Source: Candidatus Omnitrophota bacterium
GTDB lineage: Bacteria > Omnitrophota > Gorgyraeia > Zapsychrales > Zapsychraceae
Direction: 5' to 3'
Length of the DNA: 64,000 nucleotides
Assembly (NCBI GenBank): GCA_003522725.1
Contig: DPIG01000078.1
Location: 18,746 to 82,745 of the forward strand
Shown: in pieces, positions 1 through 64,000 of the stretch
Layout: every line of letters begins with the position of its first letter
How positions within the stretch are numbered: the first letter of the stretch is position 1
The notes under the pieces: model-generated
Database searches by the model: none
What the model saw: only the letters and a program-made list of their open reading frames with translations
What the model was told of the DNA's origin: nothing
Made by a program: the position numbers and the translations under genes

Positions 1-306
1 ACCGTGCATCAGATGTTTGGCGCGGATGATCTTGCCGCCGTAAGCATAGCCGATGGCCTGGTGGCCGAGACACACGCCCAGGATGGGAATTTTCCCCGTG
101 AAATGCCGGATGAGGTCAATGCAGATGCCGGCGTCTTCCGGGCGTCCCGGGCCGGGCGAAATGACGATCTTCTCCGGCTTCATGTCCTTGATCTGGTCGA
201 GCGTCAGCGCGTCATTACGGCAGACTTTCAGATCGGCCCCCAGCTCGCCGAAATACTGGACGAGGTTGTAGGTGAAGGAATCGTAGTTGTCGAGCATCAG
301 GATCAT
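1..306 (-). CDS. Glutamine amidotransferase component II of anthranilate/aminodeoxychorismate synthase (TrpG/PabA family). N-terminal 102 codons only; the gene runs off the window start.
   Basis: Minus-strand translation from the ATG at 304-306 reads [102 protein letters not shown]. This is the classic class-I GATase N-terminus and the catalytic Cys region GVCLGHQ. Not in the ORF track because it hits the window edge. Confidence 0.8.
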
Positions 307-319
307 AAATTTGTCCACA

Positions 320-396
320 AAGTTAGTGGTCGGTGCTCAGTGGTCAGTGTTCAGATTATTTTTCTGACCACTGAGCACTGATCTCTGACCACTGCT
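320..396 (-). promoter_or_regulatory. Long imperfect hairpin in the murA-trpG intergenic region (no U-tract)
   Basis: GTGCTCAGTGGTCAG (334-348) pairs perfectly with CTGACCACTGAGCAC (365-379) around a 16-nt loop. A second shorter stem extends it (AGTGGTC 325-331 / GACCACT 387-393). Each arm carries the direct repeat CAGTGGTCAG. It lies about 25 nt upstream of the trpG ATG. Confidence 0.4.
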
Positions 397-1659
397 TCAT
401 TCCTTTTCCCTGCTTATTCTCGCTCCCAACGCGAGCAGTTTTTCATCGAGGTCCTCGTACCCGCGCTCCAGATGGTACATGCGGTGGATCTCGGTGCGGC
501 CTTTGGCCGCCAATCCGGCGATGACCAGCCCGGCGGACGCGCGCAAGTCCGAGGCCATGACCGGCGCGCCGTACAGCACTTTGACCCCCTGTACGATCGC
601 GCTGGTCCCTTCCCTTTGAATATCGGCACCCATACGGTTTAACTCGGCGACGTGGATGAACCGGTCCGGATACACCCGCTCGGTAATGACGCTCACCCCC
701 GGCGTGACCGCCATGAGAGCCATGAACTGCGCCTGCAGATCCGTCGGGAACCCCGGGTATGGATGGGTCGTGATCCCCACCGGCGTCAATGTTTTTTTTG
801 CTTTCACCCTGATCGCGTTTTTTTCCTGGATAATATCGACCCCGGCTTGTTTGAGCTTGTCGATCAGGGCCCACAAATGCGCGTAATCCGCGCCTTTGAC
901 GCGGACGTTGCCGCGCGTGGCCGCGGCGAGCAAAATGTACGTCCCGGCTTCGATGCGGTCGGGGATTACGTCAAAGGAAACGCCTTTTAATTTTTTGACG
1001 CCCATGACGATCAGACGGTAGCTCCCGGTCCCTTCGATCTTCGCGCCCATGGCTTTCAGGAAATGGCAAAGGTTCTCGATCTCCGGCTCGCAGGCGGCGG
1101 ATTCGATGATCGTCGTCCCCTGGGCCAGGGTCGCGGCCATGAGGACGTTGGCGGTCGCCAGGACCGATGAGCCAAAAATTCCTCCGAGATAAACAGAAGT
1201 CCCTTTCAGACGTTTTGCCTGACTGACCACGTACCCGTTCTCAATCTCGAATTTCGCCCCCAGTGCGCCCAGGCCTTTTAAATGGAGATCCACGGGACGC
1301 ACGCCGATGATACAACCTCCGGGTAAAGACACGTTCGCCTTGCCAAGCTTGGCCAGCAGCGGCCCCAGAACGCAGAACGACCCGCGCATCGTGGAGACTA
1401 ATTTATAATCCGCGATGTGATGCAGGGGGCCTTTGGACTCAACGACGACCGTACTGCCGGTCATCTCCACCTTTTTGCCCAGCGACCGTAAAAGTTTGAT
1501 CATCGTCATGACGTCGCGCAATTTGGGCACGCGGCGGATGGTGCACGGCGCGTCGGTCAAAAGTGTCGCTGCCATGATCGGCAAAACCGCGTTCTTGGAG
1601 CCCGAGATCTCGACTTCGCCTTCCAGGGGTTTGCCCCCTTCGATCACCAGCTTTTCCAT
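397..1659 (-). CDS. murA: UDP-N-acetylglucosamine 1-carboxyvinyltransferase
   Basis: Full-length MurA-like translation (MEKLVIEGG...GSKNAVLPIMAA...). Start taken at the internal Met because the ORF N-extension overlaps prmC. Confidence 0.9.
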   Translation of the reverse strand: MEKLVIEGGKPLEGEVEISGSKNAVLPIMAATLLTDAPCTIRRVPKLRDVMTMIKLLRSLGKKVEMTGSTVVVESKGPLHHIADYKLVSTMRGSFCVLGPLLAKLGKANVSLPGGCIIGVRPVDLHLKGLGALGAKFEIENGYVVSQAKRLKGTSVYLGGIFGSSVLATANVLMAATLAQGTTIIESAACEPEIENLCHFLKAMGAKIEGTGSYRLIVMGVKKLKGVSFDVIPDRIEAGTYILLAAATRGNVRVKGADYAHLWALIDKLKQAGVDIIQEKNAIRVKAKKTLTPVGITTHPYPGFPTDLQAQFMALMAVTPGVSVITERVYPDRFIHVAELNRMGADIQREGTSAIVQGVKVLYGAPVMASDLRASAGLVIAGLAAKGRTEIHRMYHLERGYEDLDEKLLALGARISREKE

Positions 1660-2485
1660 GTGTGTGTGTCCTTTTGTTCGCAAACCGACAGGGTCGTTTG
1701 CGAACAAACGACCCTGTCGGTTTGGGTATGGTCCGGATAAAAACGAATGTTCCGGTAAAACGGGTTCTTTTCCAGCAACGCTTCAACGGGCGCGGCCTGG
1801 CCGTCACCGATCTCAAAAAACAAGTAACCCTCCGGCTTTAAATATTGGTGGACGCGGCGGATGATGGTTTCGTAGAAGCGCAATCCGTCCGCTCCGCCGT
1901 CCAGGGCCAGGCGCGGCTCCTGTTGCACGTCCCTGGGCAGATGGTCCAGTGCCGACGTCTTAATATACGGCGGATTCGAGACAATACAATCAAAATTTTT
2001 CATCCACGCGCGGTTGGCCACGAGGCTCTCGCGCATATCTTCGCGTAAAAACCGGATCTTTTCCGTCACACCGTTTGCCGCGGCGTTACACCTGGCAACG
2101 CTAATGGCCTCTTCAGAGATATCCAGCGCCGTAACATGACATGGGTCGATCGCCTTCGCCAGGGCGATAGCGATATTGCCTGAACCCGTTCCGAGGTCGA
2201 GCACGCGGCAAGGTTTCGATAATTTACTTGATTTAAGCTTTTGAAGGATCGTATCGACCAGGATTTCGGTTTCAGGACGGGGGATCAGGACGCAAGGGTT
2301 GACGGCAAGGGCACTGCCTAAAAAGTCGCATTCGCCCAAAACATATTGGAGCGGTTCGCCATTCTGATAACGCGCGCGCATTGAATCGTACTCTTTTTGC
2401 TCATCCGGGGTGAGCGGCCGCGGGTCCGCGTAGAGATCGACGCGCCGGCATTTGCGGACCGCGGTCAGCAATAGTTCGTCCGCGT

Positions 2486-2489
<4 letters not shown>
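1644..2489 (-). CDS. prmC: Release factor glutamine N5-methyltransferase
   Basis: NPPY motif (IVSNPPYI), SAM-MTase motifs ([15 protein letters not shown]), immediately downstream of prfA. Confidence 0.9.
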
Positions 2490-3547
<1,058 letters not shown>

Positions 3548-3550
3548 GAG

Positions 3551-3754
3551 TTATTTGTTTTTCTTGTAACGTTTGGCGAAACGTTCGATACGTCCGGCGG
3601 TGTCCACGAATTTCTTGTCCCCTGTAAAGAACGGATGACATTGGGAACAGATCTCGACACGGATGTTTTTTCGGGTCGAGCGCGTGTGGATGACGTTCCC
3701 GCAGGCGCAGGTGATTGTTGTTTCTTCGTATGACGGGTGTAGCTCGGCTTTCAT
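3551..3754 (-). CDS. rpmE: 50S ribosomal protein L31
   Basis: MKAELHPSY...CACGN...[10 protein letters not shown], typical zinc-ribbon L31, 67 aa. Confidence 0.9.
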
Positions 3755-3777
3755 GGTACTTGAACTCCTTTCGTCAA

Positions 3778-5208
3778 TTATAGTTTACTCAGATTCTCCA
3801 AAAAGTCCTTGTTGGATTTGAATTTACTGATCCGGGCGATGAGGAGCTCCATCGCTTCGGCGGCGTTGAGGTCGTGAATGGCCTTGCGCAACAGCCAAAC
3901 CCTCTGCAGGTCGTCCGAGGGGATGAGCCTTTCTTCATGGCGCGTGTTGGAGCGCCGGATGTCGATGGCCGGGTAGATGCGCCGCTGGAAGAGGTTGCGG
4001 TCCAGCTGTAATTCCATGTTACCCGTTCCCTTGAACTCTTCAAAAATAACTTCGTCCATGCGGCTTCCGGTGTCGACCAGGGCCGTGGCGATGACGGTCA
4101 AGCTGCCGCCTTCTTCGACCGCGCGGGCCGCGCCGAAAAAGCGTTTGGGTTTATGGAGCGCGTTGGAATCCACACCGCCGGAAAGGATCTTCCCGCTGTG
4201 GGGAACGACTGTGTTGTACGCCCGGGCCAGACGCGTGATGCTGTCCAAAAGAATGACGACATCGCGCTTGTGTTCCACAAGACGTTTCGCCTTTTCCAGG
4301 ACCATTTCGGCGATCTGGACGTGGCGTTCGGGCGGTTCGTCGAAAGTCGACGCGACGACTTCGCCGCGCACGCTGCGCTGCATGTCGGTGACCTCTTCGG
4401 GACGCTCGTCGATCAAAAGGACCATCAGGACAACGTCCGGATGATTGTGCATGATCGAATTGGCGATCTTTTGCAATAAAACCGTTTTACCGCTGTAGGG
4501 CGGCGCGACGATGAGCGCGCGCTGCCCCTTGCCGATGGGCGTGATCAAATCCATCAACCGCATGGAGATCTCATCAGATTTCGTCTCCAGGACCATACGG
4601 TCCTGCGGGTAGATCGGCGTGAGGTTGTCGAAAAAGATCTTCTCCTTGCACTTTTCCGGGTTTTCATAGTTGACGGCCTCGACTTTCAGAAGCGCGAAAT
4701 ATTTTTCGCCTTCTTTGGGCGGACGGATATGCCCGCTGACCGTGTCGCCCGTCTTGAGGTCGAACCGGCGGATCTGCGACGGGGAAATGTAGATATCGTC
4801 CGGGCAAGGAAGATAGTTGTAGTTAACACTGCGCAGGAAACCAAAACCTTCCTGCAGGATCTCGAGGGTCCCTTCCCCGAACATCAACCCGGCCTTCTCC
4901 GCCTTTCCTTGCAGGATCTTGAAAATGAGGTCCTGCTTGCGGATGCCGCTGATGCCGTTGATGCCCATGTCCCGGGCGTATTTGGACAGCTCGGCCACGC
5001 TCATGTTCTTGAGCTTGGTGATGTCCAGCTGGTCTTCCTGGCCCTGTGAGGGTTGGACGTTATTTTGCGCGGCGTGGGTGACGGGGCTGATGGGCTCCGA
5101 AACTTCCCTTTTCGCGCTTGTTCTTTCCTTCGCGGACACGGGTCTTTCCCGTTCCACGCCAGATTCCGATTCGGTTACTTTTTTGCTCTTTGTGTCAGTT
5201 TTTGCCAT
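3778..5208 (-). CDS. rho: Transcription termination factor Rho, with a charged N-terminal extension of about 60 aa
   Basis: RNA-binding OB domain, Walker A (PPYSGKT), Q/R loops, 476 aa. The N-terminus is K/E/S-rich low complexity before the conserved [11 protein letters not shown]. Confidence 0.9.
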
Positions 5209-5771
5209 ATTGCCTTTACCTGTTTATGTGTTTGTTGTTTGGTTGTACTGTTATCTATGATAATATCCGCGCGGCGGATTTTGTCACGTAACGGCATCTG
5301 CGCTTTGATGCGGCGCAGCGCCTCCGTGCGTGTTATTTTTAAAGACCTGCGGGAACGTTCGATCTGACTGCGCCTTGAGGCGGCGACCACGATGGTCGTG
5401 TCCACGTAACGGTTGAACCCGGCCTCGAACAACAACGGGACTTCGATAACCGCGATTTCTCCGCCCCGGTATTTTTTTAACTCTTCGTTAACGCCTGATC
5501 GTACCGTTGGATGGACGATTCTTTCCAGACGTTTTAATTTGCGCTTGTCGTTAAAAACAACGGCTGCCAGTTTTTTGCGGTCGATACCGCTTTCGCCGGC
5601 GATCTGCGTCCCGAAAGCACGGATGACCGGCGCGTAACAGCATCCGCCGCGGCGGAGTTCCCTGTGGACGATCCTGTCCGCGTCAATGACCTTCGCGCCC
5701 AGCCGCGCGAACATCGCAGTCACGGTTGACTTTCCGGTTGCCAAACCCCCTGTCAAGCCGACAACAAGCAT
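5175..5771 (-). CDS. coaE: Dephospho-CoA kinase
   Basis: [18 protein letters not shown]-loop at the N-terminus. Start placed at ATG 5769-5771; the ORF track's longer N-extension overlaps glgA. Confidence 0.8.
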
Positions 5772-7162
5772 TGGTATACCTTGATGTATTCCCCGGCCGC
5801 GTGCTCCCACGAAAAATCCGCGGCCAACGCGTTTTGCCGCAAAGTGTAGAATTTCTCCTGGTCGCCGTAGATATCGATCGCCTGGCGCAGCGCCTGAAAA
5901 AAATCTTTTTTCGTGAAACGGTTGAACAAGATCCCGTCGCCTTTGGAAAGCGCGGCGTTGAAGGATTCGACCGTGTCCGCCAGCCCGCCGGTCTTAAAGG
6001 CGATCGGGACCGTGCCGTAGGCCATGCTGATCATCTGGCTCAAACCGCAGGGTTCGAAGCGCGAAGGCATCAAAAAGAAGTCCGCGCCCGCGTAAACCTG
6101 GTGCGCCAGAGAATCGTTAAATTCGAAATTGGCCCATATCTTCTTCGGGTATTTGTCCGTGTACGCCTTGATCTGTTTTTCGTACTGCCGCTCACCGGTC
6201 CCGAGCATGACGACCTGGACATCCAGGGCTAAAAACTGTTCCATCACCTCCAGGATCAGGTCCACGCCTTTTTGGTGGACCAGGCGGCTCACGAACGCGA
6301 ACAGCGGCGCGTCGTCGCGCTGCGGCAGTTTCAGCAGCTGCTGCAGTTTTGCCTTGTTGGCCGTTTTCCCGTGCATCAGCTCGTCTTTCGCGTATGTTCG
6401 CGCGATCTTTTGATCGGTCGCCGGGTTCCAGACATCGTGACTTATGCCGTTGATGATCCCCTCGACCGGCTCCCGCCGCGACTTCAACACACCCTCAAGC
6501 CCGCACCCGAACTCTTTGGTCAGGATTTCCTTCGCGTATTGTTGGCTGACCGTGGTCACCTTGTCGCTCGCGACGATCCCGCCTTTAAGGAAGTTGATCT
6601 GGCCGAAATATTCCAGATAATGCGCTGAATTGTACGTTGCCGGCAAGTTCAATTTCGGATAACGCTCCCGCGGGAACACGCCCTGGTGCGCCATGTTATG
6701 GATCGTCAAAATGGTCCTGGCCGATGCCAAAGAACTGTTTTTGTACTGATCTTTCAAATAGATCGGGATCAGCGCCGTGTGCCAGTCGTGGCAATGGATG
6801 ATGTCCGTTTTTTTCCGGAGTTGTTCAAGAGTCTTTAAGACCCTTGAACAAAAATACTGAAACCGTTCCAGATTGTCCGGATAATCGTCGCCGTTGTCCC
6901 CGTAGATACCGTCGCGTTTCCCGTAATAGTCGTGCTCGATGAAATAAACGTCCAGGTTCGGCGAAAGAACCGCGCGGGAAAGGTGCTTGTCCACCGGCGT
7001 GATGCCGAATTTTTTCGCGTCGATAAATTTATAACGCGGTAAAAGGATCGTGACTGAAACGTCCCTTTTGGCCAATGCCAGCGGCAATGAACCGCACACA
7101 TCGCCAAGTCCGCCCGTTTGAGCGAAGGGGACCGCCTCCACGGCGCAAAAAGTTATATGCAT
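5753..7162 (-). CDS. glgA: Glycogen/starch synthase (GT5, ADP-glucose type)
   Basis: N-terminal KTGGLGDV motif (AQTGGLGDVCGSLP), 469 aa. Confidence 0.85.
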   Translation of the reverse strand: MHITFCAVEAVPFAQTGGLGDVCGSLPLALAKRDVSVTILLPRYKFIDAKKFGITPVDKHLSRAVLSPNLDVYFIEHDYYGKRDGIYGDNGDDYPDNLERFQYFCSRVLKTLEQLRKKTDIIHCHDWHTALIPIYLKDQYKNSSLASARTILTIHNMAHQGVFPRERYPKLNLPATYNSAHYLEYFGQINFLKGGIVASDKVTTVSQQYAKEILTKEFGCGLEGVLKSRREPVEGIINGISHDVWNPATDQKIARTYAKDELMHGKTANKAKLQQLLKLPQRDDAPLFAFVSRLVHQKGVDLILEVMEQFLALDVQVVMLGTGERQYEKQIKAYTDKYPKKIWANFEFNDSLAHQVYAGADFFLMPSRFEPCGLSQMISMAYGTVPIAFKTGGLADTVESFNAALSKGDGILFNRFTKKDFFQALRQAIDIYGDQEKFYTLRQNALAADFSWEHAAGEYIKVYQCLLSA

Positions 7163-7163
7163 C

Positions 7164-9698
7164 TCATGCTTCTTTCGTCTCCAGCCAGTTCGCGCCCGTC
7201 TTGACGCTCACCTTGATGGGCACGGATAATTCCATTTGTGTTGCTTCCGGCGACACAAATGGGTGTTCCATCCGCCCGCGTAATAACTCAACGACCTCTT
7301 CTTTTTCTTCGCCAGGCACGTCCAGGACCAGTTCGTCATGAACGGTGATCAAGATCTGTGATGCCAGCTTGCGCTTTTTGATCTCGCGGTGGATATCGAT
7401 CATCGCCAATTTCATCAGGTCCGCCGCGGAACCCTGCACCGGCGTGTTGATCGCCTGGCGCCGGGCGAATTGTTTCATGGATTCGTTGGGGCTGTTGATC
7501 TCCGGAATATAGCGCCGGCGGTTCAGCAATGTCGTCACGAACCCCTTCTCTTCGCACTGGCGGATAGCGTTATCCATAAAATCCTTCACCTTCGGGTAAC
7601 GCGAGAAATATTTGTCAATGAACTCTTGAGCATCGCTTTGAGAGATGCCCAAGTCCTTGGCCAGGCCGAACGCGCTCATCCCGTAAATGATGCCGAAATT
7701 GACGCGCTTGGCGTTGTCGCGCATCTGCGGCGTCACGTCTTTTTCCGCGACATCAAAGATCAATGACGCGGTGTACGCGTGAATGTCCTGGTTCTCCTGG
7801 AAGGCCTTCACCAGTCCGGGGTCGCGCGTGATGTGCGCCAGGATGCGTAATTCAATTTGTGAATAATCCGCGGCCACGATCACGTGACCGGCCTTCAAAG
7901 GAATAAACGCCTTGCGGATCTCGCGGCCCAGCTCGGTGCGGATCGGGATATTTTGTAAATTCGGCTGACTCGAACTCAACCGCCCCGTTTCCGTTCCGGT
8001 CTGATGGAACAGCGCGTGGACGCGCCCCGTTTTCGGGTTGACCAGCGCGGGTAAGGCGTCGATATAGGTCGATTTGAGTTTCGCCAGCTGACGGTATTCT
8101 AAAATAAGCGCCGGGACCTCGTGCTTTGGCGCGAGGACGGTCAAAACCCCTTCGTCGGTCGAAAAACCCGTTTTGGTTTTCTTGACCGTGGGTAGTTTCA
8201 AATCTTCAAAGAGCACCCGGCTTAATTGCTTCGGGGAGTTGAGATTGAATTCTTTGCCGGAGAGCCGGTAAATCTGTTGCGTCAAATTCCCGATCTTGCG
8301 TTCACATTCTTTGGAAAGCCCGTGCAGCAACGCGATGTCCAGCTTCACCCCGCAGATTTCCATGTCCGCCAGAACGAACGCCAACGGAATTTCGATTTCG
8401 CTGAGTAGCTTTTTCAGGGATTTCTCCTTCACCTCTTTGCTCAAGACCGGGTACATCTCCCACAACAGGGCCGCGCGGCGCGCGGGCGGCTGTTCCATAA
8501 AATTCAATTGAGCTTGCGGATTGCCGGCCAGATACCCGGCCAGAAAGACGTCGAAAACTTTTCCTTCCAGCGCCACGTCTTGCGCTTTGAGCAGTTTGAC
8601 GGTTTCTTTCAAGTCGTACGTGACTTTTTCGATTCCCTTGTCCTCGAAGACCTCTTTCCAATCCGCCATCTGATCGAGGGTGACCGCGCAATGTTCCGTT
8701 GGGCCGCTCGAAAGGATCAATTGCCGCGCCGCGCCCTCAGCCAAAACGGCGAAACGTCCGGCCGTTTTGATTTTCCTAACCCACTCCCCGATCTTTTCTT
8801 TATCCGCCAACGGTTGAACATCGGGGTGTGCTTCTTCGGTTTGACCGGCCGCGGCGAGTTCTTTGGCGAACCGGTGGAATTCCAGTTCCTGGAACATCTC
8901 GAGCAGGCGGTTTTGTTGGGGTTCTCTGACCTTCAAGCATTCCAGTCGCAGATCAAGCGGTACTCCGGTTTCCAGGACAGCCAGCTCCTTGCTTAAAACA
9001 GCTTGTTCCCTGTTTTGTTCCAACTTTTCACGTACCTTTGCCGATTTGATCTTGTCCAGATGCCGGAAGATGTCCTCGAGACTGCCAAAATCATTGATCA
9101 GTTGCCTCGCGGTCACTTCGCCGATGCCTTTGACCCCGGGAATGTTATCCGCATTGTCCCCGGCCAACGCGATGAAATCCGTCATCCGGCGCGGGTCGAA
9201 CCCCAAATGTTCTTTGAGCGTCTGGTATTCCCAGATAGCGTCTTTGCGCGCGCTAAAAAAAGACATGCGCTCGCCGGCCAACTGATACATGTCCTTGTCA
9301 TCGCTGACAATGACGACTTCGATATCTTTGTCCTTCGCGGCGCGCGCGATCGTGGCGATGATGTCATCCGCCTCGAACCCGGGCGATTCAAAGAGCGCCA
9401 GGTTATACGCGGTCACCACGTCCTTGATCACGGGCATCTGGTCGATCAGGTCCCGCGGCATGACCGGCCGCTGGACCTTGTAGGCGTTAAATTTTTCCTG
9501 GCGGTGCGTCTTGCCCGGGGAATCGAAACAAACGGCCATGTATTGCGGCTGATACTCCCGCAGGATTTTGCGCAGGGTGTTCACGAAACCATAAACCGCG
9601 TTTGTCTGCCGGCCCTTGCTCGTCGACAGGTCCTTGATGGCGAAGAATGAGCGGTAACACAGCGCGTGGGCATCGATCAAAAATAGCTTTGCCGCCAT
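7164..9698 (-). CDS. polA: DNA polymerase I
   Basis: 5'-3' exonuclease N-terminus (LIDAHALCYRSFFA), polymerase motifs (RRAAKAINFGLIYGMSAFGL, HDELVLD), 844 aa. Confidence 0.9.
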   Translation of the reverse strand: MAAKLFLIDAHALCYRSFFAIKDLSTSKGRQTNAVYGFVNTLRKILREYQPQYMAVCFDSPGKTHRQEKFNAYKVQRPVMPRDLIDQMPVIKDVVTAYNLALFESPGFEADDIIATIARAAKDKDIEVVIVSDDKDMYQLAGERMSFFSARKDAIWEYQTLKEHLGFDPRRMTDFIALAGDNADNIPGVKGIGEVTARQLINDFGSLEDIFRHLDKIKSAKVREKLEQNREQAVLSKELAVLETGVPLDLRLECLKVREPQQNRLLEMFQELEFHRFAKELAAAGQTEEAHPDVQPLADKEKIGEWVRKIKTAGRFAVLAEGAARQLILSSGPTEHCAVTLDQMADWKEVFEDKGIEKVTYDLKETVKLLKAQDVALEGKVFDVFLAGYLAGNPQAQLNFMEQPPARRAALLWEMYPVLSKEVKEKSLKKLLSEIEIPLAFVLADMEICGVKLDIALLHGLSKECERKIGNLTQQIYRLSGKEFNLNSPKQLSRVLFEDLKLPTVKKTKTGFSTDEGVLTVLAPKHEVPALILEYRQLAKLKSTYIDALPALVNPKTGRVHALFHQTGTETGRLSSSQPNLQNIPIRTELGREIRKAFIPLKAGHVIVAADYSQIELRILAHITRDPGLVKAFQENQDIHAYTASLIFDVAEKDVTPQMRDNAKRVNFGIIYGMSAFGLAKDLGISQSDAQEFIDKYFSRYPKVKDFMDNAIRQCEEKGFVTTLLNRRRYIPEINSPNESMKQFARRQAINTPVQGSAADLMKLAMIDIHREIKKRKLASQILITVHDELVLDVPGEEKEEVVELLRGRMEHPFVSPEATQMELSVPIKVSVKTGANWLETKEA

Positions 9699-9881
9699 CG
9701 TTTTTTTAAAAGATTTTGTTGTATCTGGAAGTCACAACTGGTTTGTTTGCCGTAGTGCAGAACAACTGCCGTACCGAACGCTCAACCCCGGGTTACATGC
9801 AACCTTTCACGCGATGCTCATCAACTATTTTAAACGCACTTCCCGGAAGCAACAGGATGAAAGGTAAAAAGAGGGTACCCA

Positions 9882-10256
9882 AATTTTACGACCGTAAAAT
9901 TTGCCCCGAAGGGGTTGCACGTTCAAATCCCTGCGGATTTGAACGTGCTTGCAAGGTAATCCCGGATTTTTGACCTTTATTTCTTGGGGGTTAAAAATTT
10001 GGGTTACCTCGGCAAGCGCGATTAAATCTTTTCTAGATTTAATCGGCCGACCCCCTCTGCTTTAGGCAGGGGCGGATTTTTCTATCGAAAAATCCGGGAT
10101 AAGAAGAACTATTTTCTCGGCGAACCACTACCTTAAAACAACATGCTAAGCATAATATATAAATAAAGCTTTGGCAAGGAAAAGTTTAGGAGTTTTATTC
10201 GCCCTTGGAAAGGGTTCCGGCGAATAACCCCCAGCGCTTTGATTTACGAAGTAAAT
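9882..10256 (-). other. Palindrome-dense noncoding region between polA and the upstream oxidoreductase gene. Candidate structured sRNA or regulatory region.
   Basis: At least 7 perfect or near-perfect hairpins. Five of the perfect ones: GATTTAC-GAA-GTAAATC (10236-10252), TTATTCGCC...GGCGAATAA (10196-10227), GGATTTTTC-tatc-GAAAAATCC (10073-10094), CGATTAAATCT-tttct-AGATTTAATCG (10020-10046), CACGTTCAAATCC-ctgc-GGATTTGAACGTG (9919-9948). A possible -35/-10 (TTGCCA...TATATT) sits near 10150-10185 on the minus strand. Confidence 0.35.
9893..9950 (-). terminator. Candidate intrinsic terminator on the minus strand
   Basis: On the minus strand a 13-bp stem is followed by CCCC-TTC-GGGG and then CAAATTTTA. 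It would end a minus-strand transcript that starts in the 10.0-10.27 kb region. Confidence 0.35.
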
Positions 10257-10270
10257 CAGCAGGGGGTGCG

Positions 10271-11230
10271 CTAACTAGCATTACTGTCGGCCATTTTGGG
10301 AGTCTTAAGCGCCGCGGCGACGGTTGCTCCCTGCTCTTCAAGCACGGTCACCAGCAGGAACCCCGCGTTTTCCTGCCCCGGGGCCGCGCCCGCCTCCTGG
10401 CGAGGCACGCAGGCGGCGTCCAGCGCGAAAACGCCTTCGATCCCGGTCTGGAACTGTTCGTTGACGCGGATCTTGCCGTCGGTGGTGACCGCCGGATCGG
10501 TCAAGACCCTGAAATCGACCGGCGCGTCCGGGAAGATAATGATCTGCGCCGCCAATACCTTGCCCGATTTAAGCCGGATGGCCTTCACGTCCCCTTCACC
10601 CAATATTTCGGCGATCGGATTCGCGGCAACCACACGCAGTTTGTTTTCCTGTCTGGCCCCGGTCAGCTGGCCGGTCGTATCCGCGTTCAGCAAGTCCTGC
10701 GCGATTTGGTCGCTGGTGACCACCCAGATGACCTCCTTGTCCCTTTTCAGAAATGCCGAAGCGATCGATACCCCGCGTGGGGAATCCGACTGGACCACCA
10801 CCGCGTCGATCAATGGCAGAAAGTCGAGGATCTGGTCGAGCTCGGTCAATTGCTGGAGCGTGTAAACACCGTTTTTATTCACACCTTTGATCTCGGGCAG
10901 TTTGTACCCGGGCGCGTCGGTGATAATCAGGACGTCGCCTTCGAAGGCCTGCTTGTCATCGGTCGTGACCTTGCATTTTTTGAGGTTGATGCGCGCGATT
11001 TTCTTGCCCGTCACGACATTGACGCGGTTTTTCTCGTAGTAGTCGTTGGGTTTGTAAAATATCTTTTTGTAATCGACCTCTTTGGCCAAAACGGGCGCGA
11101 ACAAGCCGCGGTCATAGGGATATTCGCCGTCGGTCAAAATGGTCGTCTCGCAGTCGGGCGCGAAGCGCCGGATCTCCTCGATGGCCCTGACCCCCGCGAT
11201 GGAACTGCCCAGAACAAGTATCTTTTTCAT
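10271..11230 (-). CDS. FAD-dependent pyridine nucleotide-disulfide oxidoreductase family protein with a degenerate second dinucleotide-binding motif
   Basis: Start at ATG 11228-11230 with RBS GGAGG. The N-terminus MKKILVLGSSIAGVRAIEEIRRF is a GxGxxG-type FAD fold. The expected second Rossmann motif is replaced by VVVQSDSPRG. 320 aa. The 403-aa ORF-track extension would overlap folD. Confidence 0.6.
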   Translation of the reverse strand: MKKILVLGSSIAGVRAIEEIRRFAPDCETTILTDGEYPYDRGLFAPVLAKEVDYKKIFYKPNDYYEKNRVNVVTGKKIARINLKKCKVTTDDKQAFEGDVLIITDAPGYKLPEIKGVNKNGVYTLQQLTELDQILDFLPLIDAVVVQSDSPRGVSIASAFLKRDKEVIWVVTSDQIAQDLLNADTTGQLTGARQENKLRVVAANPIAEILGEGDVKAIRLKSGKVLAAQIIIFPDAPVDFRVLTDPAVTTDGKIRVNEQFQTGIEGVFALDAACVPRQEAGAAPGQENAGFLLVTVLEEQGATVAAALKTPKMADSNAS

Positions 11231-11231
11231 A

Positions 11232-12107
11232 TTACCTCTTCGCCTCCTGCTGGACCTTGAACGCTTCAATACCGTTACGCATGAGCATGACGACGGTGAC
11301 CGGGCCCACCCCGCCGGGCACCGGCGTGATAAATGACGCCCTCCGGCCCGCTTTTTCAAATTCGATGTCGCCTGTGATTCCGGAGCCCACTTTATTGATC
11401 CCCACGTCAATGACAATGGCGCCTTCCTTGATCCAGTCCCCTTTGATGAGCCCCGCTTTCCCCACCGCGACGACCAGGACATCCGCGCTCCCCACGTGCT
11501 CGACGAGCCGTCCGGCCTGGCTGGTGGCCAGATGACACACGGTGACCGTGGCGTCCTGCGCGAGCAACAGCAAACTCAAAGGTTTGCCGACGATCTCGCT
11601 GTGGCCGACCACGACCGCTTCTTTCCCGCGCAGTTTGACGCCCGTGGAGCGGATAAGTTCCATGACCGCGGCAGGGGTGCAGGGGATGATGCGCGTTTGG
11701 CCCAGCATCATCTTGCCGATATTGGTGACGTTGATGCCTTCGAGGTCCTTGGACGGGGCCACATAGTTGGCCACGGCGCGGTAATCGATCTGGTCGGGCA
11801 CGGGTTTGTGGATCATGATGCCGTGCACGCCGGAATCGCTATCGAGTTCCTTGATGACGCTGATCAGTTTGGCCTGGGTCGTGTCCCCCGAAAGGATCTT
11901 CAGTTCATATTTGATGCCGATATATTCGGCCGTCTTTTTCTGGGAATTGGCGTAGGCGCAGGAACCTGGGTCGGAGCCCACCATCACGTTGACCAGGTGC
12001 GGCACGCCGCCAAAGGTTTCTTTGAGCCGCGCCACTTCCTTTTTGAGCTCGTCCTTGAGCTTTTTGGCCAGGGCCGTACCGTCAAGGATGTGCGCGGTGG
12101 CGTTCAT
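11232..12107 (-). CDS. folD: Bifunctional methylene-THF dehydrogenase / methenyl-THF cyclohydrolase
   Basis: ILDGTALAKK..., motifs (VGSDPGSCAYANSQKK, PCTPAAVMELI, VVVGHSEIVGKP), 291 aa. Confidence 0.92.
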   Translation of the reverse strand: MNATAHILDGTALAKKLKDELKKEVARLKETFGGVPHLVNVMVGSDPGSCAYANSQKKTAEYIGIKYELKILSGDTTQAKLISVIKELDSDSGVHGIMIHKPVPDQIDYRAVANYVAPSKDLEGINVTNIGKMMLGQTRIIPCTPAAVMELIRSTGVKLRGKEAVVVGHSEIVGKPLSLLLLAQDATVTVCHLATSQAGRLVEHVGSADVLVVAVGKAGLIKGDWIKEGAIVIDVGINKVGSGITGDIEFEKAGRRASFITPVPGGVGPVTVVMLMRNGIEAFKVQQEAKR

Positions 12108-12589
12108 TGGTTGATCTCCACGTTGAGCTTCGCCGAATTAAACGCGGCGAGCAAAAGTTCCAGCGCGACCTTCACGTCCGAAACAAGATATTTGTTGCCG
12201 TAGCGAACTAACGTCGGCGCCAATTGCACGGCTTTGTAACATAGTTTGCATGCTTCCAGAGGGACTTCCCTTGCCTTGCGCCGGGCCGCGTTACGCTTCG
12301 CGGGCGCGGCCTTGCGCGTTTTGACAACGTTCAAATACGCCCGCGCGTCCAGGTCAACGAGCGCCAAAAAACGTTTGCGCAATCGCTCGCTCGTCTTGAG
12401 ACTTGCCTTTATCTTTTGTTCATTGGCACGCGATGAGGTCTTACCGAGCGAATAATTCGCGACCATGGACAGAAGCGCCGCCCCAAGCGCCGCCGTCACC
12501 GCCGCCGCCGACCCACCCCCCGGCGCGGGGACCTTGAGCGAGAGCACGCGCGTGTATTCACTTAAACTGTAATTTCGAAAGGGTTTCAT
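12104..12589 (-). CDS. Cyclodeaminase/cyclohydrolase family protein (FTCD C-terminal-like; FchA-type methenyl-THF cyclohydrolase)
   Basis: GGGSAAAVTAALGAALLSMVANYS motif typical of the formiminotransferase-cyclodeaminase C-domain. Overlaps folD by 4 nt (ATGA). Confidence 0.7.
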   Translation of the reverse strand: MKPFRNYSLSEYTRVLSLKVPAPGGGSAAAVTAALGAALLSMVANYSLGKTSSRANEQKIKASLKTSERLRKRFLALVDLDARAYLNVVKTRKAAPAKRNAARRKAREVPLEACKLCYKAVQLAPTLVRYGNKYLVSDVKVALELLLAAFNSAKLNVEINQ

Positions 12590-12597
12590 GGCTGTAA

Positions 12598-12674
12598 GGT
12601 TATCCGATTGTCCGGAAATCCGTGACTGGGTAATCCGGATACCCGGGTATCCGGTTCCTCGGATCCCCGGAACC
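12598..12674. repeat. Array A of degenerate 8-10 bp direct repeats (NNATCCGG type)
   Basis: GGTTATCCG ATTGTCCGG AAATCCG...GTAATCCGG ATACCCGG GTATCCGG TTCCTCGG ATCCCCGG, ending in the inverted GGTTCC...GGAACC. It lies between fchA and the Abi gene. Confidence 0.6.
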
Positions 12675-12716
12675 TGTCAATTTTCACATGCGCTCATCAT
12701 ATCCTAAACACGACGG

Positions 12717-13487
12717 TTATTCAACTTCAAAGGCGTTTTTATCGTGTATCTTTTTCTTCCGAGATTCCCATGTTTGAAAAAGGAATGTAGCCATCGTCCC
12801 GGAAAGATTAACTGCAAGTTCCGCATGCCGTGGTGCTGGCCGGCTCCCTGATACCCCTTTGCCATGCGCATCACTATGTCGGTTTCGTAAAGCGCCTAAT
12901 CCTTCAACGACACTCTGGCAACCACCCAATATCTGTTTAAAAATTTGCTCTGTATGTTGGCTCGGTGAAAGATTAAGCTGTCTGACGGTCAAAGTGTAAA
13001 GTTTGGGGAGGTCGACATCATTGCTATATGTTATGCCTGACTCATCAAGTATATGCTTGCATGCAGATTCAAGCAGCGTGCGAGCTGTTGTAATCGCACC
13101 CTCAGGGTCAGCAGCTCTGCGTTCTAATGCTTTTTGCCAAATTTCTTGAATGTAGGTTGAATCCAAAGTCTGCACAGTTGCGGAAATTGAAGCGTCGCTT
13201 GGCGTGCGTGAATCGGTTTCTAGTGTAGTCAGGAGCGGATCAAACTCTTGCTGTAAGTACCCTCTTCGTTGAGCATAGGTTGCGAATTTCGGCTGAATGA
13301 AACTCCAGAATTCAGAAAGGTTGCGACATGTGTGGACAAAACGAGGTAGTAGCTTTGCAATACGCGGAGATGTAATAAGTTCACGACGTAAATTTTTGTA
13401 TTCCAAGTCGTCACCGTTACCACCGGTCGCATGTGAAACTAGCATTATCTTCAGTGATTCAACTTGATTAATTTTTTCTTCATTCAT
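12717..13487 (-). CDS. Abortive-infection-like protein with a C-terminal HEPN (Abi_C-type) domain
   Basis: The C-terminus (TLLESACKHILDE...LPKLY...LGALRNRHSDAHGKG...RHAELAVNLSGTMATFL) fits the Abi_C/HEPN pattern, with an Rx4H motif (RHSDAH). The gene is visibly AT-rich compared with its neighbours. 256 aa. Confidence 0.65.
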   Translation of the reverse strand: MNEEKINQVESLKIMLVSHATGGNGDDLEYKNLRRELITSPRIAKLLPRFVHTCRNLSEFWSFIQPKFATYAQRRGYLQQEFDPLLTTLETDSRTPSDASISATVQTLDSTYIQEIWQKALERRAADPEGAITTARTLLESACKHILDESGITYSNDVDLPKLYTLTVRQLNLSPSQHTEQIFKQILGGCQSVVEGLGALRNRHSDAHGKGVSGSRPAPRHAELAVNLSGTMATFLFQTWESRKKKIHDKNAFEVE

Positions 13488-13490
13488 GTC

Positions 13491-13597
13491 GTATTATTCC
13501 GCGTTATTTCGGGCGTCTTTGTATTATTCCGGGGACGCGTACTCTCTCTGCGTTATTCCGGCGTTATTCCGCAGGTTATTCCGAGGTTATTCCGGGG
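13491..13597. repeat. Array B: seven copies of the (G)TTATTCCG(G) repeat, the last four in tandem with an 11-12 bp period
   Basis: TATTATTCCGCG GTTATTTCGGG...TATTATTCCGGGG...CGTTATTCCGGCG TTATTCCGCAG GTTATTCCGAG GTTATTCCGGGG. It lies immediately 5' of the Abi gene start. Confidence 0.7.
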
Positions 13598-13710
13598 CCA
13601 CATGACGTAACCTTAATTATTGCCGATTGTGTGTCTTTGCAGACGCTTTAGCTAAGTTCCTGGCTTTGCGTTAATTATAAAACAAATCTTTCACTTCGTG
13701 TTGAGTATTT

Positions 13711-13745
13711 CGGCCCCGCTGTAAGTGGCCCCCGGGCCGCTTTTT
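13711..13745 (+). terminator. Possible plus-strand intrinsic terminator with no plus-strand gene upstream
   Basis: CGGCCC...GGGCCG stem (6 bp, GC-rich, alternative pairings possible) followed by CTTTTTG. The minus-strand complement has no U-tract. Confidence 0.3.
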
Positions 13746-13806
13746 GAATTCGTGATTTTAACATAATTTGAATTCTCGCCGTTCGGCAAGAATTGACTTT
13801 ACAGCT

Positions 13807-14028
13807 TTAACGATAGCTGGCGTGTGTGCCGATATCGTAATAAATCACCTCGTGGGCGTTGATGAAACGAAACAGCACACGGTACTCCCGATTAATGGAA
13901 TACGCCCAATAGTCTTTCAGCGGTCCCTTAAGCTTGTGCGTTCGCAGGGGCGGTGTAAAAGCGTTGTCCCGGAATAACTGGTCTTTCTTGATGGCCAGGT
14001 CTTGAATATGTGTTGGGAGTTTCTGCAC
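13807..14028 (-). CDS. RelE/HigB/YafQ-like mRNA-interferase toxin, N-terminally short, no cognate antitoxin evident
   Basis: LKGPLKDYWAYSINREYRVLFRFINAHEVIYYDIGTHASY matches the conserved C-terminal half of HigB/YafQ-type toxins. The only start is a GTG and the frame closes 6 codons upstream. No HTH antitoxin ORF in the 300 bp downstream. Confidence 0.5.
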   Translation of the reverse strand: MQKLPTHIQDLAIKKDQLFRDNAFTPPLRTHKLKGPLKDYWAYSINREYRVLFRFINAHEVIYYDIGTHASYR

Positions 14029-14075
14029 AATTTGAACTCCCGATAGTCAGCGGAAATCTGGATTTCTAAGGTCTT

Positions 14076-14327
14076 CTAATAGACATCTTTACGATGGCCG
14101 ACGTGCAGAATGACCACCTTTTTATCCCGGTCATGGATATCGTAAATAACGCGGTAACGCCCGACACGGATCCTCCAGCCGGGACGGGCGATCAGCTTCT
14201 TGCTGCCGTGAGGGCGCGGGCTGGAAGAAAGTTTTTCGATATGCTGGCATACACGCTGATAATCAACGGCAGGCAGTCCGGCGAGCTCTTTTTGCGCGCG
14301 GCGAAGGATAAAAACGCTGTAGTTCAT
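14076..14327 (-). CDS. relE: Type II toxin, RelE/ParE family
   Basis: IRVGRYRVIYDIHDRDKKVVILHVGHRKDVY C-terminal signature. 83 aa. Overlaps the upstream antitoxin by ATGA. Confidence 0.8.
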   Translation of the reverse strand: MNYSVFILRRAQKELAGLPAVDYQRVCQHIEKLSSSPRPHGSKKLIARPGWRIRVGRYRVIYDIHDRDKKVVILHVGHRKDVY

Positions 14328-14527
14328 TTGCGGGAGCGTTCAATTTCTTTTCTGGCTTGGGCGAACGGGATGGATTCCTCGCCGGACGCCTTGGCCGCGT
14401 CATAAGCTCGGATGGACTCGAGCTCTTCAGCCTGCCTGATGAGTCGGCGATATTCCCTGTTGGTCAGGACGACCCCCACCTGGCGGCCATGGGAATCAAC
14501 AACATGATTCTCTTTTATTTTAATCAT
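14324..14527 (-). CDS. Type II antitoxin, Phd/YefM-like
   Basis: MIKIKENHVVDSHGRQVGVVLTNREYRRLIRQAEELESIRAYDAAK... Start placed at ATG 14525-14527, preceded by AAGGAG. The ORF-track TTG start at 14554 is less likely. Confidence 0.7.
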   Translation of the reverse strand: MIKIKENHVVDSHGRQVGVVLTNREYRRLIRQAEELESIRAYDAAKASGEESIPFAQARKEIERSRK

Positions 14528-14636
14528 GGGCACTCCTTTTTTCAAAAGTTTCAAAGGTCATCCCTTTGGTGAATGACTCGACTTTTTCAATGGCATCGAC
14601 AATATCGGCGACATAATCCCGGTATTGACGGATCAT
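14520..14636 (-). pseudogene. Remnant (38 codons) of a HepT/HEPN toxin gene, truncated where the Phd start codon begins
   Basis: Minus-strand translation MIRQYRDYVADIVDAIEKVESFTKGMTFETFEKRSAHD* matches the conserved N-terminus of HepT (DUF86) toxins. Its ATG overlaps the MNT stop (ATGA), the typical MNT-HepT coupling. The frame is cut by a TAA that overlaps the Phd ATG. Confidence 0.6.
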
Positions 14637-14926
14637 ACGTAAACAACCTCACGCATGATGTATTTACCGATAGTAGGCTTTAACGAACCTTTCATGACGA
14701 GATCAACGCGTTTTTTCAATATGGCGCTAAGGCGGTTTTCCGTCCGGACATAATCGAAAAGGCCGGGGGTCTGGCTGAATTCAACGAGGATGTCGACGTC
14801 ACTGTTCTTTTTTTGCTTTCCACGCACGTAGGAACCAAAGACACCCAGCATCTTGACCTTGAATTGTCGCTTCAGGGCGGATTTGTTCTGTTTTAAAACT
14901 TGTTTGATTTTATCCAGTTCGCTCAT
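14633..14926 (-). CDS. Minimal nucleotidyltransferase (MNT) antitoxin of a HepT/MNT pair
   Basis: GVFGSYVRGKQKKNSDVDILVEF is the GS...DxD pol-beta-type NTase motif. About 97 aa. Alternative TTG start at 14932. Confidence 0.75.
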   Translation of the reverse strand: MSELDKIKQVLKQNKSALKRQFKVKMLGVFGSYVRGKQKKNSDVDILVEFSQTPGLFDYVRTENRLSAILKKRVDLVMKGSLKPTIGKYIMREVVYV

Positions 14927-14992
14927 AGTCAAAGTATATCATAATTATCTGCCTGCCGATGAAAGCATTTTTACGTTTTTCGGGCTGTTTTT

Positions 14993-15014
14993 GGTTATTC
15001 CGTGGTTATTCCGG
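14993..15014. repeat. Array C: two tandem copies of GGTTATTCCG(G)
   Basis: GGTTATTCCGT GGTTATTCCGGG, immediately 5' of the MNT gene and adjoining the 15013-15054 inverted repeat. Confidence 0.6.
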
Positions 15015-15054
15015 GACACAATACTTAACTCACAGCAATTAAGTATCGTGTCCC
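15013..15054. repeat. 16-bp near-perfect inverted repeat spanning the symporter stop codon
   Basis: GGGACACAATACTTAA-(10 nt)-TTAAGTATCGTGTCCC, one mismatch. No U-tract on either strand. A related half-site lies at 22793-22815. Confidence 0.6.
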
Positions 15055-16295
15055 TCTTGCGGGAGCCATTTCGGCCCGTTCATGACGCGCGCGACGAGCA
15101 TGCCGCTGACGTTATCGCCCACCACGTTGACCATGGTCGCCGGCGGGTCAACGAGCGTGCCCACCATGGTGATAATGGGCATGGCCTCGATGGGAAAACC
15201 AAAGAGCGTGATGATCAAAAGCTCCCCCAGCATACCGCCGGAAGGGATGCCGCTGATGACCGTGCCGCATAAAAGGGCCACGGCCACAACCGAGACCAGC
15301 GTTTCAACGCCGGAAAAGGGCATGCCGAAGATCCCGAACAATAACGCCATCTTCACGACCGCGGCCAGGCTCGAGCCGTCGCTGTGCACCGAGGCGCCGA
15401 TATTGACCACGACCTCCCGCACGTCTTCGGGGATGCCGATTCTTTTCGCGGCCTCAAGGTTGACCGGCAAGGTCGCCAGCCCGCTCCCCGTCCCCCACGC
15501 GGTCACCGCGGCCGGAAGGATATTGGACCAAAGGAGCCGGATGCCCCGGACCCCTCCCGCCAGCCACGCGTAGAAAGAAAATCCGATAAAAAAATACGCC
15601 AGCGCCAGGGGATAATAGAGCGCGATCACACGGACATACGACCCTAAAAGCTGCGGGCCGAAGACGCCGACCAGATACGCGAAGTACGCGCCCAGGCCGA
15701 CGGGCGCGTAGAGCATGACGTAGCCGATGGCCCTGGTCATCACGTCGTTGCCCGCCGCGAGAAATTGCGCGAAGGGTTTCCCCCTCGCCCCAACGGCCGA
15801 GGCCGCCAGCCCGATCAGGAACGCGAACAGGATCAGGGCGAACATGTTCTGTTTGGAGAATAATTCCGTAAAGTCCGTGACCGTGAGGGTGCGCACGATC
15901 TGCTCGCCGATATCGACCTTTTCGGCCTGGACGGGCTGGTTGAAAGCGATCCGGATGCCTTCCGCGGGCGGATAGAACTTGACACCGACGATCATCACGG
16001 CCGCGGCAATGATCCCGGTCACCACAAATATCAGGACCATCCACCCCATGATCTTGCCCAGGCGTTTGACGTCCGTCATTTGGGCCACGGTCGAGGAAAT
16101 GGCGAAGAAGACCAGCGGTACGACGATCGTGAACAACAGATTAAGGAAGATGTCCCCCAGAGGCTTGAGGACGGCGGCGTTCGATTTCATCAGCGCGCCG
16201 ACCAACGAGCCGACGGCGATGGATGCGATAAGAAGAATCGAGAAACGATAGGATTTCAGAAAGGTTGGTTTATTATTCATACGTATGGCCGCCAT
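15039..16295 (-). CDS. Dicarboxylate/amino acid:cation symporter (DAACS/GltP-SstT family)
   Basis: Polytopic protein of 418 aa with the family hallmarks (GASVHSDGSSL..., GIPSGGMLG..., re-entrant loop motifs). Alternative start at Met6. Confidence 0.8.
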   Translation of the reverse strand: MAAIRMNNKPTFLKSYRFSILLIASIAVGSLVGALMKSNAAVLKPLGDIFLNLLFTIVVPLVFFAISSTVAQMTDVKRLGKIMGWMVLIFVVTGIIAAAVMIVGVKFYPPAEGIRIAFNQPVQAEKVDIGEQIVRTLTVTDFTELFSKQNMFALILFAFLIGLAASAVGARGKPFAQFLAAGNDVMTRAIGYVMLYAPVGLGAYFAYLVGVFGPQLLGSYVRVIALYYPLALAYFFIGFSFYAWLAGGVRGIRLLWSNILPAAVTAWGTGSGLATLPVNLEAAKRIGIPEDVREVVVNIGASVHSDGSSLAAVVKMALLFGIFGMPFSGVETLVSVVAVALLCGTVISGIPSGGMLGELLIITLFGFPIEAMPIITMVGTLVDPPATMVNVVGDNVSGMLVARVMNGPKWLPQEGHDT

Positions 16296-16304
16296 TGGAT
16301 AATA

Positions 16305-17237
16305 TCAGGATTTTGCATAGACCGGCAACAAAAATGACGAAAAGTAATCTATCCCCGGGGTCCGGGCCTTTATTTCCAGTTCCCAATACTTCGCCGGTCG
16401 GCAGCTCAGACAGGAATTGTACCGGGACTCCTGGGGAAGCGAAAAAGCCAGGGGCCACTGGGCCGCTTGCTGCTCAAAAGCCGTCAGGTTACTTAAGGTC
16501 AACGTGTCCGCGTAAAGCTGGTAGGAAACGACCACGGACTTTCTGTTCTTGCCGCTGCCGCGCGTCTCATATTTTTCTTCAATATGACGCAAGGTCACCG
16601 TCATCTCTTTTAATCCCGCGACCGGCTTGTTCGTGCGCAAGATGACCTTTAGGTCTTCCCCCAGGAAAAACGGACAATGCTGGAATTCGAGCGAGCTCAC
16701 CCCATATTTCAAAAGGGCCAAGACGAGGTATATCCAATACGCCCAGGCGGTCACAATGATGACATCGAAGAAGCCGATAAATAATTGAAAAATTCCGTCG
16801 GGATGTTTGACAAAGAACATCCAGTTAAACGGCGCGATGAATACCATAAAGCCCAAATTGGCATAAAGGCCGGCTTTGACTTTTTGCCATGAGTCCGCCT
16901 TGATCCCTTGCGGGTCCCAGGGATAATCAGCGCGCCATTTTTCCGCGGGGTATTGCTGGTTTAAAAGCGCGGTTTTTCTTTTTTCACTTAAGCTAAGCAA
17001 GCCATGTATCAGCGTCAAGAGGCCTGCCAGCGCGAAGAGCCCACCGAAGCCGGCGGCCACCTCACGCGCGGCATGGAAACTTGAATCTTTGACCGGGATC
17101 ACGTCCAAAGAAATGAGGATTATAAATGTTCCCACGCCGATAAACGGCAGGCTGAAAAAGACCGCCGGCCAGCCCTCAACGGTCGTGCGGCTGATGGTGG
17201 AATGTCCCCGGAGCTCTTTGCGTTGAAGGTCGGTCAT
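16305..17237 (-). CDS. Hypothetical integral membrane protein (about 4 TM segments plus a soluble C-terminal domain)
   Basis: Clean 310-aa ORF with hydrophobic segments. No family recognised by eye. Confidence 0.5.
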   Translation of the reverse strand: MTDLQRKELRGHSTISRTTVEGWPAVFFSLPFIGVGTFIILISLDVIPVKDSSFHAAREVAAGFGGLFALAGLLTLIHGLLSLSEKRKTALLNQQYPAEKWRADYPWDPQGIKADSWQKVKAGLYANLGFMVFIAPFNWMFFVKHPDGIFQLFIGFFDVIIVTAWAYWIYLVLALLKYGVSSLEFQHCPFFLGEDLKVILRTNKPVAGLKEMTVTLRHIEEKYETRGSGKNRKSVVVSYQLYADTLTLSNLTAFEQQAAQWPLAFSLPQESRYNSCLSCRPAKYWELEIKARTPGIDYFSSFLLPVYAKS

Positions 17238-17258
17238 GATTTATTTATCGTACCCTCT

Positions 17259-19154
17259 TTATGGCCGTGCGGCAACGAGGAAATTCGCGCTGCCCGGGGG
17301 TTTCACGTAAGAAAGCGTGCTTTTGCCTAACGCGACTCCGCCTAATTTCTGGATCGCCGCGATATGCGCCGGATAGATTTTGTCATGGACAAAATAGTTG
17401 AAAAATCCTTCCGGCGTGGAAACGACCAGGAAATGATACCCCAGCCCCGCCAGCCGGGACAACTCGCCCGCGCGGTAGTGCGCGATGTCCCAGCGGTTGA
17501 AGAAATAATACGCCGGCGTGAAATAGAATTCTTTGAATCGCCGGGTCAGTTCCTCCTTGATTTGTTCCGGCGTGAACCCGGAAAGGTCCTGGGGGCCCAG
17601 CGTGGCCATGCCCCAGAGCCCGATGACCTCGGGCAGATGACGGTCGATCGCTTGCGGAAAATGCCGCCGGTGCATGAGATCCCCGGGAACAAGCGGGTCC
17701 AGAGGCGCGTAAGCCACCTCGGGGTTGGCGATGCCCAACAGGTCCAGAAGGTCATGTTCGGCAAAATACATCACGGTCGCCATCTCGGGGCTCGCGATGA
17801 CGGCGTGCGCGGGGAGCGTCAGGCGCAGATAACGTCCGAAAAATCCCAGGTCGTCGATCCGGCCCCAACGGTTGCGGGAAATGCGCAGGTCGTTGTAAAG
17901 CGTCTGAAACGCGTTGGGCGCCGGCCAGATGTACGGTGAAACGATGAGCGCCAGAGCGATTGCCGTCCGCGCGCCCTGATGGCGCACGAACGGCGTGACG
18001 GCTTTATAAATAAACGCCCACGCGCAGATCGTAAACAGCAGTGTAAACGGCATCAGATAACGGTTCCAGGGAAACGGAAACCAGTCTCCCCCGCCGGTAA
18101 AATAAAGCGAACAAAAAACAGCCGTCACGCCCAGAGGCAGGAAGATTTTCGAAGGCAGCAGTTTTTTATAAAAACAAAACCCGATCGGAATGACGCTCAA
18201 TAAGGCAAAGATGTGCGATTGAAAATACTGCAATAAAAACTGCAGCTGGCCCAACCCTGCCCGTAAATAAGCAGGGTCCCCCGCCGTATTCTTGAAAATG
18301 ACCGGCGCGGGGACAGGGTGCCCAAAGAAAAATTTGCGCGCCAGGGTCAGAAACGCGAACGGCGTCACCAGAAAAAGCCCTGTTCCCAAAGCTTTTTTCA
18401 GGGAGGGCCGTTCGAGGTAAAGGCAAAGCCACATCAGAAAGGTGAACACGATCCCTTCGATCCGCACCAGCGGCAGGAAGGCGAGAATGACCAGCCCGGC
18501 CCCGCGTTTTTCCGGCGGCGCGAAAGTCAGGAAATAAACGCTCAAAAGGACCAGGCCCGTGAATAATGTTGCCATAAACCCCGACCCGCCGACGAAGATG
18601 ACGCAAGGGAAAACGCCCAGGGCCAGCGTAAAGGCCAGGCATGCCGGTTCATCAACGACAAGCGCCCGCAGGATGAGCCATCCGGCGGCAATGACAAGTA
18701 CGTTTCCCAAAAGGGAAAAACAGACGGCGGTCTCGACTAAAGGAAAAGAAAGTTTGCCCAAAACCCCGGTCAGAAAAAACGGCAGAAAGTCGACCGTCCC
18801 TTCGGCCATATTCGCGGCGTTATAGCTGTAATGTCCCGCGTGGGTGAGGACGTAGGAATGCCGCAGGTTGATGAAGAATTCATCCCAGCCTTCGCTGACC
18901 TTCAAGCTTAAAAGGACCGACAGAAACGCGATGAGCCCCAAGGACAGGTTTTGCCAGAACAACGGCCGCATCCGCCGGCGAAAAAATGCCAATCCGGCAA
19001 GCGCAAAGATCATGCCGGCCGCGGCCGGAAGAACGGGACGGGTCTGGATCAAGGACAGCATCCCGCCGAAGAATTCATTGACCGGAGGGGTGACGGGGAG
19101 AAAATCGTTGACGCGGAAAATTTCAAGATCAAGGATCTGCGGTGTGTCGCCCAT
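17259..19154 (-). CDS. Large polytopic membrane protein, putative GT-C-fold glycosyltransferase (ArnT/PMT/YfhO-like)
   Basis: 631 aa, about 12 predicted TM helices in the N-terminal two-thirds, then a soluble C-terminal domain. Sits in a cluster with a DPM1-like GT2 gene. Assignment is by architecture, not a recognised motif. Confidence 0.45.
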   Translation of the reverse strand: MGDTPQILDLEIFRVNDFLPVTPPVNEFFGGMLSLIQTRPVLPAAAGMIFALAGLAFFRRRMRPLFWQNLSLGLIAFLSVLLSLKVSEGWDEFFINLRHSYVLTHAGHYSYNAANMAEGTVDFLPFFLTGVLGKLSFPLVETAVCFSLLGNVLVIAAGWLILRALVVDEPACLAFTLALGVFPCVIFVGGSGFMATLFTGLVLLSVYFLTFAPPEKRGAGLVILAFLPLVRIEGIVFTFLMWLCLYLERPSLKKALGTGLFLVTPFAFLTLARKFFFGHPVPAPVIFKNTAGDPAYLRAGLGQLQFLLQYFQSHIFALLSVIPIGFCFYKKLLPSKIFLPLGVTAVFCSLYFTGGGDWFPFPWNRYLMPFTLLFTICAWAFIYKAVTPFVRHQGARTAIALALIVSPYIWPAPNAFQTLYNDLRISRNRWGRIDDLGFFGRYLRLTLPAHAVIASPEMATVMYFAEHDLLDLLGIANPEVAYAPLDPLVPGDLMHRRHFPQAIDRHLPEVIGLWGMATLGPQDLSGFTPEQIKEELTRRFKEFYFTPAYYFFNRWDIAHYRAGELSRLAGLGYHFLVVSTPEGFFNYFVHDKIYPAHIAAIQKLGGVALGKSTLSYVKPPGSANFLVAARP

Positions 19155-19886
19155 TTAGATCTTGATGTTCAATTTTTCGAATTCCCTGATCCTGGCGAAG
19201 GAATAAAAAGAATAATACCGGTCGTTCTCGACCAGGAAAGCCTTGAGACGGCAGCCCTTAAGGACAAGTTCATTATAGACGGGGGCGATGTAGTAGATCC
19301 CGTTGACGTGGGCTTGCTTTTCGATGGTTTTCTCGGCGGCCTCGATGAAGTCGCGCCCCCGTTTGAAGTAGTAGAGCCCGGCGATGGCATGACGGCTGAT
19401 GGGGTTTTTTTCGGCGGTCTGCAGGATCGTCCGGTCGGCGTCGAGCTTCGCGTAGGACCATTGCGGATGCACGGAATCAAAACAGACCACCCCGCCGTCG
19501 ACGTCCTGGTCGAGGAAATATTTCAAAAGGACGTTGTAGTCGATATCCAGATACTGGTCGGCGTTGGAGATGATCAAAGGCGAATCGTTGTTGATGTGAT
19601 CGATCGCGAGAAGACAGGAACAGGCCGCGCCTTTGGTCTCGGTCTGCTGGCGGATGATCACGGTGTCCCTGCCGGTCAGGAGCTTGAGGGTCTTGTCGAG
19701 ATGGAATTTGACGCATTCGTCCTCCCTGGCAACGAAAACGAAACGTTTCGTTTCCTGGATGCGGTTTAACGCGGTCAGCGGGTATTCGATCATGGTCCGG
19801 TCATTGATCTCAAAAAGCGGTTTGGGAAAGAACTGGTCTTCGAAGATCCTGGATTTTCCGGCGATGGGAATAAGGATATTGATCAC
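19155..19886 (-). CDS. Sugar-phosphate nucleotidyltransferase-like protein (NTP_transferase/GT-A fold), paralog 1
   Basis: MINILIPIAGKSRIF...PKPLFEINDRTMIEYPL N-terminal nucleotide-binding motif. GTG start. 243 aa. Paralogous to 21899-22654. Confidence 0.6.
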   Translation of the reverse strand: MINILIPIAGKSRIFEDQFFPKPLFEINDRTMIEYPLTALNRIQETKRFVFVAREDECVKFHLDKTLKLLTGRDTVIIRQQTETKGAACSCLLAIDHINNDSPLIISNADQYLDIDYNVLLKYFLDQDVDGGVVCFDSVHPQWSYAKLDADRTILQTAEKNPISRHAIAGLYYFKRGRDFIEAAEKTIEKQAHVNGIYYIAPVYNELVLKGCRLKAFLVENDRYYSFYSFARIREFEKLNIKI

Positions 19887-20521
19887 GCGCCTGCCCCCGC
19901 GTCGATCTCTGTGACGCGCTCGATAATGTTGTCGTAATACACGTCTTTGGGGTCTTTCACCTCCAGGAGATGCGCGCCGCTTTCCCGCGCGGCCTTGATG
20001 CCCTGCGGGTTATCTTCAACGATCAGGCACTCGGCGGGCGAAAGTCCGAAGCGCGAGATGGCCTTTTGGTACATCTGCGGGTGCGGCTTGTGGTGTTCCA
20101 CGTCTTCGTTGGAAAGGAAAAATTCCAGATGCGGCATGAGGTCCGCTTTGCGCAGCATCAGGTCAATGGTGTCCCGCACGGAATTGGAGCACACGGCCAG
20201 CCTGTACCCTTCTTTTTTCAGCCGCGAAAGCGCGTACTGGTGGATGAACTGCGGCTTGCATTTGAGCGTGATCTCCTCAAGCGTGTATTGCTGCTTGAGG
20301 CGGCAGATAAAATCGTGCAATTCGTGCGGCAGGCTTTTTTCGATGGACAGCATCTCGAGTTTTTTGCGGGTCGGAAAGCCGTCGTAGGTCGTCACATGTT
20401 CCAGGCGGCTCAGGCTCATGCCGAAATAGTCCAAAGCCCGGTTGAGGGCCGCGTAATGCCATTCCTTGGCGTCGATGAGGACCCCGTCCATGTCAAAAAT
20501 GACCGCCTTTATCTTCCCCAT
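19883..20521 (-). CDS. HAD-superfamily hydrolase, subfamily IA (phosphatase / beta-phosphoglucomutase-like)
   Basis: VIFDMDGVLID motif I, then S/T motif II, K motif III and a VEDNPQGIKAARESG motif IV region. 212 aa. Confidence 0.8.
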   Translation of the reverse strand: MGKIKAVIFDMDGVLIDAKEWHYAALNRALDYFGMSLSRLEHVTTYDGFPTRKKLEMLSIEKSLPHELHDFICRLKQQYTLEEITLKCKPQFIHQYALSRLKKEGYRLAVCSNSVRDTIDLMLRKADLMPHLEFFLSNEDVEHHKPHPQMYQKAISRFGLSPAECLIVEDNPQGIKAARESGAHLLEVKDPKDVYYDNIIERVTEIDAGAGA

Positions 20522-20522
20522 T

Positions 20523-21161
20523 TTACTCCTCGGTGTTGAAAAAATCGTCCGCCTTGGCCGGAAAGTCGGTGCACAAGAACAACTGCTGTTGATGGCGGCG
20601 CAACGCGGGGTTTTTTAACAATCGCCAGAGACGCTCATGTCCGCGTCCGTGCAGTTCCGGTGAAACCACACAAACATCTTTGCCCGATTTCAAATGTTCT
20701 TCGATGGTACGCGCTGTGAACCAGTCGGTTTTAAATGAGTCCAGCCAAACTCCCGCGGCGTGTTCCCACAAAACCGGCCGTGGTTCAAATTCGCTTTGCC
20801 GGGTGAAAAACGGGATTTTACGGTCGCGATAAACAACCAGTTCCGGGATATTGGCATCAAAGACAAAATAATGACGCACCCGGTAACGACGCGCCAGACT
20901 CTGGATCAGACCTTGCAGGCCGTCGGCCTTGACGTTGATGGCCAGCGTTTGGTCTTTGATGTTCCGGGCAAAAAGTTCAAAGACCTTTTCGGCGCCGGGA
21001 TTTCGCCTGGATGCCGGATCATGCGCGATGACCAGCTTTCCTCCGGAATCGCGTACGTCCGTTTCAACACCAAACCCCATTTTAGCGGCCCGGCGAATGG
21101 CCGGAAAGCTATTTCTTTCTTTTTTCGACCGCCAATTCCCGCGGTGCGCCAGGATGTGCAT
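20523..21161 (-). CDS. Glycerophosphodiester phosphodiesterase (GP-PDE) family protein
   Basis: ILAHRGN...GFGVETDVR...LVIAHD, the H-R...E-D catalytic signature of GDPD. 212 aa. Confidence 0.7.
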   Translation of the reverse strand: MHILAHRGNWRSKKERNSFPAIRRAAKMGFGVETDVRDSGGKLVIAHDPASRRNPGAEKVFELFARNIKDQTLAINVKADGLQGLIQSLARRYRVRHYFVFDANIPELVVYRDRKIPFFTRQSEFEPRPVLWEHAAGVWLDSFKTDWFTARTIEEHLKSGKDVCVVSPELHGRGHERLWRLLKNPALRRHQQQLFLCTDFPAKADDFFNTEE

Positions 21162-21170
21162 ATAAAAATC

Positions 21171-21884
21171 CTACGGGTAAAGCCGTTTGAGCTGGAACAT
21201 CTGCTCCAGCGTGGTGCGATAGACGTTCACGCGTTTGCGCGACCAGCTGGACACGCCCTGACGCCGGGCGTGAAAAGCCACGGGCACCTCATGCACGGGC
21301 CAGCGGTTCTTGCGCGCCGTCAAAAGCAATTGCGCGTCGAACACGAACGTTTTCATTTTAGTACCCGGCAAGAAATTTAAAAGATCTTTGTGGAACATTT
21401 TCGGCAGGCCGTTGACGTCTTTGACGCGCACTCCCAGAAGGATATTGGCCAGGACAGTATAAATGACGCTGACGACACGCGTGTTCCATCCGTCTTCACG
21501 GACCGTGCGCCGGCCTTTGACCATGACCCTGTTTTGGCGTTGCGCACAAGCGGCGCGGTATCGCTCCCAGACTTTTAAAAGATCACCGGCGCTGACCTGC
21601 AGATCGCCGGGGATGTACGCGACGATGTCCGTCCGGCAGTGTTTGAGCCCTTCATAAACGCCGCCGCCGTAATTGAGATTTTCGGGAAGATGGATACCCC
21701 TTATCCAGGAGTTTTGTTGCGCGAGATCATCGACGACCGCCCCCGTCCGGTCCGTTGAGCCGTTGTTGACCAGGATGACCTGGGACAAACCGTTCTGGAG
21801 AAGACCGCTCGCGACCAAGTCGCGGACCAACAACGGGACATTCTTCTCTTCGTTCCACAAAGGGACAACCAGGCTGAAATCCAT
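21171..21884 (-). CDS. GT2 glycosyltransferase, DPM1/ArnC-like polyprenyl-phosphate sugar synthase catalytic domain
   Basis: MDFSLVVPLWNEEKNVP...ILVNNGSTDRT...YIPGDLQ (DxD-like). 237 aa, no C-terminal TM anchor. Confidence 0.7.
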   Translation of the reverse strand: MDFSLVVPLWNEEKNVPLLVRDLVASGLLQNGLSQVILVNNGSTDRTGAVVDDLAQQNSWIRGIHLPENLNYGGGVYEGLKHCRTDIVAYIPGDLQVSAGDLLKVWERYRAACAQRQNRVMVKGRRTVREDGWNTRVVSVIYTVLANILLGVRVKDVNGLPKMFHKDLLNFLPGTKMKTFVFDAQLLLTARKNRWPVHEVPVAFHARRQGVSSWSRKRVNVYRTTLEQMFQLKRLYP

Positions 21885-21898
21885 TTTTTTCGATCCCT

Positions 21899-22654
21899 TC
21901 AGAAAGATACGGCCTTGCGCGCGACCGGCAGGCCGAGAAAACGCTCCAGGTCCTGCGGCGTCCCCAGCCCGTACATGCCTTCGGTGTCGCTGCCGATATT
22001 GACGTAGCCGATCCTTTTGTCTTCCTGGAGCAGTTCATTAAACGCCGGCGCGACATAAAATTCGTTGTTGACCCGCAGGTTCTTGCGGATCATGCCCTCG
22101 GCGCCGCGGACAAAATCCTTTCCGCGGCGATAATTGTAAACACCCACGGTGGCTTCGTCGGACACGGCTTGTTTCTCAACCACTTCGGTGATTTCTCCGC
22201 GTTCATCAAGCCGGACGAACGACCACTTGGGGTCGGTGGCGGTCATCGTGAGGATCGCCCCGTCCCAGGACGACGCGTCAAACGTCTGTAAATAATCTTC
22301 AATGGAAAAATCGACCCACTGGTCGGAATTGGCGAGCATCAGCGGCTGGTCGGTGCCGATGAGATCTTTGGCCAGAAGGACCGTGCATGCAGCGCCTTGC
22401 GTGATCGACTCCACGGTCACGATGCGGCAGCCGGGGGCCAGTTTTTTCAATTTTTGGTCGATGCGATAATTTTCGAGATGCTCTTTAAGGCATAAAAAAA
22501 TGAACCTGTGCGGGCGTTTGGGACGGAGATTATGGACCACCAGTTCGATCATGGCCTTGCCGTGGACCTCGATGAGGGGTTTGGGCAGGGTATAACCCGC
22601 TTCCTGAAAGCGGCTGCCGCGCCCGGCCATGGGGATAACGATATTAAGGGTCAT
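21899..22654 (-). CDS. Sugar-phosphate nucleotidyltransferase-like protein, paralog 2
   Basis: MTLNIVIPMAGRGSRFQEAGYTLPKPLIEVHGKAMIELV aligns with the paralog-1 N-terminus. Start uncertain (candidates at 22654, 22663, 22666). The ORF track extends to 22690. Confidence 0.6.
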   Translation of the reverse strand: MTLNIVIPMAGRGSRFQEAGYTLPKPLIEVHGKAMIELVVHNLRPKRPHRFIFLCLKEHLENYRIDQKLKKLAPGCRIVTVESITQGAACTVLLAKDLIGTDQPLMLANSDQWVDFSIEDYLQTFDASSWDGAILTMTATDPKWSFVRLDERGEITEVVEKQAVSDEATVGVYNYRRGKDFVRGAEGMIRKNLRVNNEFYVAPAFNELLQEDKRIGYVNIGSDTEGMYGLGTPQDLERFLGLPVARKAVSF

Positions 22655-22726
22655 GTGCGCCATCATAACCCAAACCCCGCGCCATTTCAATCAAACCGGC
22701 AACAATTTATGGCTGGTTCAAAATAT

Positions 22727-22750
22727 CAATTCGGTCAACGTTGACCGAAT
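22727..22750. promoter_or_regulatory. Perfect 24-bp palindrome between the GH5 gene stop and the nucleotidyltransferase start
   Basis: AATTCGGTCAAC|GTTGACCGAATT. On the minus strand it is followed by GATATTTTGAA. It could be an operator site or a terminator stem. Confidence 0.5.
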
Positions 22751-22792
22751 TCAGACAGACCCGGACATGAGCTTGGGGCGATCCCGGAAGGT

Positions 22793-22815
22793 CCCGGGAA
22801 TAAGTACTGTGTCCC
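22793..22815. repeat. Half-site related to the 15013-15054 inverted repeat, fused to an inverted TTATTCC(C)GG unit
   Basis: CCCGGGAATAAGTACTGTGTCCC. The TAAGTAcTGTGTCCC part matches TAAGTATcGTGTCCC (15040-15054) at 13 of 15 positions. CCCGGGAATAA is the reverse complement of TTATTCCCGGG. Confidence 0.5.
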
Positions 22816-22818
22816 ACT

Positions 22819-25800
22819 TTATTGCAGGATCCTGGTATAGTTCGCTTCATGGTCTTTGACCCATATGCCGTTGACCTTGGACCAGATGGACGCGTAAAGC
22901 GGTGTGCCATCCAGCGGGACGGTCACGGTGACGGAAGTATTTGATCCCGCATTGATATTGCCGACGTTTTTCGTGTTGGGAGCGGTCCCCAGCCACAGAT
23001 AATACTGCGCTGCCGCCGGATTCGTCGTCCAGATGAACGTTACGTTCGCCGTATCGATCTGGCTCCCCGGCGCAGGTGAAATGATCCGGGCCCGTTGGTC
23101 GGCGCGGGTATAGCTCACTTCATGATCTTTGACCCATATGCCGTTGACCCTGGACCAGATGGACGCGTAAAGCGGTGTGCCATCCAAGGGGACGTTTACA
23201 ATTACCGAAGTATTCATTCCGGCATTGATGTTACCGACGTTGTTGATGCTTGGAGCAGTACCCAACCACAAATAATACTGTGTTGCCGCGGGATTTGCCG
23301 TCCAGGCAAACATCACGCTAGTGGTCGTGATCTGACTGCCGGGTACGGGCGAAGTGATCAGGGCTTTTTTGTTACTGCGCGTATAACTTGCTTCATGGTC
23401 TTTGACCCATATGCCGTTGACCCTGGACCAGATGGACGCGTAAAGCGGTGTGCCATCCAGCGGGACGGTCACGGTGACGGAAGTATTTGATCCCGCATTG
23501 ATATTGCCGACGTTTTTCGTGTTGGGAGCGGTCCCCAGCCACAGATAATACTGCGCTGCCGCCGGATTCGTCGTCCAGATGAATGTTACGTTCGCCGTAT
23601 CGATCTGGCTCCCCGGCGCGGGCGACATGATCCGGGCCCGTTGGTCGGCGCGGGTATAGCTCACTTCATGGTCTTTGGCCCATTTCCCTTTGACTTTGGA
23701 CCAGATGGACGCGTAAAGCGGTGTGCCATCCAGCGGGACGGTCACGGTGACGGAAGTATTTGATCCCGCGTTGATATTGCCGACGTTTTTTGTGTTGGGA
23801 GCGGTCCCCAGCCACAGGTAATATTGCGTCGCGTCGGGATTCATTGTCCAGCGGAAGGTCACGTTCGCCGTATCGATCTGACTGCCCGGCGTGGGCGACA
23901 TGATCCGGGCCGGCCCTTTAACCGAAAGATATCCCTCGAGGATCCCCGTTAAGGAAATATTAGGTGAATGATGGGCCGCGGTATCGTATTTGCCGAATTT
24001 TTGTTCCAGCTGGACTTGGGAATCCGTGCTGACGTCGGGCGGCGCGTCATTGTAGACGTCATGCATAAACAAACCCCACTCGGTGGGGTATTGCGTCTGG
24101 TGCGCCTTGTACGTCCACATCGCCCAGTGCCAGTTTTTATTGCGGAATGTCGCCAAAAAATAGTCCCAGTTGGCCCGCTGATTGAAGCCGTTGAATTCGC
24201 CGATGAAGACCGGCACGTTGAAGATTTCCTGCGCGGAATTGTTCACCTTGCCGTCGAGGTACGCGCGGTGTCCGGGGACGTCTTTAATGCCGATGATATT
24301 TCCAAAACTGTCGAATTCGAACCCGTAATAATGGAATTCGTAGACGACATTTTGCCAGCCGTAAACGTTGGGGTGCGGAAGGGTGTCCCAGTCGAATTCG
24401 CTGGGGACGCTTTCCATGACAATGATGTGCCTGGGGTCAACCGCGCGGATCGCCTGATAGAGCGCGTTATAAAATGGCCAAAGGCCGGCGGGCCCGGTGA
24501 AGGTCGGGTCGTGGTCCAAGGCGCCAAAAGGTTCATTCAAAAGATCATAACCCATGACATTGGTCAAAAAAGCGTAACGTGACGCGACCGCCGTCCAGAA
24601 TTCGATGGTCTTGGCGCGGTGCGCGGCGCCGTCAGGGCCGTTCTCGAAAAGTTTGTTGTAGTTCGCGCGGCCGGAATGCGCCTCGTCGCTTTGCGCCCCC
24701 GGCGCGCCGTGAAGGTCCAACAGGACGTAGATCCCGCGGTTGGCGCATTGCTCGATGATCCAATCCAGTTTGGTGAAGTTTGTGAACGCGCCGGTTGAAT
24801 CTTGCAGGGCTTCATAATAAATCGGCAGGCGGACCAGATTGACGCCCATACGCATCAAGTGGTCCAGATCGATCGTTTGGATATACGCGTCCTGATACGC
24901 GTTAAGAAGATTTGCCGACCCGAACCTGCGGACCAATTCCGCGCGGATGCTGAAGTCGTCATCATCGTTTGGGTTCGCGGCGGTGTACCCGCCTCCGATC
25001 CCGGTAAATTCCGGCTCGATCAATAACAGGTTCCCCAGATTGACGCCCCCCAGGAGGATCGGATCACCAAGGCCATCCATTTCCAGGATAGCCATGCCGT
25101 CCGTCTTGAGATACCCGCCTTCGAGGGAAGTGACCGGCAATGCCGGGCTCCAACCGGTCGAATCGAAGATGTCCGTTAATCCGGTCCTTAAATGCGCGCG
25201 GATGCGGTACCATGAGCCTTCTTCATAATAACTCGCGGCTGGCAGCAAAGCGTGCGGGCCGCGGTATATTTCCGTCCAGGGCCCGTTACGGGACGGGCCT
25301 TTCTGGATCTCATACTGGTCGGCGAACTCGAGCGGTTCCCACTGCAATCCGGCAAAGGCGAACCTTGGATGGCGAAGCAAGACCGGAGGACGGAGCGAAT
25401 AAACAACCTCGCTCCATCGCGAAATATAGGGGATCGGGTCAGTGGAGGTGACGTCCTCTTTCCAGCGGACCCGCAGCCACCGTGGGGACAAAGGTTTGAT
25501 AAAAGAAGAAAGGCCCGTCCCCTCGTAAATGGTCGTCCATGGTCCCTGCGGTCCCGCGACGCTTTCCTGCAATTCGTACGCGCCCGCGCCGGCAATCGCG
25601 TCCCACGCCGCGGCCACTCCCTGGGCCGATTCTGAAACAACGACGGTCGGCGGTGTTTTAATGGCCCTGATATCATCGATGTAGTAAACTCCGGGCCAGA
25701 AAAACTGGAACTGGATCTTGTTGATGCCGCTGAGGTCCAGGCCGGCGGGTAATCCGCTAAAGGGAACGGCCAGTTGTGTCCATTGCCCGCGCACCGCCCG

Positions 25801-26688
25801 TTTGGTCGTCCAGACAACGACCGGGTCCACAAAATGGTCGCCGTTATCGAAAAATTGCACGCCGACATTGCTGTCCAGCCCGTTTGCCGCGAGCGCGTAA
25901 ACCCAGAAGGTCAGCCGGTCGTTTTGCGCGGGGTTAAGATCCACGTTCCAGGGCGTCTGCTGGTCGGGCGGGACGAATTTATTTTCCTGCGACTGGATGC
26001 CGGTGCCTGCCCAGTTGGCGGTGGTGGTCAATTTCCAGGATTGTGTCCCTTCATAGACAACGTTTCGTTCCAGAGCGACCGTCCCGTCCCACGCCCAGCC
26101 GCAATCGCCGGGCGAAACGCAGCGTTCGAAGGCCTGATAAATCCGGTCATCCAGAACAACGTTGAGATCGTCCAGATAATACGTCCCTGGCCAATAGTTG
26201 ATGAATTCGATCTTGTTGATATGCGTGAGGTCGAAGTTCGCCGGCAGCTGACTGAACAAAACGGTCAACCGGGTCCACTGCGCGAAACGCGCGGTTTGTG
26301 CGGTCCAGACCTCAAAGCCGTTATTGAAATAATTAGTTGTGTCGAAGAATTTCACGCCGACGTTATTGTTGTTGCCTTGCGACGGCAGGGCGTAAACCCA
26401 GAACGTGAGGCGGTCGTTGCGTTGCGGCTGGAAATCCATGTCCCAGCGCTGGGTCTGCGACTGGATCCTTGTTCCTCCCCAAAAATCGGGCGCCTGGACC
26501 TTCCAGGAGCGTGCGCCGGAATGGACCTGCGCGCTGGAAGGGGTGACAACGGCGGCGTTAAATCCCCAGCCATATTCATCGGACCCGTTGGCGGGTTCGA
26601 AATCCTGGTAAATGGCGCCGGCCATGGCCGCGGTCGCGGTCAATAAAAGGACAACGCTCGCCGACAAGATATTCAATGACCGTTTCAT
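22819..26688 (-). CDS. Secreted multidomain glycoside hydrolase family 5 protein with N-terminal beta-sandwich repeats, Fn3-like modules and five C-terminal 91-aa repeats
   Basis: Signal peptide MKRSLNILSASVVLLLTATAAMA. Two ~170-aa N-terminal repeats (NDRLTFWVYAL...NVGV.FFD...YWPG.YY.DD). GH5 catalytic region with NEP acid/base (GYDLLNEP) and GEFN nucleophile (FIGEFNGF). Five tandem repeats (SP.PGSQI.T..V.F.WT.NP.A.QYYLWLGTAP...NVGNINAG.NTSV.V.VPLDGTPLYASIWS.V.G.W.KDHE.SYTR). 1289 aa. Confidence 0.8.
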   Translation of the reverse strand: MKRSLNILSASVVLLLTATAAMAGAIYQDFEPANGSDEYGWGFNAAVVTPSSAQVHSGARSWKVQAPDFWGGTRIQSQTQRWDMDFQPQRNDRLTFWVYALPSQGNNNNVGVKFFDTTNYFNNGFEVWTAQTARFAQWTRLTVLFSQLPANFDLTHINKIEFINYWPGTYYLDDLNVVLDDRIYQAFERCVSPGDCGWAWDGTVALERNVVYEGTQSWKLTTTANWAGTGIQSQENKFVPPDQQTPWNVDLNPAQNDRLTFWVYALAANGLDSNVGVQFFDNGDHFVDPVVVWTTKRAVRGQWTQLAVPFSGLPAGLDLSGINKIQFQFFWPGVYYIDDIRAIKTPPTVVVSESAQGVAAAWDAIAGAGAYELQESVAGPQGPWTTIYEGTGLSSFIKPLSPRWLRVRWKEDVTSTDPIPYISRWSEVVYSLRPPVLLRHPRFAFAGLQWEPLEFADQYEIQKGPSRNGPWTEIYRGPHALLPAASYYEEGSWYRIRAHLRTGLTDIFDSTGWSPALPVTSLEGGYLKTDGMAILEMDGLGDPILLGGVNLGNLLLIEPEFTGIGGGYTAANPNDDDDFSIRAELVRRFGSANLLNAYQDAYIQTIDLDHLMRMGVNLVRLPIYYEALQDSTGAFTNFTKLDWIIEQCANRGIYVLLDLHGAPGAQSDEAHSGRANYNKLFENGPDGAAHRAKTIEFWTAVASRYAFLTNVMGYDLLNEPFGALDHDPTFTGPAGLWPFYNALYQAIRAVDPRHIIVMESVPSEFDWDTLPHPNVYGWQNVVYEFHYYGFEFDSFGNIIGIKDVPGHRAYLDGKVNNSAQEIFNVPVFIGEFNGFNQRANWDYFLATFRNKNWHWAMWTYKAHQTQYPTEWGLFMHDVYNDAPPDVSTDSQVQLEQKFGKYDTAAHHSPNISLTGILEGYLSVKGPARIMSPTPGSQIDTANVTFRWTMNPDATQYYLWLGTAPNTKNVGNINAGSNTSVTVTVPLDGTPLYASIWSKVKGKWAKDHEVSYTRADQRARIMSPAPGSQIDTANVTFIWTTNPAAAQYYLWLGTAPNTKNVGNINAGSNTSVTVTVPLDGTPLYASIWSRVNGIWVKDHEASYTRSNKKALITSPVPGSQITTTSVMFAWTANPAATQYYLWLGTAPSINNVGNINAGMNTSVIVNVPLDGTPLYASIWSRVNGIWVKDHEVSYTRADQRARIISPAPGSQIDTANVTFIWTTNPAAAQYYLWLGTAPNTKNVGNINAGSNTSVTVTVPLDGTPLYASIWSKVNGIWVKDHEANYTRILQ
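22822..24186. repeat. Five tandem 273-bp DNA repeats inside the GH5 gene; copies 1, 2 and 3 are nearly identical
   Basis: GACCCATATGCCGTTGACC... recurs at 22858, 23131 and 23404 (period 273). Long runs of nucleotide identity are visible between 22850-23090, 23120-23360 and 23400-23640. Copies 4 and 5 are diverged. Confidence 0.8.
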
Positions 26689-26706
26689 GGTTTTCCCTGG
26701 ATCAAA

Positions 26707-27075
26707 TTATTCAATCTCAAACGCGTTTCTGATGAGTTCGACCGTAAAGCCGCCGGCGTCATCGGGGATCACGGCCACCGCGTCAAAACGCGCTTCGACG
26801 TCTTCGGTGTCTTGTCGCGCCAGATAACCCCGCGCCGCGCGGATGATCTTCTTTTGTTTGACCGGAGAAATCGACTCAAAAGGATGCCCGTGCCAGTCTT
26901 GGGTACGGGTGCGTACTTCAATGAAACACAGCGTTTTACCATCCTGGGCGATGATATCGATCTCGCCGAAGGCGTTGCGATAGTTGCGCGCAATGACACG
27001 GTAGCCTTCTTTTTTCAGCCGCGCCACCGCTTGTTCTTCCCCGAGCTTTCCAAGATCAAGGCGTTCTTGCGTCAT
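26707..27075 (-). CDS. yraN: YraN-family endonuclease (UPF0102)
   Basis: Start at ATG 27073-27075 (MTQERLDLGKLGEEQAVARLKKEGYRVIARNYR...GEIDIIA). 123 aa. Overlaps the rnhB stop. Confidence 0.7.
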   Translation of the reverse strand: MTQERLDLGKLGEEQAVARLKKEGYRVIARNYRNAFGEIDIIAQDGKTLCFIEVRTRTQDWHGHPFESISPVKQKKIIRAARGYLARQDTEDVEARFDAVAVIPDDAGGFTVELIRNAFEIE

Positions 27076-27698
27076 AGCTGGCACTGAAAACTCCGGCGCT
27101 GGATCAACGACGGGCCCAGGCGCCGGATCGCTTCTTTGTGTCCTTCGGTCGCGTAGCCTTTGTGCCGGTTGAACCCATATCCCGGGTAAACCCGGTGGTA
27201 AATGTTCAAGATCCGGTCTCGGACCACTTTCGCGACGACCGAAGCGCACATAATCGAAAGAACGCGTTCATCGCCTTTGATGATCGTTTTGTAATGGTAC
27301 GGCAGGTCAGAGCGGAAGCAGTTGCCATCGATAAGAAGGCATACGGTCTTCGCAAAATTCTTTTGGCTGGTCATCACCGGAGAAAGCCACGCGATGAGAT
27401 TGACAACGGCGTTATGCATCGCGAAAAATGTGGCCTGGAGGATATTGTTTTGGTCGATGACGTTTTCACTGATGATCCCGACGCCGACGTAGGAGCGCTT
27501 GTAAATTTCATGAAAAGCTTCTTCGCGCTGGGCGTGGGAGAGCTTTTTGGAATCCCGGACGGGAACGGAAAAGTCAGCTCGACGCAAGGCAACGGCGGCC
27601 GCGACCACCGGGCCGGCCAGCGGGCCCCGGCCCGCCTCATCGACACCGATGACGAGGTTAAAACCAGCTCTTCTGGTCTTATCCTCAATGGCTAGCAT
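27072..27698 (-). CDS. rnhB: Ribonuclease HII
   Basis: VIGVDEAGRGPLAGPVVAAAV active-site region. 208 aa. Confidence 0.9.
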   Translation of the reverse strand: MLAIEDKTRRAGFNLVIGVDEAGRGPLAGPVVAAAVALRRADFSVPVRDSKKLSHAQREEAFHEIYKRSYVGVGIISENVIDQNNILQATFFAMHNAVVNLIAWLSPVMTSQKNFAKTVCLLIDGNCFRSDLPYHYKTIIKGDERVLSIMCASVVAKVVRDRILNIYHRVYPGYGFNRHKGYATEGHKEAIRRLGPSLIQRRSFQCQL

Positions 27699-27704
27699 AT
27701 TTTA

Positions 27705-27768
27705 ATACGTATTTCGTATCTCGTCGCTCGTATTTCGCAAAAACGAAATACGAGATACGAGATACAAA
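27705..27768. repeat. REP-like palindromic element, copy A (CGTATCTCG/CGAGATACG units), between rplS and rnhB
   Basis: CGTATTTCGTATCTCGTCGCTCGTATTTCG-caaaaa-CGAAATACGAGATACGAGATAC gives an imperfect hairpin of about 22 bp. It shares the core GTATCTCGTCGCTCGTAT with copy B. Confidence 0.65.
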
Positions 27769-27770
27769 AA

Positions 27771-28145
27771 TTACTGTTGGATTGAGACTTGTTCCTTCTT
27801 GACGCGGGCGGCTTTGCCGGTGCGTCCGCGCAAGTAATAAAGCTTGGAGCGTTCGGCCACACCTTTGTTGACGACCTGCAAACTGTCGATAACCGGCGAA
27901 TGGATCGGGAATACCCTTTCAACACCTTCTCCGAAGGTAACCTTGCGCACGGTGAAGGTGCTTTTTAATCCCCGGCCGGTTTTGCTGATGACGGTACCCT
28001 CAAAAGGATGCAAACGGACCTTGTCGGCCTCGCGCACCTTGATTTTCATTTTGACCGTGTCGCCGACCTTGAAATCCGGCAGCTGCGCGCGTAGCGACCC
28101 GCTGTCGATGTCTTGTATGATTTTTTCCGCGTGTGTTGCTAGCAT
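27771..28145 (-). CDS. rplS: 50S ribosomal protein L19
   Basis: Typical L19 sequence. RBS AGGAGG. 124 aa. Confidence 0.92.
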   Translation of the reverse strand: MLATHAEKIIQDIDSGSLRAQLPDFKVGDTVKMKIKVREADKVRLHPFEGTVISKTGRGLKSTFTVRKVTFGEGVERVFPIHSPVIDSLQVVNKGVAERSKLYYLRGRTGKAARVKKEQVSIQQ

Positions 28146-28181
28146 AATAACCTCCTAAAATAATAGTAGAGAGTAAGTTAC

Positions 28182-30066
<1,885 letters not shown>

Positions 30067-31104
30067 TTAAACAATAATCATCGCGTCACCGTAACTATAA
30101 AACCGATACTTTTCCCGGATCGCCCGCGCGTAGGCCTTCTTCATCAGTTTTGTCCCGCCGAAGGCGTAGACGAGCATCAACAACGTGCTGCGCGGCAAAT
30201 GAAAGTTCGTTATCATAACATCAACGGAGCGGAACGTATATCCGGGATAAATAAAAATATCTGTTTCTCCGGCCAGCCGGGAAGGATCCTCCACCGATGT
30301 TTCCAGGACCCGGCAGGACGTTGTGCCCACGGCAACGATTTTACGGCCCTCCGTTTTTGCCTGTTGAATGGAGACAAAGCTTTTTTTTGTGAGTGAATAT
30401 TCTTCGGTGTGCATCTTGTGCCGCGTGATGTCTTGCGCTTCCACCATGCGGAACGTCGCCAGATTGACATGCAGCGTGACGGTTTCGATCCCGTGTCCTT
30501 TCTCGCGTAACGCGTTCAATAACGCCGGTGTAAAGTGCAACCCCGCCGTGGGTGAAGCCACGGAACCTGGTTTGCGGGCGTACACGGTCTGGTAGTATTT
30601 GTGGTCCAGCGGTTCATCGGCGCGCTTGATGTACGGCGGCAGCGGCATGTGGCCGTGCCTTTGCAATTGTGCCGGAATATTCTTACGGTTGAACCTCACG
30701 ATCCGTTTCCCGATATCAGTGATCTCGGCGGTCAGGCTGCCGCCGTTGAACTGTATCTTTTCATTGAGTTCGAGCCGGTTGAGCGGCCGGATCAATGCTT
30801 CATAAGAACATCCGTCCCCTTCGGGAAGTTTCTTCAAAAGAAAGACCTCGACCTTGCCCGGTGTTTTCTCGCGGCGGCCCAGGAGCCGCGCGGGGATGAC
30901 TTTGCTGTCATTGAGCACAATACAGGAACCGGGCGGTAAATATTTTTCTACCTTGGCAAATACGTCGTGGGAAATCGCCTGGTTCTGGCGGTCAATGACC
31001 ATCAGCCGCGCCTGATCACGCTGACGCAACGGATATTGGGCGATCAATTCCTGCGGCAGATCAAAATCGAATTCGCAGAGCCGTAATGTATTCTCGGGAT
31101 CCAT
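30067..31104 (-). CDS. queA: S-adenosylmethionine:tRNA ribosyltransferase-isomerase
   Basis: MDPENTLRLCEFDFDLPQELIAQYP... typical QueA N-terminus. 345 aa. Confidence 0.9.
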   Translation of the reverse strand: MDPENTLRLCEFDFDLPQELIAQYPLRQRDQARLMVIDRQNQAISHDVFAKVEKYLPPGSCIVLNDSKVIPARLLGRREKTPGKVEVFLLKKLPEGDGCSYEALIRPLNRLELNEKIQFNGGSLTAEITDIGKRIVRFNRKNIPAQLQRHGHMPLPPYIKRADEPLDHKYYQTVYARKPGSVASPTAGLHFTPALLNALREKGHGIETVTLHVNLATFRMVEAQDITRHKMHTEEYSLTKKSFVSIQQAKTEGRKIVAVGTTSCRVLETSVEDPSRLAGETDIFIYPGYTFRSVDVMITNFHLPRSTLLMLVYAFGGTKLMKKAYARAIREKYRFYSYGDAMIIV

Positions 31105-31109
31105 GTCTG

Positions 31110-32333
31110 TCAGGGAAGGTCAACGGGCGGCTGTTCGCGGTAATCGGTGATTTGCGCGCCGGGATAATAAAAGGCAAGAATCTCGTCGTATTTATGCCGA
31201 TCCTCGGCCATCTGGTGCGCGCCCCACTGGCACATCCCCACTCCGTGCCCCCAGCCCTTGCCGACCAAGTCAAAGTAGTAACCCTTCATGATAATTTCGT
31301 ACTTGTTACTTTTGATAATATTCGGGCCGATGATCGCGCGGAATTTGATGCCGGGGATCGTTGTCGTCTTGCCGTCACGGGCCGTGAGGACCAGATTATT
31401 GATCCGGCCGCTCTGGTTACGGCTCACCACATGGATATCGTGGATCGGGCCAAGGGTATATCCGTTGGCGTTAAGCTTGTCCTGGATATCTTTGGAACGG
31501 AAATTCTTCTTCCAGTTCGCGTGCGGCGCGAGCGCGCAGAATGGACACGGCGCGCCGGAGAGCGGCGGCAGGTTCTCTCCCCAGATATTCCTGGCGCTTT
31601 CCGTGTGGCCGCCGCAGGAAGCGTGAAAATACGCCGGCAGGATTTTATGATCATAGACAAGGATTTCCCCCAAACTACGCTTGACCGCGATATTGGTGCG
31701 GAAGCGTTCGGAATTTTTGCCGCCGTAGACCTGGGAGTAAATGTCGCCGGTCACATCGTATTCGTTATTTTTATTTTTTTTCATCTGATAAAGCGCGTAG
31801 GTACGGGCGGCCACGGCCTGGGCCTTCATCGCCTCCATCGGCCAGCGGTGCGAAACTTCGTGGTACAAAACGCCGCGGATGTATTGTTCGAGCTCGATGG
31901 TGTTGACGACCAGAAATTTCTTATTGGGTTTCTGGATGATGTCCAGCGCCCCGCGGTAACGTTGCGCTCTATCCGCCTGATATAGTGTGATGTCCCTGGT
32001 GGACGTCACGCGGATTTTGCGTAAAGGATATTCCTCGTTGTTGATCTTGATGCCGCCTGGATGCGTGGAAAGACGGGACTCCCGCAGACTCCTTCCCTCT
32101 TCGAGGACCGCGCCGGATCGAAGGTCGAGGATCTTGTACTTGCCCCGTATGGAAAAGTTCAGTTCATGGATGTCGTTTGAAATGGCCACACGGACATACT
32201 TTTCTTTGGACGGTCCGGCCGCGCGGGCATACGCGCAATTTCCCGCCAGCAGACCGACCGCGATGAGCACGCGGATCATCGCTGTCGCCATAAGAAAAGA
32301 CCGCAACTTAGCAGGGCGCTTAATAACAGGCAT
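31110..32333 (-). CDS. SpoIID/LytB-domain protein (amidase enhancer-like); start uncertain (32333 or 32291)
   Basis: Signal peptide, then the SpoIID/LytB core (YHASCGGHTESARNIWG). Confidence 0.75.
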   Translation of the reverse strand: MPVIKRPAKLRSFLMATAMIRVLIAVGLLAGNCAYARAAGPSKEKYVRVAISNDIHELNFSIRGKYKILDLRSGAVLEEGRSLRESRLSTHPGGIKINNEEYPLRKIRVTSTRDITLYQADRAQRYRGALDIIQKPNKKFLVVNTIELEQYIRGVLYHEVSHRWPMEAMKAQAVAARTYALYQMKKNKNNEYDVTGDIYSQVYGGKNSERFRTNIAVKRSLGEILVYDHKILPAYFHASCGGHTESARNIWGENLPPLSGAPCPFCALAPHANWKKNFRSKDIQDKLNANGYTLGPIHDIHVVSRNQSGRINNLVLTARDGKTTTIPGIKFRAIIGPNIIKSNKYEIIMKGYYFDLVGKGWGHGVGMCQWGAHQMAEDRHKYDEILAFYYPGAQITDYREQPPVDLP

Positions 32334-32497
32334 GTGGTCAGCGGAAAATAAAAGGAAAAGTTCTCTTTTTTGATGACAATATCCCCGGGCAGGCGGCCCA
32401 GCCAGGGGATTTTTCCGGCAAAGGATAAAATGCCGCCTATGAGGATAAAGACAATACCGAGGATGATGAACGTTTTGGCTAGTCCCATGGTGATCAA
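32276..32497 (-). CDS. DUF2905-family small membrane protein
   Basis: 73 aa, two TM segments flanking PGDIVIKKENFSFYFP, the family signature. Confidence 0.65.
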   Translation of the reverse strand: MITMGLAKTFIILGIVFILIGGILSFAGKIPWLGRLPGDIVIKKENFSFYFPLTTCLLLSALLSCGLFLWRQR

Positions 32498-33525
32498 TAA
32501 AGCTTTGGCTGGGTTTCTTTGGCGGCCGGAAGGACCTTCAAATGCTCGCCTGCCGTTTGCGTGAGCTCGCGGCCGCGGGGCGTGCGTTTTAAAAAGCCGA
32601 TCTTCAACAGATAGGGCTCGATCACATCGACGATCGTGTCCATTTCCTCGTTGAGGGTGGCGGCCAGCGTTTCGATGCCGACGGGTCCTCCCTTGTAATG
32701 CTGCGCGATCACCTTCAGGAGCTTGCGGTCTTTGTCATCGAGGCCGATCTCATCGATGGCCATGGCGCGCAACGCCTCATCCGCGACGCCGGCGGTAATA
32801 TTCCCGGTTTTTGTTTTGACCTGCGCGTAATCGCGCACGCGGCGCAGCAGCCGGTTGGCGATGCGCGGCGTTCCCCGCGCGCGGCGCGCGATCTCCAGCG
32901 CGGCCTGCGCCTCGAGCCGCACATTAAGTTTTTGGGCGGAGTTGGCCACGATCCGGCTTAATTCCTGGGCGCTGTAAAAATCCAGGTGATGAAATATCCC
33001 GAAACGCTCGCGTAACGGCGCGGCCAAAAGGCCGCTGCGGGTCGTCGCGCCAATAAGTGTAAATGGTTTGAGGTTGAAATTGATCGTCCTGGCGTACGGA
33101 CCCTTGTCCACGACAAAGTCGATCTTGAAACTTTCCATGGCCGGGTACAAGAATTCTTCGACGACCTTCGAGAGGCGGTGGATCTCGTCGATAAAAAGGA
33201 TGTCGCCTTCTCCGAGATTTGTGAGGATCCCGATCAGGTCCCCGGCGCGTTCGATGGCCGGGCCGGAGGTGATGGTGATGCGCGCGCCCATCTCATGGGC
33301 GACGATATTCGCCAAGGTCGTTTTTCCCAAACCCGGCGGCCCCGAGAACAAGATATGTTCGAGGCATTCCTCCCGCCCTTTGGCCGCTTGCAGCGACACC
33401 TGAAGGTTGGCCATCAGTTCAGTTTGCCCCACAAATTCGCTTAACTGCGCGGGGCGCAGGGACAAACTGTAGACCCGGTCCTCTTCAGTTTCCTGATTGA
33501 ACAGGATCGCTTTGCGCTCTTCCAT
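32494..33525 (-). CDS. ruvB: Holliday junction ATP-dependent DNA helicase RuvB
   Basis: LRP..L.EFVGQ, GPPGLGKTT Walker A, sensor motifs. Start at the internal Met (MEERKAIL); the ORF track extends to 33609. Confidence 0.9.
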   Translation of the reverse strand: MEERKAILFNQETEEDRVYSLSLRPAQLSEFVGQTELMANLQVSLQAAKGREECLEHILFSGPPGLGKTTLANIVAHEMGARITITSGPAIERAGDLIGILTNLGEGDILFIDEIHRLSKVVEEFLYPAMESFKIDFVVDKGPYARTINFNLKPFTLIGATTRSGLLAAPLRERFGIFHHLDFYSAQELSRIVANSAQKLNVRLEAQAALEIARRARGTPRIANRLLRRVRDYAQVKTKTGNITAGVADEALRAMAIDEIGLDDKDRKLLKVIAQHYKGGPVGIETLAATLNEEMDTIVDVIEPYLLKIGFLKRTPRGRELTQTAGEHLKVLPAAKETQPKLY

Positions 33526-34276
33526 CGTCCGTGTCCTCACCCATGGGGATAATTTGTTTCTGGTTACGCATGACCTCGATTTCGCCAAAGACACCTTTCT
33601 GGACGGCAATGAGCTCTTTTAAACGGATCAGCTCCAGGACGGCCAAAAACGTCACGATGATCTCGATCTTCGTGCGAGCGCGCTCAAAAAGGTCTTGCAG
33701 CCGGATCGGGGACTCCTTGAGCAAAAGATGCAAGATGTCATGCAATTTTTTTTCGACCGTAAATTCTTCCGTGATGATCTCGTGGATCACTTCTTCCGGG
33801 GCTTTCTTGAGCGCTTCGGACAGGGCGCTGATCAGATCGAAAAGACTGGCCTCATAATAAATTTCCCTGGATTCTTCACGCAGCTGCTGGAGCGCGCCGG
33901 GATCGATGTTACGGCCGAAAAAGTCCTGTTGCAGGGTCTCTTTTTTCTTAAGGGCTTCGGCGATCTCCTTGAATTTTTTATATTCCAGCAAGCGGCGGGC
34001 CAGTTCATCGCGCGGGTCGAGTTCTTCTTCAGGCTGCTCATTGGGGTCCGGCGGCAGAAGCATCCTTGACTTGATCTGCATCAGAGTCGCGGCCATCACG
34101 AGAAAATCGCCGACGACATCCAGATCGAGCATTTTCATCATACTAATGTACTGCATGTATTGTTCGGTGATCTGGCTGATGGGGATGTCGTGGATGTCGA
34201 TATCGTCTTTTTTAATAAGATACAACAACAGATCCAGCGGCCCTTCAAATATTTCCAGCTTCAGTTTGTATCCCAT
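33485..34276 (-). CDS. scpA: Segregation and condensation protein A
   Basis: LEIFEGPLDLLLYLIKK...MAATLMQIKSRMLLP typical ScpA. 263 aa. No scpB adjacent. Confidence 0.85.
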   Translation of the reverse strand: MGYKLKLEIFEGPLDLLLYLIKKDDIDIHDIPISQITEQYMQYISMMKMLDLDVVGDFLVMAATLMQIKSRMLLPPDPNEQPEEELDPRDELARRLLEYKKFKEIAEALKKKETLQQDFFGRNIDPGALQQLREESREIYYEASLFDLISALSEALKKAPEEVIHEIITEEFTVEKKLHDILHLLLKESPIRLQDLFERARTKIEIIVTFLAVLELIRLKELIAVQKGVFGEIEVMRNQKQIIPMGEDTDDGRAQSDPVQSGN

Positions 34277-34318
34277 AATCTGTTTCCGTTAATCGTTGTT
34301 CGATTTATTTTTTTTCGC

Positions 34319-35302
34319 CTATCGGCCGAACACGATCTCTTTGACCTGGCCCATGGTTTCCCGGGCGATTTTTTGGGCGCGTTTCTGCCCGTGGTCCAGA
34401 ACCTCACGGACACGCTCTTTGCATTTGGCCAGGTCGTTGCGTTTCTCCTGAAAGTCCGCCAACCGGTCAACGATCGCTTCCCCCAGGATCGTTTTACATT
34501 CCGTACATCCTTTTTGCGCGTGGGTGCACCACTGGTGCACATCGTCGGCCCGCTGCGGAGAAAAAACCTTGTAATAACTATAAACATTGCATTTGTCAGG
34601 GTGACCGGGATCGGACAATTTAATGCGTTTAGGGTCCGTGAACATCGTTTTGACTTTCCTGACAATTTCCTGCGGGCTGTCGGAGAGGTTAACCGTATTT
34701 TTATAGCTTTTACTCATCTTGCGGCCGTCTAACCCTAAAAGACGCGGTGTTTCCGTCAAAATCGCCTCGCAATCGGCAAAAAAATCCGTTTTGTAAATAT
34801 GGTTGAACCGCCGGGCCATTTCTCTCGTCAGTTCAATGTGCGGCAACTGGTCTTCCCCGATGGGAACCGCGCCGGCTTTGTACAGAAGGATGTCGGCGGC
34901 CTGTAAAACAGGATACCCGAGAAAGGCGTATGTCTGCAGATCGCGTGTTTTGATCTCGCGCAGTTGTTCTTTGTACGTCGGGTTTCGCTCCAGCCACCCC
35001 AGCGGGGTTATGCAGGCGAGGATCATCTGCAACTCCAGATGTTCCGGAACATGCGATTGGACAAAGATGATCGATTTTTCAGGATCAATGCCGCAGGCCA
35101 TCCAGTCCAGGGCCATATCCATGATGTTTTCCGCGATCTCTGTGCTTTGCTCATATTCGCTCATGAGCGCGTGCCAGTCGACGATCGAAAAAATGCAGGC
35201 GTGTTTTTCTTGCAGTTCCAGCCAATTGTCGAGGGCGCCGACGAGATGTCCCAAATGAAGTTTACCCGTCGGGCGCATGGCGCTAAAAACGGTTTTTTTC
35301 AT
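34319..35302 (-). CDS. trpS: Tryptophan--tRNA ligase
   Basis: HIGH-like (KLHLGHLVGAL) and KMSKS motifs. 327 aa. Confidence 0.92.
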   Translation of the reverse strand: MKKTVFSAMRPTGKLHLGHLVGALDNWLELQEKHACIFSIVDWHALMSEYEQSTEIAENIMDMALDWMACGIDPEKSIIFVQSHVPEHLELQMILACITPLGWLERNPTYKEQLREIKTRDLQTYAFLGYPVLQAADILLYKAGAVPIGEDQLPHIELTREMARRFNHIYKTDFFADCEAILTETPRLLGLDGRKMSKSYKNTVNLSDSPQEIVRKVKTMFTDPKRIKLSDPGHPDKCNVYSYYKVFSPQRADDVHQWCTHAQKGCTECKTILGEAIVDRLADFQEKRNDLAKCKERVREVLDHGQKRAQKIARETMGQVKEIVFGR

Positions 35303-37674
35303 ATCTTTTGCGCGATTTTCTCGATCTCGTAGGCCTCGATGATGTCGCCGGCCTCAAACCCGGCAAATCCCGCGAAACTGATGCCGCATTCGGTGCCTTC
35401 GGTGACTTCTTTCACGTCATCCTTGAAACGCTTAAGGCCGGACACCGTGCCGGTGTATACCGGCTCTCCGTTACGCACGATATCAACGTGGTCCTTGCGG
35501 GTGACGCGGCCTTTGGTGACATAACATCCGGCCACGGTCCCCTGCTTGGATAATTTGAAGACCTCGCGGATCTCCACGCGCCCCAGAAATTTCTTGCGGA
35601 GCTTCGCGTCCAAAAGGCCTTCCAGTGCTTTTCGGATGTCATTGACGGCGTCATAGATGATCCGGTATTGCCGCACATCGACGGGGTCTTTTTCCAGTTC
35701 TTTCCTGGCGCGGACGTCGATATCCACGTGAAAAGCGATGATGATCGCCTTGGAGGCGACCGCCAAAATGACATCAGAGGAGTTCACGTCACCGACACCG
35801 GCATGGATAAGTTTGATCTTTACTTTATCGCTGGGGATCTTTGCCAGTGAATCTTTCAACGCCTCCAAAGACCCCTGCACGTCGGCTTTTATAATGACAT
35901 TAAGTTCCTTGATGTGACCTTCCTGCACCTGGGCGTAAAGATCTTCCAGGGTGACGCGGGAAGTCATTTGCAGGCGTCTGTTCTTTAGCTGTTCCTGGCG
36001 TTTGGCCGCGATGTCTTTGGCCTGGCGTTCATCCTCAAAAACGTAAAATAATTCTCCCGCTTCGGGGACATCGGACGGACCTAAAACCTCAACGGGCATG
36101 GATGGTCCGGCCTCCTTGATCGGGCGTCCGCGATCATCCATCATCGCGCGCACGCGGCCATAAAAAGGACCGACGACAATGTTGTCGCCTTCACGTAATG
36201 TCCCGCTTTGGACGATGAGCGTTGTGACCGAACCTTTGCCAGGGCTCATGTGGGCGTCAACGATGATCCCCGACGCTTTTTTGTCCGCGTTGGCTTTTAA
36301 TTCCAGCAGTTCGGCTTCCAGCAGGATCAATTCGAGCAAATTATCTACGCCTTCTCCGGTCATGGCGGAAACGCCCACGACAACCGTTTTTCCACCCCAA
36401 TCTTCCGCGGCAAGGTTATGCTCGGACAATTGCTTTTTGACACGGTCCGGATCCGCGTTCTTGCGGTCGATTTTATTCAAAGCGACAACAATGGGAACAT
36501 TCGCCGCGCGCGCATGATCGATGGCTTCCTCGGTCTGGGGCATGATCCCCTCATCCGCCGCAACGACCAGGACAACGATATCCGTAATATGCGCGCCGCG
36601 CGCGCGCATCGCCGTAAAGGCTTCATGGCCGGGTGTGTCCAGAAATGTGATCCGTCCTTTGGGAAGCTGGACCGAATAGGCCCCGATATGCTGGGTGATC
36701 CCGCCATGCTCGGTGTCGGTGACCTTTGATTTGCGGATACGGTCAAGTAACGAAGTTTTCCCATGGTCGACGTGCCCCATGAACGTGATGACCGGGGCGC
36801 GGGGTTTTAAAAGCTTGGGGTCCTCATCTTCTTTTTGATGGGTTTCGATGAGCTGTTCTTCCTGCGTCTTGATTTTGATGACATTATATCCGAATTCGCG
36901 GGCAAGCTTACTGACTACCGCCGCATCCATGCTCTGGTTGATATGCGCCAGAATCCCCATTTGCATCAACGATTTGAGGATGGCACTGGGTTTTTGCTGG
37001 ACTTTTGTGCTGAAATCCTTAACGCTGATGGGGACGCCGATTTCCAGATCAACGAGACGCTTTGTTTCAGCGGGCGCGGCTTCAGTAACCGTAGCGGCTC
37101 CCTGCTGCGTGCCGACCCCCGCGGGGGCTTCATAAACTGTTCCGGGAGTTGCCGGTTCATGAGTTGTCGGAAAACCTCTTTGTTCGAAACCACCCGTTTT
37201 TCGTTTCTTCCGGACTAAAGGCTTGAGCGCGACCATCGGCTCCCGGCTGATGGTAATTTTGGGCTTGATAAACGGCCGTTTTGCGGCGGGAGTTTCAGTG
37301 ACCGGCGATTTGGGGGGGGATGGCGCCTCCGCTTTTTTTTCAACAGGTTTTGGGACTTGAGGGACAATAACCTCTTTTACTTCTTTCTTAATTTCTCTTT
37401 TAGCTTCTTTCCCGGCCTCTTTTGCGGCCTTGGGCTTGGCTTCCGCCTCTTTCCTGGCTGGTTTAACGGCTTTCGCGGACTCTTTTGCCGCCGGTTTTCC
37501 CTCGGCCCTGACGGATGCTTTCTTTATTTTCCCCAGTTCGCTGCGGACCACAGAAGCAACGGCAACGCTTAGTTCCTGATCGCCATCCCTGGCCTTGAGC
37601 CTGAAAGATTTTAAAGTCGCCAGGACTTTATCACTTGTCGTATTCAGTTCTTTGGCTAATTCCGATACCTTCAT
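35299..37674 (-). CDS. infB: Translation initiation factor IF-2
   Basis: K/A/E-rich N-terminus, then the G domain ([24 protein letters not shown]). 791 aa. Confidence 0.92.
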
Positions 37675-37680
37675 AAATGT

Positions 37681-38910
37681 CTATTCCTTTTCTTCATTTG
37701 TGGAACCCAGAAGTGACTTGGCGTCCTTGATGATTTTTTGGGCTTTGACTTCGCCGAGGCCTTTGACCTTTGTTAACGCTTGGACGTCCGCCGCGGCAAT
37801 TTTTTCCAATGAATCAAACCCGGCGCTTTTAAGTTGCGTCACGGTTTTTCCCCCGACCCCGGTCAGGGCGGCCAGGTCACGATTTTGGGACTGATCTGCC
37901 GCCGCGTCCCCTTTTTCCTCTTTTTCGTTTACGGATTCTTCCGCGCCGGCTTGTTCCTGCAATTGTTTCCATTGATCAAACGAAAAGAGGTCCAGTTCCC
38001 AGCTGACCAGCTGGCTTGCCAGACGGACGTTTTGTCCATGCTTGCCGATGGCCAGCGACAACTGATCGTCCGCGACGATAATATTTGCCTTCTTCCCATC
38101 ATAATTCAACTGGATCTGCGATATCTCCGCGGGGGAGAGGGCCGCCTGGATATATTCCTTGATGTCCGGGGAATAGCGGACGATATCGATCTTCTCGCCT
38201 TGCAATTCGGAGACGATGTTCTTGACGCGTGAACCGCGCATCCCGACACACGCGCCGACGCAATCGACCTTTTCGTCCTTGGAGTAAACGGCGATCTTGG
38301 TGCGTTCCCCCACGTCACGGGCGATCGATTTGATCTCGACGATCCCCTCGTAGATCTCCGGGACTTCCAGCTGAAAAAGTTTCCGGACGAAATTCGGACT
38401 GGCCCGGGACAGAAGGATCTGGGGACCTTTGCTGTCTCGCTTGACGTCCAGCACATAGGCCCGGATGCGGTCCCCCTGGCGGAATTCTTCTTTAGGCGAT
38501 TGTTCTTTTTTAGGGATGTACGCTTCGGTTTTGCCCAAGTCGACGATGATATTCCCCCGCTCAAAGCGGTAGATGCCTCCGGCGATGATCTCACCGATAC
38601 GCACCTGGTATTCGTTAAAGACGACATCTTTTTCGGCTTCGCGGATCTTCTGGATGACGACCTGTTTCGCGGTTTGTGCGGCGATGCGGCCAAATTCGCT
38701 GGAACGAATTTCCTGGCTTCCCGCGTAAGCGGTGATCCGTCCGGTTTTCGTATCCAGCACGGCACGGACCTCCTCATTTTTGTCGACCGTCCACAACTTT
38801 TTCGCGGCCGTGGCAACGGCGGATTCAACAGCCTCGATCAAGATTTTCTTGTCGATGCCTTTATCCCGTTCCAGTTGCTCGAGTATCGTCAATAATTCAG
38901 TGCTTTCCAT
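37681..38910 (-). CDS. nusA: Transcription termination/antitermination factor NusA
   Basis: S1 and KH domains, C-terminal HhH repeats. 409 aa. Between rimP and infB. Confidence 0.9.
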   Translation of the reverse strand: MESTELLTILEQLERDKGIDKKILIEAVESAVATAAKKLWTVDKNEEVRAVLDTKTGRITAYAGSQEIRSSEFGRIAAQTAKQVVIQKIREAEKDVVFNEYQVRIGEIIAGGIYRFERGNIIVDLGKTEAYIPKKEQSPKEEFRQGDRIRAYVLDVKRDSKGPQILLSRASPNFVRKLFQLEVPEIYEGIVEIKSIARDVGERTKIAVYSKDEKVDCVGACVGMRGSRVKNIVSELQGEKIDIVRYSPDIKEYIQAALSPAEISQIQLNYDGKKANIIVADDQLSLAIGKHGQNVRLASQLVSWELDLFSFDQWKQLQEQAGAEESVNEKEEKGDAAADQSQNRDLAALTGVGGKTVTQLKSAGFDSLEKIAAADVQALTKVKGLGEVKAQKIIKDAKSLLGSTNEEKE

Positions 38911-38928
38911 TCCGATTCCCTTCTTTAG

Positions 38929-39384
38929 TTATATTTCCTGAACTGCTTTTTGGATGTTATCAATGGCTAATTCCATCAATCCTTGGGGTGTGTCCACCAC
39001 CACCCGGTTATCCTTCACAGCTTCGATAGTGCCGGAGTATTCCAACCGCTCCTTGACCGGCGCGCGCAGATGGACCCGGATCGACTGCCCCATCTTTCGT
39101 GAGAAATCTTTTGTGGTGCGTAACGGCCGGTCCAGCCCCGGAGAGGACACTTCCACTTGAAAATCTTCTCCCAGGATCTGTGCTTCGTCACATTGCCTGA
39201 AAATTTCACGATTGATGGCCGAACATTCGCCGATCGTGATCCCGCCGGCGTCTTTATCCACCAGGACTTCAACAACCTGTGTTCTCCCCCGGCGCTTGAG
39301 GGTCAATTCGACGAGGTCAACTCCGGCGCGGGCAATGGAAGGCATTATAAGCTCATGGAGTTGCCGTGTCAATTCTTCAGACAT
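38929..39384 (-). CDS. rimP: Ribosome maturation factor RimP
   Basis: 151 aa, typical RimP. First gene of the rimP-nusA-infB operon. Confidence 0.85.
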   Translation of the reverse strand: MSEELTRQLHELIMPSIARAGVDLVELTLKRRGRTQVVEVLVDKDAGGITIGECSAINREIFRQCDEAQILGEDFQVEVSSPGLDRPLRTTKDFSRKMGQSIRVHLRAPVKERLEYSGTIEAVKDNRVVVDTPQGLMELAIDNIQKAVQEI

Positions 39385-40652
39385 GAGGTTCCTTCAAGGA
39401 TTTCAGATAATTTCCGGGGCAGCGTGTTTTTATCCACAAGCAGCGCCTCGTTTGTCCGGCGGTCCTTGATCTCGACTTTACCATCAGCCAGATTACGCTT
39501 GCCGATAATTATCCGTAAGGGGATGCCGATCAGATCCGCGTCGTTAAATTTGACACCCGCGGTTTCCGGCCTGTCATCCAGGAGAATATCATGCCCTGTC
39601 GCCGTCAAATCCTTGTAATAACGGTCCGCCAGATCCATGATTTCCGCCGCTTCAGTTCCCGCCGGAAGCGGCACAATTTCCACGTCAAAAGGAGCCACTT
39701 CGCGCGGCCACTGAATTCCCCGTTCATCATGGTGTTTTTCGATGATCGCGGCGATCACGCGGCTGACGCCGATACCGTAACAGCCCATGATCATCGGTTT
39801 TTGCTTGCCGTCGTCATCCAGGAATTGCGCGTGTTGCGCCTGGCTGTATTTCGTTCCTAATTGAAAAATATGTCCAAGTTCGATCGCGACTTCACCCTTG
39901 AGAACGCCCTCGCGGCACTTGGGACACTTTGCGCCTTCAACGCGCTCCCCGGAAACCGAAAAATAACTCTGGCATGAAGGACAACGCAAGACCGTGTCCT
40001 CGCCGATCGGCGCGGTCACCAGAAATTCATGGGACATGTCTCCGCCCATGGCCCCGGAATCCGCTTCGATAATGACCGCGTCGAGTCCGCAGCGGCGGAA
40101 GATATTTCGATAAGCCTGATACATTAATTGGTAGTTTTTTTTGAGACCTTCAAGGTCGCGGTCAAAACTGTACGCGTCTTTCATGATAAATTCGCAGGCC
40201 CGTACGATGCCAAAACGCGTACGTATCTCATCCCGAAATTTCGTCTGGATCTGATAAAGGGTCACGGGCAGTTGCCGGTAGGATTGAACGTAATTCTTGA
40301 CCAAGTCCGTGATGACTTCCTCGTGCGTTGGCCCAAGGCACATGGCCCGTCCGCGGTTGTCAGTAAATTTGATCATGACGTCTTTGAGGACTTCGTCGCG
40401 GCCGGTTTGCTTCCATAATTCAATGGGTTGCAGGACGGGTAAAAATAATTCCGTGGCGCCCGCGCCGTTCATTTCCTCACGAATGACATGTTCGATCCGG
40501 CGCAGGACCTTTAACCCCAAAGGCAGGTAGGAATAAACTCCCGAGGTGAGCATGTGCACGAACCCGCCGCGCAAAAGGAATTGATGGCTCATCGCCTCCA
40601 CCCCGATCGGCGTTTCCTTTAATGTTGGAATAAAATATCTGGACCACCGCAT
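39369..40652 (-). CDS. proS: Proline--tRNA ligase (short form, no INS editing domain)
   Basis: Class II aaRS motifs. Start at ATG 40650-40652 (MRWSRYFIPTLKE), 1 nt after the stop of the upstream ATPase gene. About 427 aa. Confidence 0.85.
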   Translation of the reverse strand: MRWSRYFIPTLKETPIGVEAMSHQFLLRGGFVHMLTSGVYSYLPLGLKVLRRIEHVIREEMNGAGATELFLPVLQPIELWKQTGRDEVLKDVMIKFTDNRGRAMCLGPTHEEVITDLVKNYVQSYRQLPVTLYQIQTKFRDEIRTRFGIVRACEFIMKDAYSFDRDLEGLKKNYQLMYQAYRNIFRRCGLDAVIIEADSGAMGGDMSHEFLVTAPIGEDTVLRCPSCQSYFSVSGERVEGAKCPKCREGVLKGEVAIELGHIFQLGTKYSQAQHAQFLDDDGKQKPMIMGCYGIGVSRVIAAIIEKHHDERGIQWPREVAPFDVEIVPLPAGTEAAEIMDLADRYYKDLTATGHDILLDDRPETAGVKFNDADLIGIPLRIIIGKRNLADGKVEIKDRRTNEALLVDKNTLPRKLSEILEGTSCLKN

Positions 40653-40653
40653 A

Positions 40654-41946
40654 TTAAACGTCCTTAAAGGCCGGCAACGATTCATCGAAGAACCCCGGCG
40701 GCAATGTGACCAGTCTTTTCTTGAATTTTTCGTAAAATGACGGCCGGCGACGGTCCATGACCCACTCGCCGATGACCTCGCCTTTTTCCGTCACGCCTTT
40801 TTGATCAAAACGTAATACATCGTGTAATATCGGCCGCTGGTTTTTTTCATCATAAATCAAGTCCGTCACAGAGGTCACGCGGCGGCGCCCATCCAGAAAA
40901 AGCTCAACGTGGACGACGACGTCGATGGCGCGCGCCACTTGTTTCTGGATCTGATCGGTGCTCAAGCGGACCCCGGCCATGAGCATCATCATGACCATCC
41001 GGTTAAAGCAATCCTCCGGCGTTTCGGCGTGCACGATGGCCAGCGACCCGCTGTGGCCACTGCTGATCGACTGGATCAGATCGAGCATTTCCTCCCCGCG
41101 CACCTCGCCGATGATGATCCGGTCCGGACGCATGCGCAGTGAATTGACGAACAGCTCCCGCATGGTAATTTCTCCGCGGCCTTCGATGTTGACGGGTTTG
41201 GAAACCAGTGTGACGACATGGTCCTGGAGCAGGCGCAACTCCGGGGTATCTTCGATGGTGACGATCCGCTCCTCCGAGGGGATGTGCCGGGAAAACACGT
41301 TGAGCATGGTCGTTTTACCGGACCCGGTCGCCCCGCAGAAAATCACGTTGAACTTCGCCTTCATGGCGGCGATCAACAACGTCGCGATATTTTTGTCGAT
41401 CATCTTGAGGTTCAAAAGGTCGTCCACCGTCCCGATGGCATCGTTAAACTTGCGCACCGTCATGACCGGCCCGATCAGTGAACAAGGCGGCAAGATAACG
41501 TTGACGCGGGAGCCGTCCTTGAGCATAAAGTCAACATAAGGGGACGATTCATCGACCCGTTTATTGGAACCCGAGGCGGCAAGAATTTTCTGGATGGTGT
41601 GCACCAGCTGCGCGTTGTTGTCGAATTTGATATCGGACAATGAAATGCGGCCGTTGCGCTGAAGGTAGATCTGTTTCGGCCCGTTGATCATGATTTCCGA
41701 TATCGATTTATCCTCCATTAACGGCCGCAACGGCCCCATGCTGATGAGCGCGCTGACCAGATCACGGATGACGGCCGCGCGCAATTCCTTATCGAGATTC
41801 AGATCTTTCTCCTGACACATCCGGACGATAGCGTCATCAACAAATTTGCGCAGCTGGTCCTCCGTCATTGAATCTTTGACCTTAAGGAAATCCGTTTCCT
41901 TGATCAGGTAATGATTGACCGCGTCGCGTATTTCATTGTTGCCCAT
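40654..41946 (-). CDS. CpaF/TadA/VirB11-family secretion ATPase (T2SSE fold), orphan
   Basis: Walker A FCGATGSGKTTMLN, Walker B/Asp box DRIIIGEVRGEE, His box GHSGSLAIVHAE. 430 aa. Translationally coupled between rseP and proS. Confidence 0.8.
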   Translation of the reverse strand: MGNNEIRDAVNHYLIKETDFLKVKDSMTEDQLRKFVDDAIVRMCQEKDLNLDKELRAAVIRDLVSALISMGPLRPLMEDKSISEIMINGPKQIYLQRNGRISLSDIKFDNNAQLVHTIQKILAASGSNKRVDESSPYVDFMLKDGSRVNVILPPCSLIGPVMTVRKFNDAIGTVDDLLNLKMIDKNIATLLIAAMKAKFNVIFCGATGSGKTTMLNVFSRHIPSEERIVTIEDTPELRLLQDHVVTLVSKPVNIEGRGEITMRELFVNSLRMRPDRIIIGEVRGEEMLDLIQSISSGHSGSLAIVHAETPEDCFNRMVMMMLMAGVRLSTDQIQKQVARAIDVVVHVELFLDGRRRVTSVTDLIYDEKNQRPILHDVLRFDQKGVTEKGEVIGEWVMDRRRPSFYEKFKKRLVTLPPGFFDESLPAFKDV

Positions 41947-41961
41947 CGTTGATCTCCCTTC

Positions 41962-43062
41962 TTACGGAAGCCATTGTTTGATCTTGTCGATAAACCCAAA
42001 CCGGGAAAAATCACTGTAAAGCACGAACAGCGCGAGGAATATGATCAGGCCGACCCCCGCCCTGGCGATGTACTCATCGGTGCGGGCCGATAGCGCGCGG
42101 CCCCGAAGCTTCTCGATGCCGAGTAAAAAAAGATGCCCGCCATCAAGCGGTATGACCGGCAACAGATTGAAAATCGCCAGGCTCGCGCTGATGACCCCCA
42201 TGATGAACAAAACGTGCGACATGCCCATTTCCGCGGCCTTTTGTAGAATATAAAAGATACCGATGGGTCCTGTTACGTTTTCTTTGACCGACATTGATCC
42301 TGTCAGCATAGCGAATATCGCCTTATAGGTCATGCCTGTTATTTTGCCCAGCTCTTGTCCTGCCTTCAAGAGCGCGACGGCGGGATTATATTTTAGAGTG
42401 ATGATATCTTCGGCCGGCCGGATGCCGACAAGCCGTGCCTTCCGGTATTTTCCAAAGACGGATTTACTCATCTCCGCGCGCGGGGTGATCGTTTTATCTA
42501 TGCGCCGTCCATCGCGCACGATCTGTAGCTGGATATGATCGCCGGTCGAGGTGGTGATCGCCTGCTGCAAACTGCTCCAGCTTTCCGTTGTCTGACCGTT
42601 GACCTGAAGTATTTGGTCGCCGACCGCAAGTCCCGCGATTTGCGCCGGATATCCTTCGAGAACGGTGCCGATTTTATTGCTTAAATCGGGATATCCGGCC
42701 ATAAACACAACAAACAGACATACGTACGCGAAGATAAAATTAACGACGGGGCCGTTAAAGACGACAAGCGCCCGGTGCCCGGCAGATTTTGAATAAAACT
42801 CATCCGGCCGGCCGCTGCATTGCGCGCGTTCATCTCCGGCCATTTTGACATATCCCCCCAGGGGGATGATGTTGATCATATAGCGCGTCCCGTTATGTAT
42901 CCGCGAATAGATCGTTGGTCCGAAGCCCAGCGCGAAACGTTCCACCGCGATCCCCAGACGTTTCGCGGTTATAAAATGCCCCCATTCGTGTACGACGATT
43001 AAAATGCTCAACGTCACAACAAATAAAATGGTACTGTTTAAATTCGTCCAGATGGTTTCCAT
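41962..43062 (-). CDS. rseP: RIP metalloprotease RseP (site-2 protease)
   Basis: HEWGHFITAKR (HExxH), PDZ domain, LDG motif. 366 aa. Confidence 0.9.
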   Translation of the reverse strand: METIWTNLNSTILFVVTLSILIVVHEWGHFITAKRLGIAVERFALGFGPTIYSRIHNGTRYMINIIPLGGYVKMAGDERAQCSGRPDEFYSKSAGHRALVVFNGPVVNFIFAYVCLFVVFMAGYPDLSNKIGTVLEGYPAQIAGLAVGDQILQVNGQTTESWSSLQQAITTSTGDHIQLQIVRDGRRIDKTITPRAEMSKSVFGKYRKARLVGIRPAEDIITLKYNPAVALLKAGQELGKITGMTYKAIFAMLTGSMSVKENVTGPIGIFYILQKAAEMGMSHVLFIMGVISASLAIFNLLPVIPLDGGHLFLLGIEKLRGRALSARTDEYIARAGVGLIIFLALFVLYSDFSRFGFIDKIKQWLP

Positions 43063-43068
43063 ATGTTC

Positions 43069-44226
43069 CTATCGTTTTTTGATCAATCGGTCCGCTTCCT
43101 GCCGGGCCCATTGATCCGCGTCCAGAATCTGTGAAAAAGATGGTGTCGCGGCAATTTTATGTTTTTGGACAACGCTCTCCACAACTTTATGGATCCCGGT
43201 AAATTTCAGCCGATGGTTTAAAAAAGCCTCAACGGCCATTTCATCAGCCGCGTTTAACACGGCCGGTAATGTCCCTCCCTGCCGTCCGACTTCAATGGCC
43301 AAAGCCAGAGACGGAAATTTTTTGTAATCGGGTTTGCGGAACGTCAATTGTCGCAATTGCGCGAAATCGATTCCCCTTAGCCCGCTCTTCCAGCGTTGCG
43401 GGTACGTCAGCGCGTACTGGATCGGCAACCGCATGTCCGTAATGCCGAGTTGCGCCACGATCGACCCGTCGGTAAATTCGGCCATCGAATGGATGATCGC
43501 CTCCGGGTGGATAACAACCTCGATATTCCCGACATCAAGCCCGAATAAATGCTTCGCCTCGAGCACTTCAAACCCTTTATTCATCAAACTTGCCGAATCG
43601 ACCGTTATGCGTTTTCCCATCTTCCATCGTGGGTGCTTGAGGATTTGCGTGACCGACAAATCATCAAAACGCGATGCCGCGACGTTCAAAAGCGCGCCGC
43701 CGGAAGCCGTCAGATAGATCTTTTTCAGATGCTCCCGGCCCTGCCCGGCCAGGCACTGAAAAATGGCGCTTTGTTCACTGTCGATGGGCACGATGGTCGC
43801 CTTGTGCCGCCGGGCCTCGCGCATCAAAATGTCTCCGGCCGAGACGAGGGCTTCTTTGTTGGCCGGCGCGACCGTTTTCCCCGTGCGCACCGCCGTCAGA
43901 AACGGCTTCAACGCGGCGCTGCCGTGCATGGCCACCACGATAACGTCAACGGATTTTAGCTGGATAATTTTATCAACATCCGCATTAACGTTTAAGATCC
44001 TGGTGGATTGCGTGTTAATATGCCGCCGCAGATAATCGACACCCCGCCCGTTGACGGCCACATGCGATGGCCTGAACTTGCGTATTTGCTGCTCCAGGAG
44101 CCGGTAATTATTATAAGCCGTCAATCCAACGACGTTAAACCGGTCCGCAAAACGATCAATAACCTTCAAGGTATTGATGCCAATGGACCCGGTCGAACCA
44201 AGGATGACAATGTTCCTGCGCGTCAT
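43069..44226 (-). CDS. dxr: 1-deoxy-D-xylulose 5-phosphate reductoisomerase
   Basis: ILGSTGSIG NADPH-binding N-terminus. 385 aa. Confidence 0.92.
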   Translation of the reverse strand: MTRRNIVILGSTGSIGINTLKVIDRFADRFNVVGLTAYNNYRLLEQQIRKFRPSHVAVNGRGVDYLRRHINTQSTRILNVNADVDKIIQLKSVDVIVVAMHGSAALKPFLTAVRTGKTVAPANKEALVSAGDILMREARRHKATIVPIDSEQSAIFQCLAGQGREHLKKIYLTASGGALLNVAASRFDDLSVTQILKHPRWKMGKRITVDSASLMNKGFEVLEAKHLFGLDVGNIEVVIHPEAIIHSMAEFTDGSIVAQLGITDMRLPIQYALTYPQRWKSGLRGIDFAQLRQLTFRKPDYKKFPSLALAIEVGRQGGTLPAVLNAADEMAVEAFLNHRLKFTGIHKVVESVVQKHKIAATPSFSQILDADQWARQEADRLIKKR

Positions 44227-44230
44227 GTTG

Positions 44231-45052
44231 CTAGGGTTGCAGAACCACCGAACTTATGTAAAAATAAAATACCGGCGCTGAAAATAAAATGCTGTCAATC
44301 GCGTCAAGCACGCCGCCCAGCCCGGGAAAGAAGTTCCCGGAATCCTTCACGTTGCAATCCCGTTTGATAAGCGACTCGGACAGGTCTCCCAGCTGTCCCA
44401 TCCCTCCGAAAAACGCGCCCATCAGGGCGATATGCCCGGGGGAAAAACCAAATTGAGCCGGTATCAAAGCGCTGCCCAGCGTGGCCGCCAGCGTACCGAA
44501 CGCGAAACTCCCCAGACTTCCTTCGATGGTTTTGTTCGGACTGATGCGCGGCAGAAGCGGATGCTTCCCGAATTTACTGCCGACCAATAACGCCCCCATA
44601 TCTCCGCATTTGGTCACCAGCAAAATGAACCCCAGCAATTTAACGCCATCCGTCCCGGGCAGAAAATACCGGATCCGGATCAAAAAGCTGAATAACCAGG
44701 ACACATACAAAATCCCGAAAAGCGTCGTAGAGATCCCGATGATCGCGTTCGTGTTGTCGTTGCGGAGAAATTGCATGAGGAAAATCGAAAGCAAGAGGAC
44801 GACAATGAACAACAATTCCCATTTCCCGGTCGGCTCAAAGCGCGTAAAAATCGAGAGCGGGATCAAAATACCGATGATGATGCCGGTATAACTGTATATC
44901 GGGATGCCTTTTTTCTTGACCAGATAGAAAAACTCGTACAACCCCGCGAGTGTCAACCCCAGCAAAACCGTGATAAATATCCATTGGTTGATGACCGCGA
45001 AGATTGTGACCAGGATCATGGCCGTCGAGCTTATAAAACGTTCTTTGGTCAT
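44231..45052 (-). CDS. cdsA: Phosphatidate cytidylyltransferase
   Basis: C-terminal signature (RISPNKTIEGSLG...GDLSESLIKRD...DSG.FFPG.GG.LD). Start at ATG 45050-45052. The ORF-track extension overlaps uppS. Confidence 0.85.
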   Translation of the reverse strand: MTKERFISSTAMILVTIFAVINQWIFITVLLGLTLAGLYEFFYLVKKKGIPIYSYTGIIIGILIPLSIFTRFEPTGKWELLFIVVLLLSIFLMQFLRNDNTNAIIGISTTLFGILYVSWLFSFLIRIRYFLPGTDGVKLLGFILLVTKCGDMGALLVGSKFGKHPLLPRISPNKTIEGSLGSFAFGTLAATLGSALIPAQFGFSPGHIALMGAFFGGMGQLGDLSESLIKRDCNVKDSGNFFPGLGGVLDAIDSILFSAPVFYFYISSVVLQP

Positions 45053-45056
45053 AGCA

Positions 45057-45788
45057 TTATCGCTGCAACTCCGATTTGGCCAGATCGCCGTAGCGGCGTT
45101 CCCGCTGCCGATAATCCGCGATGGCTTTTTCGAATTCCTCTTCCGTGAAATCCGGCCAGAATTTATCCGTAAAATACAGTTCCGAATAGGAAAGTTGCCA
45201 CAAAAGAAAATTGCTGATTCTCCGCTCCCCGGAGGTCCGGATAAGAAGGTCCGGATCCGGGAGGTCTTTAGTATACAAAAACCGCGCCATAGTTTTTTCA
45301 TCGATATCGGCAACGCTCAAGGATTTCTTTTCAACGGCGGACGCGATCCCCTTGACCGCGTCAATGATTTCCTGCCGGGAGCCATAATTAAAGGCTAAAT
45401 TCACGATCAGCTCCGTATTATTCCTTGTTTCGTTGATCGCCGTTTGAAAGATTTTCAAGACCGTGCGGGGAACGTTTTCCTCCCGTCCGATCACCTGGAA
45501 CTTTATGTTATTTTCCTTCAGATTCTTTATTTTTTGCTGCAAGACGTTTGTCAACATATTCATCAACATCGATATCTCGGATTCCGGCCGGCGCCAGTTC
45601 TCGGTTGAAAATGTAAACAGAGTCAACACTTGGACCCCGGCCTTCCTGGCTACGGCAACAATTTCCTCAACTCGTTTGATTCCCTCCGCGTGTCCTTGCG
45701 TCCGCGTGAGATGATGCTGTTTCGCCCAGCGGCCGTTGCCATCCATAATGATGGCCACATGCCGCGGGATATTGTCTGTTTGTGTCAT
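45057..45788 (-). CDS. uppS: Undecaprenyl-diphosphate synthase (cis-isoprenyl transferase)
   Basis: HVAIIMDGNGRWAK motif. Start at ATG 45786-45788. A longer form to 45839 is possible but would put a terminator-like hairpin inside the coding sequence. Confidence 0.85.
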   Translation of the reverse strand: MTQTDNIPRHVAIIMDGNGRWAKQHHLTRTQGHAEGIKRVEEIVAVARKAGVQVLTLFTFSTENWRRPESEISMLMNMLTNVLQQKIKNLKENNIKFQVIGREENVPRTVLKIFQTAINETRNNTELIVNLAFNYGSRQEIIDAVKGIASAVEKKSLSVADIDEKTMARFLYTKDLPDPDLLIRTSGERRISNFLLWQLSYSELYFTDKFWPDFTEEEFEKAIADYRQRERRYGDLAKSELQR

Positions 45789-45810
45789 GGAGTATCCTGC
45801 ACAGTCGGAT

Positions 45811-45839
45811 AAAAAAAACGGGGGCTTCTTATCCCCCAT
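45811..45839 (-). terminator. Intrinsic terminator (minus strand) downstream of the 45894-46280 gene
   Basis: On the minus strand: GGGGG-ATAAGAAG-CCCCC followed by GTTTTTTTT. Confidence 0.6.
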
Positions 45840-45893
45840 CACGGTCCGTCACAAAATTCAGAAAAAACGCATAGTTACAGCATGGTGTTGGCT

Positions 45894-46280
45894 CTATGTC
45901 GCGCCGGCATCAGTTTCCAGCCCGGATTTGGAATTGCTTTGACCCAACGGGACCTGCTCCAGCTTTTGAATGCGCTGTTGCAAAGACTTTTCAAGGGTTG
46001 CCGCCTCTTCCGCGCGATCTTGCAATTGCGCATTCAAGGATTTTGTTTGTTCCAGTAATTTTTCCGTGCTTTTGACCTTCGCCTGCGCCCGCGCAAGCTC
46101 ATTTTCTAGATTGCGGATTTGGGAGGATGCCTTTTCCAGCCCTTCTTCCGCCGTCAAGCGCGTATAACGCTCATTTTCCAGAATCCTTCTGGTCTGAAGA
46201 ACATTCTGATTAAAATGGATGGCCACGCCGAAACAAAATGCCACCAGAACAACCGCCAAGACAATGGCAATGATTTTCAT
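45894..46280 (-). CDS. Membrane-anchored coiled-coil protein (FtsB/DivIC-like architecture), hypothetical
   Basis: Start at ATG 46278-46280 (MKIIAIVLAVVLVAFCF). One TM segment, then about 100 aa of heptad-rich sequence. Confidence 0.5.
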   Translation of the reverse strand: MKIIAIVLAVVLVAFCFGVAIHFNQNVLQTRRILENERYTRLTAEEGLEKASSQIRNLENELARAQAKVKSTEKLLEQTKSLNAQLQDRAEEAATLEKSLQQRIQKLEQVPLGQSNSKSGLETDAGAT

Positions 46281-46296
46281 ACGCAACGTCTCCCGA

Positions 46297-46908
46297 TCAA
46301 CGTCCTTCCGCAGTTCTGTTCGGTAAAATGACGATTTCCACACGGCGGTTTTTTTGCCGTCCTTCCGGCGTCGAGTTATCGTCAACCGGCCGGAATTCTC
46401 CGTATCCCGTGGCGGCCAAACGCCCGGGTGAAATGTTATTGGTTTGGGTCAAATAGTGCAAAACGCCAAGCGCCCGCGCGCTGGACAATTCCCAATTTGA
46501 TTTCCAGCCGGAACGTTGAATCTGGACATCATCCGTATGTCCTTCAATGCCAATCGACAAATCTTTAACCGTCGTATTGAGGACGTCTGCTATTTTATCC
46601 AATTTTTCAAAAGAACTTTGCCGTAATTGGGCTTTCCCCGAATCAAACAAAACCTCCGCCACAAAAGTGATGACCAGTCCGCGGTCCATCATCTTCACGC
46701 TGACTTCCTGATCGCTGATCTCCTTGCTCAAACGTGCTTCCAACTCCGCTTTGGCTTTTTCGAGGCTATTGAGCCGCCCTTTGAGTTTGGCGATTTCCTC
46801 AACATCCGAACGTCTGCCTTTTTGAAATACAATCGTGCAACCGCTTGGAACGAGGGCAAAGGCAAGTACGACTAATAATGTGGAAAACTTCCGAAAAATC
46901 GGGCGCAT
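46297..46908 (-). CDS. OmpA-family peptidoglycan-binding lipoprotein
   Basis: Lipoprotein signal (LVVLAFALVPSGC), coiled-coil linker, OmpA-like domain (GHTDDVQIQ...NWELSSARALGV...NRRVEIVI). Start at ATG 46906-46908 with RBS AAGGAGG. Confidence 0.75.
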   Translation of the reverse strand: MRPIFRKFSTLLVVLAFALVPSGCTIVFQKGRRSDVEEIAKLKGRLNSLEKAKAELEARLSKEISDQEVSVKMMDRGLVITFVAEVLFDSGKAQLRQSSFEKLDKIADVLNTTVKDLSIGIEGHTDDVQIQRSGWKSNWELSSARALGVLHYLTQTNNISPGRLAATGYGEFRPVDDNSTPEGRQKNRRVEIVILPNRTAEGR

Positions 46909-47003
46909 CAACTCCTCCTTGATTGACGTATCCCACCTTAACATAGGGACAATTTAAAGTCAAGCTCTTTATGACAACTTAAGCTCCTGCAACAAGATAC
47001 AGT

Positions 47004-48275
47004 CTAGCGGATAATAATTTCCGAGCGTTTTGTTCCTATGGAGATGTATTTGACGCCAACTTTCAAAAGCTTTTCCAGGCGTTCGATGTATTTACGTGCA
47101 TTGGCAGGTAATTGAGCATAACTCCGTGCCGCGCTGACGTCAGATCGCCACCCCCTTAACTCCTCATAGATGGGCTGGACATTGCTCAAGACTTCAAAAT
47201 CCATGGGGAATTCCTTATAAATTTTCCCTTTATATTTGTATCCGGTACATATCCGGATTTTATTCAGATCGCCCAGGACATCCAGCTTCATGATAGCCAA
47301 TTCATCCACGTTATTGATGACCACTGAATAGCGCACCAGCACACTGTCAAACCAGCCGCAACGGCGGGGCCGGCCGGTCGTTGAGCCGAATTCGTTTCCC
47401 TTGGTCCGTATTTCGTCTTTGAGGCTGGAGGAGAATTCCGTCGGGAACGGCCCTTCCCCAACGCGCGTGGTATAGGCCTTGACACAGGCAATGGTCCTGT
47501 CAACGCGTGTGGGCGCCACGCCGCTTCCCGTGCACAGACCGCCGACTATGGAATTTGAGGACGTGACAAACGGGTAGGTCCCAAAATCAATATCCAGGAA
47601 GGTTCCCTGGGCGCCTTCAAAAAGGACGGATTTTTTGTGATCTATTTCCCGGTTCAGATAAAGCGCGGTATCGCAAACATAGGGGGCAAGTTCTTTTCCA
47701 TACGCCAGATATTCACCATAAATACTTTTTAAAGCGAATCCTTTGACATTAAAAACTTTTTGGAAGATTTCGTTCTTTTCCCGGAGATTGTCTTCCAGTT
47801 TTGACTGGAGAACGCGCGGGTTCAAAAGATCGACCATCCGGATACCGCAACGGCTGACTTTATCCGCGTAGCAAGGTCCGATGCCCCGCCCCGTGGTCCC
47901 GATCTTGTTTTTCCGTTTAGACTCCCGCAGACCGTCTAATATGCGGTGATATGGCATCACGACATGGGCGTGGCCGGAGATCTTCAAGCGCGCTGCCCCC
48001 ACCTTGATCCCGCGGCGCGACAGGTCGTTAATTTCCTTCAAGAGCGCCTTGGGATCGATCACGACACCGTTGCCGATCACGCATACCTTGCCTTTATGTA
48101 GAATGGCGGATGGTAACAAGTGAAAAACATATTCCTCTTTGCCGACCACGACCGTATGCCCGGCGTTATTTCCACCCTGATATCGGACGGTAATATCGCT
48201 GTGCTCGGAAAGGATATCGATTAATTTCCCCTTCCCCTCATCTCCCCATTGTGAACCGACCACGACAATGTTCAT
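47004..48275 (-). CDS. purA: Adenylosuccinate synthetase
   Basis: MNIVVVGSQWGDEGKGK N-terminus. 423 aa. Confidence 0.92.
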   Translation of the reverse strand: MNIVVVGSQWGDEGKGKLIDILSEHSDITVRYQGGNNAGHTVVVGKEEYVFHLLPSAILHKGKVCVIGNGVVIDPKALLKEINDLSRRGIKVGAARLKISGHAHVVMPYHRILDGLRESKRKNKIGTTGRGIGPCYADKVSRCGIRMVDLLNPRVLQSKLEDNLREKNEIFQKVFNVKGFALKSIYGEYLAYGKELAPYVCDTALYLNREIDHKKSVLFEGAQGTFLDIDFGTYPFVTSSNSIVGGLCTGSGVAPTRVDRTIACVKAYTTRVGEGPFPTEFSSSLKDEIRTKGNEFGSTTGRPRRCGWFDSVLVRYSVVINNVDELAIMKLDVLGDLNKIRICTGYKYKGKIYKEFPMDFEVLSNVQPIYEELRGWRSDVSAARSYAQLPANARKYIERLEKLLKVGVKYISIGTKRSEIIIR

Positions 48276-48284
48276 AGGATGCCC

Positions 48285-48992
48285 TTACGTTACGATGAAT
48301 AAATAAATCAGCCCGAGCCCGACGGCGATAAAGACCGCTGAAAAACAGATGCGCGCCCATGAAATGACGCGGAGAAAACCGCTGCGCGCCTTTACCGAAC
48401 TTTTAATATAAAAAATTATTCCCCACGCCACCAGCAGCGGAAACGCAGATGCCAGGCCGTACAAGACAAAAAATAAAGCGGCCAGCAAAACATTAGCGCT
48501 GGTGTATAAAAAATAATAAAAAATATAAATATTCTGGTCTTTGGGCCACAACGAAGCGACCGTTACGGCGGCCAAACCCAGTATAAACGCGCAAAAAATG
48601 ATGCCGGCGTTTTCTTCAACAGCCTTTACATCTTCCGCCAGGAATTGCGGCATCCATGGCGACGACGCCTGCGTTTTGCCCTGCAGCCAATGCCGAAACA
48701 ACAAATACCCGGCAACCAGCAAAGTCACGGCCACGGCCAGCGGGAGAAAAGAACTGACGCGGTCGACCGCCGGATGCTCAAGCCCGAACGCAGCCTCGCT
48801 CCACACCAGAAAAAATGTCAGCACAACGACCGCGCCCACCGTGAACCCGCCGGTGAGGGCGATGCGTCGCGCCGTGGTCCCGACGCGCGCCCAAAAGATT
48901 AAAAGACAAAGAACCATCGACAGCACATAAGGATTGAAACTGTCGGTGATGCCAAGAACAACCGCCGCGGCCACGTAATCCAGCAAGGTCAT
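48285..48992 (-). CDS. Hypothetical polytopic membrane protein
   Basis: 235 aa, about 6 hydrophobic helices. No family recognised. Confidence 0.45.
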   Translation of the reverse strand: MTLLDYVAAAVVLGITDSFNPYVLSMVLCLLIFWARVGTTARRIALTGGFTVGAVVVLTFFLVWSEAAFGLEHPAVDRVSSFLPLAVAVTLLVAGYLLFRHWLQGKTQASSPWMPQFLAEDVKAVEENAGIIFCAFILGLAAVTVASLWPKDQNIYIFYYFLYTSANVLLAALFFVLYGLASAFPLLVAWGIIFYIKSSVKARSGFLRVISWARICFSAVFIAVGLGLIYLFIVT

Positions 48993-49000
48993 ATCGGCCT

Positions 49001-50587
49001 TCAGACTTTCAGCAGTTTCACGTGCAAGACGTCTTTGGTGCTGCGCAACCGTTCAATCGTCTCTTCCGGCACGTTGCTGTCCACGTTAACGGCGCTGATC
49101 GCCAGTCCGCCCGGAGCTTCGCGGCCCAATGTAATCCCCGCGATATTGATCTTCGCCTCGGCGAGCAATGTTCCGATCGCGCCGACCAGCCCCGGCTTGT
49201 CATTGTTCTGGATGAACAGGATATATCCATCAGGAACGGCTTCCATGTAAACACTGTTGATTTTGACGATACGTGGTTTCTGGTTGGCCGACAATGTCCC
49301 CTGGATCGAGAATGGCTCTTTATCCGTCTTGACCTCAACGCGGATGGCATTGACGAATTCTTCTTCTTTGGTCGAAACAACTTCCTGGACGTTGATCGCC
49401 CGCTCCTTGGCGATTTCGAGGGCATTGATGAAATTGACGGTTTCGCCCAATATTGGCGTCAACAGACCGTTGACCAGCGATAAGGTGACCGGAGCCACTT
49501 TGTATTTACTCATGATCCCGCTGTAGGTGATCTTCACGGCGCTGACGCGCCCGTCGATCAGTTGTCCGGCAAATTTTCCCATCCGGTACGCGAGGTTGAT
49601 ATACGGCTCCAAAGTTTTGTACGCCTCCGCGTCGACCGTCGGGAAGTTGGCCGCGTTCATGATGCCCCTGCCCAAGAGGGCGTTACGGATCGTTTCAGCG
49701 ATCTCGATGGCCACGTTGATCTGTGCCTCGGAAGTCGAAGCGCCCAAATGCGGCGTCATGACGCAATTATCGAGTTTTAACAACGGAGAATTCGCGGAAA
49801 GCGGTTCTTCATCAAAAACATCCAGCGCGGCACCGGCGATCCTTTTCTCCGCCAACGCATCGGCGAGCGCGGTTTCATCCACGATCCCGCCGCGGGCGCA
49901 GTTGATCAAACGAGCCGTTTTTTTCATTGATTGGAATTCCGCCGCTCCGATCAAATTTTTTGTTTCCGCGCTTTTGGGAATATGAATGGTAATATAATCG
50001 GATCCCTTGACCAACGCTTTAAGGTCGACCATCTGCACGCCAAGCGTGGCACCGACTTCCAGCGAGATGTAGGGATCGAAGACAATGACAGACATGCTGA
50101 AGGCTTTGGCGTAACGCGCCACCGTCGAACCGATCCGGCCGAAGCCGATGATCCCCAGCGTTTTTCCATGAAGTTCAACGCCGCTGAACTTCGAACGTTC
50201 CCACTTGCCGGCCTTGACCGACGCGCAGGCTTGCGGGATGTTGCGTGACAACGCCAGGATCATGCTCATGGTGTGTTCCGCCGTCGAAGTGGTGTTTCCC
50301 GCCGGGGTGTTGATCGCCACAATTCCTTTTTGGGTCGCGGCCTTCAGGTCCACGTTATCCAACCCGACCCCCGCGCGGCCGATGAACTTCAAGCGCGCGG
50401 CCGCCTGGATGATATCCGCCGTGACTTTCGTACCGCTGCGCACGATCAAGGCGTCATAGTCCTTGATGATCGCTTTTAATTGTTCCGGCTTAAGGTCGAT
50501 CTTGTAATCGACCTGGAATTCCTTAACGGCCTTCAATATCTCCAGCCCTTCATCGGCGAGCTGGTCGCTGACAAGTATTCTGCTCAT
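49001..50587 (-). CDS. serA: D-3-phosphoglycerate dehydrogenase (with C-terminal ACT domain)
   Basis: NAD-binding GxGxxG (GIIGFGRIGS), catalytic R/E/H, about 528 aa. Start at MSRILVSD. Confidence 0.9.
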   Translation of the reverse strand: MSRILVSDQLADEGLEILKAVKEFQVDYKIDLKPEQLKAIIKDYDALIVRSGTKVTADIIQAAARLKFIGRAGVGLDNVDLKAATQKGIVAINTPAGNTTSTAEHTMSMILALSRNIPQACASVKAGKWERSKFSGVELHGKTLGIIGFGRIGSTVARYAKAFSMSVIVFDPYISLEVGATLGVQMVDLKALVKGSDYITIHIPKSAETKNLIGAAEFQSMKKTARLINCARGGIVDETALADALAEKRIAGAALDVFDEEPLSANSPLLKLDNCVMTPHLGASTSEAQINVAIEIAETIRNALLGRGIMNAANFPTVDAEAYKTLEPYINLAYRMGKFAGQLIDGRVSAVKITYSGIMSKYKVAPVTLSLVNGLLTPILGETVNFINALEIAKERAINVQEVVSTKEEEFVNAIRVEVKTDKEPFSIQGTLSANQKPRIVKINSVYMEAVPDGYILFIQNNDKPGLVGAIGTLLAEAKINIAGITLGREAPGGLAISAVNVDSNVPEETIERLRSTKDVLHVKLLKV

Positions 50588-50605
50588 TACGGCTCCTGTC
50601 ATTTT

Positions 50606-50680
50606 CCTCATTTCCCGTTTCAGGGGAAATGAGGAGGCTCGCCCGCCTCACCAAAATCTGTGATTTGGGTGGGCGGGGCG
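50606..50680 (-). promoter_or_regulatory. Two GC-rich hairpins in the 5' leader of serA
   Basis: CCTCATTTCCC-gtttca-GGGAAATGAGG (perfect 11 bp) and an imperfect GCCCGCCTCACC...GGTGGGCGGGGC stem. No U-tract. The first ends 11 nt before the serA RBS. Confidence 0.4.
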
Positions 50681-50699
50681 GCCTGTCTGATATTTCGCG

Positions 50700-51839
50700 T
50701 CAGGTGATAAACACTTTCTGCGCGGCGGCAATGCCGACGCCGGGTGTGAACTTATGTCCCAGTTTTAATAAAACTTTCTCCAGGCAAGCGATCCCGGTAA
50801 GGATATCGTATTCATCAACACAACCCATATGAGCGATGCGGATGATTTTACCCTTTAACGTATCCTGCCCGCCGGCCACAGAAATCCCGTAGGTGTCGCG
50901 CATGATCTTGACCACTTTATTGCCGTCGACTTCCGCCGGGAGCTTGACCGCGGTCAGGACATTTGACAAACATGATTCATCCGGAAAAATCGACAATCCG
51001 AGCGCCTTGGCCGCTTCCCGCGTGCCGCTGGCCAGCCGCGCGTAACAGGCGAACAAGTTCTGCAGCCCTTCCTGCTTGATACGCCGCAGGCTTTCGTTGA
51101 GCGCGATGACAATCCCGATGGCCGGCGTGAAAGGCGTGTCCACATCCGCCATGGCCTCTTTGGATTTACGCAGATCAAAATAATAACGCGGACTTTTGGA
51201 AGTTTCAACCAGTTTAAACGCCTTGGCGCTCACCGAAATGAACGCCAGTCCCGGCGGCAGCATAAATCCTTTATGGGACGCCGAGACAACCACATCGACC
51301 CCCCAGTTATCCATTTGCAGATCAATGACCCCGAGCCCGCTGACCGCATCGACCACCAATACCGCGTTAGTATCGCGGACGACACGGGCAACCGCTTCGA
51401 CGTCCGTTGTAACACCGGTCGATGTTTCACTCTGTGTGATGAAAACCGCTTTGATGTCCTTGTGCGTGTCGAGTATCTTTTTGATCCGCGCCGGATCGAC
51501 CGCCTTGCCCCAAGTGACCTTGATCACATCCGGCTCAACGCCGTAACTGCGGCAAAGCTCGCTCCAGCGTTCGCCGAATTTTCCGCCCTCCACCGTGATG
51601 GCTTTATCGCCCGGCGAGAGCAGATTGCACACCGCCGCTTCCATCGCGCCCGTGCCGGAAGAGGTGAGCAGATAAATATCATTTTTCGTTTGAAAAACGT
51701 GCTTTAACCCTTCAACAGCTTCTTTTAAATTTTCTTGAAACTGCGGCGTGCGGTGATGGATGATCGGACGCCCCAACGCCGCGCAGATTTCCGGCGGGAT
51801 CTGGGTCGGTCCGGGGGTGAGCAATAGATTGCGTTTCAT
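50700..51839 (-). CDS. Class V aminotransferase (serine-pyruvate / phosphoserine aminotransferase-like)
   Basis: MKRNLLLTPGPTQIPPE..., PLP-lysine region (SASHKGFMLPPG). Adjacent to serA. About 379 aa. Confidence 0.8.
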   Translation of the reverse strand: MKRNLLLTPGPTQIPPEICAALGRPIIHHRTPQFQENLKEAVEGLKHVFQTKNDIYLLTSSGTGAMEAAVCNLLSPGDKAITVEGGKFGERWSELCRSYGVEPDVIKVTWGKAVDPARIKKILDTHKDIKAVFITQSETSTGVTTDVEAVARVVRDTNAVLVVDAVSGLGVIDLQMDNWGVDVVVSASHKGFMLPPGLAFISVSAKAFKLVETSKSPRYYFDLRKSKEAMADVDTPFTPAIGIVIALNESLRRIKQEGLQNLFACYARLASGTREAAKALGLSIFPDESCLSNVLTAVKLPAEVDGNKVVKIMRDTYGISVAGGQDTLKGKIIRIAHMGCVDEYDILTGIACLEKVLLKLGHKFTPGVGIAAAQKVFIT

Positions 51840-51877
51840 CGTCAGCCGCCTTTCTATCAAAAATTTAAAGTTAATAA

Positions 51878-52492
51878 CTAGCTTTTTTTTGTTGTCCGGA
51901 AGCTGGTAATGACGTCATCGACCAGCCCATATTCCCTGGCTTCCTCCGCGCTCATGTAAAAATCCCGATCGGAATCCCTCTGGATCCGATCGAGCGGTTG
52001 TCCCGTATGGTCTGCCAATATTTTGCTCAAAGTCTCTTTCATCCGCAGGATTTCCTTGGCTTGAATGGAAATGTCGCTGGCCGTCCCCTGGGTTCCACCC
52101 CAAGGCTGATGGATCATGATCCGCGAATACGGCAGGGCAAAACGCTTGCCTTTGGCGCCGGCGGACAGTAAAAGCGAACCCATGCTCGCGGCTTGCCCAA
52201 GGCAAAAGGTGGAGACATCGGGTTTCACAAACTGCATCGTGTCATAAATCGCCAGACCGGCGGTCACCGATCCGCCGGGTGAATTGATGTACACGCTGAT
52301 GTCTTTGGTGGCGTCTTCGCTTTGCAAGAAAAGCAATTGCGCGATGATCAAATTGGCGACGGTATCATCGATGGCGGTGCCGATGAAAACAATTCTTTCT
52401 TTGAGCAACCGCGAATAAATGTCGTAGGCGCGTTCACCCTGCGACGTTTTTTCAACGACCATTGGTACGAGTATCTGCGATTTTTGATCCAT
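51878..52492 (-). CDS. clpP: ATP-dependent Clp protease proteolytic subunit
   Basis: Start at ATG 52490-52492 with RBS GGAGGAGG. Ser-His-Asp triad context ([13 protein letters not shown]). The ORF-track N-extension overlaps tig. Confidence 0.9.
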
Positions 52493-52493
52493 T

Positions 52494-53387
52494 TTACTTA
52501 ACCTCCTCCCATTCTGCTTCTTTAAGTAAAAATTCCATGACTTTGACGGCCAGGTTTTCTTCTTCCTTGACCGGGATATTCTCGAGTTCAGCAATTTTTT
52601 CAAGGACCAGATATATGCGGATGTCCTTTTCGACAGACTCCTCGAGCTGCGGACGGACCTCCTCTTCTTTTTTCGTGATCTCCTCGGGGGACAATCCTTG
52701 CTTCGCAAGCCGCTGACGGATATCTTCCAGCCGTCGCGCGAGCTGTTTTTTGACCAATGAAGCCGGCGTCGTCAATTTTGCTTTCTTGAGAAGATGTTCC
52801 GCGACCTGGTTTTCGATGTCCATCCGGTTGTGCCGGTCTTTATCGATCTCCATCTGACGGGTGAGCGACTTGGAGAATTCCTCCAGGCTGGGGAAGCCCA
52901 ACCCATGAGCGAAAGCGTCATCGATGACGACCTCTTTCCCTTCCCCCTGGCCTTTCCTGAAAAATTCCAAAGTCTTGTTGAGCTCTTCCGGCGTGACGGT
53001 AGAACTTTTGCGCGCGATCTTGATCTTTTTATAGTCACCGACCCTGACCTCCGGCTTAACGTCCAGTTTGGCGGTAAAAGTCACTTTCCCTTCGTTAAGA
53101 TTAATATCCAGAATTTCCGGCAGGTCGATCGGCCTGATTTTTTCTTTTTCAAGTCCTTCCTGATACACTTCCGGGATCAGTTCCTTGATGACTTCTTCCC
53201 TGGCGAGTTTGTTGTGCCGGGATTCCAGGATATGCCGGGGGACTTTTCCCTGACGGAACCCTTTGACCTTCACGACTTTTCCGAGTTCTCCGTAGATTTT
53301 ATCAAATTTTTGCGACACGCGCTCCCGGGGAACTTCGAATTTCAATTCCAGCCGGATCGCGTCCAGTTTTTTAACGGCCAATTTCAT
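52494..53387 (-). CDS. tig: Trigger factor lacking the central PPIase (FKBP) domain
   Basis: N-domain with the GFRQGKVP ribosome-binding signature, then directly the C-terminal arm domain. 297 aa against about 430 typical. Confidence 0.75.
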
Positions 53388-53417
53388 GAATTTTCCGCCT
53401 CCTCCATAAGTTGTCGG

Positions 53418-54146
53418 TTACATCCTGAATTTCTCGCCCAAATAAATTTTCTTCGCTTCCGGGTCGTTGATCAAATCCTGCGCCGTCCCCGAAATGAGGA
53501 TTTTCCCGTCGGCGATGAGATACGCCCTGTCGGTAATGGACAGCGTCTCGCGCACGTTATGGTCCGTTAAAAGGATCCCCAGCCCGCGCTGTTTCAGATT
53601 TTTGATGATCTCCTGCGCTTCGGCCACCACGATCGGATCGATGCCGGAAAAAGGTTCATCCAGAAGAAGAAACGACGGGTTTGTCACCAGGGCGCGTGTG
53701 ATTTCCAGCCGGCGGCGTTCGCCGCCGGACAACGTGTAAGCTTTATTTTTCGCCAGATGCGCGATATTTAACTCCTCCAGCAAAGACTGTAACCGTTTCT
53801 TGCGCTCCCGCGGGCTAAGCGGCAAAGTTTCCAGGATCGCCAGGATGTTCTCGGCAACGGTCAACTTCCGGAAGATCGACGGTTCCTGCGCCAGGTACCC
53901 CATCCCCAGCTTGCACCGCTCATGGATGGACTTATAAGTGATATTTTCGTTATCAAAAAATATTTCGCCCGCGTTCGGTTTAATAATACCGACGGCCATA
54001 TAAAAGGTGGTCGTCTTGCCGGCGCCGTTGGGGCCCAGCAGTCCGACAATTTCCGAACGGCCGACGGAAATGCTCAAACCGTCCACGACCTGGCGTTGAC
54101 CATATTTTTTCACCAGATTTCTAGTTTCCAAGAGCTGTAATGGCAT
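53418..54146 (-). CDS. lptB: LPS export ABC transporter ATP-binding protein
   Basis: Walker A GPNGAGKTT, LSGGERRR signature. 242 aa. Directly downstream of the lptA-like gene. Confidence 0.85.
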   Translation of the reverse strand: MPLQLLETRNLVKKYGQRQVVDGLSISVGRSEIVGLLGPNGAGKTTTFYMAVGIIKPNAGEIFFDNENITYKSIHERCKLGMGYLAQEPSIFRKLTVAENILAILETLPLSPRERKKRLQSLLEELNIAHLAKNKAYTLSGGERRRLEITRALVTNPSFLLLDEPFSGIDPIVVAEAQEIIKNLKQRGLGILLTDHNVRETLSITDRAYLIADGKILISGTAQDLINDPEAKKIYLGEKFRM

Positions 54147-54948
54147 TTTCTCCTTCGGTCACCAGGATAAGTTTCGGCCGGCCGGAAAGCGTCAGTTTGC
54201 GCTCCAGGCCGTTATAAACGGCTTTGTCGGCGAAGGACTGGTTCGCCCCTCGGATGATCACCACGTGTCCGGAACAAATCATCTCTTTGATCTGTTTTTT
54301 TGTTTCATCGAAAAATATTTCCATGCGGTCGGCCTTCAAGGTCTGGTCCGCCTGTACGGCGACGACATTATCTTCAAAGACCGCGTACGATTTGGTCTGG
54401 TCGATCACCATAGGGCCGTCCGAGGTGATAGTGATCTGTGAGGTCACCTCGGGATCGGGCTGCGTATCCATCGTGACGGTCACATCCTTGTCGATCTGCG
54501 CCGTCTTCATCCCCGGATGCGCCTCCATCCCCGTGCCGGTCATCGTCATGTCTTTATCGGTGATCAAAACATCGTCTTTCGTTTTGACCAAATCTTCGTT
54601 GCGGTTCCAGTCCAGGGAATCCGTTGTCATCCGGGTGCCCCGCTCGCTGGTGATGACGACATCTTTTTCCAAATGGATGATGCCGCTGGCCTGGTCAATG
54701 GTCCCGGTTTCGGCCGTCAGGTTGACTTTTTCATCGCCATAGGATTCGCCGGCAACGTTGGAAATTTTGATTTTATCGCCGAGGATGTCGGCGTTGTCTC
54801 CGTTGACGGTCCAGGATTTTTCCCCATCCGGGGTATATCCCTGCAAGTTGAACCCTTCGAATTGCTGGCCGGGTTCCCCGGCCCATACAACGCCGGCTCC
54901 TCCTAAGAGAAAAATTTGCACCAGGAGCAATAAACAATTTTTATTCAT
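54121..54948 (-). CDS. LptC/LptA (OstA-like) periplasmic LPS-transport protein
   Basis: Signal peptide, then OstA-like beta-jellyroll repeats. 275 aa. Between kdsC and lptB. Confidence 0.7.
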   Translation of the reverse strand: MNKNCLLLLVQIFLLGGAGVVWAGEPGQQFEGFNLQGYTPDGEKSWTVNGDNADILGDKIKISNVAGESYGDEKVNLTAETGTIDQASGIIHLEKDVVITSERGTRMTTDSLDWNRNEDLVKTKDDVLITDKDMTMTGTGMEAHPGMKTAQIDKDVTVTMDTQPDPEVTSQITITSDGPMVIDQTKSYAVFEDNVVAVQADQTLKADRMEIFFDETKKQIKEMICSGHVVIIRGANQSFADKAVYNGLERKLTLSGRPKLILVTEGENAITALGN

Positions 54949-54960
54949 GCGGTAATTATC

Positions 54961-55485
54961 CTATCCGGTGCGCGCGAGAATATTTTTCCATTTTCCCTGC
55001 GCTTTCAAAATCAATTCGACCACTTCACGCACCGCGCCGTCACCGCCGCGGCAGGCCGTGATGTAATGGGCCGCCTTTTTAACCTCCGCCACCGCGTTGG
55101 ACACGGCAACGGCCAGGCCGACCCGTTTTAATACCGCCAGGTCGGGCAGATCGTCCGCCACAAAACAAACTTTTTCATCCATAAGGCCGAACTCACGGAT
55201 CAAACGCGCGTAAACATCGGACTTAGGATACGCATCCTGGCAGATTTTGTCAATTTTTAAGTCTTCGGCGCGGGCCGCTACCGCGGGTGAGGAACGTGCC
55301 GAAAGGATCGCGGTTTTGATCCCCGCCTGCCGCAAAAGCACAAGACCAAAGCCGTCCTGCACGTCAAAAAACTTGAGTTCCTTTCCCTGGGCGTCCACGA
55401 CGATCTTGCCGTCGGTCAGGACGCCGTCGACATCCATAACGAGGAGCTTTATTTTTTTTAATCTCGCGTTAAGGGCGCTGTTCAT
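54961..55485 (-). CDS. kdsC: 3-deoxy-D-manno-octulosonate 8-phosphate phosphatase (HAD, YrbI family)
   Basis: LLVMDVDGVLTDG motif I. 174 aa. In the kds cluster. Confidence 0.85.
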   Translation of the reverse strand: MNSALNARLKKIKLLVMDVDGVLTDGKIVVDAQGKELKFFDVQDGFGLVLLRQAGIKTAILSARSSPAVAARAEDLKIDKICQDAYPKSDVYARLIREFGLMDEKVCFVADDLPDLAVLKRVGLAVAVSNAVAEVKKAAHYITACRGGDGAVREVVELILKAQGKWKNILARTG

Positions 55486-56441
55486 ACCAATCCGGCCCTT
55501 AAAAGGTCCTGGACGTCCAGCAGGCCGACGATCCGGCGCTGGTTATCCAAAACGGGCAATTCGTCAATTTTCTTTTCTTTCATGATATTGAGCGCTTCCG
55601 CCGCCAGCTTGTCTTTTAAGATCGTTACGGGGTTACGCGTCATGACCTCCGACACCCGCCGGTCCAAGACATCGGGGCCGGACTCCAGATGCCGGCGCAG
55701 ATCACCGTCAGTAAAGATCCCTGTAAATTTTCCGTGCCGGTTCACAACGCACGCCGACCCGCAGCGGGCCCGGGTAATGGCAAACAGGACCTGTTTGACT
55801 TTTCTGTTCTCGCGGACTTTAGGGTAATGCGCGTCTTTACGCATAATGTCTTCGACTCTTAACAAAAGTTTGCGGCCGAGCATTCCGCCGGGATGATAAA
55901 ACGCGAAATCCTCCTTGCGGAACCCTTTACGCACGATCAGGCAGGCCGCCAAGGCGTCCCCCATCACGAGCGTTGCCGTCGTGGAGGCCATCGGCGCCAA
56001 CCCCAGCGGACATCCTTCCTGCTTGACGGAAACATCCAGCAGGACGTCCGCGTGTTTTGCCAGCGTCGAATGCCGGTTGCCCGTCATAGCGATGGTCCGG
56101 GAACCGATCTTTTTGATGAGCGGCAGCAGCTGTTTTATCTCTTCGGTTTCACCGCTGTTGGAGACGATGACCACAACGTCATTACAGGTGACCTGCCCGA
56201 GGTCGCCGTGGATCGCTTCCGCGCTGTGCATCCACAGGCTCGGCGTTCCCGTCGAAGACAAGGTGGCGGCGATCTTGCGCCCGATGATCCCCGTCTTGCC
56301 CATGCCGGTGACGATGACACGGCCTTTGCATTTGGCGATCAGATCAACGGCTTTTAGAAAACCTTGATCGATCCGCTCCCCCAGATTCGCCACAGCCCGG
56401 GCTTCGATCGCGATGACCTCTTTGGCTTTCTGGATCGTCAT
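55482..56441 (-). CDS. kdsD: Arabinose-5-phosphate isomerase (SIS plus tandem CBS domains)
   Basis: SIS domain (VIVTGMGKTGIIGRK), C-terminal CBS pair. 319 aa. Confidence 0.85.
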   Translation of the reverse strand: MTIQKAKEVIAIEARAVANLGERIDQGFLKAVDLIAKCKGRVIVTGMGKTGIIGRKIAATLSSTGTPSLWMHSAEAIHGDLGQVTCNDVVVIVSNSGETEEIKQLLPLIKKIGSRTIAMTGNRHSTLAKHADVLLDVSVKQEGCPLGLAPMASTTATLVMGDALAACLIVRKGFRKEDFAFYHPGGMLGRKLLLRVEDIMRKDAHYPKVRENRKVKQVLFAITRARCGSACVVNRHGKFTGIFTDGDLRRHLESGPDVLDRRVSEVMTRNPVTILKDKLAAEALNIMKEKKIDELPVLDNQRRIVGLLDVQDLLRAGLV

Positions 56442-56442
56442 T

Positions 56443-57285
56443 TTATCCTTTGGCGGTTCGTTTGATGATCTTGTCGATCGCCTGTAAATCGATCAGCAGT
56501 TTCTCAAGCGCCGACAACGGCAGCATGTTTGGCCCGTCGGAAAGGGCCTTCTTCGGGTTGGGATGTATCTCCATAAAAACCGCGTCGCACCCCGCCGCCA
56601 CGGCGCAGCGCGCCAGAAGCGGGATATACTCACTGTTGCCGCCGGAGGCCGTGCCCAGCCCTCCCGGCTGCTGCACGCTGTGCGTGGCGTCAAAGACGAC
56701 AGGGTAACCGGTTTCCCGCATGATGCTCAACGACCGGAAATCACTGACCAGCGTGTTGTACCCGAAGCTTGTCCCCCTCTCGGTCAACAGGATATCCCGG
56801 TTGCCCGTACTCTCCACTTTCTTGACGACCTGGGCCATGTCCCACGGCGCCAGGAATTGTCCCTTTTTAATGTTCACCGGTTTGCCGGTTTTCCCGGCTT
56901 CCAGCAGAAGGTCCGTCTGCCGGCACAAAAAAGCGGGGATCTGCAAAACGTCAAGGACTCCGGCGGCCTGTTCGATCTCCTGGGGGTTGTGCACGTCGCT
57001 TAAAACGGGGATCTTGAATTCCCGCCGGACTTCGGCCAGAATGTCCAGCCCTTCGGCCCAGCCGGGGCCGCGGAACGATTTGACCGACGTGCGGTTGGCC
57101 TTGTCGTAACTGGCCTTGAAAATAAGCGGCGCCTTGACCTTGGCCGTGATCTCTTTTAACGCCCGGGCGATGCGCAGCGTCATTTTCCGACTTTCGATGA
57201 CGCACGGCCCGGCAATCAAGACGAACGGTCTTCCGCCGCCTATTGCCACAGATCCGACACGTACGGTTTTATTTTTTTTTATCAT
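56443..57285 (-). CDS. kdsA: 3-deoxy-8-phosphooctulonate synthase
   Basis: DAHS-like TIM barrel. 280 aa. Between kdsD and kdsB. Confidence 0.88.
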
Positions 57286-57295
57286 GGTCTTTAGT

Positions 57296-58024
57296 CTACC
57301 GAAGTATTTTTGTCACGCGGGCCAAGTCTTCCGGAGTATCCACGCCGATTGTTTCAATATCCGTCAGGACCGTTTTAATTTTGACACCCGCCTCCAGCGC
57401 CCTTAATTGTTCCAATTGTTCCGCCTGCTCCAGCCGCGACTTCGGCATGTCTTTGAATTTTAGCAAAAAATTCCTTCGGTACGCGTAAATGCCCAGATGT
57501 TTGTAATATTTGATCTTGCCGATCCCTACCTTGTCCCGGTCGTAAGGAATGACCGACCGCGAAAAATACAAGGCGTTGCCGGCGGCGTCGATGACCGCCT
57601 TGACGACGTTGAGATTTTCCAGTTCTTCTTTCGTCCGGACAAGCTTGATCGCCGTCGCCATCACAGAACCGGGGTCTCTAGTCAAGACCGTCACCAGATC
57701 ATCGATGATGCTGTGCTCGACAAGCGGTTCATCCCCCTGGATATTGACAATGATTTCAGCCGTAACATTGGCCGCGGCTTCCGCGGTCCTGTCCGTGCCG
57801 CAGGCGTGATCTTTCGCCGTCAAAATGGCTTTGGCCCCGAATTTTTCAGCCGCCTTGACGACGCGCTGATCGTCGCAGGCGATGATAACCTCCTTAAGCA
57901 ACCGGCTCTGCCGGGCGCGCCGCCAGACATGCTCGATCATCGGCTTGCCGTTGATCCGCGCCAAAACCTTGCCTTCAAACCGCGTTGAGCCCCAGCGGGC
58001 CGGGATAACGCCGATCGCCTGCAT
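57296..58024 (-). CDS. kdsB: 3-deoxy-manno-octulosonate cytidylyltransferase (CMP-Kdo synthetase)
   Basis: [22 protein letters not shown]-terminus. 242 aa. Confidence 0.9.
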
Positions 58025-58026
58025 GA

Positions 58027-59052
58027 TCAGTGGCTCCTGACTGCCTCTAAAAGTTCCTCTTTTGTCACCGCGACGGAGCCCAGCTTGCCCACCACGATCC
58101 CCGCGGCCAGATTAGCCAGGTCCGCGGCCTCTTTTTTCTGCGCGCCGGCGCTCAACCCTAACGTAAACGCGGCGATGACCGTATCTCCGGCGCCGGAAAC
58201 ATCATAAACTTCTTTCGCCTTCGTTTTAATGACCACCGGGGCTTTTTGTCTCTCGAATAACCGCATCCCGTGCTCGCCTAACGTGATCAGGAGGCAATCC
58301 AGGTTTAAATAACGCGCCAGTTCTTTCCCCGCCGAATCAATATGCACGTTGTCACACAAACGGTCAAAATGGATCGCCAGTTTTTCCGGCATGGTCGAGG
58401 TAATCTTGATGTTGCGGATGGCGTTTTCGGTTTCTTTGAGATTCGGCGTGATCGCCGTGACATTGCGGTAATAACTGAAATGTTCGACCTTGGGGTCGAT
58501 GGTGATGATCTTTTTTTTCGTCAAAGCCAGGTCGCGCACGAAATTCACCAGTTGCGGCGTGATCAACCCCTTGCCGTAATCGGAAAGGATGACCGCGTCG
58601 CAAGATTCCAGCGTCTGCCGGACAAAGTTCATGATCTTTTCAAAGACGGGTTTGTTGGGGGTATCTTCCATTTTCTCGCGGTCGATCCGCACCACCTGTT
58701 GATGTTGCGCGATAACCCTGGTCTTGCAGATGGTCGGCAGCGTCTTGTCGATAACGATCCCCCGGGTATCAATCCCCTTGGAGCGAAGTTCCCGCAAGAG
58801 GATTTTACCTTCCGGGTCATTACCAACCCGTCCGACCAGCACAGCCCGGGCGGCCAAGCCGCATAAATTATGCGCCACATTCGCGGCCCCGCCGGGGGTA
58901 TAGAAGGACTTCTCCTGCACGACAACCGGGACCGGCGCTTCAGGGGATAACCGGGAGACATGGCCCTGGATATACTGGTCCAGGATGATGTCCCCGATCA
59001 CCATGATCTTCTTGCGGTGGAATTTCGAAATGATGGATTGAAGCTGTGTCAT
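58027..59052 (-). CDS. D-glycero-beta-D-manno-heptose-7-phosphate kinase (RfaE/HldE domain I only; pfkB family)
   Basis: IMVIGDIILDQY...PGGAANVA, C-terminal GAGDT anion hole. About 341 aa. No fused adenylyltransferase domain. Confidence 0.75.
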   Translation of the reverse strand: MTQLQSIISKFHRKKIMVIGDIILDQYIQGHVSRLSPEAPVPVVVQEKSFYTPGGAANVAHNLCGLAARAVLVGRVGNDPEGKILLRELRSKGIDTRGIVIDKTLPTICKTRVIAQHQQVVRIDREKMEDTPNKPVFEKIMNFVRQTLESCDAVILSDYGKGLITPQLVNFVRDLALTKKKIITIDPKVEHFSYYRNVTAITPNLKETENAIRNIKITSTMPEKLAIHFDRLCDNVHIDSAGKELARYLNLDCLLITLGEHGMRLFERQKAPVVIKTKAKEVYDVSGAGDTVIAAFTLGLSAGAQKKEAADLANLAAGIVVGKLGSVAVTKEELLEAVRSH

Positions 59053-59098
59053 AATGAGGACGCCTTTTATCCCGCGCACAAAAAAGAAACGAAGAATT

Positions 59099-60154
59099 CT
59101 AACACAGTTTAAACAGGGCGTCAACAGCTTCCAAAACAGCCTGCGTTGGAACAGGTTCCGAATTTTCAGACCCGTCTTGAGAACGGGATCCCGAAGGCGG
59201 GACGCTCACAACTTTGCTTTTTTTCCCAAGCGGTTGCCAGCGTTGCGGATTGATTCCAGGGTGGTTGCGGGTAAAGATGGAAACGCAAGGTGTTTTAACG
59301 CCCGCGGCGATATGGACCGGGCCGGAATCATTGGAAACCAGCAGGTTACATCGCTTCAACAGTCCCGCCAACTGCCCCACGGTCGTCTTCCCGGCCAGAT
59401 CCAGGACAGGTATTTTTACGAGTGCGATAATCTGCTTGGCAACGACACTTGTTTGCGCCGTACCGACAAGGATGATCCTCGCCTGGTAACGTTTGACCAG
59501 CTGTTCAATAAGTTCGGCGAACTGCTCCATGGGCCACCGCTTGGCCGGGTCGCTGGCCCCCGGATGAACCGCGATCAAGCGCTCCTCGGCGCGGATATGA
59601 TACTCCCGGCAAAACTGTTCGAGCCAGCCCCAGGCATCCGCGGAAATGGGAACATAGATATCTTCGGCCAGGTCCACCGTCGACTTATCAAGTGTTTTAT
59701 TCCCTGAAATACCCAGATGCCGCAGCACATCCAGACAATATTGCGCCTCATGTTTCCGCCCCCAATGGCGTTGATCGGGGATTGGATCGGTCAGCAAAAA
59801 GCCGAATTTTTCGTCCCTGTACCCGGCCCGCCGCGGGATTCCCGCCGCCCGGCAAAGACAATTGGTGCGCTTCTTTGTGTGATATACAATCGCGAGGTCG
59901 TATTTCTTTCGCCGCAACGACAAAGCGAGCCGCCAGAAACCTGTAATCCCCCGGTGGACGCCGCGGCGGTCGTCGACGATGATCTCATCGAGATCGGGAT
60001 TTCCCGCGACAAGCTCTTTCGTGAGCGGCGCGATCAGGACCGAAATACGCGCTGAAGGGTACGTCTGACGCAGGACCTTGATGGAGGGCGTCGTTAGAAT
60101 CACGTCGCCAATCCGGTCGGTGCGCACGATAAGAATATTGCGAAAATCGGTCAT
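59099..60154 (-). CDS. GT9 ADP-heptose:LPS heptosyltransferase (RfaF/WaaC-like)
   Basis: ILIVRTDRIGDVILTTP N-terminal GT9 signature. 351 aa. Confidence 0.8.
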   Translation of the reverse strand: MTDFRNILIVRTDRIGDVILTTPSIKVLRQTYPSARISVLIAPLTKELVAGNPDLDEIIVDDRRGVHRGITGFWRLALSLRRKKYDLAIVYHTKKRTNCLCRAAGIPRRAGYRDEKFGFLLTDPIPDQRHWGRKHEAQYCLDVLRHLGISGNKTLDKSTVDLAEDIYVPISADAWGWLEQFCREYHIRAEERLIAVHPGASDPAKRWPMEQFAELIEQLVKRYQARIILVGTAQTSVVAKQIIALVKIPVLDLAGKTTVGQLAGLLKRCNLLVSNDSGPVHIAAGVKTPCVSIFTRNHPGINPQRWQPLGKKSKVVSVPPSGSRSQDGSENSEPVPTQAVLEAVDALFKLC

Positions 60155-61152
60155 GGGATGTTAAACACGACATGCCCCTGGAGTACCTGAAACGCGTTGA
60201 GAACTTCCTGGGCCGTGATCGCGGCCATGCAATGATGCCGGGCGGAATTTTTAGGATTTTGACACGCCGGACAATCCTTGTTCTTTTGTAAATAATGCCC
60301 TTGCATGCCCCAGGGGCCGTATTTATGGACATCGCTGGGGCCGAATAACGCGAGGACCGGCACATCGAGATAACTGGCTAAATGCATCGGCGCGCTGTCG
60401 TTGACCAGGGCTAAAACCGCCTTTTCAACGACCGCAGCCAACTGGACAAGGGTTGTCCGGCCGCATAAATTCAGCGCATCCGTCCTCAGGACTTTCACCA
60501 TACCTTCGGCATCCTGATGGTCGGCGGCATCACCGGCAAGGACAACTTTTAACTGGTAACGCTTTATCATCTGGTGACAAACTTCGATAAACCCCGGGGA
60601 TGTCCAGCGCTTGGCTTCATTCGCCGCGCCAGGTGCCGCGACGATATACGCATAATCCGCTCCCCACGCCGCGCGTAACAGGCCGCGGACGCGCGCTTCA
60701 TCCTCCGCGGGGACGGCGAGCGCGTAACGTTTCCACGATTCGACGTCATACGGATAAACACAGCGCAAGCGCTGAAGATGCTTATATTTCATGTGCACGC
60801 CGCCGTTTTTATCCGCCTTTACCGTTGACGGCGTACGATAGCGGGGAAAGATCAGAAATGGGATAGCGGTGTTGCGCAAATCGACCACCAGATCAAAATG
60901 TTCCGCGGCCAGACCCGCGACCCAGGGGATTGTTTTCCCCAAAGACTGGCTCTTGTCAAAAACATGGACACAAGAGATGAGCGGGTTCCCCTTAAATAAC
61001 GTCCGGGCCTTGGGCCCGACCACCACGGAAAATTTCGCCCGCGGGAAATCCTTAAGCAGAATATCCATCACCGGCAGTGTCAAAATAACATCGCCGATGT
61101 TGCTTAGAGAGATGACCAGGATCTTATTGATTTTGGATCTGTCGAATCGCAT
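60151..61152 (-). CDS. GT9 heptosyltransferase family protein
   Basis: Start at ATG 61150-61152 (MRFDRSKINKILVISLSNIGDVILTLP). The ORF-track extension overlaps the upstream GT9 gene. Confidence 0.75.
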   Translation of the reverse strand: MRFDRSKINKILVISLSNIGDVILTLPVMDILLKDFPRAKFSVVVGPKARTLFKGNPLISCVHVFDKSQSLGKTIPWVAGLAAEHFDLVVDLRNTAIPFLIFPRYRTPSTVKADKNGGVHMKYKHLQRLRCVYPYDVESWKRYALAVPAEDEARVRGLLRAAWGADYAYIVAAPGAANEAKRWTSPGFIEVCHQMIKRYQLKVVLAGDAADHQDAEGMVKVLRTDALNLCGRTTLVQLAAVVEKAVLALVNDSAPMHLASYLDVPVLALFGPSDVHKYGPWGMQGHYLQKNKDCPACQNPKNSARHHCMAAITAQEVLNAFQVLQGHVVFNIP

Positions 61153-62143
61153 GGATGACTTTGTCCACACTAACCGCCTGCATACAGGTATTATCGGGAC
61201 ATTCCAGGTAGTAACATGGTCCGCGGTTGCACCCCACATCGTGCTGCAAAATGACCGAACGGCCGCCCCCGCGCGGCCCTGTGATCTCGGGACGCGTCGG
61301 ACCGAAAATTCCAACGACACGGCTTCCCACGCTGCTGGCGATGTGCAGCGGCCCCGAATCCGCCGACACAACACAATCGGCGCGTTTCATAAGCGCCGGC
61401 AGTTTTTTTAAGCCGATCTTTCCAGCCAGCACAACGGGCTTGCGGGTTAACTGCGAAATAATTGTCTCGGCCAGCGGGATGTCCTGACTGGAACCGGAAA
61501 TGACGACTTTGCGCTGGCCCTCCGTCATCAATTGCTCAATAAGCAACGTGAAATGCCGCGCCGGCCAGCGCTTCAGGTCCCAGTTCCCTCCGGGATGGAT
61601 GACGACCAGGGAATCTTTTTCGCCGACGCCATAACTGCGCAGTGTATCGCGCATTTCCCTTTCTGCTGGAGCATCGACCATCAATGAGCTGGCGCGCCCG
61701 GCAACGGTCACTCCGAAAGACTCCACGACATTAAGATAATAATCGCAGCGATGGACCTTCCGCTCATCCGGGGACTTGATCCTGCAGGTCAAAAACGTCC
61801 CGCGGCCCTTGGTGTCATACCCTATCCGCCGCGGGATCCCCGCGAGAAAGACAAATAACGCGCGGGTCAACGAGCGGTGCAATAAAAAGGCGGCATCAAA
61901 TTTCTTTTGCGAGAGCTCGTGGATCAACCGCAATTTGGCGAAAGGACTCCGGTGGGACCCCTCTTCGTCATACACGATGATCTCATCGATCCCGGGGACC
62001 GATTCCAGCACATCCCGGACCCGCGGCACAGCCAGACAACTGATCTTCGACTCCGGATACGCCGTCTTGAGCGCCTTAAAAATCGGCGAAGAAAAAACGA
62101 CATCGCCCAGCCAGTTCACGTTCACGACGAGGATTCTTTTCAT
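61124..62143 (-). CDS. GT9 heptosyltransferase family protein
   Basis: MKRILVVNVNWLGDVVFSSP. 339 aa. Confidence 0.8.
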   Translation of the reverse strand: MKRILVVNVNWLGDVVFSSPIFKALKTAYPESKISCLAVPRVRDVLESVPGIDEIIVYDEEGSHRSPFAKLRLIHELSQKKFDAAFLLHRSLTRALFVFLAGIPRRIGYDTKGRGTFLTCRIKSPDERKVHRCDYYLNVVESFGVTVAGRASSLMVDAPAEREMRDTLRSYGVGEKDSLVVIHPGGNWDLKRWPARHFTLLIEQLMTEGQRKVVISGSSQDIPLAETIISQLTRKPVVLAGKIGLKKLPALMKRADCVVSADSGPLHIASSVGSRVVGIFGPTRPEITGPRGGGRSVILQHDVGCNRGPCYYLECPDNTCMQAVSVDKVIHAIRQIQNQ

Positions 62144-63246
62144 GACCGCGTTTCGCGATTTATGCTTTTATAAAAAGTGAGCGTCTTCTCCACCATCGTG
62201 TCGGCGGAGCAATTCCCGCGGACAAATTCCCTGCCGGCCCTCGCGATCCGCGCCAGACAGTTTTTATCGTGTAACGCCGCTATGATCGTTTGCGCCAGCG
62301 CTCCCGGATTCTCCGGCTGGACAAGGAACCCTGTTTTGCCGTCTTCGATCAAGCCGGGGATCCCGCCGACCCTTGACGCGACAACCGGCACGCCGGCGGC
62401 CTGGGCCTCCATAATCGAAAGCCCCAATCCCTCTTCCCGCGAAGGTAAAATAAAGATGTCGAACATCGGCAAGATCCCGGCCGGTTTATGGGCGACAGGA
62501 TAAAAAAGGATGTTTTGCTCAAGACCGGAAATTCTCACCAAACTCTTGAGCCTGGATTCCATCTTCCCTTCGCCGGCAATGACCAATTTCACGTCAGGCA
62601 TTCGCGCGTGAACGGTCCGCATGGCTTCGATGAGGATATCATGGCCTTTCACATCCGCCAAACGGGCGATGATGCCGACAACGGGGCCGCTCCCCAGGTT
62701 GTACTTGCGGCGCATCTGCCGCTTGAGGTCCTCGGCGGCCGGCGCGTACACGCGAAGGTCAATACCGCTGGGGACAAGCGCGATGCGATCATCCGGCACA
62801 TTAAAGTCGTCGCGTAAATGCTTTTGGACGGCCGCGCTGATGGCGATGACCGCGTTACCCCAGCACGGGAAAATCCTCCGGGATAAACGTATTTTATAGA
62901 AACCATGACATGTGCTGACATGAGGACGTCCGGTCATCCGCGACAAACATGCGCCCATCACATGGGTTATCCGGGTTTGGGTATGGATGATATCGATCGC
63001 GTGTTGTTGAACGTAACGTTTTAACGACGGCAAGACAACGTAAATCCGTGGATCAAGTTCTGATTTCGTGCGGATATTCAGGTTTAAAAGCCGGACATCC
63101 AATGCGGAAAAATCGGCGGCCAGGTCTCCCCCGCCTGAAGCGATGTGCACGCCCACGCCGCGTTCAATCATCCCTTTGCTAAGAGTCAGGAGATAACTGG
63201 TAATTCCACCCGTATTAAGATGCGTCGTCAGGAAAAGGACATTCAT
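62140..63246 (-). CDS. GT4 glycosyltransferase (RfaG/WaaG-like)
   Basis: GT-B fold with the C-terminal EGLGLSIMEAQAAGVPVVAS motif. 368 aa. Confidence 0.8.
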   Translation of the reverse strand: MNVLFLTTHLNTGGITSYLLTLSKGMIERGVGVHIASGGGDLAADFSALDVRLLNLNIRTKSELDPRIYVVLPSLKRYVQQHAIDIIHTQTRITHVMGACLSRMTGRPHVSTCHGFYKIRLSRRIFPCWGNAVIAISAAVQKHLRDDFNVPDDRIALVPSGIDLRVYAPAAEDLKRQMRRKYNLGSGPVVGIIARLADVKGHDILIEAMRTVHARMPDVKLVIAGEGKMESRLKSLVRISGLEQNILFYPVAHKPAGILPMFDIFILPSREEGLGLSIMEAQAAGVPVVASRVGGIPGLIEDGKTGFLVQPENPGALAQTIIAALHDKNCLARIARAGREFVRGNCSADTMVEKTLTFYKSINRETRS

Positions 63247-64000
63247 TGTTTTGCATCCATCAACAACTCAATTTTGCCGGCGACTTCCTCGGGACTTATG
63301 TCGCGCATGCACGCGTGCGTCATGATCAGACAGCGCGGACTGTAACAGGGCGCGCAGGCGGGTTTCTTTTCCAGGATAATCATGTTCCTGGCCGGCGGCT
63401 GGTGCCTCCGGGAATCCGTTGGGCCAAAGAAAGCGACCAGCGGCGTGCGCGTGGCCGCGGCAATATGCAACGGCGCCGAGTCCGGCGTGACGTAGACCTT
63501 GCAACGCTCAATGAGCGCGGCCAGCTGCGAAACATCGGTGCGTCCCGCGAAAACAGCGGGTTTGGACTTTGTCCGCGCCAGAAGCTGCTCAACAAGCGGT
63601 TTGTCTTTCTCCATCCCGGTGATCAATACGCGGATACTTTTACCGGCGAGCAGGTCGCATAAACGCGCGATGTGTTCAACGGGCCAGTTTTTTGTCTGCC
63701 ATTTTTGCGAGGCGGCGATGTTGATGCCGACGATCCGGGTGACGTTCCCCAGCCATTCCGCGTCAAGCAGCTCCTGGACGTATTTTCTGTCCTTGTCCGA
63801 GGGCCAAAGCTCCAGAGATAACTCCCGAGGAGGAGTTATCCCCATGGCCTGCAGCAGCTGGAATTGATGGTCGACCGCCGGGATATCGTTGCGGTATCCC
63901 CTTAACGGGTTCGTCAAAAGTTTGCTCCATTTCCCGTTATCGTAACCGTAACTTTCCCGCGGAAAACTCAAAAACGCCAGCAGATGGCTTTTACGGCTGT
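63243..64000 (-). CDS. GT9 heptosyltransferase family protein, C-terminal part; the gene continues beyond the window end
   Basis: C-terminal GT9 region (VTPDSAPLHIAAATRTPLVAFFGPTD). The reading frame stays open upstream of the TTG at 63969-63971 through to position 64000. Confidence 0.7.
   Translation of the reverse strand, partial: SRKSHLLAFLSFPRESYGYDNGKWSKLLTNPLRGYRNDIPAVDHQFQLLQAMGITPPRELSLELWPSDKDRKYVQELLDAEWLGNVTRIVGINIAASQKWQTKNWPVEHIARLCDLLAGKSIRVLITGMEKDKPLVEQLLARTKSKPAVFAGRTDVSQLAALIERCKVYVTPDSAPLHIAAATRTPLVAFFGPTDSRRHQPPARNMIILEKKPACAPCYSPRCLIMTHACMRDISPEEVAGKIELLMDAKQ

Follow-up and report, generated by a model that had tools for sequence, protein, structure and literature searches.

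A MITE-like non-autonomous element probably accounts for the hairpin block upstream of polA in a Candidatus Omnitrophota bacterium

MITEs are defined by a size of less than 500 bp, terminal inverted repeats (TIRs) of 4-30 bp, flanking direct repeats, AT-richness, an intergenic position and transcripts that form stable stem-loops (PMC10969869; PMC11602168). Set against this definition, a 222-bp element found upstream of polA in a Candidatus Omnitrophota genome has the size, the TIRs and the target-site duplication, the last imperfect in this copy, and is devoid of coding capacity. It resembles the IS630-type Correia elements of Neisseria, the pneumococcal RUP and the IS5/PIF-Harbinger "Tourist"-type MITEs of prokaryotes in being small, non-coding, AT-richer than the genome and intergenic, and in its TIRs, its T(W)A flanks of 2-3 bp and the occurrence of filled and empty sites; such MITEs are often co-transcribed with their neighbours and their transcripts would form very stable stem-loops, as would be the case for the element too. 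A 3-bp TWA duplication is a hallmark of PIF/Harbinger-Tourist and some IS5-family groups, and a TA duplication is that of IS630/Tc1-mariner. Several features set the element apart from known MITEs: no parent IS is known for it, each of its TIRs is itself a perfect hairpin, its end motif occurs four times in a layout resembling the IR/DR of some Tc1-like elements, its internal hairpins covary across lineages, and its apparent density is low, at one copy in 64 kb.

Other families of palindromic DNA invite comparison as well. REPs are units of 20-40 nt with a conserved GTAG-type head; they number in the hundreds and are not known to duplicate their target. The RAYT-associated REP/BIME/REPIN elements share with our family the mosaic of extragenic palindromes, the inverted pairs forming longer hairpins, the frequent position downstream of stop codons and the nesting or swapping of hairpin modules, but the mobile entity described here is a 222-bp unit with TIRs and TWA flanks, without a GTAG head and with no RAYT among the neighbours examined. 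IS200/IS605-derived elements also have sub-terminal hairpins, which at the two ends are not inverted repeats of one another, and they insert 3' of a fixed tetra- or pentanucleotide with no duplication, whereas the sub-terminal hairpins of our element are mutual inverted copies and its flanking triplet covaries on both sides. The ERIC/IRU of enterobacteria are likewise imperfect palindromes of 100-250 bp that lie in transcribed intergenic regions in either orientation, and longer variants arise where defined internal sites have taken up insertions; our element differs in host phylum and in sequence, and it has target duplications, clear examples of which are not known from ERICs. Finally, sRNA genes and riboswitch-like leaders share the position between promoter and start codon, the stable predicted fold and the covariation, whereas the element is non-syntenic, occurs in both orientations, lacks a promoter and terminator of its own and has transposon-type ends.

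The DNA analysed is a 64-kb stretch (the window), in which a 572-bp non-coding spacer (9699-10270) separates a Pyr_redox_2 oxidoreductase gene (10271-11482, minus strand; stop codon TAG at 10271-10273) from polA (7164-9698, minus strand), the spacer ending at the polA start codon. An initial annotation had called this spacer non-coding and credited it with at least seven hairpin-forming palindromes; both statements were borne out, with the repeats found as described and far in excess of chance. The spacer holds 5 of the 22 perfect hairpins in the window (arms of at least 8 bp, loops of at most 8), compared to a mean of 0.16 and a maximum of 3 in 2000 Markov-1 simulations of the region and to 0.15 per 572 bp in the rest of the window. 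Seven of its ten hairpin elements fall inside the 222-bp insertion, which is one of four layers, the others being two post-stop hairpins, a promoter-like motif and the polA leader; apart from the insertion, this is an ordinary oxidoreductase-polA intergenic region. Readings of the spacer as oriC/iterons or as a CRISPR-like array were rejected, the repeats being inverted only, with no direct-repeat arrays.

The two post-stop hairpins lie on the minus strand, outside the mobile element. T1 (10227..10267) is a compound hairpin that begins 4 nt past the oxidoreductase stop, with the sequence ACCCCCTGC-TGATTTAC-TTC-GTAAATCA-AAGCGCTGGGGGT and a perfect inverted repeat with 8-bp arms at 10240-10258, and T2 (10195..10227), directly upstream of the promoter-like motif, has perfect 9-bp arms, TTATTCGCC ... 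GGCGAATAA, at 10195-10203/10219-10227. Both are missing in the related loci L001-L003. In L004, T2 is 100% identical, and T1, which is common to this locus and the window only, has compensatory changes in the inner stem (TGATTCGC/ACGAATCA) and a 22-nt extra insert. When the T1/T2 region (10195-10267) was checked as a second mobile element, it matched only L004, plus a weak match in L080.

A promoter scan placed a sigma-70-type promoter-like motif, TTGCCA-N17-TATGCT, on the minus strand at 10149..10177, in agreement with the initial annotation, which had proposed a plausible promoter around 10150-10185. The motif is the core of a conserved block, CTTGCCAAAGCTTTATTTATATATTATGCTTA, and in its extended form occurs once in the window and in none of 100 shuffles. 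The block is conserved 132-484 nt upstream of polA in L001-L005 and lies about 860-1000 nt upstream of it in L007, L009, L010, L012, L014, L019, L020, L043, L048 and L051; in L019 it is found between the oxidoreductase gene and a TPR gene, which is followed by polA. Because the block is kept in relatives that are without the hairpins and precedes TPR-polA in distant Omnitrophota, we infer that the motif serves polA or its operon. The first ~45 nt of the polA leader (10103..10148, minus strand; ...TAGCATGTTGTTTTAAGGTAGTGGTTCGCCGAGAAAATAGTTCTTC) are conserved and extend to the insertion point, and the leader flanking the insertion is 93-95% identical to those of L002, L003 and L004. A further hairpin, ACCTTTCA ... 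TGAAAGGT (9802..9865, minus strand), with an 8-bp stem (9802-9809/9858-9865) and a 48-nt loop, belongs to the polA 5' UTR and not to the mobile element; its stem (A/GCCTTTCA ... TGAAAGGG) recurs in the leaders of L002, L003 and L004, and the L001 leader retains the 5' arm ACCTTTCA, with no 3' partner visible in the alignment.

The hairpin block inserted into this leader is a discrete unit with sharp ends, TIRs, matching TTA/TAA flanks and filled and empty sites. We hold with good confidence that it is a non-autonomous transposable element resembling MITEs, and that it is co-transcribed as part of the polA 5' UTR. The insertion is missing at the orthologous site of L001, L003 and L004, whose polA products are 85-90% identical at the amino acid level to that of the window; the empty site of L004 reads GTTCTTCGTTACATC. 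In L002, a homologous copy (84% identity) lies ~150 bp further downstream within the same leader, at a site that is empty in L001, L003, L004 and the window, and comparison of this filled site, GCA-TTA-[element]-TTA-ACTA, with the empty site of L003, GCATTAACTA, shows that one TTA has become two. The insertion polymorphism that marks a MITE is therefore present, as both filled and empty orthologous sites. BLAST and nhmmer searches of the window and 51 polA loci revealed no further copies besides that of L002. That the 64-kb window has a single copy and that only two of ~30 Omnitrophota polA loci carry the element count against the MITE reading. So does its occurrence three times upstream of polA or its operon, in the window, L002 and L061; the window and L002 copies were ascertained through polA, and in L061 the element lies upstream of the promoter-like site.

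Read on the minus strand, as are the features of this paragraph unless noted, the element (5'-TCCCGGATTTTTC ... GTAAAATTTGGG-3') occupies 9878..10099 and has a GC content of 46%, compared to 54% for the window. Alignment of flanks identifies TTA at 10100..10102 as the left copy of the target-site duplication and TA at 9876..9877 as a remnant of the right copy. At its right border, where the family consensus has GGGA followed by TTA, the window copy is without "AT" and reads TA-C rather than A-TTA, a point against the MITE reading; its right end is GGG at 9878-9880. Overall the element is pseudo-palindromic, with seven hairpins, and matches its own reverse complement at E ~1e-30. The left TIR forms the hairpin S1hp (10073..10096; perfect 10-bp arms, CGGATTTTTC-GATA-GAAAAATCCG) and the right TIR its inverted counterpart S3hp (9880..9903; perfect 11-bp arms, CAAATTTTACG-GT-CGTAAAATTTG), the correspondence including the loops, which in most copies are GATA and TATC. 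When the 5' end, TCCCGGATTTTTCGATAGAAAAATCCG, is set against the reverse complement of the consensus 3' end, TCCCAAATTTTGCGATAGCAAAATTTG, the hairpin-forming TIRs measure ~27 nt, with three internally compensated differences. The adjoining hairpin P2 (10052..10072; CCCCTGC-CTAAA-GCAGAGGGG), which in most family members takes the form CCNC-GA-GC-GATA/GAAA/GTAA-GC-GA-GNGG, has as its inverted, shortened counterpart the mini-hairpin PC (9904..9914; CCCCGAAGGGG, with CCC-C(UUCG)G-GGG on the minus strand). P3 (10010..10049), with perfect 11-bp inner arms at 10019-10045 and an outer stem CGGC/GCCG, is likewise mirrored by PB (9917..9948; perfect 14-bp arms, GCACGTTCAAATCC-GCAG-GGATTTGAACGTGC), for which the commonest loops are TCGTC and GACGA; an imperfect repeat with 40-nt arms extends over 9936-10028. 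Within a long imperfect hairpin at 9955..10008 the end motif occurs twice more, as S2 (TAACCCAAATTTTT, 9993-10006) and S2' (AAAAATCCGGGATTA, 9957-9971). Together with the end motif TCCCGGATTTTTC at 10087-10099 (S1) and the right end, the ~13-nt motif ATCCCRRATTTTK is present four times, twice in direct orientation on the left and twice inverted on the right, with perfect complementarity between S1 and S2' and between S2 and the right end. The element has no coding capacity, and the lone overlapping ORF (9716-9973, on the plus strand, 85 aa) has no Pfam match.

Beyond polA, we identified a dispersed family of such elements. Scanning metagenome contigs with one 20-mer returned 40 loci, 34 of which carry the element amid unrelated flanks; the other six have nothing but the 20-mer in common with it, being unrelated terminator-like hairpins that follow genes, and were set aside. 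The 34 copies are 70-90% identical over ~230 nt by BLAST and reach E values down to 5e-75 with nhmmer, nucleotide identity within the family is 72-97%, and between copies from different loci it reaches 93-96%. Family members end sharply (TCCCRRATTTT...AAAAYYTGGGA) and are 225-329 bp long including nested modules, the window copy having 222 bp. PC is invariant among the matches because it was part of the search pattern; the CTTCGG loop is also found in the divergent second copy of L083, which is without the search 20-mer, and this recurrence weighs against the MITE reading. Most copies read NNN-TTA-[TCCC...GGGA]-TTA-NNN, the flanks matching as TTA/TTA at ~19 loci and as TAA/TAA at four (L053, L074, L086 and L068). 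The nearest relatives of the TAA/TAA copies L074 and L086, to which they are 95.5% and 92.7% identical, respectively, are both TTA/TTA; on either side, then, the triplet next to the element comes from the target.

These copies occupy ~30 unrelated intergenic contexts in both orientations (~17 in the same and 9 in the opposite orientation to their neighbours), several abut stop codons, and no conserved promoter was found upstream of the family copies. The neighbouring genes are housekeeping genes and include lgt, rluD-like, typA, recA, fabF-like, pilM, pyrG, lpxL-like and tRNA genes. The 64-kb window has one copy and L083 has two, situated 900 bp apart, and individual metagenome samples hold two or three distinct copies, as in three Ga0082335 contigs. 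Some copies carry nested two-hairpin modules of 62-70 nt in either orientation, with ends like TCCYG...CRGGA, which insert between the G and C of TTG^C with no duplication; one such module is present in L065 and not in L056 at the same locus. In the 0.88 Mb examined, a small sample, neither a convincing autonomous element or transposase with the same ends, as would be expected of the related IS of a MITE, nor extra inverted end-motif pairs bracketing an IS were found, a result that counts against the MITE reading. The polA product of L061 is only 34-47% identical in amino acids to those of the other carriers, while the element family is 72-97% identical in nucleotides, which also counts against the MITE reading. 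The element had no counterpart in plasmid or phage collections searched in distant mode, nor in viral contigs searched with three end or core patterns, and a full-text literature search for Omnitrophota together with MITEs returned nothing. The family, apparently unnamed and undescribed, is scattered through Omnitrophota-type genomes.

Both strands of the element are predicted to fold strongly. Single-strand folding gave z = -10.1 for the sense and -11.2 for the antisense strand, and the alifold energies of the two strands are -71.5 and -64.7. Folding, alifold and counts of G-U versus A-C pairs did not single out one strand; G-U pairs are roughly twice as frequent as A-C pairs in true helices, but the element is pseudo-palindromic and its two strands fold equally well, as palindromy at the DNA level would predict. 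The initial annotation had suggested a covariation analysis, and the hairpins of related sequences do show compensatory changes: both sides have changed in 22 of 63 pairs, and none of 500 shuffles reached the observed values. Such changes affect 9 of the 13 pairs of P3 (helix 5), four pairs of PB (helix 9) and three of the P2 outer stem. Covariation of this strength is not obviously needed by a plain DDE cut-and-paste element and is a further point against the MITE reading.

It also bears on how the element moves, as every module is a near-perfect hairpin whose pairing is kept by compensatory changes, a pattern that suits mobility through a hairpin-dependent single-stranded DNA mechanism (HUH/Y1) of the kind used by REP/BIME/REPIN elements with RAYTs or by IS200/IS605-derived elements. 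Insertion would then occur 3' of a TTA/TAA target with no true duplication, the right-hand TTA being part of the element, and the comparison of filled and empty sites fits such an element ending in TTA and a TTA duplication alike. Sub-terminal hairpins at both ends, mini-hairpins of the GCGAAGC/GCGAAAGC type in P2, the mosaic composition and the nested 62-70-nt modules, whose TTG^C target and lack of duplication fit the IS200/IS605-derived pattern, speak for the same mechanism. However, the terminal hairpins are inverted copies of one another, loops included (GATA versus TATC), and so are true TIRs, while the two ends of IS200/IS605 elements are known not to be inverted repeats. Both flanking triplets are changed (to TAA/TAA) in copies that are 93-96% identical to TTA/TTA copies, as duplication predicts, and neither a GTAG-type REP head nor, near any copy examined, a RAYT or TnpA gene was found. 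We regard the single-stranded mechanism as unlikely. The family might also be more than the relic of a decaying transposon, namely a mobile module of structured nucleic acid in which selection maintains the seven hairpins for a function of their own, a suggestion that we find rather doubtful. The RNA of the element could possibly aid its own mobilisation, or the element could be a portable 5'- or 3'-UTR module (a stabiliser, processing site or insulator), possibly one that Omnitrophota repeatedly recruit beside genes for housekeeping and DNA metabolism, among them polA (three times) and recA. A function of this kind would explain why the family is so deeply conserved, why compensatory changes pervade it and why the C(UUCG)G loop recurs.

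The initial annotation had favoured either an independent minus-strand sRNA of ~250 nt or a multi-operator region. Neither proposal is supported: the promoter is the promoter-like motif of polA or its operon, the block is an insertion that recurs in unrelated contexts, and the supposed terminator is PC, an internal hairpin of the element. On this last detail the initial annotation was not borne out, as CCCCTTCGGGG on the minus strand runs into CAAAUUUUACGG, with which the following hairpin opens as its 5' arm. No terminator-like site was reported for the minus strand by the terminator scan, and a minus-strand terminator cluster was rejected on the same grounds; P2 with the T-run of S1 scores terminator-like on the plus strand. 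Neither a promoter and terminator of its own nor conserved synteny, as expected of an sRNA gene, was found. More broadly, the block could be a functional structured minus-strand RNA, whether an sRNA gene or a cis-acting 5'-UTR regulator of polA, given its sense orientation downstream of a conserved promoter, a fold with z = -10 and strong covariation, the sense-strand C(UUCG)G, GNRA-like loops and tandem G-A in P2, the approximately twofold excess of G-U over A-C pairs and a family conservation that exceeds the expectation for neutral DNA. Yet the three closest relatives lack it in this leader and the fourth has it at another place, it has unrelated neighbours in both orientations, such that about a third of copies would be antisense if transcribed, the copies share no conserved upstream promoter, and the minus strand has no predicted terminator. 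Folding of the antisense strand is at least equally good, and what look like RNA motifs are mirrored across the palindrome (PC versus P2). Rfam 15 yielded no match at the gathering score in the window or 30 related loci (permissive E-values were applied to the region, the gathering score to the window and 11 polA loci, and E <= 0.01 to 19 element-bearing loci), but only sub-threshold look-alikes with long hairpins (mir-548, mir-3613, PyrR and MIR839), with genuine tRNAs elsewhere; with ARAGORN the window gave neither tRNA nor tmRNA, and the earlier statement that the region bears no tRNA or tmRNA signature agrees with both. A functional RNA is accordingly very improbable. That the palindromes are operators for several dimeric transcription factors controlling polA seems scarcely credible: perfect palindromes do lie between promoter and start codon, but they have 10-14-bp arms with 2-5-nt loops, lie 50-270 nt downstream of the promoter and are parts of a single transposed unit, which relatives sharing both promoter and gene do not have. 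The same palindromes adjoin unrelated genes, and their sequence drifts while pairing is kept, the opposite of what sequence-specific operators would show.

For the MITE-like element, we propose that the 222-bp unit landed at a TTA site in the polA leader, moved by a transposase acting in trans that would make a 2-3-bp staggered cut at T(W)A. The transposase may have been of IS5/PIF-Harbinger type, or of IS630/Tc1-mariner type if TA alone was duplicated, and the repeated end motifs would be its binding sites. Because the element lies downstream of the promoter in sense orientation and the minus strand has no predicted terminator, its transcription most likely occurs within a polA 5' UTR of ~440 nt, in which it would form a stack of highly stable hairpins. 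If polA expression is affected, be it through mRNA stability, processing or partial pausing, this would probably be incidental and not regulation conserved by design, given that the closest relatives manage without the element.

This reading removes a false lead, in that the spacer would hold no polA-linked sRNA or operator array. The mobile DNA of uncultured Candidatus Omnitrophota is hardly catalogued, and the family adds concrete non-autonomous elements to it. In practice its copies can mark insertion polymorphism between strains; they also give rise to "structured RNA" candidates that are mis-annotated, and they provide essential genes such as polA with long 5' UTRs rich in hairpins. With TIRs that are perfect hairpins, a four-fold end motif, covarying stems and mini-modules without target-site duplication, the family is also a test case for how palindromic repeats are maintained, for which selection for transposition, template-switch correction and RNA function are competing explanations.

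Nearly all genes of the window lie on its minus strand. Around the 572-bp spacer (9699-10270) they comprise an Abi_C gene (12717-13487), an FTCD_C cyclodeaminase gene (12104-12589), folD (11232-12107), a Pyr_redox_2 oxidoreductase gene (10271-11482), polA (7164-9698), and a GT5 starch/glycogen synthase gene (5753-7162). Scanning contigs from one genome per species with polA gave 51 loci, most of which keep the FTCD-folD-oxidoreductase-polA-GT5 order. The nearest are four Candidatus Omnitrophota MAGs (L001-L004, 85-90% amino acid identity), and approximately 25 additional Omnitrophota loci follow at 47-66%. Adjoining the Abi_C gene is a low-GC islet (13488-15038, GC 0.46-0.48) whose small minus-strand ORFs include one matching the ParE toxin (14076-14327, E 1.8e-9) and two with weak matches, to the Phd/YefM antitoxin (14324-14554) and to a HigB/RelE-like toxin (13807-14028). 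Arrays of an 11-12-nt unit, GGTTATTCCGNG, frame the islet: one has at least 5 units (13516-13596), the other 2 (14993-15015; 96% identical over 23 nt), and an inverted copy lies at 13965-13978. Possibly, a toxin-antitoxin/defence islet has integrated here, its repeats being att- or iteron-like.

The palindromes that the initial annotation reported in the spacer are present where it placed them. Five of the 22 perfect hairpins in the window (arm ≥8, loop ≤8) fall within these 572 bp, against a mean of 0.16 and a maximum of 3 in 2000 simulations under a first-order Markov model of the region, and a rate of 0.15 per 572 bp elsewhere in the window. No perfect palindrome of the window is longer than a hairpin with 20-bp arms (CAAACCGACAGGGTCGTTTG-CGAA-CAAACGACCCTGTCGGTTTG, 1681-1724), which sits where two minus-strand ORFs meet (397-1707 and 1644-2489). 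The promoter-like site of the initial annotation was likewise found, as TTGCCA-17-TATGCT at 10177-10149 on the minus strand. Its minus-strand terminator is unconvincing: CCCCUUCGGGG is followed by CAAAUUUUACGG, which forms one arm of the next hairpin, and a terminator scan reported no terminator-like site on that strand.

Four layers were distinguished by BLAST searches of the polA loci with the spacer and by an alignment of these sequences. Directly 3' of the oxidoreductase stop codon are two hairpins (10195-10267, minus) that are common only to the window and L004 (L004:577-682) and missing from L001-L003; in L004 the inner stem has two changes that compensate each other, and 22 nt are inserted in addition. 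The hairpins may act as a terminator or stabilise the 3' end, or may themselves be one more small insertion. Next is a promoter block, CTTGCCAAAGCTTTATTTATATATTATGCTTA, with approximately 45 nt of leader (10103-10195), which is 93-95% identical in L002-L004 and whose core is recognisable in at least 10 more distant Omnitrophota. Close relatives have the motif 132-484 nt upstream of polA, distant ones approximately 860-1000 nt upstream; in L019, one of the latter, a 286-aa ORF fills the gap, which we take to be a probable TPR-repeat gene from its own sequence and from Pfam TPR hits on the equivalent ORF of the metagenome locus L061. As the motif is conserved and, in its extended form, unique in the window, we read 10177-10149 as the putative promoter of polA or the polA operon. 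A strongly conserved form of this motif, CTTGCYAAA-N9-11-TATATATTATGCTTA (10147-10180, minus), occurs in approximately 15 Omnitrophota loci (e.g., L019:5030-5064), where it precedes polA, or a TPR gene and then polA, even though these polA are only 55-60% identical. The depth of this conservation across Omnitrophota, including the spacer-proximal TATATAT, is unusual. The remaining leader (9699-9873) holds a host hairpin, ACCTTTCA...TGAAAGGT (9802-9865, minus), with an 8-bp stem and a variable loop of approximately 48 nt. The stem is kept in L002, L003 and L004 despite the diverged loop, and L001 retains the 5' arm; it may be a genuine, if predicted, polA 5'-UTR structure.

The fourth layer, the palindrome block itself (9878-10099, minus; 222 bp, 46% GC), is a discrete insertion that L001, L003 and L004 lack. 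In the window it is preceded by GTTCTTC-TTA, and the equivalent place in L004 reads GTTCTTCGTTACATC. A homologous block with 84% identity is found in L002, approximately 150 bp further downstream in the same polA leader. Here the filled site, CTGCA-TTA-[block]-TTA-ACTAAAG, can be compared with the empty site of L003, CTGCATTAACTA: one TTA has become two, flanking the block on each side.

Metagenome contigs were scanned with a 20-mer, ACCCCTTCGGGGCAAATTTT, that lies inside the element and is identical in the window and L002; all metagenome copies were ascertained through this probe. The block is present in 34 of the 40 loci recovered, with 70-90% identity over approximately 230 nt by BLAST and E-values down to 5e-75 by nhmmer. 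The other six were rejected as family copies, having only the 20-mer in common and carrying unrelated terminator-like hairpins. Flanks of the copies are unrelated and similarity ends sharply on both sides of the element, while identity between copies at different loci reaches 93-96%. The adjoining genes are ordinary chromosomal ones, including lgt with a pseudouridine synthase, typA/bipA, recA, pilM, and genes for a ketoacyl synthase, CTP synthase, a lipid A acyltransferase, PKD and TPR proteins, and tRNAs; one copy begins 8 nt from a tRNA gene (L073:142-448). Orientation with respect to neighbours is mixed (approximately 17 same, 9 opposite), and several copies touch stop codons. Only L061 has polA near its copy, and the best matches of this polA among the compared loci are Omnitrophota (34-47% amino acid identity), a similarity that is the sole basis for taxonomic assignment of the metagenome contigs. 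In this locus (L061:657-4069) the copy lies upstream of a promoter-like TTGACA-17-TAGTAT, followed by a TPR gene and then polA. With L061, the family is associated with the polA operon region for a third, independent time. No match to the family was found in Rfam or in plasmid, phage and viral-contig collections, a full-text search found no literature linking Omnitrophota and MITEs, and a search of 0.88 Mb of sequence yielded no autonomous partner.

From an alignment of the family, the consensus unit is 5'-TCCCGGATTTTTC-GATA-GAAAAATCCG ... GCAAAATTTGGGA-3', and the majority of copies read NNN-TTA-[TCCC...GGGA]-TTA-NNN. Four independent copies (L053, L068, L074 and L086) have TAA on both flanks instead. 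L074 is 95.5% identical to the TTA-flanked L087, and L086 is 92.7% identical to the TTA-flanked L054; the element does not, therefore, bring the triplet with it, and on both sides the triplet comes from the target. This makes it a true 3-bp TWA duplication, or a duplication of TA at the least. Deviating flanks occur in a few old or damaged copies (L056/L065, L069, L079 and L084), and the window copy deviates too, with GGG-TA at its right end versus the usual GGGA-TTA.

Read on the polA-sense (minus) strand, the window copy consists of the left TIR hairpin S1hp (10073-10096), P2 (10052-10072), P3 (10010-10049), a long imperfect hairpin containing the internal end-motif copies S2 and S2' (9955-10008), PB (9917-9948), the C(UUCG)G mini-hairpin PC (9904-9914), and the right TIR hairpin S3hp (9880-9903). 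Its halves mirror one another, pairing S1hp with S3hp (loops GATA/TATC), P3 with PB (loops GACGA/TCGTC), S2 with S2', and P2 with PC, so that the family HMM matches its own reverse complement at approximately 1e-30. Four copies of a motif of approximately 13 nt, ATCCCRRATTTTK, are present: the two on the left are direct, the two on the right inverted. Short forms (L068, L083 and L084) have only S1/S2' as a single hairpin plus PB, PC and S3hp.

Long forms carry extra hairpin modules of 24-70 nt in loops or junctions. Among these are two-hairpin modules of 62-70 nt, of three kinds with TCCYG...CRGGA-like ends (L065:100-162, L060:10868-10929, L002:3616-3677, L071:5966-6028, L061:3838-3900 and L069:785-854); a related module lies outside the main element at L060:5616-5665. 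One 63-nt module occupies two distinct sites, in either orientation, and at the recA-upstream locus it is present in L065 and missing from L056. Insertion always splits the G and C of TTG^C and leaves the target unduplicated. These modules resemble mini mobile elements of a second class, IS200/IS605- or REP-like.

Base pairing in the family is clearly maintained. RNAalifold predicted 63 pairs, 22 of which show changes on both sides; 97.5% of cells are paired, whereas shuffles reach 91.5% and slid controls 28-59%, and none of 500 shuffles reached any observed pairing measure. Neither folding nor pairing singles out one strand as functional: for the window copy the folding energy is -103.7 kcal/mol in sense (z -10.1) and -114.0 kcal/mol in antisense (z -11.2), alignment folding gives -71.5 versus -64.7 for the two strands, and G-U pairs from G-type and A-type end motifs point to one strand for one long-range pairing and to the other strand for the other. 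The sense strand does contain RNA-like motifs, namely C(UUCG)G, which also occurs in the divergent L083 copy outside the pattern selection, and, in P2, tandem G-A plus GNRA-like loops, but their mirror-image partners weaken the argument for a sense-strand RNA.

MITEs are described as intergenic, AT-rich elements of less than 500 bp with TIRs and flanking direct repeats, whose transcripts form stem-loops (PMC10969869; PMC11602168). The palindrome block has these features, and filled and empty sites exist among close relatives; we therefore read it as a MITE-like non-autonomous element, and consider it probable that such an element inserted at TTA in the polA 5' leader. This explanation largely replaces the initial proposal of an sRNA or multi-operator region, while the palindromes themselves are confirmed. 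An sRNA or cis-regulatory RNA is a poor fit and improbable, and an operator array also fits poorly and is more improbable still, as the block is missing in the nearest relatives, occurs in either orientation next to unrelated genes, and lacks a promoter and a terminator of its own.

A live rival, albeit an unlikely one, concerns how the element moved: its perfect, covarying hairpins and the nested modules without target duplications are consistent with a hairpin-dependent single-stranded DNA (HUH) mechanism. On the favoured MITE-like reading, TWA duplication points to enzymes of the IS5/PIF-Harbinger type, and TA duplication to those of the IS630/Tc1-mariner type; the element would have been moved by one or the other, depending on which duplication its flanks represent. 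In the window genome it lies between the promoter-like motif and polA in sense orientation, and no terminator is predicted on that strand. Relatives without the insertion have a predicted 5' UTR of approximately 130-200 nt, versus approximately 440 nt in the window, and the element would most likely be a passenger in this extended polA 5' UTR.

Follow-up and report, generated by a model that had tools for sequence, protein, structure and literature searches.

The window, by which we mean the whole 64-kb stretch of a groundwater Omnitrophota genome analysed here, contains an AT-rich islet of ~2.4 kb whose genes all lie on the minus strand, flanked by an SDF symporter gene and the fchA-folD operon. 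The features at this locus are listed below, with L numbers denoting the other loci compared.

12590-12680 (-): array 1, partly palindromic CCGGATAC-type repeats of 8-bp period in the fchA-folD 5′ leader (TRF, period 8)
12696-12724 (-): fchA-folD promoter, TTGAAT-17-TATGAT (promoter scan)
12717-13487 (-): AbiJ-family abortive-infection protein, 256 aa, intact (Abi_C 7e-24; PADLOC AbiJ 3.6e-23)
13493-13629 (-): array 2, seven units of CCGGAATAAC type (four exact) at ~11-bp period, extending as far as the AbiJ ATG
13727-13794 (-): intergenic hairpin EL1-EL2 (GCCGAACGGC hairpin, GAATTCAAATT..., ACGAATTCAAAAAGCGGCC-loop-GGCC)
13807-14028 (-): truncated HigB/RelE-like toxin, 73 codons from a junction-created GTG (tblastn against the L022 toxin)
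14021-14042 (-): junction, EL1 fragment (GAGTTCAAATTGTG) joined to toxin codon 19 at a C(A/G)GAA microhomology (comparison with L022)
14076-14327 (-): RelE/ParE-superfamily toxin, 83 aa, intact (Pfam ParE_toxin 38.5 bits, cut-off 23)
14324-14527 (-): Phd/YefM-like antitoxin, 67 aa (Pfam PhdYeFM 19.4 bits, below the cut-off of 29.8)
14520-14636 (-): HepT remnant, codons 1-33 (14538-14636), then five foreign codons and a stop (tblastn; Pfam)
14633-14926 (-): MNT/MntA-type nucleotidyltransferase antitoxin, 97 aa, intact, orphan (Pfam NTP_transf_2 2.5e-16; PADLOC PDC-S09)
14930-14980 (-): conserved putative promoter region, its TATACT box ending 6 nt before the MNT ATG (sequence comparison)
14994-15054 (-): array 3, a hairpin with a 17-bp stem (GGGACACGATACTTAAT...GTTAAGTATTGTGTCCC) and then two GGAATAAC units

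Composition and gene content of the islet

HMM and tblastn searches bear out most of what the original prediction had read at this locus: the flanks match FolD, FTCD_C/FchA and the SDF symporter, and between them lie the HEPN Abi_C-like gene, the HigB-like toxin fragment, the RelE/Phd pair (its antitoxin only weakly) and the HepT remnant with its MNT partner, each assignable to a described family. Of the four modules, two survive only as truncated remnants, HepT and the HigB-like toxin, and MNT is left as an orphan. The predicted AT-richness is likewise evident, as the islet has the lowest GC of all 2.45-kb segments (0.468 versus 0.54; 0.16th percentile) and the AbiJ gene a GC3 of 0.37, compared with 0.67-0.80 for the genes on its flanks; the RelE/Phd pair, at 0.53, is close to host composition. 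As also predicted, no integrase or transposase genes were called within ~10 kb either side (Pfam tables). These observations support a horizontally assembled, compositionally foreign TA/abortive-infection islet. So sharp a drop in GC relative to the flanks might instead come from a chimeric assembly or a binning artefact uniting DNA of different organisms, but we give this a negligible chance: a 4.3-kb stretch including the flanks is 100% identical in seven contigs from independent assemblies of different samples (ENA, JGI, Logan and NCBI assemblies), and the junction sequences (promoters, hairpins) are common to related species. Twelve shorter contigs are 98.9-100% identical to the same stretch over the portions that they cover.

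The AbiJ-like gene is the sole credible defence gene of the islet and belongs to the known AbiJ/Abi_C HEPN family. Its product joins a helical N-terminal domain (about residues 1-105) to a C-terminal HEPN domain with RNRHSDAHG, a motif invariant as RNxHSDAHG in alignment A1, and ends in a 10-aa read-through into host DNA, the ORF terminating within the -35 box of the fchA-folD promoter. Homologues of 70-81% identity occur across phyla, also on plasmids, and are found immediately behind hsdS in type I R-M islands with TIR, SMODS/S_4TM and AbiEi genes. The N-terminal domain is present in 975 cluster representatives, and among 10 long proteins with this domain that were scanned, eight carry TIR (two of these of Pycsar/CAP12 type) and one a protein kinase, in agreement with the AbiJ-NTD concept, in which homologues are likewise situated in R-M operons (PMC3710099). 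The protein thus shares with AbiJ and Abi_C proteins (PF14355; Lactococcus AbiJ) the C-terminal Abi_C/HEPN domain, the R-x4-H motif and HEPN fold, a variable N-terminal domain found also on TIR and kinase effectors, and homologues in R-M operons. It differs in that its N-terminal half lies outside the match to lactococcal AbiJ (PADLOC matches only model positions 135-276) and does not match Pfam AbiJ_NTD3-5, and in that the gene is a solitary neighbour of a folate-metabolism operon, without R-M genes. By analogy with the family, the N-terminal domain would most likely sense infection or hold the HEPN RNase silent, and the RNase, once released, would cleave RNA and so abort infection. An intact ORF and family membership suggest that the gene is probably a single-gene unit that is still functional.

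Truncated and orphaned toxin-antitoxin genes

The MNT gene resembles type VII HepT-MntA antitoxins in its GS...RG...DxD nucleotidyltransferase motif and in a stop that overlaps the start of the HepT frame, as in intact pairs (L260), and it scores 50.9 bits against NCBIfam MntA, under the cut-off of 60. It differs from such pairs in being an orphan, HepT being cut after codon 33 of 112. What remains of HepT is 73% identical to the full 112-aa HepT of L260 (tblastn, E 2e-13) and matches Pfam HepT-like at positions 2-22 of 120 (E=0.066); as it lacks the catalytic region, the MNT/HepT module is unable to function as a TA pair. An MNT orthologue of 93% identity likewise follows the SDF gene in L258, where HepT homology ends at about codon 4. 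The low dN/dS of MNT (0.06) could mean that it has retained a function, for example in neutralising HepT paralogues elsewhere, or merely that the HepT truncation is recent.

The Phd-like/RelE pair begins where HepT ends, with the Phd-like RBS starting exactly at the end of HepT homology. In the manner of type II RelE/ParE-Phd/YefM pairs, the antitoxin comes first, its stop overlapping the toxin start by 4 nt (ATGA), the antitoxin is small with an acidic C-terminus, and the 83-aa toxin has a RelE fold (PDB relatives 2khe, 1wmi and Rv2866, all RelE-type). A PDB sequence search with the antitoxin gave no match. The islet cassette differs from such pairs in showing no recognisable promoter or operator of its own; it opens with its RBS within what is left of HepT, its transcription apparently depends on the MNT promoter, and the family assignment of its antitoxin is weak. 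From its intact ORFs and family membership the pair is probably still functional.

The last toxin gene of the row is RelE/HigB/YafQ-like, scoring slightly under family cut-offs (TIGR02385 27.1 bits versus 27.9). It corresponds to residues 19-90 of a 90-aa toxin in L022 (89% identity; tblastn) whose full-length form matches HigB structures and is preceded by an antitoxin. The islet copy keeps the C-terminal residues but lacks codons 1-18 and the antitoxin gene, no remnant of which was found anywhere in the window, and its start codon is made by the junction. Given its open frame, possible GGGAG RBS and low dN/dS of 0.10, it may have some residual function.

A single promoter may serve the whole row. 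The region upstream of MNT is 94% identical to that upstream of the L022 antitoxin-toxin pair and is conserved in L258, and the position of the TATACT box suggests a leaderless start. The TA genes would then form one chimeric, tightly packed transcription unit, in the order MNT, HepT′ (33 codons), Phd, RelE and HigB-like toxin′ (codons 19-90). The breakpoints, as read from these comparisons, are sharp, and they point to an ancestral row of MNT-HepT and an antitoxin/HigB-like toxin pair, in which a Phd-RelE cassette would have replaced everything from HepT codon 34 through toxin codon 18. On this most parsimonious reading, a single event probably disarmed both HepT and the HigB-like toxin, with one antitoxin lost and MNT orphaned in the same step.

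Repeat arrays and hairpins

The segment had been described as bracketed by three arrays of one repeat, which holds for two of them: the CCGGAATAAC unit, with an 11-bp period, is common only to the arrays at 13493-13600 and 14994-15013 (TRF), and the fchA-side array has a different, 8-bp unit. Exact GTTATTCCG occurs seven times in the 64 kb, always within 13552-15013, against ~0.5 copies expected by chance on our own estimate (2x64000/4^9). Array 1 lies between the fchA -10 box and ATG, gives no match in an Rfam search, and is conserved upstream of fchA in L020 (with one extra unit) and L021 and absent from L022 and L023. Since it persists in L020 and L021 beside other cargo, we assign array 1 to the fchA side and do not regard it as an islet border. 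The fchA-folD promoter itself is readable with identical hexamers and spacing in L020-L023.

The other elements recur with different neighbours. A conserved element, GGCAATAATTAAGGTTACGTCATGTGGCCCC, precedes array 2; in L022 the two together stand before a gene other than AbiJ, as does, in L023, a GGAATAAC-type array without the GGCAATAATTAAGGTTACGTCATGTGGCCCC element. The EL1-EL2 hairpin, terminator-like on the plus strand with a fold z of only -1.6, occurs once in the window and in one to three copies between cargo genes in L021, L022, L023 and L258. Array 3 (fold z = -4.4) is 95% identical to L021 5948-5990, and its architecture matches the flanks of RAYT-like genes: TGTCCC(C)GGAAT with tandem units flanks, in inverted orientation, the Y1_Tnp genes of L182, L245, L248 and L249 and adjoins that of L128; a GTTATTCC array in opposite orientation, behind a GACCCC core, adjoins the Y1_Tnp gene of L104; and the core only (GGGGACAGTATAC), without tandem units, lies upstream of that of L247.

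For the CCGGAATAAC arrays and neighbouring hairpins, the most likely reading is that of REP-like satellites such as are found flanking RAYT-type Y1 transposase genes, although we treat the likeness to RAYT-flanking inverted repeats in other bacteria as a lead, not proof. As with REP/REPIN elements, the core is short, conserved and beside a hairpin, and elsewhere it flanks single Y1_Tnp genes in inverted orientation. Differences lie in the tandem 8-11-bp units, where REPs have a single palindrome with a GTAG head, and in the partner gene, as neither the window nor ~1.3 Mb of Omnitrophota loci yielded a RAYT gene. Within the 64 kb, CCGGAATAAC-type arrays are confined to the islet, which differs from the dispersed pattern of classical REPs. 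An unlikely but not trivial alternative is that the arrays are regulatory sites for the downstream cargo gene, either one-helical-turn direct-repeat transcription factor sites or a 5′-UTR protein-binding array. Their period of ~11 bp, their ends 5-20 nt before the starts of AbiJ, DUF6998 (L022), a 93-aa protein (L023) and p195 (L021), their position ~60 nt upstream of MNT, and a copy number constant across population contigs would suit such a role. Terminal repeats are nevertheless the simpler account of a core and units that flank Y1 transposase genes, inverted, in unrelated bacteria; moreover, the islet holds no candidate regulator and the motif is absent from all other promoters in the 64 kb. 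Taken as REP-like satellites, the arrays and hairpins would mark cassette borders, with only a putative role as the cause of exchange.

The site upstream of fchA-folD in related species

Five related Omnitrophota species (FolD 68-93% identical) carry different cargo upstream of fchA:

L020: SnoaL
L021: DUF5674, ORF6N and others
L022: antitoxin, full 90-aa toxin and DUF6998
L023/L258: MNT, DUF4160/DUF2442, DUF5674 and others
L024: cyclophilin

Because the cargo differs in this way and the islet genes do not co-occur in relatives, we read the site as a lineage-specific gene-replacement hotspot and not as a co-adapted system. Neither of the two outcomes that the original prediction named as refuting it was seen. 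It resembles defence islands and other variable hotspots in having different cargo at one conserved position, foreign composition and an enrichment in TA and Abi genes, and differs in its very small size (1-4 kb), in lacking an integrase or tRNA anchor, and in cargo that includes non-defence genes (SnoaL, cyclophilin, DUF5674).

The uncharacterised anti-phage arrangement originally suspected here finds no support. Were the islet genes one co-adapted, undescribed system, MNT might modify the AbiJ HEPN domain and RelE/Phd serve as a trigger module; the genes are tightly packed on one strand, a HEPN protein lies 1.1 kb downstream of MNT, AMPylation of HEPN toxins by MNT enzymes is known from type VII systems (PMC7641770), and the orphan MNT is under strong purifying selection. 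We nonetheless consider this very improbable. The families are known, two components are plainly truncated, and the modules part company in relatives, MNT being kept without AbiJ in L258 and L023 and the HigB-like pair without MNT or AbiJ in L022. In the contexts examined, AbiJ homologues have hsdS before them or Fic as a neighbour, and no MNT was called next to them; here, ~320 bp separate AbiJ from the TA operon, a spacer occupied by a terminator-like hairpin and repeat arrays.

We would also be surprised by an integron-like cassette array (CALIN) in which an integron integrase encoded at another site exchanges the cassettes. The islet is like one in its ORF-tight, mostly promoterless cargo genes of one orientation, in the EL1-EL2 hairpin that follows several cassettes in four related genomes, and in its cargo, chromosomal integrons being known to store TA and defence cassettes (bioRxiv 10.1101/2024.07.02.601686). 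By eye, however, the elements have neither R″/R′ core sites (RYYYAAC ... GTTRRRY) nor a long imperfect attC palindrome; no tyrosine recombinase gene, and no intI, was called within ~10 kb either side; and the breakpoints interrupt coding sequences (HepT codon 33, toxin codon 19) and lie at a microhomology, which is typical of illegitimate, not site-specific, recombination.

We therefore favour, at a probability of about 0.72, a mosaic of selfish and defence genes that accumulated, and in part decayed, at a lineage-specific replacement hotspot immediately upstream of the fchA-folD promoter. Its AbiJ-like ORF would have been inserted almost exactly ORF-for-ORF between the CCGGAATAAC array and the fchA -35 box, from a donor of lower GC. 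Rather than a new kind of anti-phage system, the locus is a real gene-swapping hotspot, ordinary in its components and instructive as a mosaic.

The islet and its variable junction

The source of the window is a Candidatus Omnitrophota population from groundwater. Contigs MHFZ01000031 and DOFQ01000095 carry the same locus, as do several assemblies from ENA, JGI and Logan. Seven independently assembled contigs show 100% identity across all 4.3 kb between the symporter gene and folD, and 12 shorter contigs are 98.9–100% identical across the portions they cover. All told, 19/19 same-population contigs agree with the window where they overlap it (the rare differences lie at contig ends), and no variation in array length is seen among them. 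Because the identical locus recurs in independent assemblies, an assembly chimera is excluded. The genes of the islet and its flanks are as follows.

Genes of the islet and its flanks (window coordinates)
11232–12107, minus strand: FolD (flank)
12104–12589, minus strand: FTCD_C/FchA protein (flank)
12717–13487, minus strand: Abi_C protein, 256 aa (Abi_C 7e-24; PADLOC AbiJ 3.6e-23)
13807–14028, minus strand: RelE/HigB/YafQ-like ORF, 73 codons (toxin'; scores slightly under family cut-offs)
14076–14327, minus strand: ParE_toxin-family protein, 83 aa (solved relatives are RelE proteins)
14324–14527, minus strand: weak Phd/YefM-like ORF, 67 aa (stop overlaps the toxin ATG)
14520–14636, minus strand: truncated HepT ORF (HepT'), 38 codons
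14633–14926, minus strand: MNT nucleotidyltransferase, 97 aa (Pfam, PADLOC and NCBIfam matches)
15039–16295, minus strand: SDF symporter (flank)

Profile searches with Pfam, NCBIfam and PADLOC bear out the gene list of the original prediction, and the MNT matches carry NCBI names from Omnitrophica MAGs. The islet is also AT-rich relative to its flanks, as had been claimed: its GC content (12590–15038) is 0.468 against 0.540 for the window, the lowest among all 2.45-kb windows, and GC3 is 0.37 for the AbiJ-like gene and 0.56 for MNT, compared with 0.67–0.80 for FchA, FolD and SDF. The RelE and Phd genes (GC3 0.60) lie nearer the host value. Low GC is not diagnostic by itself, because a second low-GC region at 44.5–46 kb consists of the housekeeping genes dxr, cdsA and uppS. 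The reported lack of an integrase or transposase holds as well, no recombinase gene being called within ~10 kb on either side. An integron or CALIN was considered and rejected, as no integrase is called in these flanks and the inter-cassette elements, inspected by eye in the window and in the L021–L023 sequences of related Omnitrophota, contain no RYYYAAC...GTTRRRY pairs.

Related Omnitrophota species, located by a FolD scan, carry other cargo upstream of fchA, and the locus was correctly described as a toxin–antitoxin (TA)/defence islet at a variable junction.

Cargo at the junction in related species (locus, FolD identity to the window)
L020, 93%: SnoaL/DUF4440 gene
L021, 91%: DUF5674, a 108-aa gene, ORF6N, a 279-aa gene
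L022, 90%: 78-aa antitoxin, complete 90-aa HigB-like toxin, DUF6998 gene
L024, 72%: SDF, cyclophilin
L023 with L258 (one MAG, JACRHP01), 71%: SDF, MNT (93% identical), DUF4160/DUF2442, DUF5674, two small genes

Neighbouring genes of the window are not adjacent in these relatives, which is evidence against a co-adapted system. Apart from HepT' and the toxin fragment, a tblastn search of the window found no remnant of the cargo genes carried by the relatives. The YraN/RNase HII genes adjoin the islet in L021 (4865–5856) and L022 (27–398) but are 12 kb distant from it in the window (26707–27698). Close relatives thus differ in left-side synteny, and larger rearrangements therefore coincide with the hotspot as well. 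Another related Omnitrophota MAG (L260, 3285–6768) has a further TA-rich islet, flanked by a pantothenate kinase gene and groES, that contains a Gp49/HigB-like gene with an HTH gene, RES, an intact MNT–HepT pair and DUF1016.

Decay of toxin–antitoxin modules and origin of the AbiJ-like gene

The one apparently complete TA pair of the islet consists of the RelE toxin (PF05016, 38.5 bits against a cut-off of 23; RelE-type PDB matches down to 5.5e-8) and, directly upstream, the 67-aa antitoxin ORF; the stop codon of the latter overlaps the toxin ATG, such that the two are translationally coupled. The antitoxin itself matches PF02604 (Phd/YefM) weakly (19.4 bits; cut-off 29.8), and has no match in NCBIfam and no usable match in a PDB sequence search.

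The remaining TA genes are remnants or orphans. MNT is well recognized (NTP_transf_2, 60.3 bits), with an NCBIfam MntA score of 50.9 bits that falls under the 60-bit equivalog cut-off; unlike a type VII HepT–MntA system, the antitoxin here lacks an adjacent full-length HepT with the catalytic motif. HepT' corresponds to codons 1–33 of the 112-aa HepT in L260 (73% identity, E 2e-13), where the full gene directly follows an MNT 84% identical to that of the window, and tblastn found no further piece of HepT within the window. The homology stops precisely at the start of the Phd ribosome-binding site (AAGGAG). Only ~4 HepT codons remain after the same MNT in L258, and HepT has thus been cut at two different points. 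Similarly, toxin' (73 codons) corresponds to residues 19–90 of the L022 toxin at 89% identity; the L022 pair is a complete toxin ORF with an adjacent antitoxin, but neither is present in the window, where tblastn found no trace of toxin residues 1–18 or of the 78-aa antitoxin. At the junction, a fragment of EL1 (GAGTTCAAATTGTG), part of the intergenic EL1–EL2 hairpin element found between cargo genes, is joined to codon 19 at the microhomology C(A/G)GAA. Upstream of MNT, a 51-bp promoter region shares 94% identity with the sequence preceding the L022 antitoxin and recurs in L258. Its TATACT box ends 6 nt ahead of the MNT ATG, which suggests a leaderless MNT message. An internal promoter match at 14545–14517 is probably due to chance, since the Phd ATG precedes its –10 box.

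Replacement by one cassette seems the simplest history of this decay. An ancestral row of MNT–HepT and antitoxin–toxin pairs would have received a Phd–RelE cassette that ended 3′ in an EL element and replaced the sequence spanning HepT codon 34 through toxin codon 18. In such a single event the antitoxin would be lost only along with the head of its toxin, as survival requires. Values of dN/dS are low for MNT (0.06, against L258) and toxin' (0.10, against L022), similar to those of FolD and FchA; either the truncations are recent, or the MNT and toxin' ORFs still matter.

The AbiJ-like gene is a predicted abortive-infection member of the known AbiJ/Abi_C HEPN family. Residues 161–237 match Abi_C (PF14355) at 84.2 bits against a cut-off of 24, the protein has the four-helix HEPN fold, and the R-x4-6-H motif (R203-HSDA-H208) lies within an RNxHSDAHG stretch that is invariant across 25 aligned homologues. 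Residues 1–105 matched 975 cluster representatives; among ten long matches scanned, eight carry a TIR domain (two of them of Pycsar/CAP12 type) and one a kinase domain. The presence of this domain as the N-terminal part of TIR and kinase proteins is consistent with the sensor/effector scheme proposed for AbiJ-NTD (PMC3710099). The Pfam AbiJ_NTD profile does not match the protein. Likeness to lactococcal AbiJ, the mechanism of which is still unexplained (2026 review, PMC13064643), is not full length: the PADLOC model is matched at positions 135–276 of 281 only. Searches of the PDB returned no significant match by Foldseek and nothing usable by sequence.

The ORF is full length for a family of ~245-aa proteins, and homologues 70–81% identical occur in very different bacteria (source names include Rhodocyclaceae and Pelodictyon), with others (48–57% identity) on proteobacterial plasmids. 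The window copy has ten additional C-terminal residues, its frame continuing into the –35 box of fchA; since the frame enters this box at one end and a repeat array reaches the ATG at the other, the imported piece is approximately the ORF itself. Putative 3′ remnants of the gene in L021 and L023 were rejected, the common CTTTGAAGTTGAATAA being the conserved fchA –35 region. Homologues whose contexts we examined lie directly 3′ of hsdS or an hsdS 3′ remnant, or beside Fic, and those linked to hsdS sit in type I restriction–modification islands beside TIR, SMODS/S_4TM and AbiEi genes. In three loci (L251 3821–4938, L254 3903–4004 and L256 upstream of 4001), the conserved C-terminal end of HsdS (...RDLLLPRLLSG...) always precedes the homologue, and in L251 HsdS-end remnants lie on either side of it. 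Such ends suggest that the gene may be mobile by recombination at the conserved regions of hsdS.

The expectation of an uncharacterised anti-phage arrangement did not survive this comparison. The islet is no new anti-phage system: every part is of a known family, with two of them wrecked and one orphaned, and they do not travel as a group.

Repeat arrays and Y1 transposases

Three arrays bracketing the islet had been described as one repeat, which is true of arrays 2 and 3 only. Array 1 (12590–12680) consists of partly palindromic 8-bp CCGGATAC-type units, unlike the other two, with the –10 box of a TTGAAT-17-TATGAT promoter on one side and the fchA ATG on the other. It is kept upstream of fchA in L020 (with one additional unit) and L021 despite their different upstream genes, and is therefore part of fchA rather than the islet; L022 and L023 lack it, their –10 box nearly abutting the fchA ATG. 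This fchA–folD leader, ~100 nt of 8-bp repeats in three species (window 12590–12700, L020 826–941, L021 9416–9522), shows no covariation across the three sequences. Rfam returned a single sub-threshold chance match over 12000–15500, and a known riboswitch or sRNA therefore explains neither the arrays nor the leader.

Array 2 (13493–13600) comprises, in gene orientation, seven CCGGAATAAC-type units at ~11 bp spacing, the last of them 5 nt ahead of the AbiJ ATG; array 3 (14994–15013) comprises two units directly after a hairpin with a 17-bp stem (z = –4.4), of which array 2 has no counterpart. Exact GTTATTCCG occurs seven times in 64 kb, always within 13552–15013, against a chance expectation that we estimate at ~0.5. 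All element copies in the 64 kb lie between 13.5 and 15.05 kb, and in the window and close relatives the CCGGAATAAC elements and EL1–EL2 are confined to islets, at cassette borders. In L021 (5890–5950), four tandem GGAAATAAGGGGACAC units lie on the other side of a hairpin shared with the window (15012–15054), and the elements therefore vary between species in unit sequence and copy number. The 14-nt array core TGTCCCGGAATAAC also occurs antisense within the HigB-like toxin coding sequence (codons DQLFRDN; window 13965–13978, plus strand, and L022 2409–2422), where the estimated chance expectation in 64 kb is ~5e-4.

Other repeats in the window include inverted tandem-heptamer arrays with long-hairpin potential, (AGTGGTC)4/(CTGACCA)4 and (CGTATCT)n/(ACGAGAT)n, at 325–394, 27708–27765 and 29994–30062, the last two between housekeeping genes by our own ORF reading (RNase HII/L19 and tgt/queA). 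They could represent a second class of REP-like elements, or of terminators, in this genome. A 273-bp tandem repeat (22834–23911; 3.9 copies, 81% identity) presumably encodes a protein domain in repeated copies.

Scanning metagenomes for three GGAATAAC units yielded, for the most part, unrelated microsatellites and coding repeats, the sole informative matches being a subset with the prefix TGTCCCC(GGAATAAC)n; a viral scan returned nothing relevant. In two loci of other bacteria (L182 and L128), the TGTCCCC(GGAATAAC)n array abuts a Y1_Tnp gene (IS200-like, RAYT-type, that is, of the Y1 transposase type tied to REP elements), and in L104 such a gene adjoins a GTTATTCC array of opposite orientation that lies behind a GACCCC core. 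This Y1_Tnp family has >6800 members, some labelled REP-associated tyrosine transposase. In L245, L248 and L249 a core, in the form GGGGACAGTATAC ... GTATACTGTCCCC or a variant, is present in inverted orientation on the two sides of the gene and is extended outward in L245 and L248 by short tandem GGAAT-type units and more weakly in L249 (AGAAATTGAAATTC); L247 has the core upstream only and without tandem units. Repeats of this motif class flank Y1 genes inversely in L182, L245, L248 and L249, and the AGTATTGTGTCCC-GGAATAAC-CAC-GGAATAAC arrangement of the window matches the architecture of these flanking elements. The RAYT-like genes with inverted GTATACTGTCCCC-type cores and short tandem units lie at 6499–7400 in L182 and at ~1430–2220 in L245, L248 and L249; most RAYT-like contigs are only ~1–2 kb, a length to be expected if the repeats break assemblies.

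A REP-like nature of the TGTCCCCGGAATAAC/CCGGAATAAC arrays is a lead of moderate strength. The palindromic hairpin of REP/REPIN elements is found at array 3, but many dispersed intergenic copies would be expected of such elements, and the window copies are not dispersed within 64 kb; neither the window nor ~1.3 Mb of Omnitrophota loci yielded a RAYT gene. A causal role of the arrays in cassette exchange is speculation. In its fullest form, which we consider improbable (roughly one chance in eight), the TGTCCC(C)-(GGAATAAC)n arrays and their hairpins would be undescribed tandem-octamer REP-like satellites of a large RAYT-like Y1 family of Planctomycetota and related phyla, serving in Omnitrophota as landing or recombination sites that swap promoterless TA/defence ORFs upstream of fchA; the junction would then be a cassette hotspot linked to a single-strand transposase and functionally integron-like.

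As a defence locus the islet adds little: another AbiJ-family gene, another RelE/Phd pair, and wreckage. The interest that remains is modest, and lies in a tidy record of TA decay and in the repeat-element lead. The former offers a clean natural example of the retirement of TA modules, in which an apparent single replacement removed one antitoxin, decapitated its toxin, truncated a second toxin and left an orphan antitoxin. The junction itself places in an uncultivated Omnitrophota lineage a tight, recombinase-less hotspot at which cargo is exchanged with ORF precision. If the arrays are satellites of Y1 transposases that mediate this exchange, they would hint at a new route of cassette mobility.

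Follow-up and report, generated by a model that had tools for sequence, protein, structure and literature searches.

Two of the three short-repeat arrays in this Omnitrophota island, arrays B and C, are probably ends of non-autonomous TIRYT ('TIRtron') elements, and array A a separate feature. Coordinates refer to the window, i.e. the whole 64-kb stretch of DNA that was analysed. TIRYT transposases, also described as TnpA-Y1 subclass 2.1 (Quentin et al. 2018, PMC6006769) and RAYT group 1 (Bertels et al. 2017, PMC5581495), constitute the largest group of REP-type Y1 transposases. A literature search returned no report of their substrates, cleavage sites or biological role; the loci presented here suggest a candidate substrate, consisting of an iterated outer unit of 8-11 nt followed by GGGGACAyAATACC. 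The repeats belonging to arrays B and C, and those adjoining them, were the following:

13491-13542, plus strand: array B1, three units, GTATTATTCCG (13491-13501), CGTTATTTCGG (13502-13512) and GTATTATTCCGG (13521-13532), then the partial inverted-repeat start GGGGACGCGTAC (13531-13542)
13551-13595, plus strand: array B2, four head-to-tail units with a period of 11-12 nt, CGTTATTCCGG (13551-13561), CGTTATTCCGCA (13562-13573), GGTTATTCCGA (13574-13584) and GGTTATTCCGG (13585-13595)
13594-13806, plus strand: junction ('J') module, with the variant inverted repeat GGGGCCACATGACGTAACC (13594-13612, closing B2), TTAATTATTGCCGATTG, a terminator-like hairpin and a GAATTC-rich second hairpin
13965-13978, minus strand: single inverted copy, TGTCCCGGAATAAC, within the truncated ParE/YafQ-like ORF, coding for QLFRDN
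14993-15014, plus strand: array C, two units, GGTTATTCCGT (14993-15003) and GGTTATTCCGG (15004-15014)
15013-15054, plus strand: C hairpin, a gene-less inverted-repeat pair (pair I10) of GGGACACAATACTTAA, a 10-nt loop and TTAAGTATCGTGTCCC

The motif TTATTCCG was present in nine exact copies in the window, all within 13494-15013; shuffled windows contained 3.3 copies on average and at most 8, dispersed over the window. Tandem Repeats Finder delimited array B2 at 13550-13595 (period 11, 4.1 copies, score 55) and array C at 14992-15013 (period 11, 2.0 copies, 100% match), and B2 was recovered as family D1 in the repeat scan. The seven units of array B and the two tandem units of array C described in the earlier note were therefore confirmed, as was its statement that they are not CRISPR, given head-to-tail, spacer-free units of 11 nt instead of repeats of 24-48 nt with unique spacers. 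The units of array B fell into two groups (B1 and B2), each closed by a GGGG(A/C)C... motif, and on the minus strand B1 ended 3 nt ahead of the Abi ATG. All B and C copies were intergenic, except the 14-mer TGTCCCGGAATAAC inside the toxin ORF, a perfect complement of 15005-15018 (inverted pair I11) that is kept in the orthologue of this ORF at L021, the syntenic locus of a related species. This inverted copy and the hairpin after array C had been overlooked by the earlier reader.

Array C continued without a gap into an inverted repeat of 16+16 nt (arms 15013-15028 and 15039-15054), with a folding energy of -10.7 kcal/mol (z = -6.6) and an equally good fold in 0 of 200 shuffles. An SDF symporter gene ended in the right arm of this hairpin, which supplied its C-terminal residues (GHDT) and stop codon. 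The L205 symporter was devoid of the hairpin, its homology stopping after ...NGPKW, and in the relative L204 the hairpin was present at a different site; gene-less hairpin derivatives occupied different sites in related genomes. Downstream of array B, the divergent inverted repeat GGGGCCACATGACGTAACC opened the J module, in which TTAATTATTGCCGATTG was similar to the ATTTATTCTTGACA promoter stretch of intact elements. Its terminator-like hairpin (13723-13742, followed by TTTTT) lay on the plus strand, and the module extended as far as the ParE-like gene's stop codon. Within the window, TTTGAATTC and GTAACCTTA were confined to the J module, which was likewise found at cassette junctions of L021, L203, L204, L205 and L207. 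Array-formed sigma-70 promoters or terminators were also considered and rejected, as the scan detected no sigma-70 promoter in B or C and gave only the terminator-like plus-strand hairpin.

The genes of the island, all on the minus strand, were the following:

12717-13487: Abi_C gene (abortive infection C-terminal domain; PF14355, E 7e-24), the cassette between A and B
13807-14028: ParE/YafQ/HigB-like toxin gene, 5'-truncated
14076-14327: ParE
14324-14554: Phd-like antitoxin
Between the Phd-like antitoxin and MNT: remnant ORF of 38 aa (HEPN remnant)
14633-14932: MNT nucleotidyltransferase, with a likely ATG at 14926
14926-14980: putative promoter region upstream of MNT, with an extended -10 (TGATATACT) read by eye

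In related Omnitrophica (L021 and L203-L207), the same core genes enclosed different cassettes with similar junction modules, the cassette hotspot being located between yraN and fchA. Similar arrays, with other copy numbers, were found in L021, and within the 64 kb the motif was confined to the island; the two outcomes that the earlier note had named as counting against it, uniform spread over the genome and absence from such islands in relatives, did not refute the observation on these data. The B2 region shared 89-90% identity with two junction copies in L021, and array B had 4+3 units in the window vs 2+1 in L021. The L021 locus carried a DUF6998 gene where the window had Abi_C, and possessed both the antitoxin and the ~18 N-terminal codons that were missing from the ParE/YafQ/HigB-like gene of the window. 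The putative MNT promoter region shared 93% identity with the sequence preceding the L021 antitoxin-toxin pair. The B and C copies lie at cassette borders in a stretch that differs among related Omnitrophica, and the suggestion that such sites are junctions at which mobile or variable DNA was joined was borne out. The partition of the island by the arrays held for some borders only, as ParE and Phd, the HEPN remnant and MNT (14076-14932), and the truncated ParE-like gene had no arrays between them. Concerning strain polymorphism of array B, 14 near-identical contigs of the Rifle population that span this array (L001-L016) shared identical motif spacing and were therefore uninformative.

The link with transposases came from other organisms. 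The tandem motif with GGGAC was found again in many loci over several phyla, and the same decamer array with GGGGACAyAATACC flanked Y1/HUH transposase genes in other phyla, the hosts of array and GGGGACA being Smithellaceae, Syntrophaceae, Desulfuromonadales and anonymous metagenome contigs. At five loci (L152, L155, L141, L025 and L044), the array directly adjoined a gene with a PF01797 Y1_Tnp domain, and the best NCBIfam match of the adjoining genes was REP-associated tyrosine transposase. Transposase genes had arrays on each flank, in both orientations, and inverted flanking of a Y1 gene of subclass 2.1 by the same sequence was observed in L152, L155, L141, L025 and L183. The transposase homologues possessed the motifs NHVH, FQ, Y[IV]xxNP and WSS, listed for TnpA-Y1 subclass 2.1 in a table of PMC6006769. 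An AlphaFold model of the transposase (pLDDT 88) best matched 4ER8 (TnpA-REP), followed by the IS608 and ISDra2 transposases.

A TIRYT-end profile was built from 14 ends, each taken only from beside transposase genes, which aligned as (unit)n + GGACAyAATACC. The best match in the window was array C (14993-15027, E 5.6e-5), covering profile positions 3-38, inverted repeat included; B2 gave a weak second match (13574-13602, E 0.012) and B1 a third (13522-13536, E 0.24). Compared with the inverted-repeat consensus GGGGWSAS given for TIRYT/TIRtron TIR repeats in the text of Di Nocera et al. 2013 (PMC3733652) and also in PMC6006769, the window copies were near matches only, at 7/8 each (array C, GGGACAC preceded by C; B1, GGGGACGC; B2, GGGGCCAC), and the homologous copies in L021 (GGGGACAC) and L204 (GGGGACAC) matched at 8/8. 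Homologues collected by protein alone (L181-L192 and L193-L201) also carried short repeats in tandem immediately external to the inverted repeat, although their unit sequences were different.

In several genomes, Geobacter-like ones among them, TIRYT genes were also located inside toxin-antitoxin (TA) islands. In the L183-L190 group, as read in L185, the array, inverted repeat and promoter module preceded cassettes, and ahead of a BrnT cassette L185 had a remnant of the start of the transposase gene (ATGGCTCGTATT), accompanied by its inverted repeat and promoter. This arrangement is reminiscent of an E. coli REPtron replaced by a toxin-antitoxin operon, a case cited in PMC6006769 in which TA genes stand in place of the Y1 gene between its repeats, albeit with another Y1 subclass and other repeats. 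Elsewhere, the decamer array also adjoined PIN, RelE, HEPN, AIPR, methylase and metabolic genes. The collection scans yielded at least 119 + 39 matches, many of them in unrelated sequences; as they were seeded with the motif itself, the frequency of transposase-free arrays cannot be derived from them. Among the matches listed in the genome-collection scan, most were chance or other repeats (Nocardia intergenic regions, 24-nt arrays, coding repeats).

Two further candidates were rejected. A phage origin was considered, and the viral motif scan gave 3 unrelated matches; the scan of viral-contig proteins recovered a distant TIRYT subfamily that has an inverted repeat of its own. A DnaA box was suggested by TTATTCCGG, which shares TTATNC with it, and was dropped together with a DnaA-like HTH tail as unsupported: DnaA_C-like tails occur in part of subclass 2.1 according to the text of PMC6006769, and searches with Pfam (E <= 5) and PDB profiles detected no DnaA-like domain in the 220-aa transposase subgroup. 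The full-text literature search for the decamer returned cloning primers only.

An intact TIRYT element of this kind consists of (8-11 nt unit)n, GGGGACAyAATACC..., a promoter, a 220-aa Y1/HUH gene, ...GGTATTrTGTCCCC and (unit)n; the repeated decamer forms the outer end of the terminal inverted repeat and is iterated 1-9 times. On this reading, array C represents a complete gene-less mini-element, with two inverted repeats joined as a hairpin, and array B two solo ends in tandem, the second running on into the longer junction module. By analogy with TnpA-REP/REP and IS608, unit and inverted repeat together may form the binding or cutting site of the Y1 enzyme on single-stranded DNA. Iteration of the units may stem either from slippage during replication at the hairpin or from several rounds of cleavage and rejoining; the linkers were variable (G, GG, GGG, GTG, CG), and 5-22 nt of inverted repeat was sometimes carried along per unit. 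Binding and cleavage at the units are pure inference, because the literature search found no biochemical work on TIRYT enzymes. Searches of the 64-kb window and of the 20-kb flanks around L001-L019 and L203-L207 detected no Y1/TIRYT transposase gene, so that activity of the element in this genome is unproven. Unless the genome encodes a TIRYT elsewhere, its array copies are probably inactive scars left at junctions.

Resemblance to known TIRYT elements extended to the subclass 2.1 motifs of the Y1/HUH gene that adjoins these arrays in other genomes, inverted repeats opening with GGGGWSAS, intergenic copies that are single, paired as hairpin dimers or clustered (C being a hairpin dimer and B two solo ends), and a low to moderate copy number, patchy over phyla. 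The differences were that the window harbored gene-less relics only, that an outer inverted-repeat segment of 8-11 nt was iterated in tandem up to 9 times, and that the copies were positioned at TA, Abi and defence cassette borders. Neither tandem iteration nor a TA neighbourhood is mentioned in the text, figures aside, of PMC3733652, PMC6006769 and PMC5581495; the iteration may show in the figures of PMC3733652. With REP/REPIN sequences and their RAYT (TnpA-REP), the elements shared short non-autonomous hairpins, the inverted flanking of a single-copy Y1 transposase gene and the closest solved structure (4ER8), but the GT[AG]G tetranucleotide on which a REP palindrome of 20-40 nt stands was absent (the foot of the C hairpin being TTCCGG|GGACAC), the transposase had a longer C-terminal tail, and instead of hundreds of copies there were 0 outside 13491-15054 in 64 kb. 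IS200/IS605 elements (IS608, ISDra2) have the same catalytic fold as that predicted here, and single-stranded DNA with end structures would be the expected substrate in both; they differ in their tnpB gene, absent here, in having distinct subterminal left and right hairpins vs inverted repeats and tandem units, and in a target tetranucleotide that is not defined here.

More speculatively, and in our opinion doubtfully, the TIRYT ends and the junction module might be working joints of a cassette system run by the Y1/HUH single-strand transposase. This enzyme, rather than an integron integrase, would gather and shuffle TA, abortive-infection and other small cassettes into hotspots, and the tandem units would be its reiterated docking or cleavage sites. 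The elements and transposase genes were repeatedly encountered in toxin-antitoxin/defence islands. Should this association prove causal, it would point to a second way in which such islands are assembled, dependent on single-stranded DNA.

Among the alternatives, it is improbable that the arrays are plain, microsatellite-like slippage products with no element behind them and a fortuitous resemblance elsewhere. The different unit numbers of window and L021 and the variable linkers agree with slippage, but the 14-22 nt after the array (GGGACAyAATAC...) are common to transposase flanks in unrelated organisms, a profile made from such flanks matches the window copies, and the hairpin partner with its second site in L204 indicates a defined element.

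The earlier note had also proposed repeated binding sites of one DNA-binding protein, operator- or iteron-like. As operators of an island regulator (Phd, MNT or an Abi partner) at the Abi and MNT promoters, the arrays would be direct repeats on one helix face, like ParR/parC, omega heptads or PhoB boxes, and their period of 11-12 nt, about one helical turn, and the position of both B and C upstream of a gene start on the gene strand are compatible with this. Operators of TA systems and plasmid iterons are locus-specific, however, and the decamer array stood beside unrelated genes in other phyla, with no regulator in common, and also bracketed transposase genes, irrespective of orientation; copy number and spacing varied freely, and L021 had an MNT-type promoter without array C. 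Because the same array with GGGGACA flanks transposases and quite different genes elsewhere, the operator or iteron reading is unsupported and we regard it as very unlikely. The idea of a single DNA-binding protein may survive for a Y1/HUH transposase encoded elsewhere, Phd, MNT and Abi being unlikely binders. For annotation, short tandem repeats at TA cassette borders should accordingly be compared with transposon ends before being named operators.

There is equally little to recommend a function as RNA, either a plus-strand sRNA antisense to the Abi 5' end (array, conserved stretch and terminator 13723-13742) or 5'-UTR GGA motifs binding a CsrA-like protein. The terminator-like hairpin lay ~130 nt downstream of array B on the plus strand, and units on the gene strand read CGGAAUAAC up to the start codon; against this, no Rfam family matched (two chance-level hits at E <= 5), the scan found no plus-strand promoter, B2 had no fold signal (z = +2.1), and array orientation relative to neighbouring genes was inconstant (L028 and L025 vs the window). 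In type III TA systems (ToxI-like), tandem repeats of ~34-45 nt lie on the toxin strand, ahead of a terminator and of the gene for an endoribonuclease toxin. Here, the units were of 11 nt, the only terminator-like site was on the opposite strand, and the downstream gene encoded an Abi_C protein, not a ToxN/AbiQ type.

Least credible of all is an integron-type cassette array run by an IntI tyrosine recombinase, with attC sites (or an integrase-less attC cluster) as junction repeats: the small co-oriented cassettes, many of them TA or unknown genes, the structured repeats between them and the conserved genes around a region variable among relatives do recall integrons, but the attC architecture R''(RYYYAAC)-L''...L'-R'(GTTRRRY), 57-141 nt at cassette 3' ends, was absent when core sites and folding were checked by hand (GTTATTC misfits GTTRRRY, the upstream same-strand inverse core was lacking, B2 was unfolded and no single imperfect palindrome spanned the B junction), no Rfam family was found at E <= 5, tandem decamers are foreign to attC, and no integrase domain was detected among the genes of the window region, L001-L015, L021 and L203-L207.

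Array A, which the earlier note had described as about nine units of the same repeat, consisted of a different one, so that a single family of sites stands for B and C without A:

12590-12683, minus strand: array A, the fchA 5' leader, between the promoter and the fchA ATG (12589), with palindromic short units

The cluster itself was real, with 4 WATCCG motifs spaced by ~16 nt (12601, 12617, 12632 and 12648), the densest such cluster in the window (simulated maximum 3), and a perfect 20-bp palindrome (CCGGATACCCGGGTATCCGG, 12635-12654); its folding z was -2.5. Likeness to the B/C unit was restricted to the first unit (GGTTATCCGA). An inverted TIRYT end was considered and rejected, as the terminal bases CGGATTTCC-GGACAATCGGATAACCTTA resemble the B2 variant, yet the TIRYT-end profile gave no match to array A in the window. 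L021 had no fchA leader repeat, and in L203, L204 and L205 a leader of other units was found at the equivalent fchA position. Array A was treated as separate because of this missing profile match and because the leader position is kept in relatives with other units. It forms the 5' leader of the fchA-folD operon, structured and rapidly evolving, unrelated to B and C and not placed at a cassette junction as they are, with a conserved position and a non-conserved sequence. The fchA promoter ahead of it (TTGAAT-17-TATGAT, 12724-12696) was conserved.

The repeat arrays under study lie in the genome of an uncultured groundwater bacterium, in a region whose genes are all on the minus strand and which contains the following features:

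12104-12589, minus strand, fchA (FTCD_C)
12717-13487, minus strand, Abi_C gene
13550-13595, array B as delimited by Tandem Repeats Finder, period 11
13807-14028, minus strand, ParE/YafQ-like ORF
14076-14327, minus strand, ParE
14324-14554, minus strand, Phd-like antitoxin
14633-14932, minus strand, MNT nucleotidyltransferase
14992-15013, array C as delimited by Tandem Repeats Finder
15039-16295, minus strand, SDF symporter

The unit counts proposed earlier for arrays B and C were borne out. Array B comprised seven units in two groups (B1 and B2), each group followed by GGGG(A/C)C, while the two tandem units of array C led directly into a 16+16 nt inverted repeat (15013-15028/15039-15054). The stability of the array C hairpin was far above that of shuffles (z = -6.6), and its right arm encoded the stop codon and final residues of the symporter. 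The suspected clustering of the motif at the island also held within the 64 kb, as all nine copies of the octamer TTATTCCG were located within 13494-15013 (shuffles: mean 3.3, maximum 8). The unit/repeat junction also occurred once in inverted orientation, as a perfect 14-nt match at 13965-13978. This copy lies in frame inside the ParE/YafQ-like ORF and contributes the residues QLFRDN; it was kept in the orthologue of a related locus (L021 3783-3796) and may be either a fossil insertion or coincidental. Contigs with the same proteins represented one near-identical population with identical arrays. The Rfam search of the region returned no match, the literature search found the decamer solely inside primers, and the sole result of the promoter/terminator scan was a plus-strand terminator-like hairpin (13723-13742).

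A pattern scan for two adjacent units in one genome per species matched at least 119 stretches, and a stricter pattern matched 39 metagenome contigs, many matches in both scans being due to chance or to other repeats. A subset shared more than the search pattern, namely several units leading into GGGGACA(y)A(r)TACC and, in many cases, the inverted partner some tens of bases onward (loci from other genomes or metagenomes L025, L028, L060, L069, L099, L111, L125, L131, L141, L151, L152, L155, L164, L165, L172, and L175). Behind the array and its GGGGACA motif, L152 and L155 had a TTGAC(A/G)...TA(A/G)(T/G)AT promoter and then an ORF starting with MARI(A/S)R(V/I)V.PG.PHH.TQRG, and a gene of this type or its remains adjoined arrays in L025, L141 and L044. 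The encoded protein possessed the Pfam Y1_Tnp domain and had more than 7,000 relatives; its top NCBIfam match, under the model cut-off, was the REP-associated tyrosine transposase. The motifs NHVH, FQ, Y..NP and WSS, invariant in alignments of the homologues, match the signature given for TnpA-Y1 subclass 2.1 in the text of Quentin et al. (2018; PMC6006769), where this subclass corresponds to RAYT group 1 of Bertels et al. and probably also to the TIRYTs of Di Nocera et al. (2013). The inverted repeats flanking TIRYTs share GGGGWSAS, according to the text of PMC3733652. The AlphaFold model of the protein (pLDDT 88) matched best the structure 4ER8 (E. coli TnpA-REP), followed by the IS608 and ISDra2 transposases, and 4ER8 was the only solved relative at the sequence level. 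Some TIRYT genes overlapped the repeat at their end: in the proteins P0045 and P0049 (L183 2870-2891), the C-terminal MSPE and stop of the transposase were encoded by the right inverted repeat and first unit, ATGTCCCCGGAATAA.

An end profile was built from 14 ends, drawn only from DNA beside transposase genes, which aligned gap-free as one to several short units ending in WWTYCSGG, then GGACAyAATACC. The unit differed from element to element, and also from the left to the right end within a single element (GTTATTCCGG, GAGCATTTCC, GGCGATTTCG, GGGAATCAGG, GGTGAATCC, GCATAATCG, GATTTCCG), inter-unit linkers were of variable length, and in some arrays (L152, L204, L069, L141) 5-22 nt from the start of the inverted repeat formed part of every repeat. 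A distant subfamily on viral contigs had a different inverted repeat, GAATTACGGTGACAGTGCACTC, with the outer 8-mer or the entire end sometimes doubled. As the three best matches of the profile in the window were array C (14993-15027; E = 5.6e-5), B2 (13574-13602; E = 0.012) and B1 (13522-13536; E = 0.24), we conclude from this sequence kinship that arrays B and C are best read as TIRYT-type ends, C being an inverted-repeat pair without a gene and B two solo ends.

Elsewhere, signature arrays were found beside genes encoding PIN (L069, L175), a RelE-like and HTH pair (L099), MNT and HEPN (L111), AIPR (L172), a DNA methylase (L131) and GIY-YIG (L125). Five distinct TIRYT loci were retrieved by protein identity, and four of them lay in or adjoined TA/restriction-type genes, a recurrent association in these raw counts; the neighbours were BrnT (L182), HicAB, BrnT and RHH-ParE (L183-L190), Phd-PIN (L192), and Mrr (L181). 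In L185, a GGG(G)A-type repeat start preceded the unnamed ORF as well as each of the cassettes after it (BrnT, RHH-ParE, transposase); short repeats and a TTGACA promoter were clear at only some of them, and one module retained the beginning of the transposase gene, ATGGCTCGTATT. The right-hand array of an element very often stopped a few bases from the start codon of the next gene (L141, L182, L183, L191, L111, L021 3458-3470, window 13488-13501). The TIRYT family itself is already described; the texts of PMC3733652, PMC6006769 and PMC5581495 mention neither a tandem repetition of the outermost part of the repeat nor a TA/defence neighbourhood, and the window adds gene-less members from a phylum that these texts do not list for subclass 2.1.

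The syntenic locus L021 is labelled as a Planctomycetales MAG, yet its core genes shared about 82% DNA identity with the window. It contained, in order, fchA, a DUF6998 gene where the window has Abi, two junction copies with 89-90% identity to the B2 region, a full-length ParE-like toxin together with its antitoxin, a stretch sharing 93% identity with that upstream of the window MNT, and a 310-aa core gene, with no symporter, ParE/Phd or MNT at the locus. The earlier note had weighed an absence of the arrays from the islands of relatives; the two junction copies show B2-like sequence to be present in one. About 18 N-terminal codons were missing from the ParE-like ORF of the window. The same promoter region preceded MNT in the window (14926-14980) and the antitoxin-toxin pair in L021 (4131-4185), which points to the ParE/Phd/MNT block having replaced the antitoxin and the 5' end of the toxin, at joints without any array. 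The MNT ATG was 6 nt past a TGnTATACT motif, read by eye, which suggests a leaderless mRNA.

Five further relatives (L203-L207; 87-90% fchA protein identity) carried other genes again between yraN/UPF0102 and fchA, such as SDF, YceI, a DUF5674 pair and ORF6N, and most of their junctions held the composite module also seen at window 13594-13806, composed of small GAATTC-rich hairpins, AAAAAGCGGCC...GGCCGC, the variant inverted repeat GGTTACGTC.TGTG.CCCC, and GGAATAAC-type units. As judged from these relatives and L021, this Omnitrophica lineage carries a variable cassette region that fills the entire yraN/UPF0102-fchA interval, with a GAATTC-rich junction module of 100-150 nt at most joints. 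The relatives also differed in the presence of the array C hairpin, which recurred nearly base for base at a different site in L204 (2339-2505, behind yraN), with (GGAAATAA-GGGGACAC)x4 as its left flank, each unit containing GGGGACAC, and was absent from the L205 symporter, whose homology to that of the window ended after ...NGPKW. The C element is therefore an insertion, or a joint made by recombination, through which the final eight codons of the symporter were rewritten.

TnpA-REP with REP (4ER8) and IS608 "peel and paste" are the family models for the mechanism. By analogy with them, the Y1 enzyme would recognise folded or paired inverted repeats and cut beside them, the boundary between unit and GGGG being the obvious candidate site; it would act on single-stranded DNA, as expected for the family (see also the text of PMC6006769). 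Iteration of the units could result from slippage where the hairpin stalls replication, or from successive rounds of cleavage and rejoining, and the variable linkers and carried-along pieces of inverted repeat would be compatible with either. As no transposase gene was in sight in the 64 kb or in the related Omnitrophica loci, the window copies may do no more than mark old joints, as inert scars. We consider a Y1-driven cassette system improbable. RNA roles for the arrays are unsupported. Slippage as the whole explanation is rejected because the inverted repeat is shared. The proposal that the repeats are an operator for an island regulator, such as a TA operator, had to be abandoned because the arrays recur across phyla with unrelated genes as neighbours and flank transposase genes at both ends. 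Integron attC sites are rejected on architecture, and no integrase occurred among the genes of the window region or of the related loci.

Array A, described earlier as about nine units of the B/C repeat, instead combined four WATCCG motifs, spaced at about 16 nt, with a perfect 20-bp palindrome, its likeness to the B/C unit being restricted to GGTTATCCG. On the gene strand, it was located between a promoter-like TTGAAT-17-TATGAT (12724-12696), conserved in relatives, and the fchA ATG. Since L203, L204 and L205 had at the same place a 90-150 nt leader of other short palindromic units (GGTAACG, GGATCCG, GGGAATTAGG), and L021 had no leader at all before fchA, array A is a separate, fast-evolving structured leader or insertion. 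The leader ended shortly before the ATG with CGGATAACC in the window, L204 and L205 and with the related CGTAACCATAACCG in L203, and that of the window folded only moderately better than shuffles (z = -2.5). The fchA 5' leader was hypervariable among close relatives, each lineage having its own set of palindromic units while start codon and promoter were unchanged (window 12590-12683; L203 5813-6003; L204 5844-6003; L205 5752-6003; L021 2958-2995).

Other repeats were also observed. Intergenic palindromes with tandem 7-mer arms were present at 325-394, 27708-27765 and 29994-30062 of the window, as (AGTGGTC)n...(GACCACT)n once and (CGTATCT)n...(AGATACG)n twice; the latter two sites share their unit and thus form a small repeat family of their own. 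A 273-bp unit repeated 3.9 times with 81% identity (22834-23911) is probably a repeated protein domain. A conserved intergenic region of Nocardia with several GTTATT-type direct repeats (L024, L029, L066, L104, L122, L132, L136, L138) looks unrelated to TIRYT ends. Finally, a conserved element, ...GGGTAACCGGAAGTTATTCCGGGAGTTATTCCGGGCCCGAAGTTCCGG..., was found in soil metagenomes (L139, L143, L146, L149, L150, L154, L166), adjoining in L150 and L166 an apparent tRNA gene on the opposite strand.
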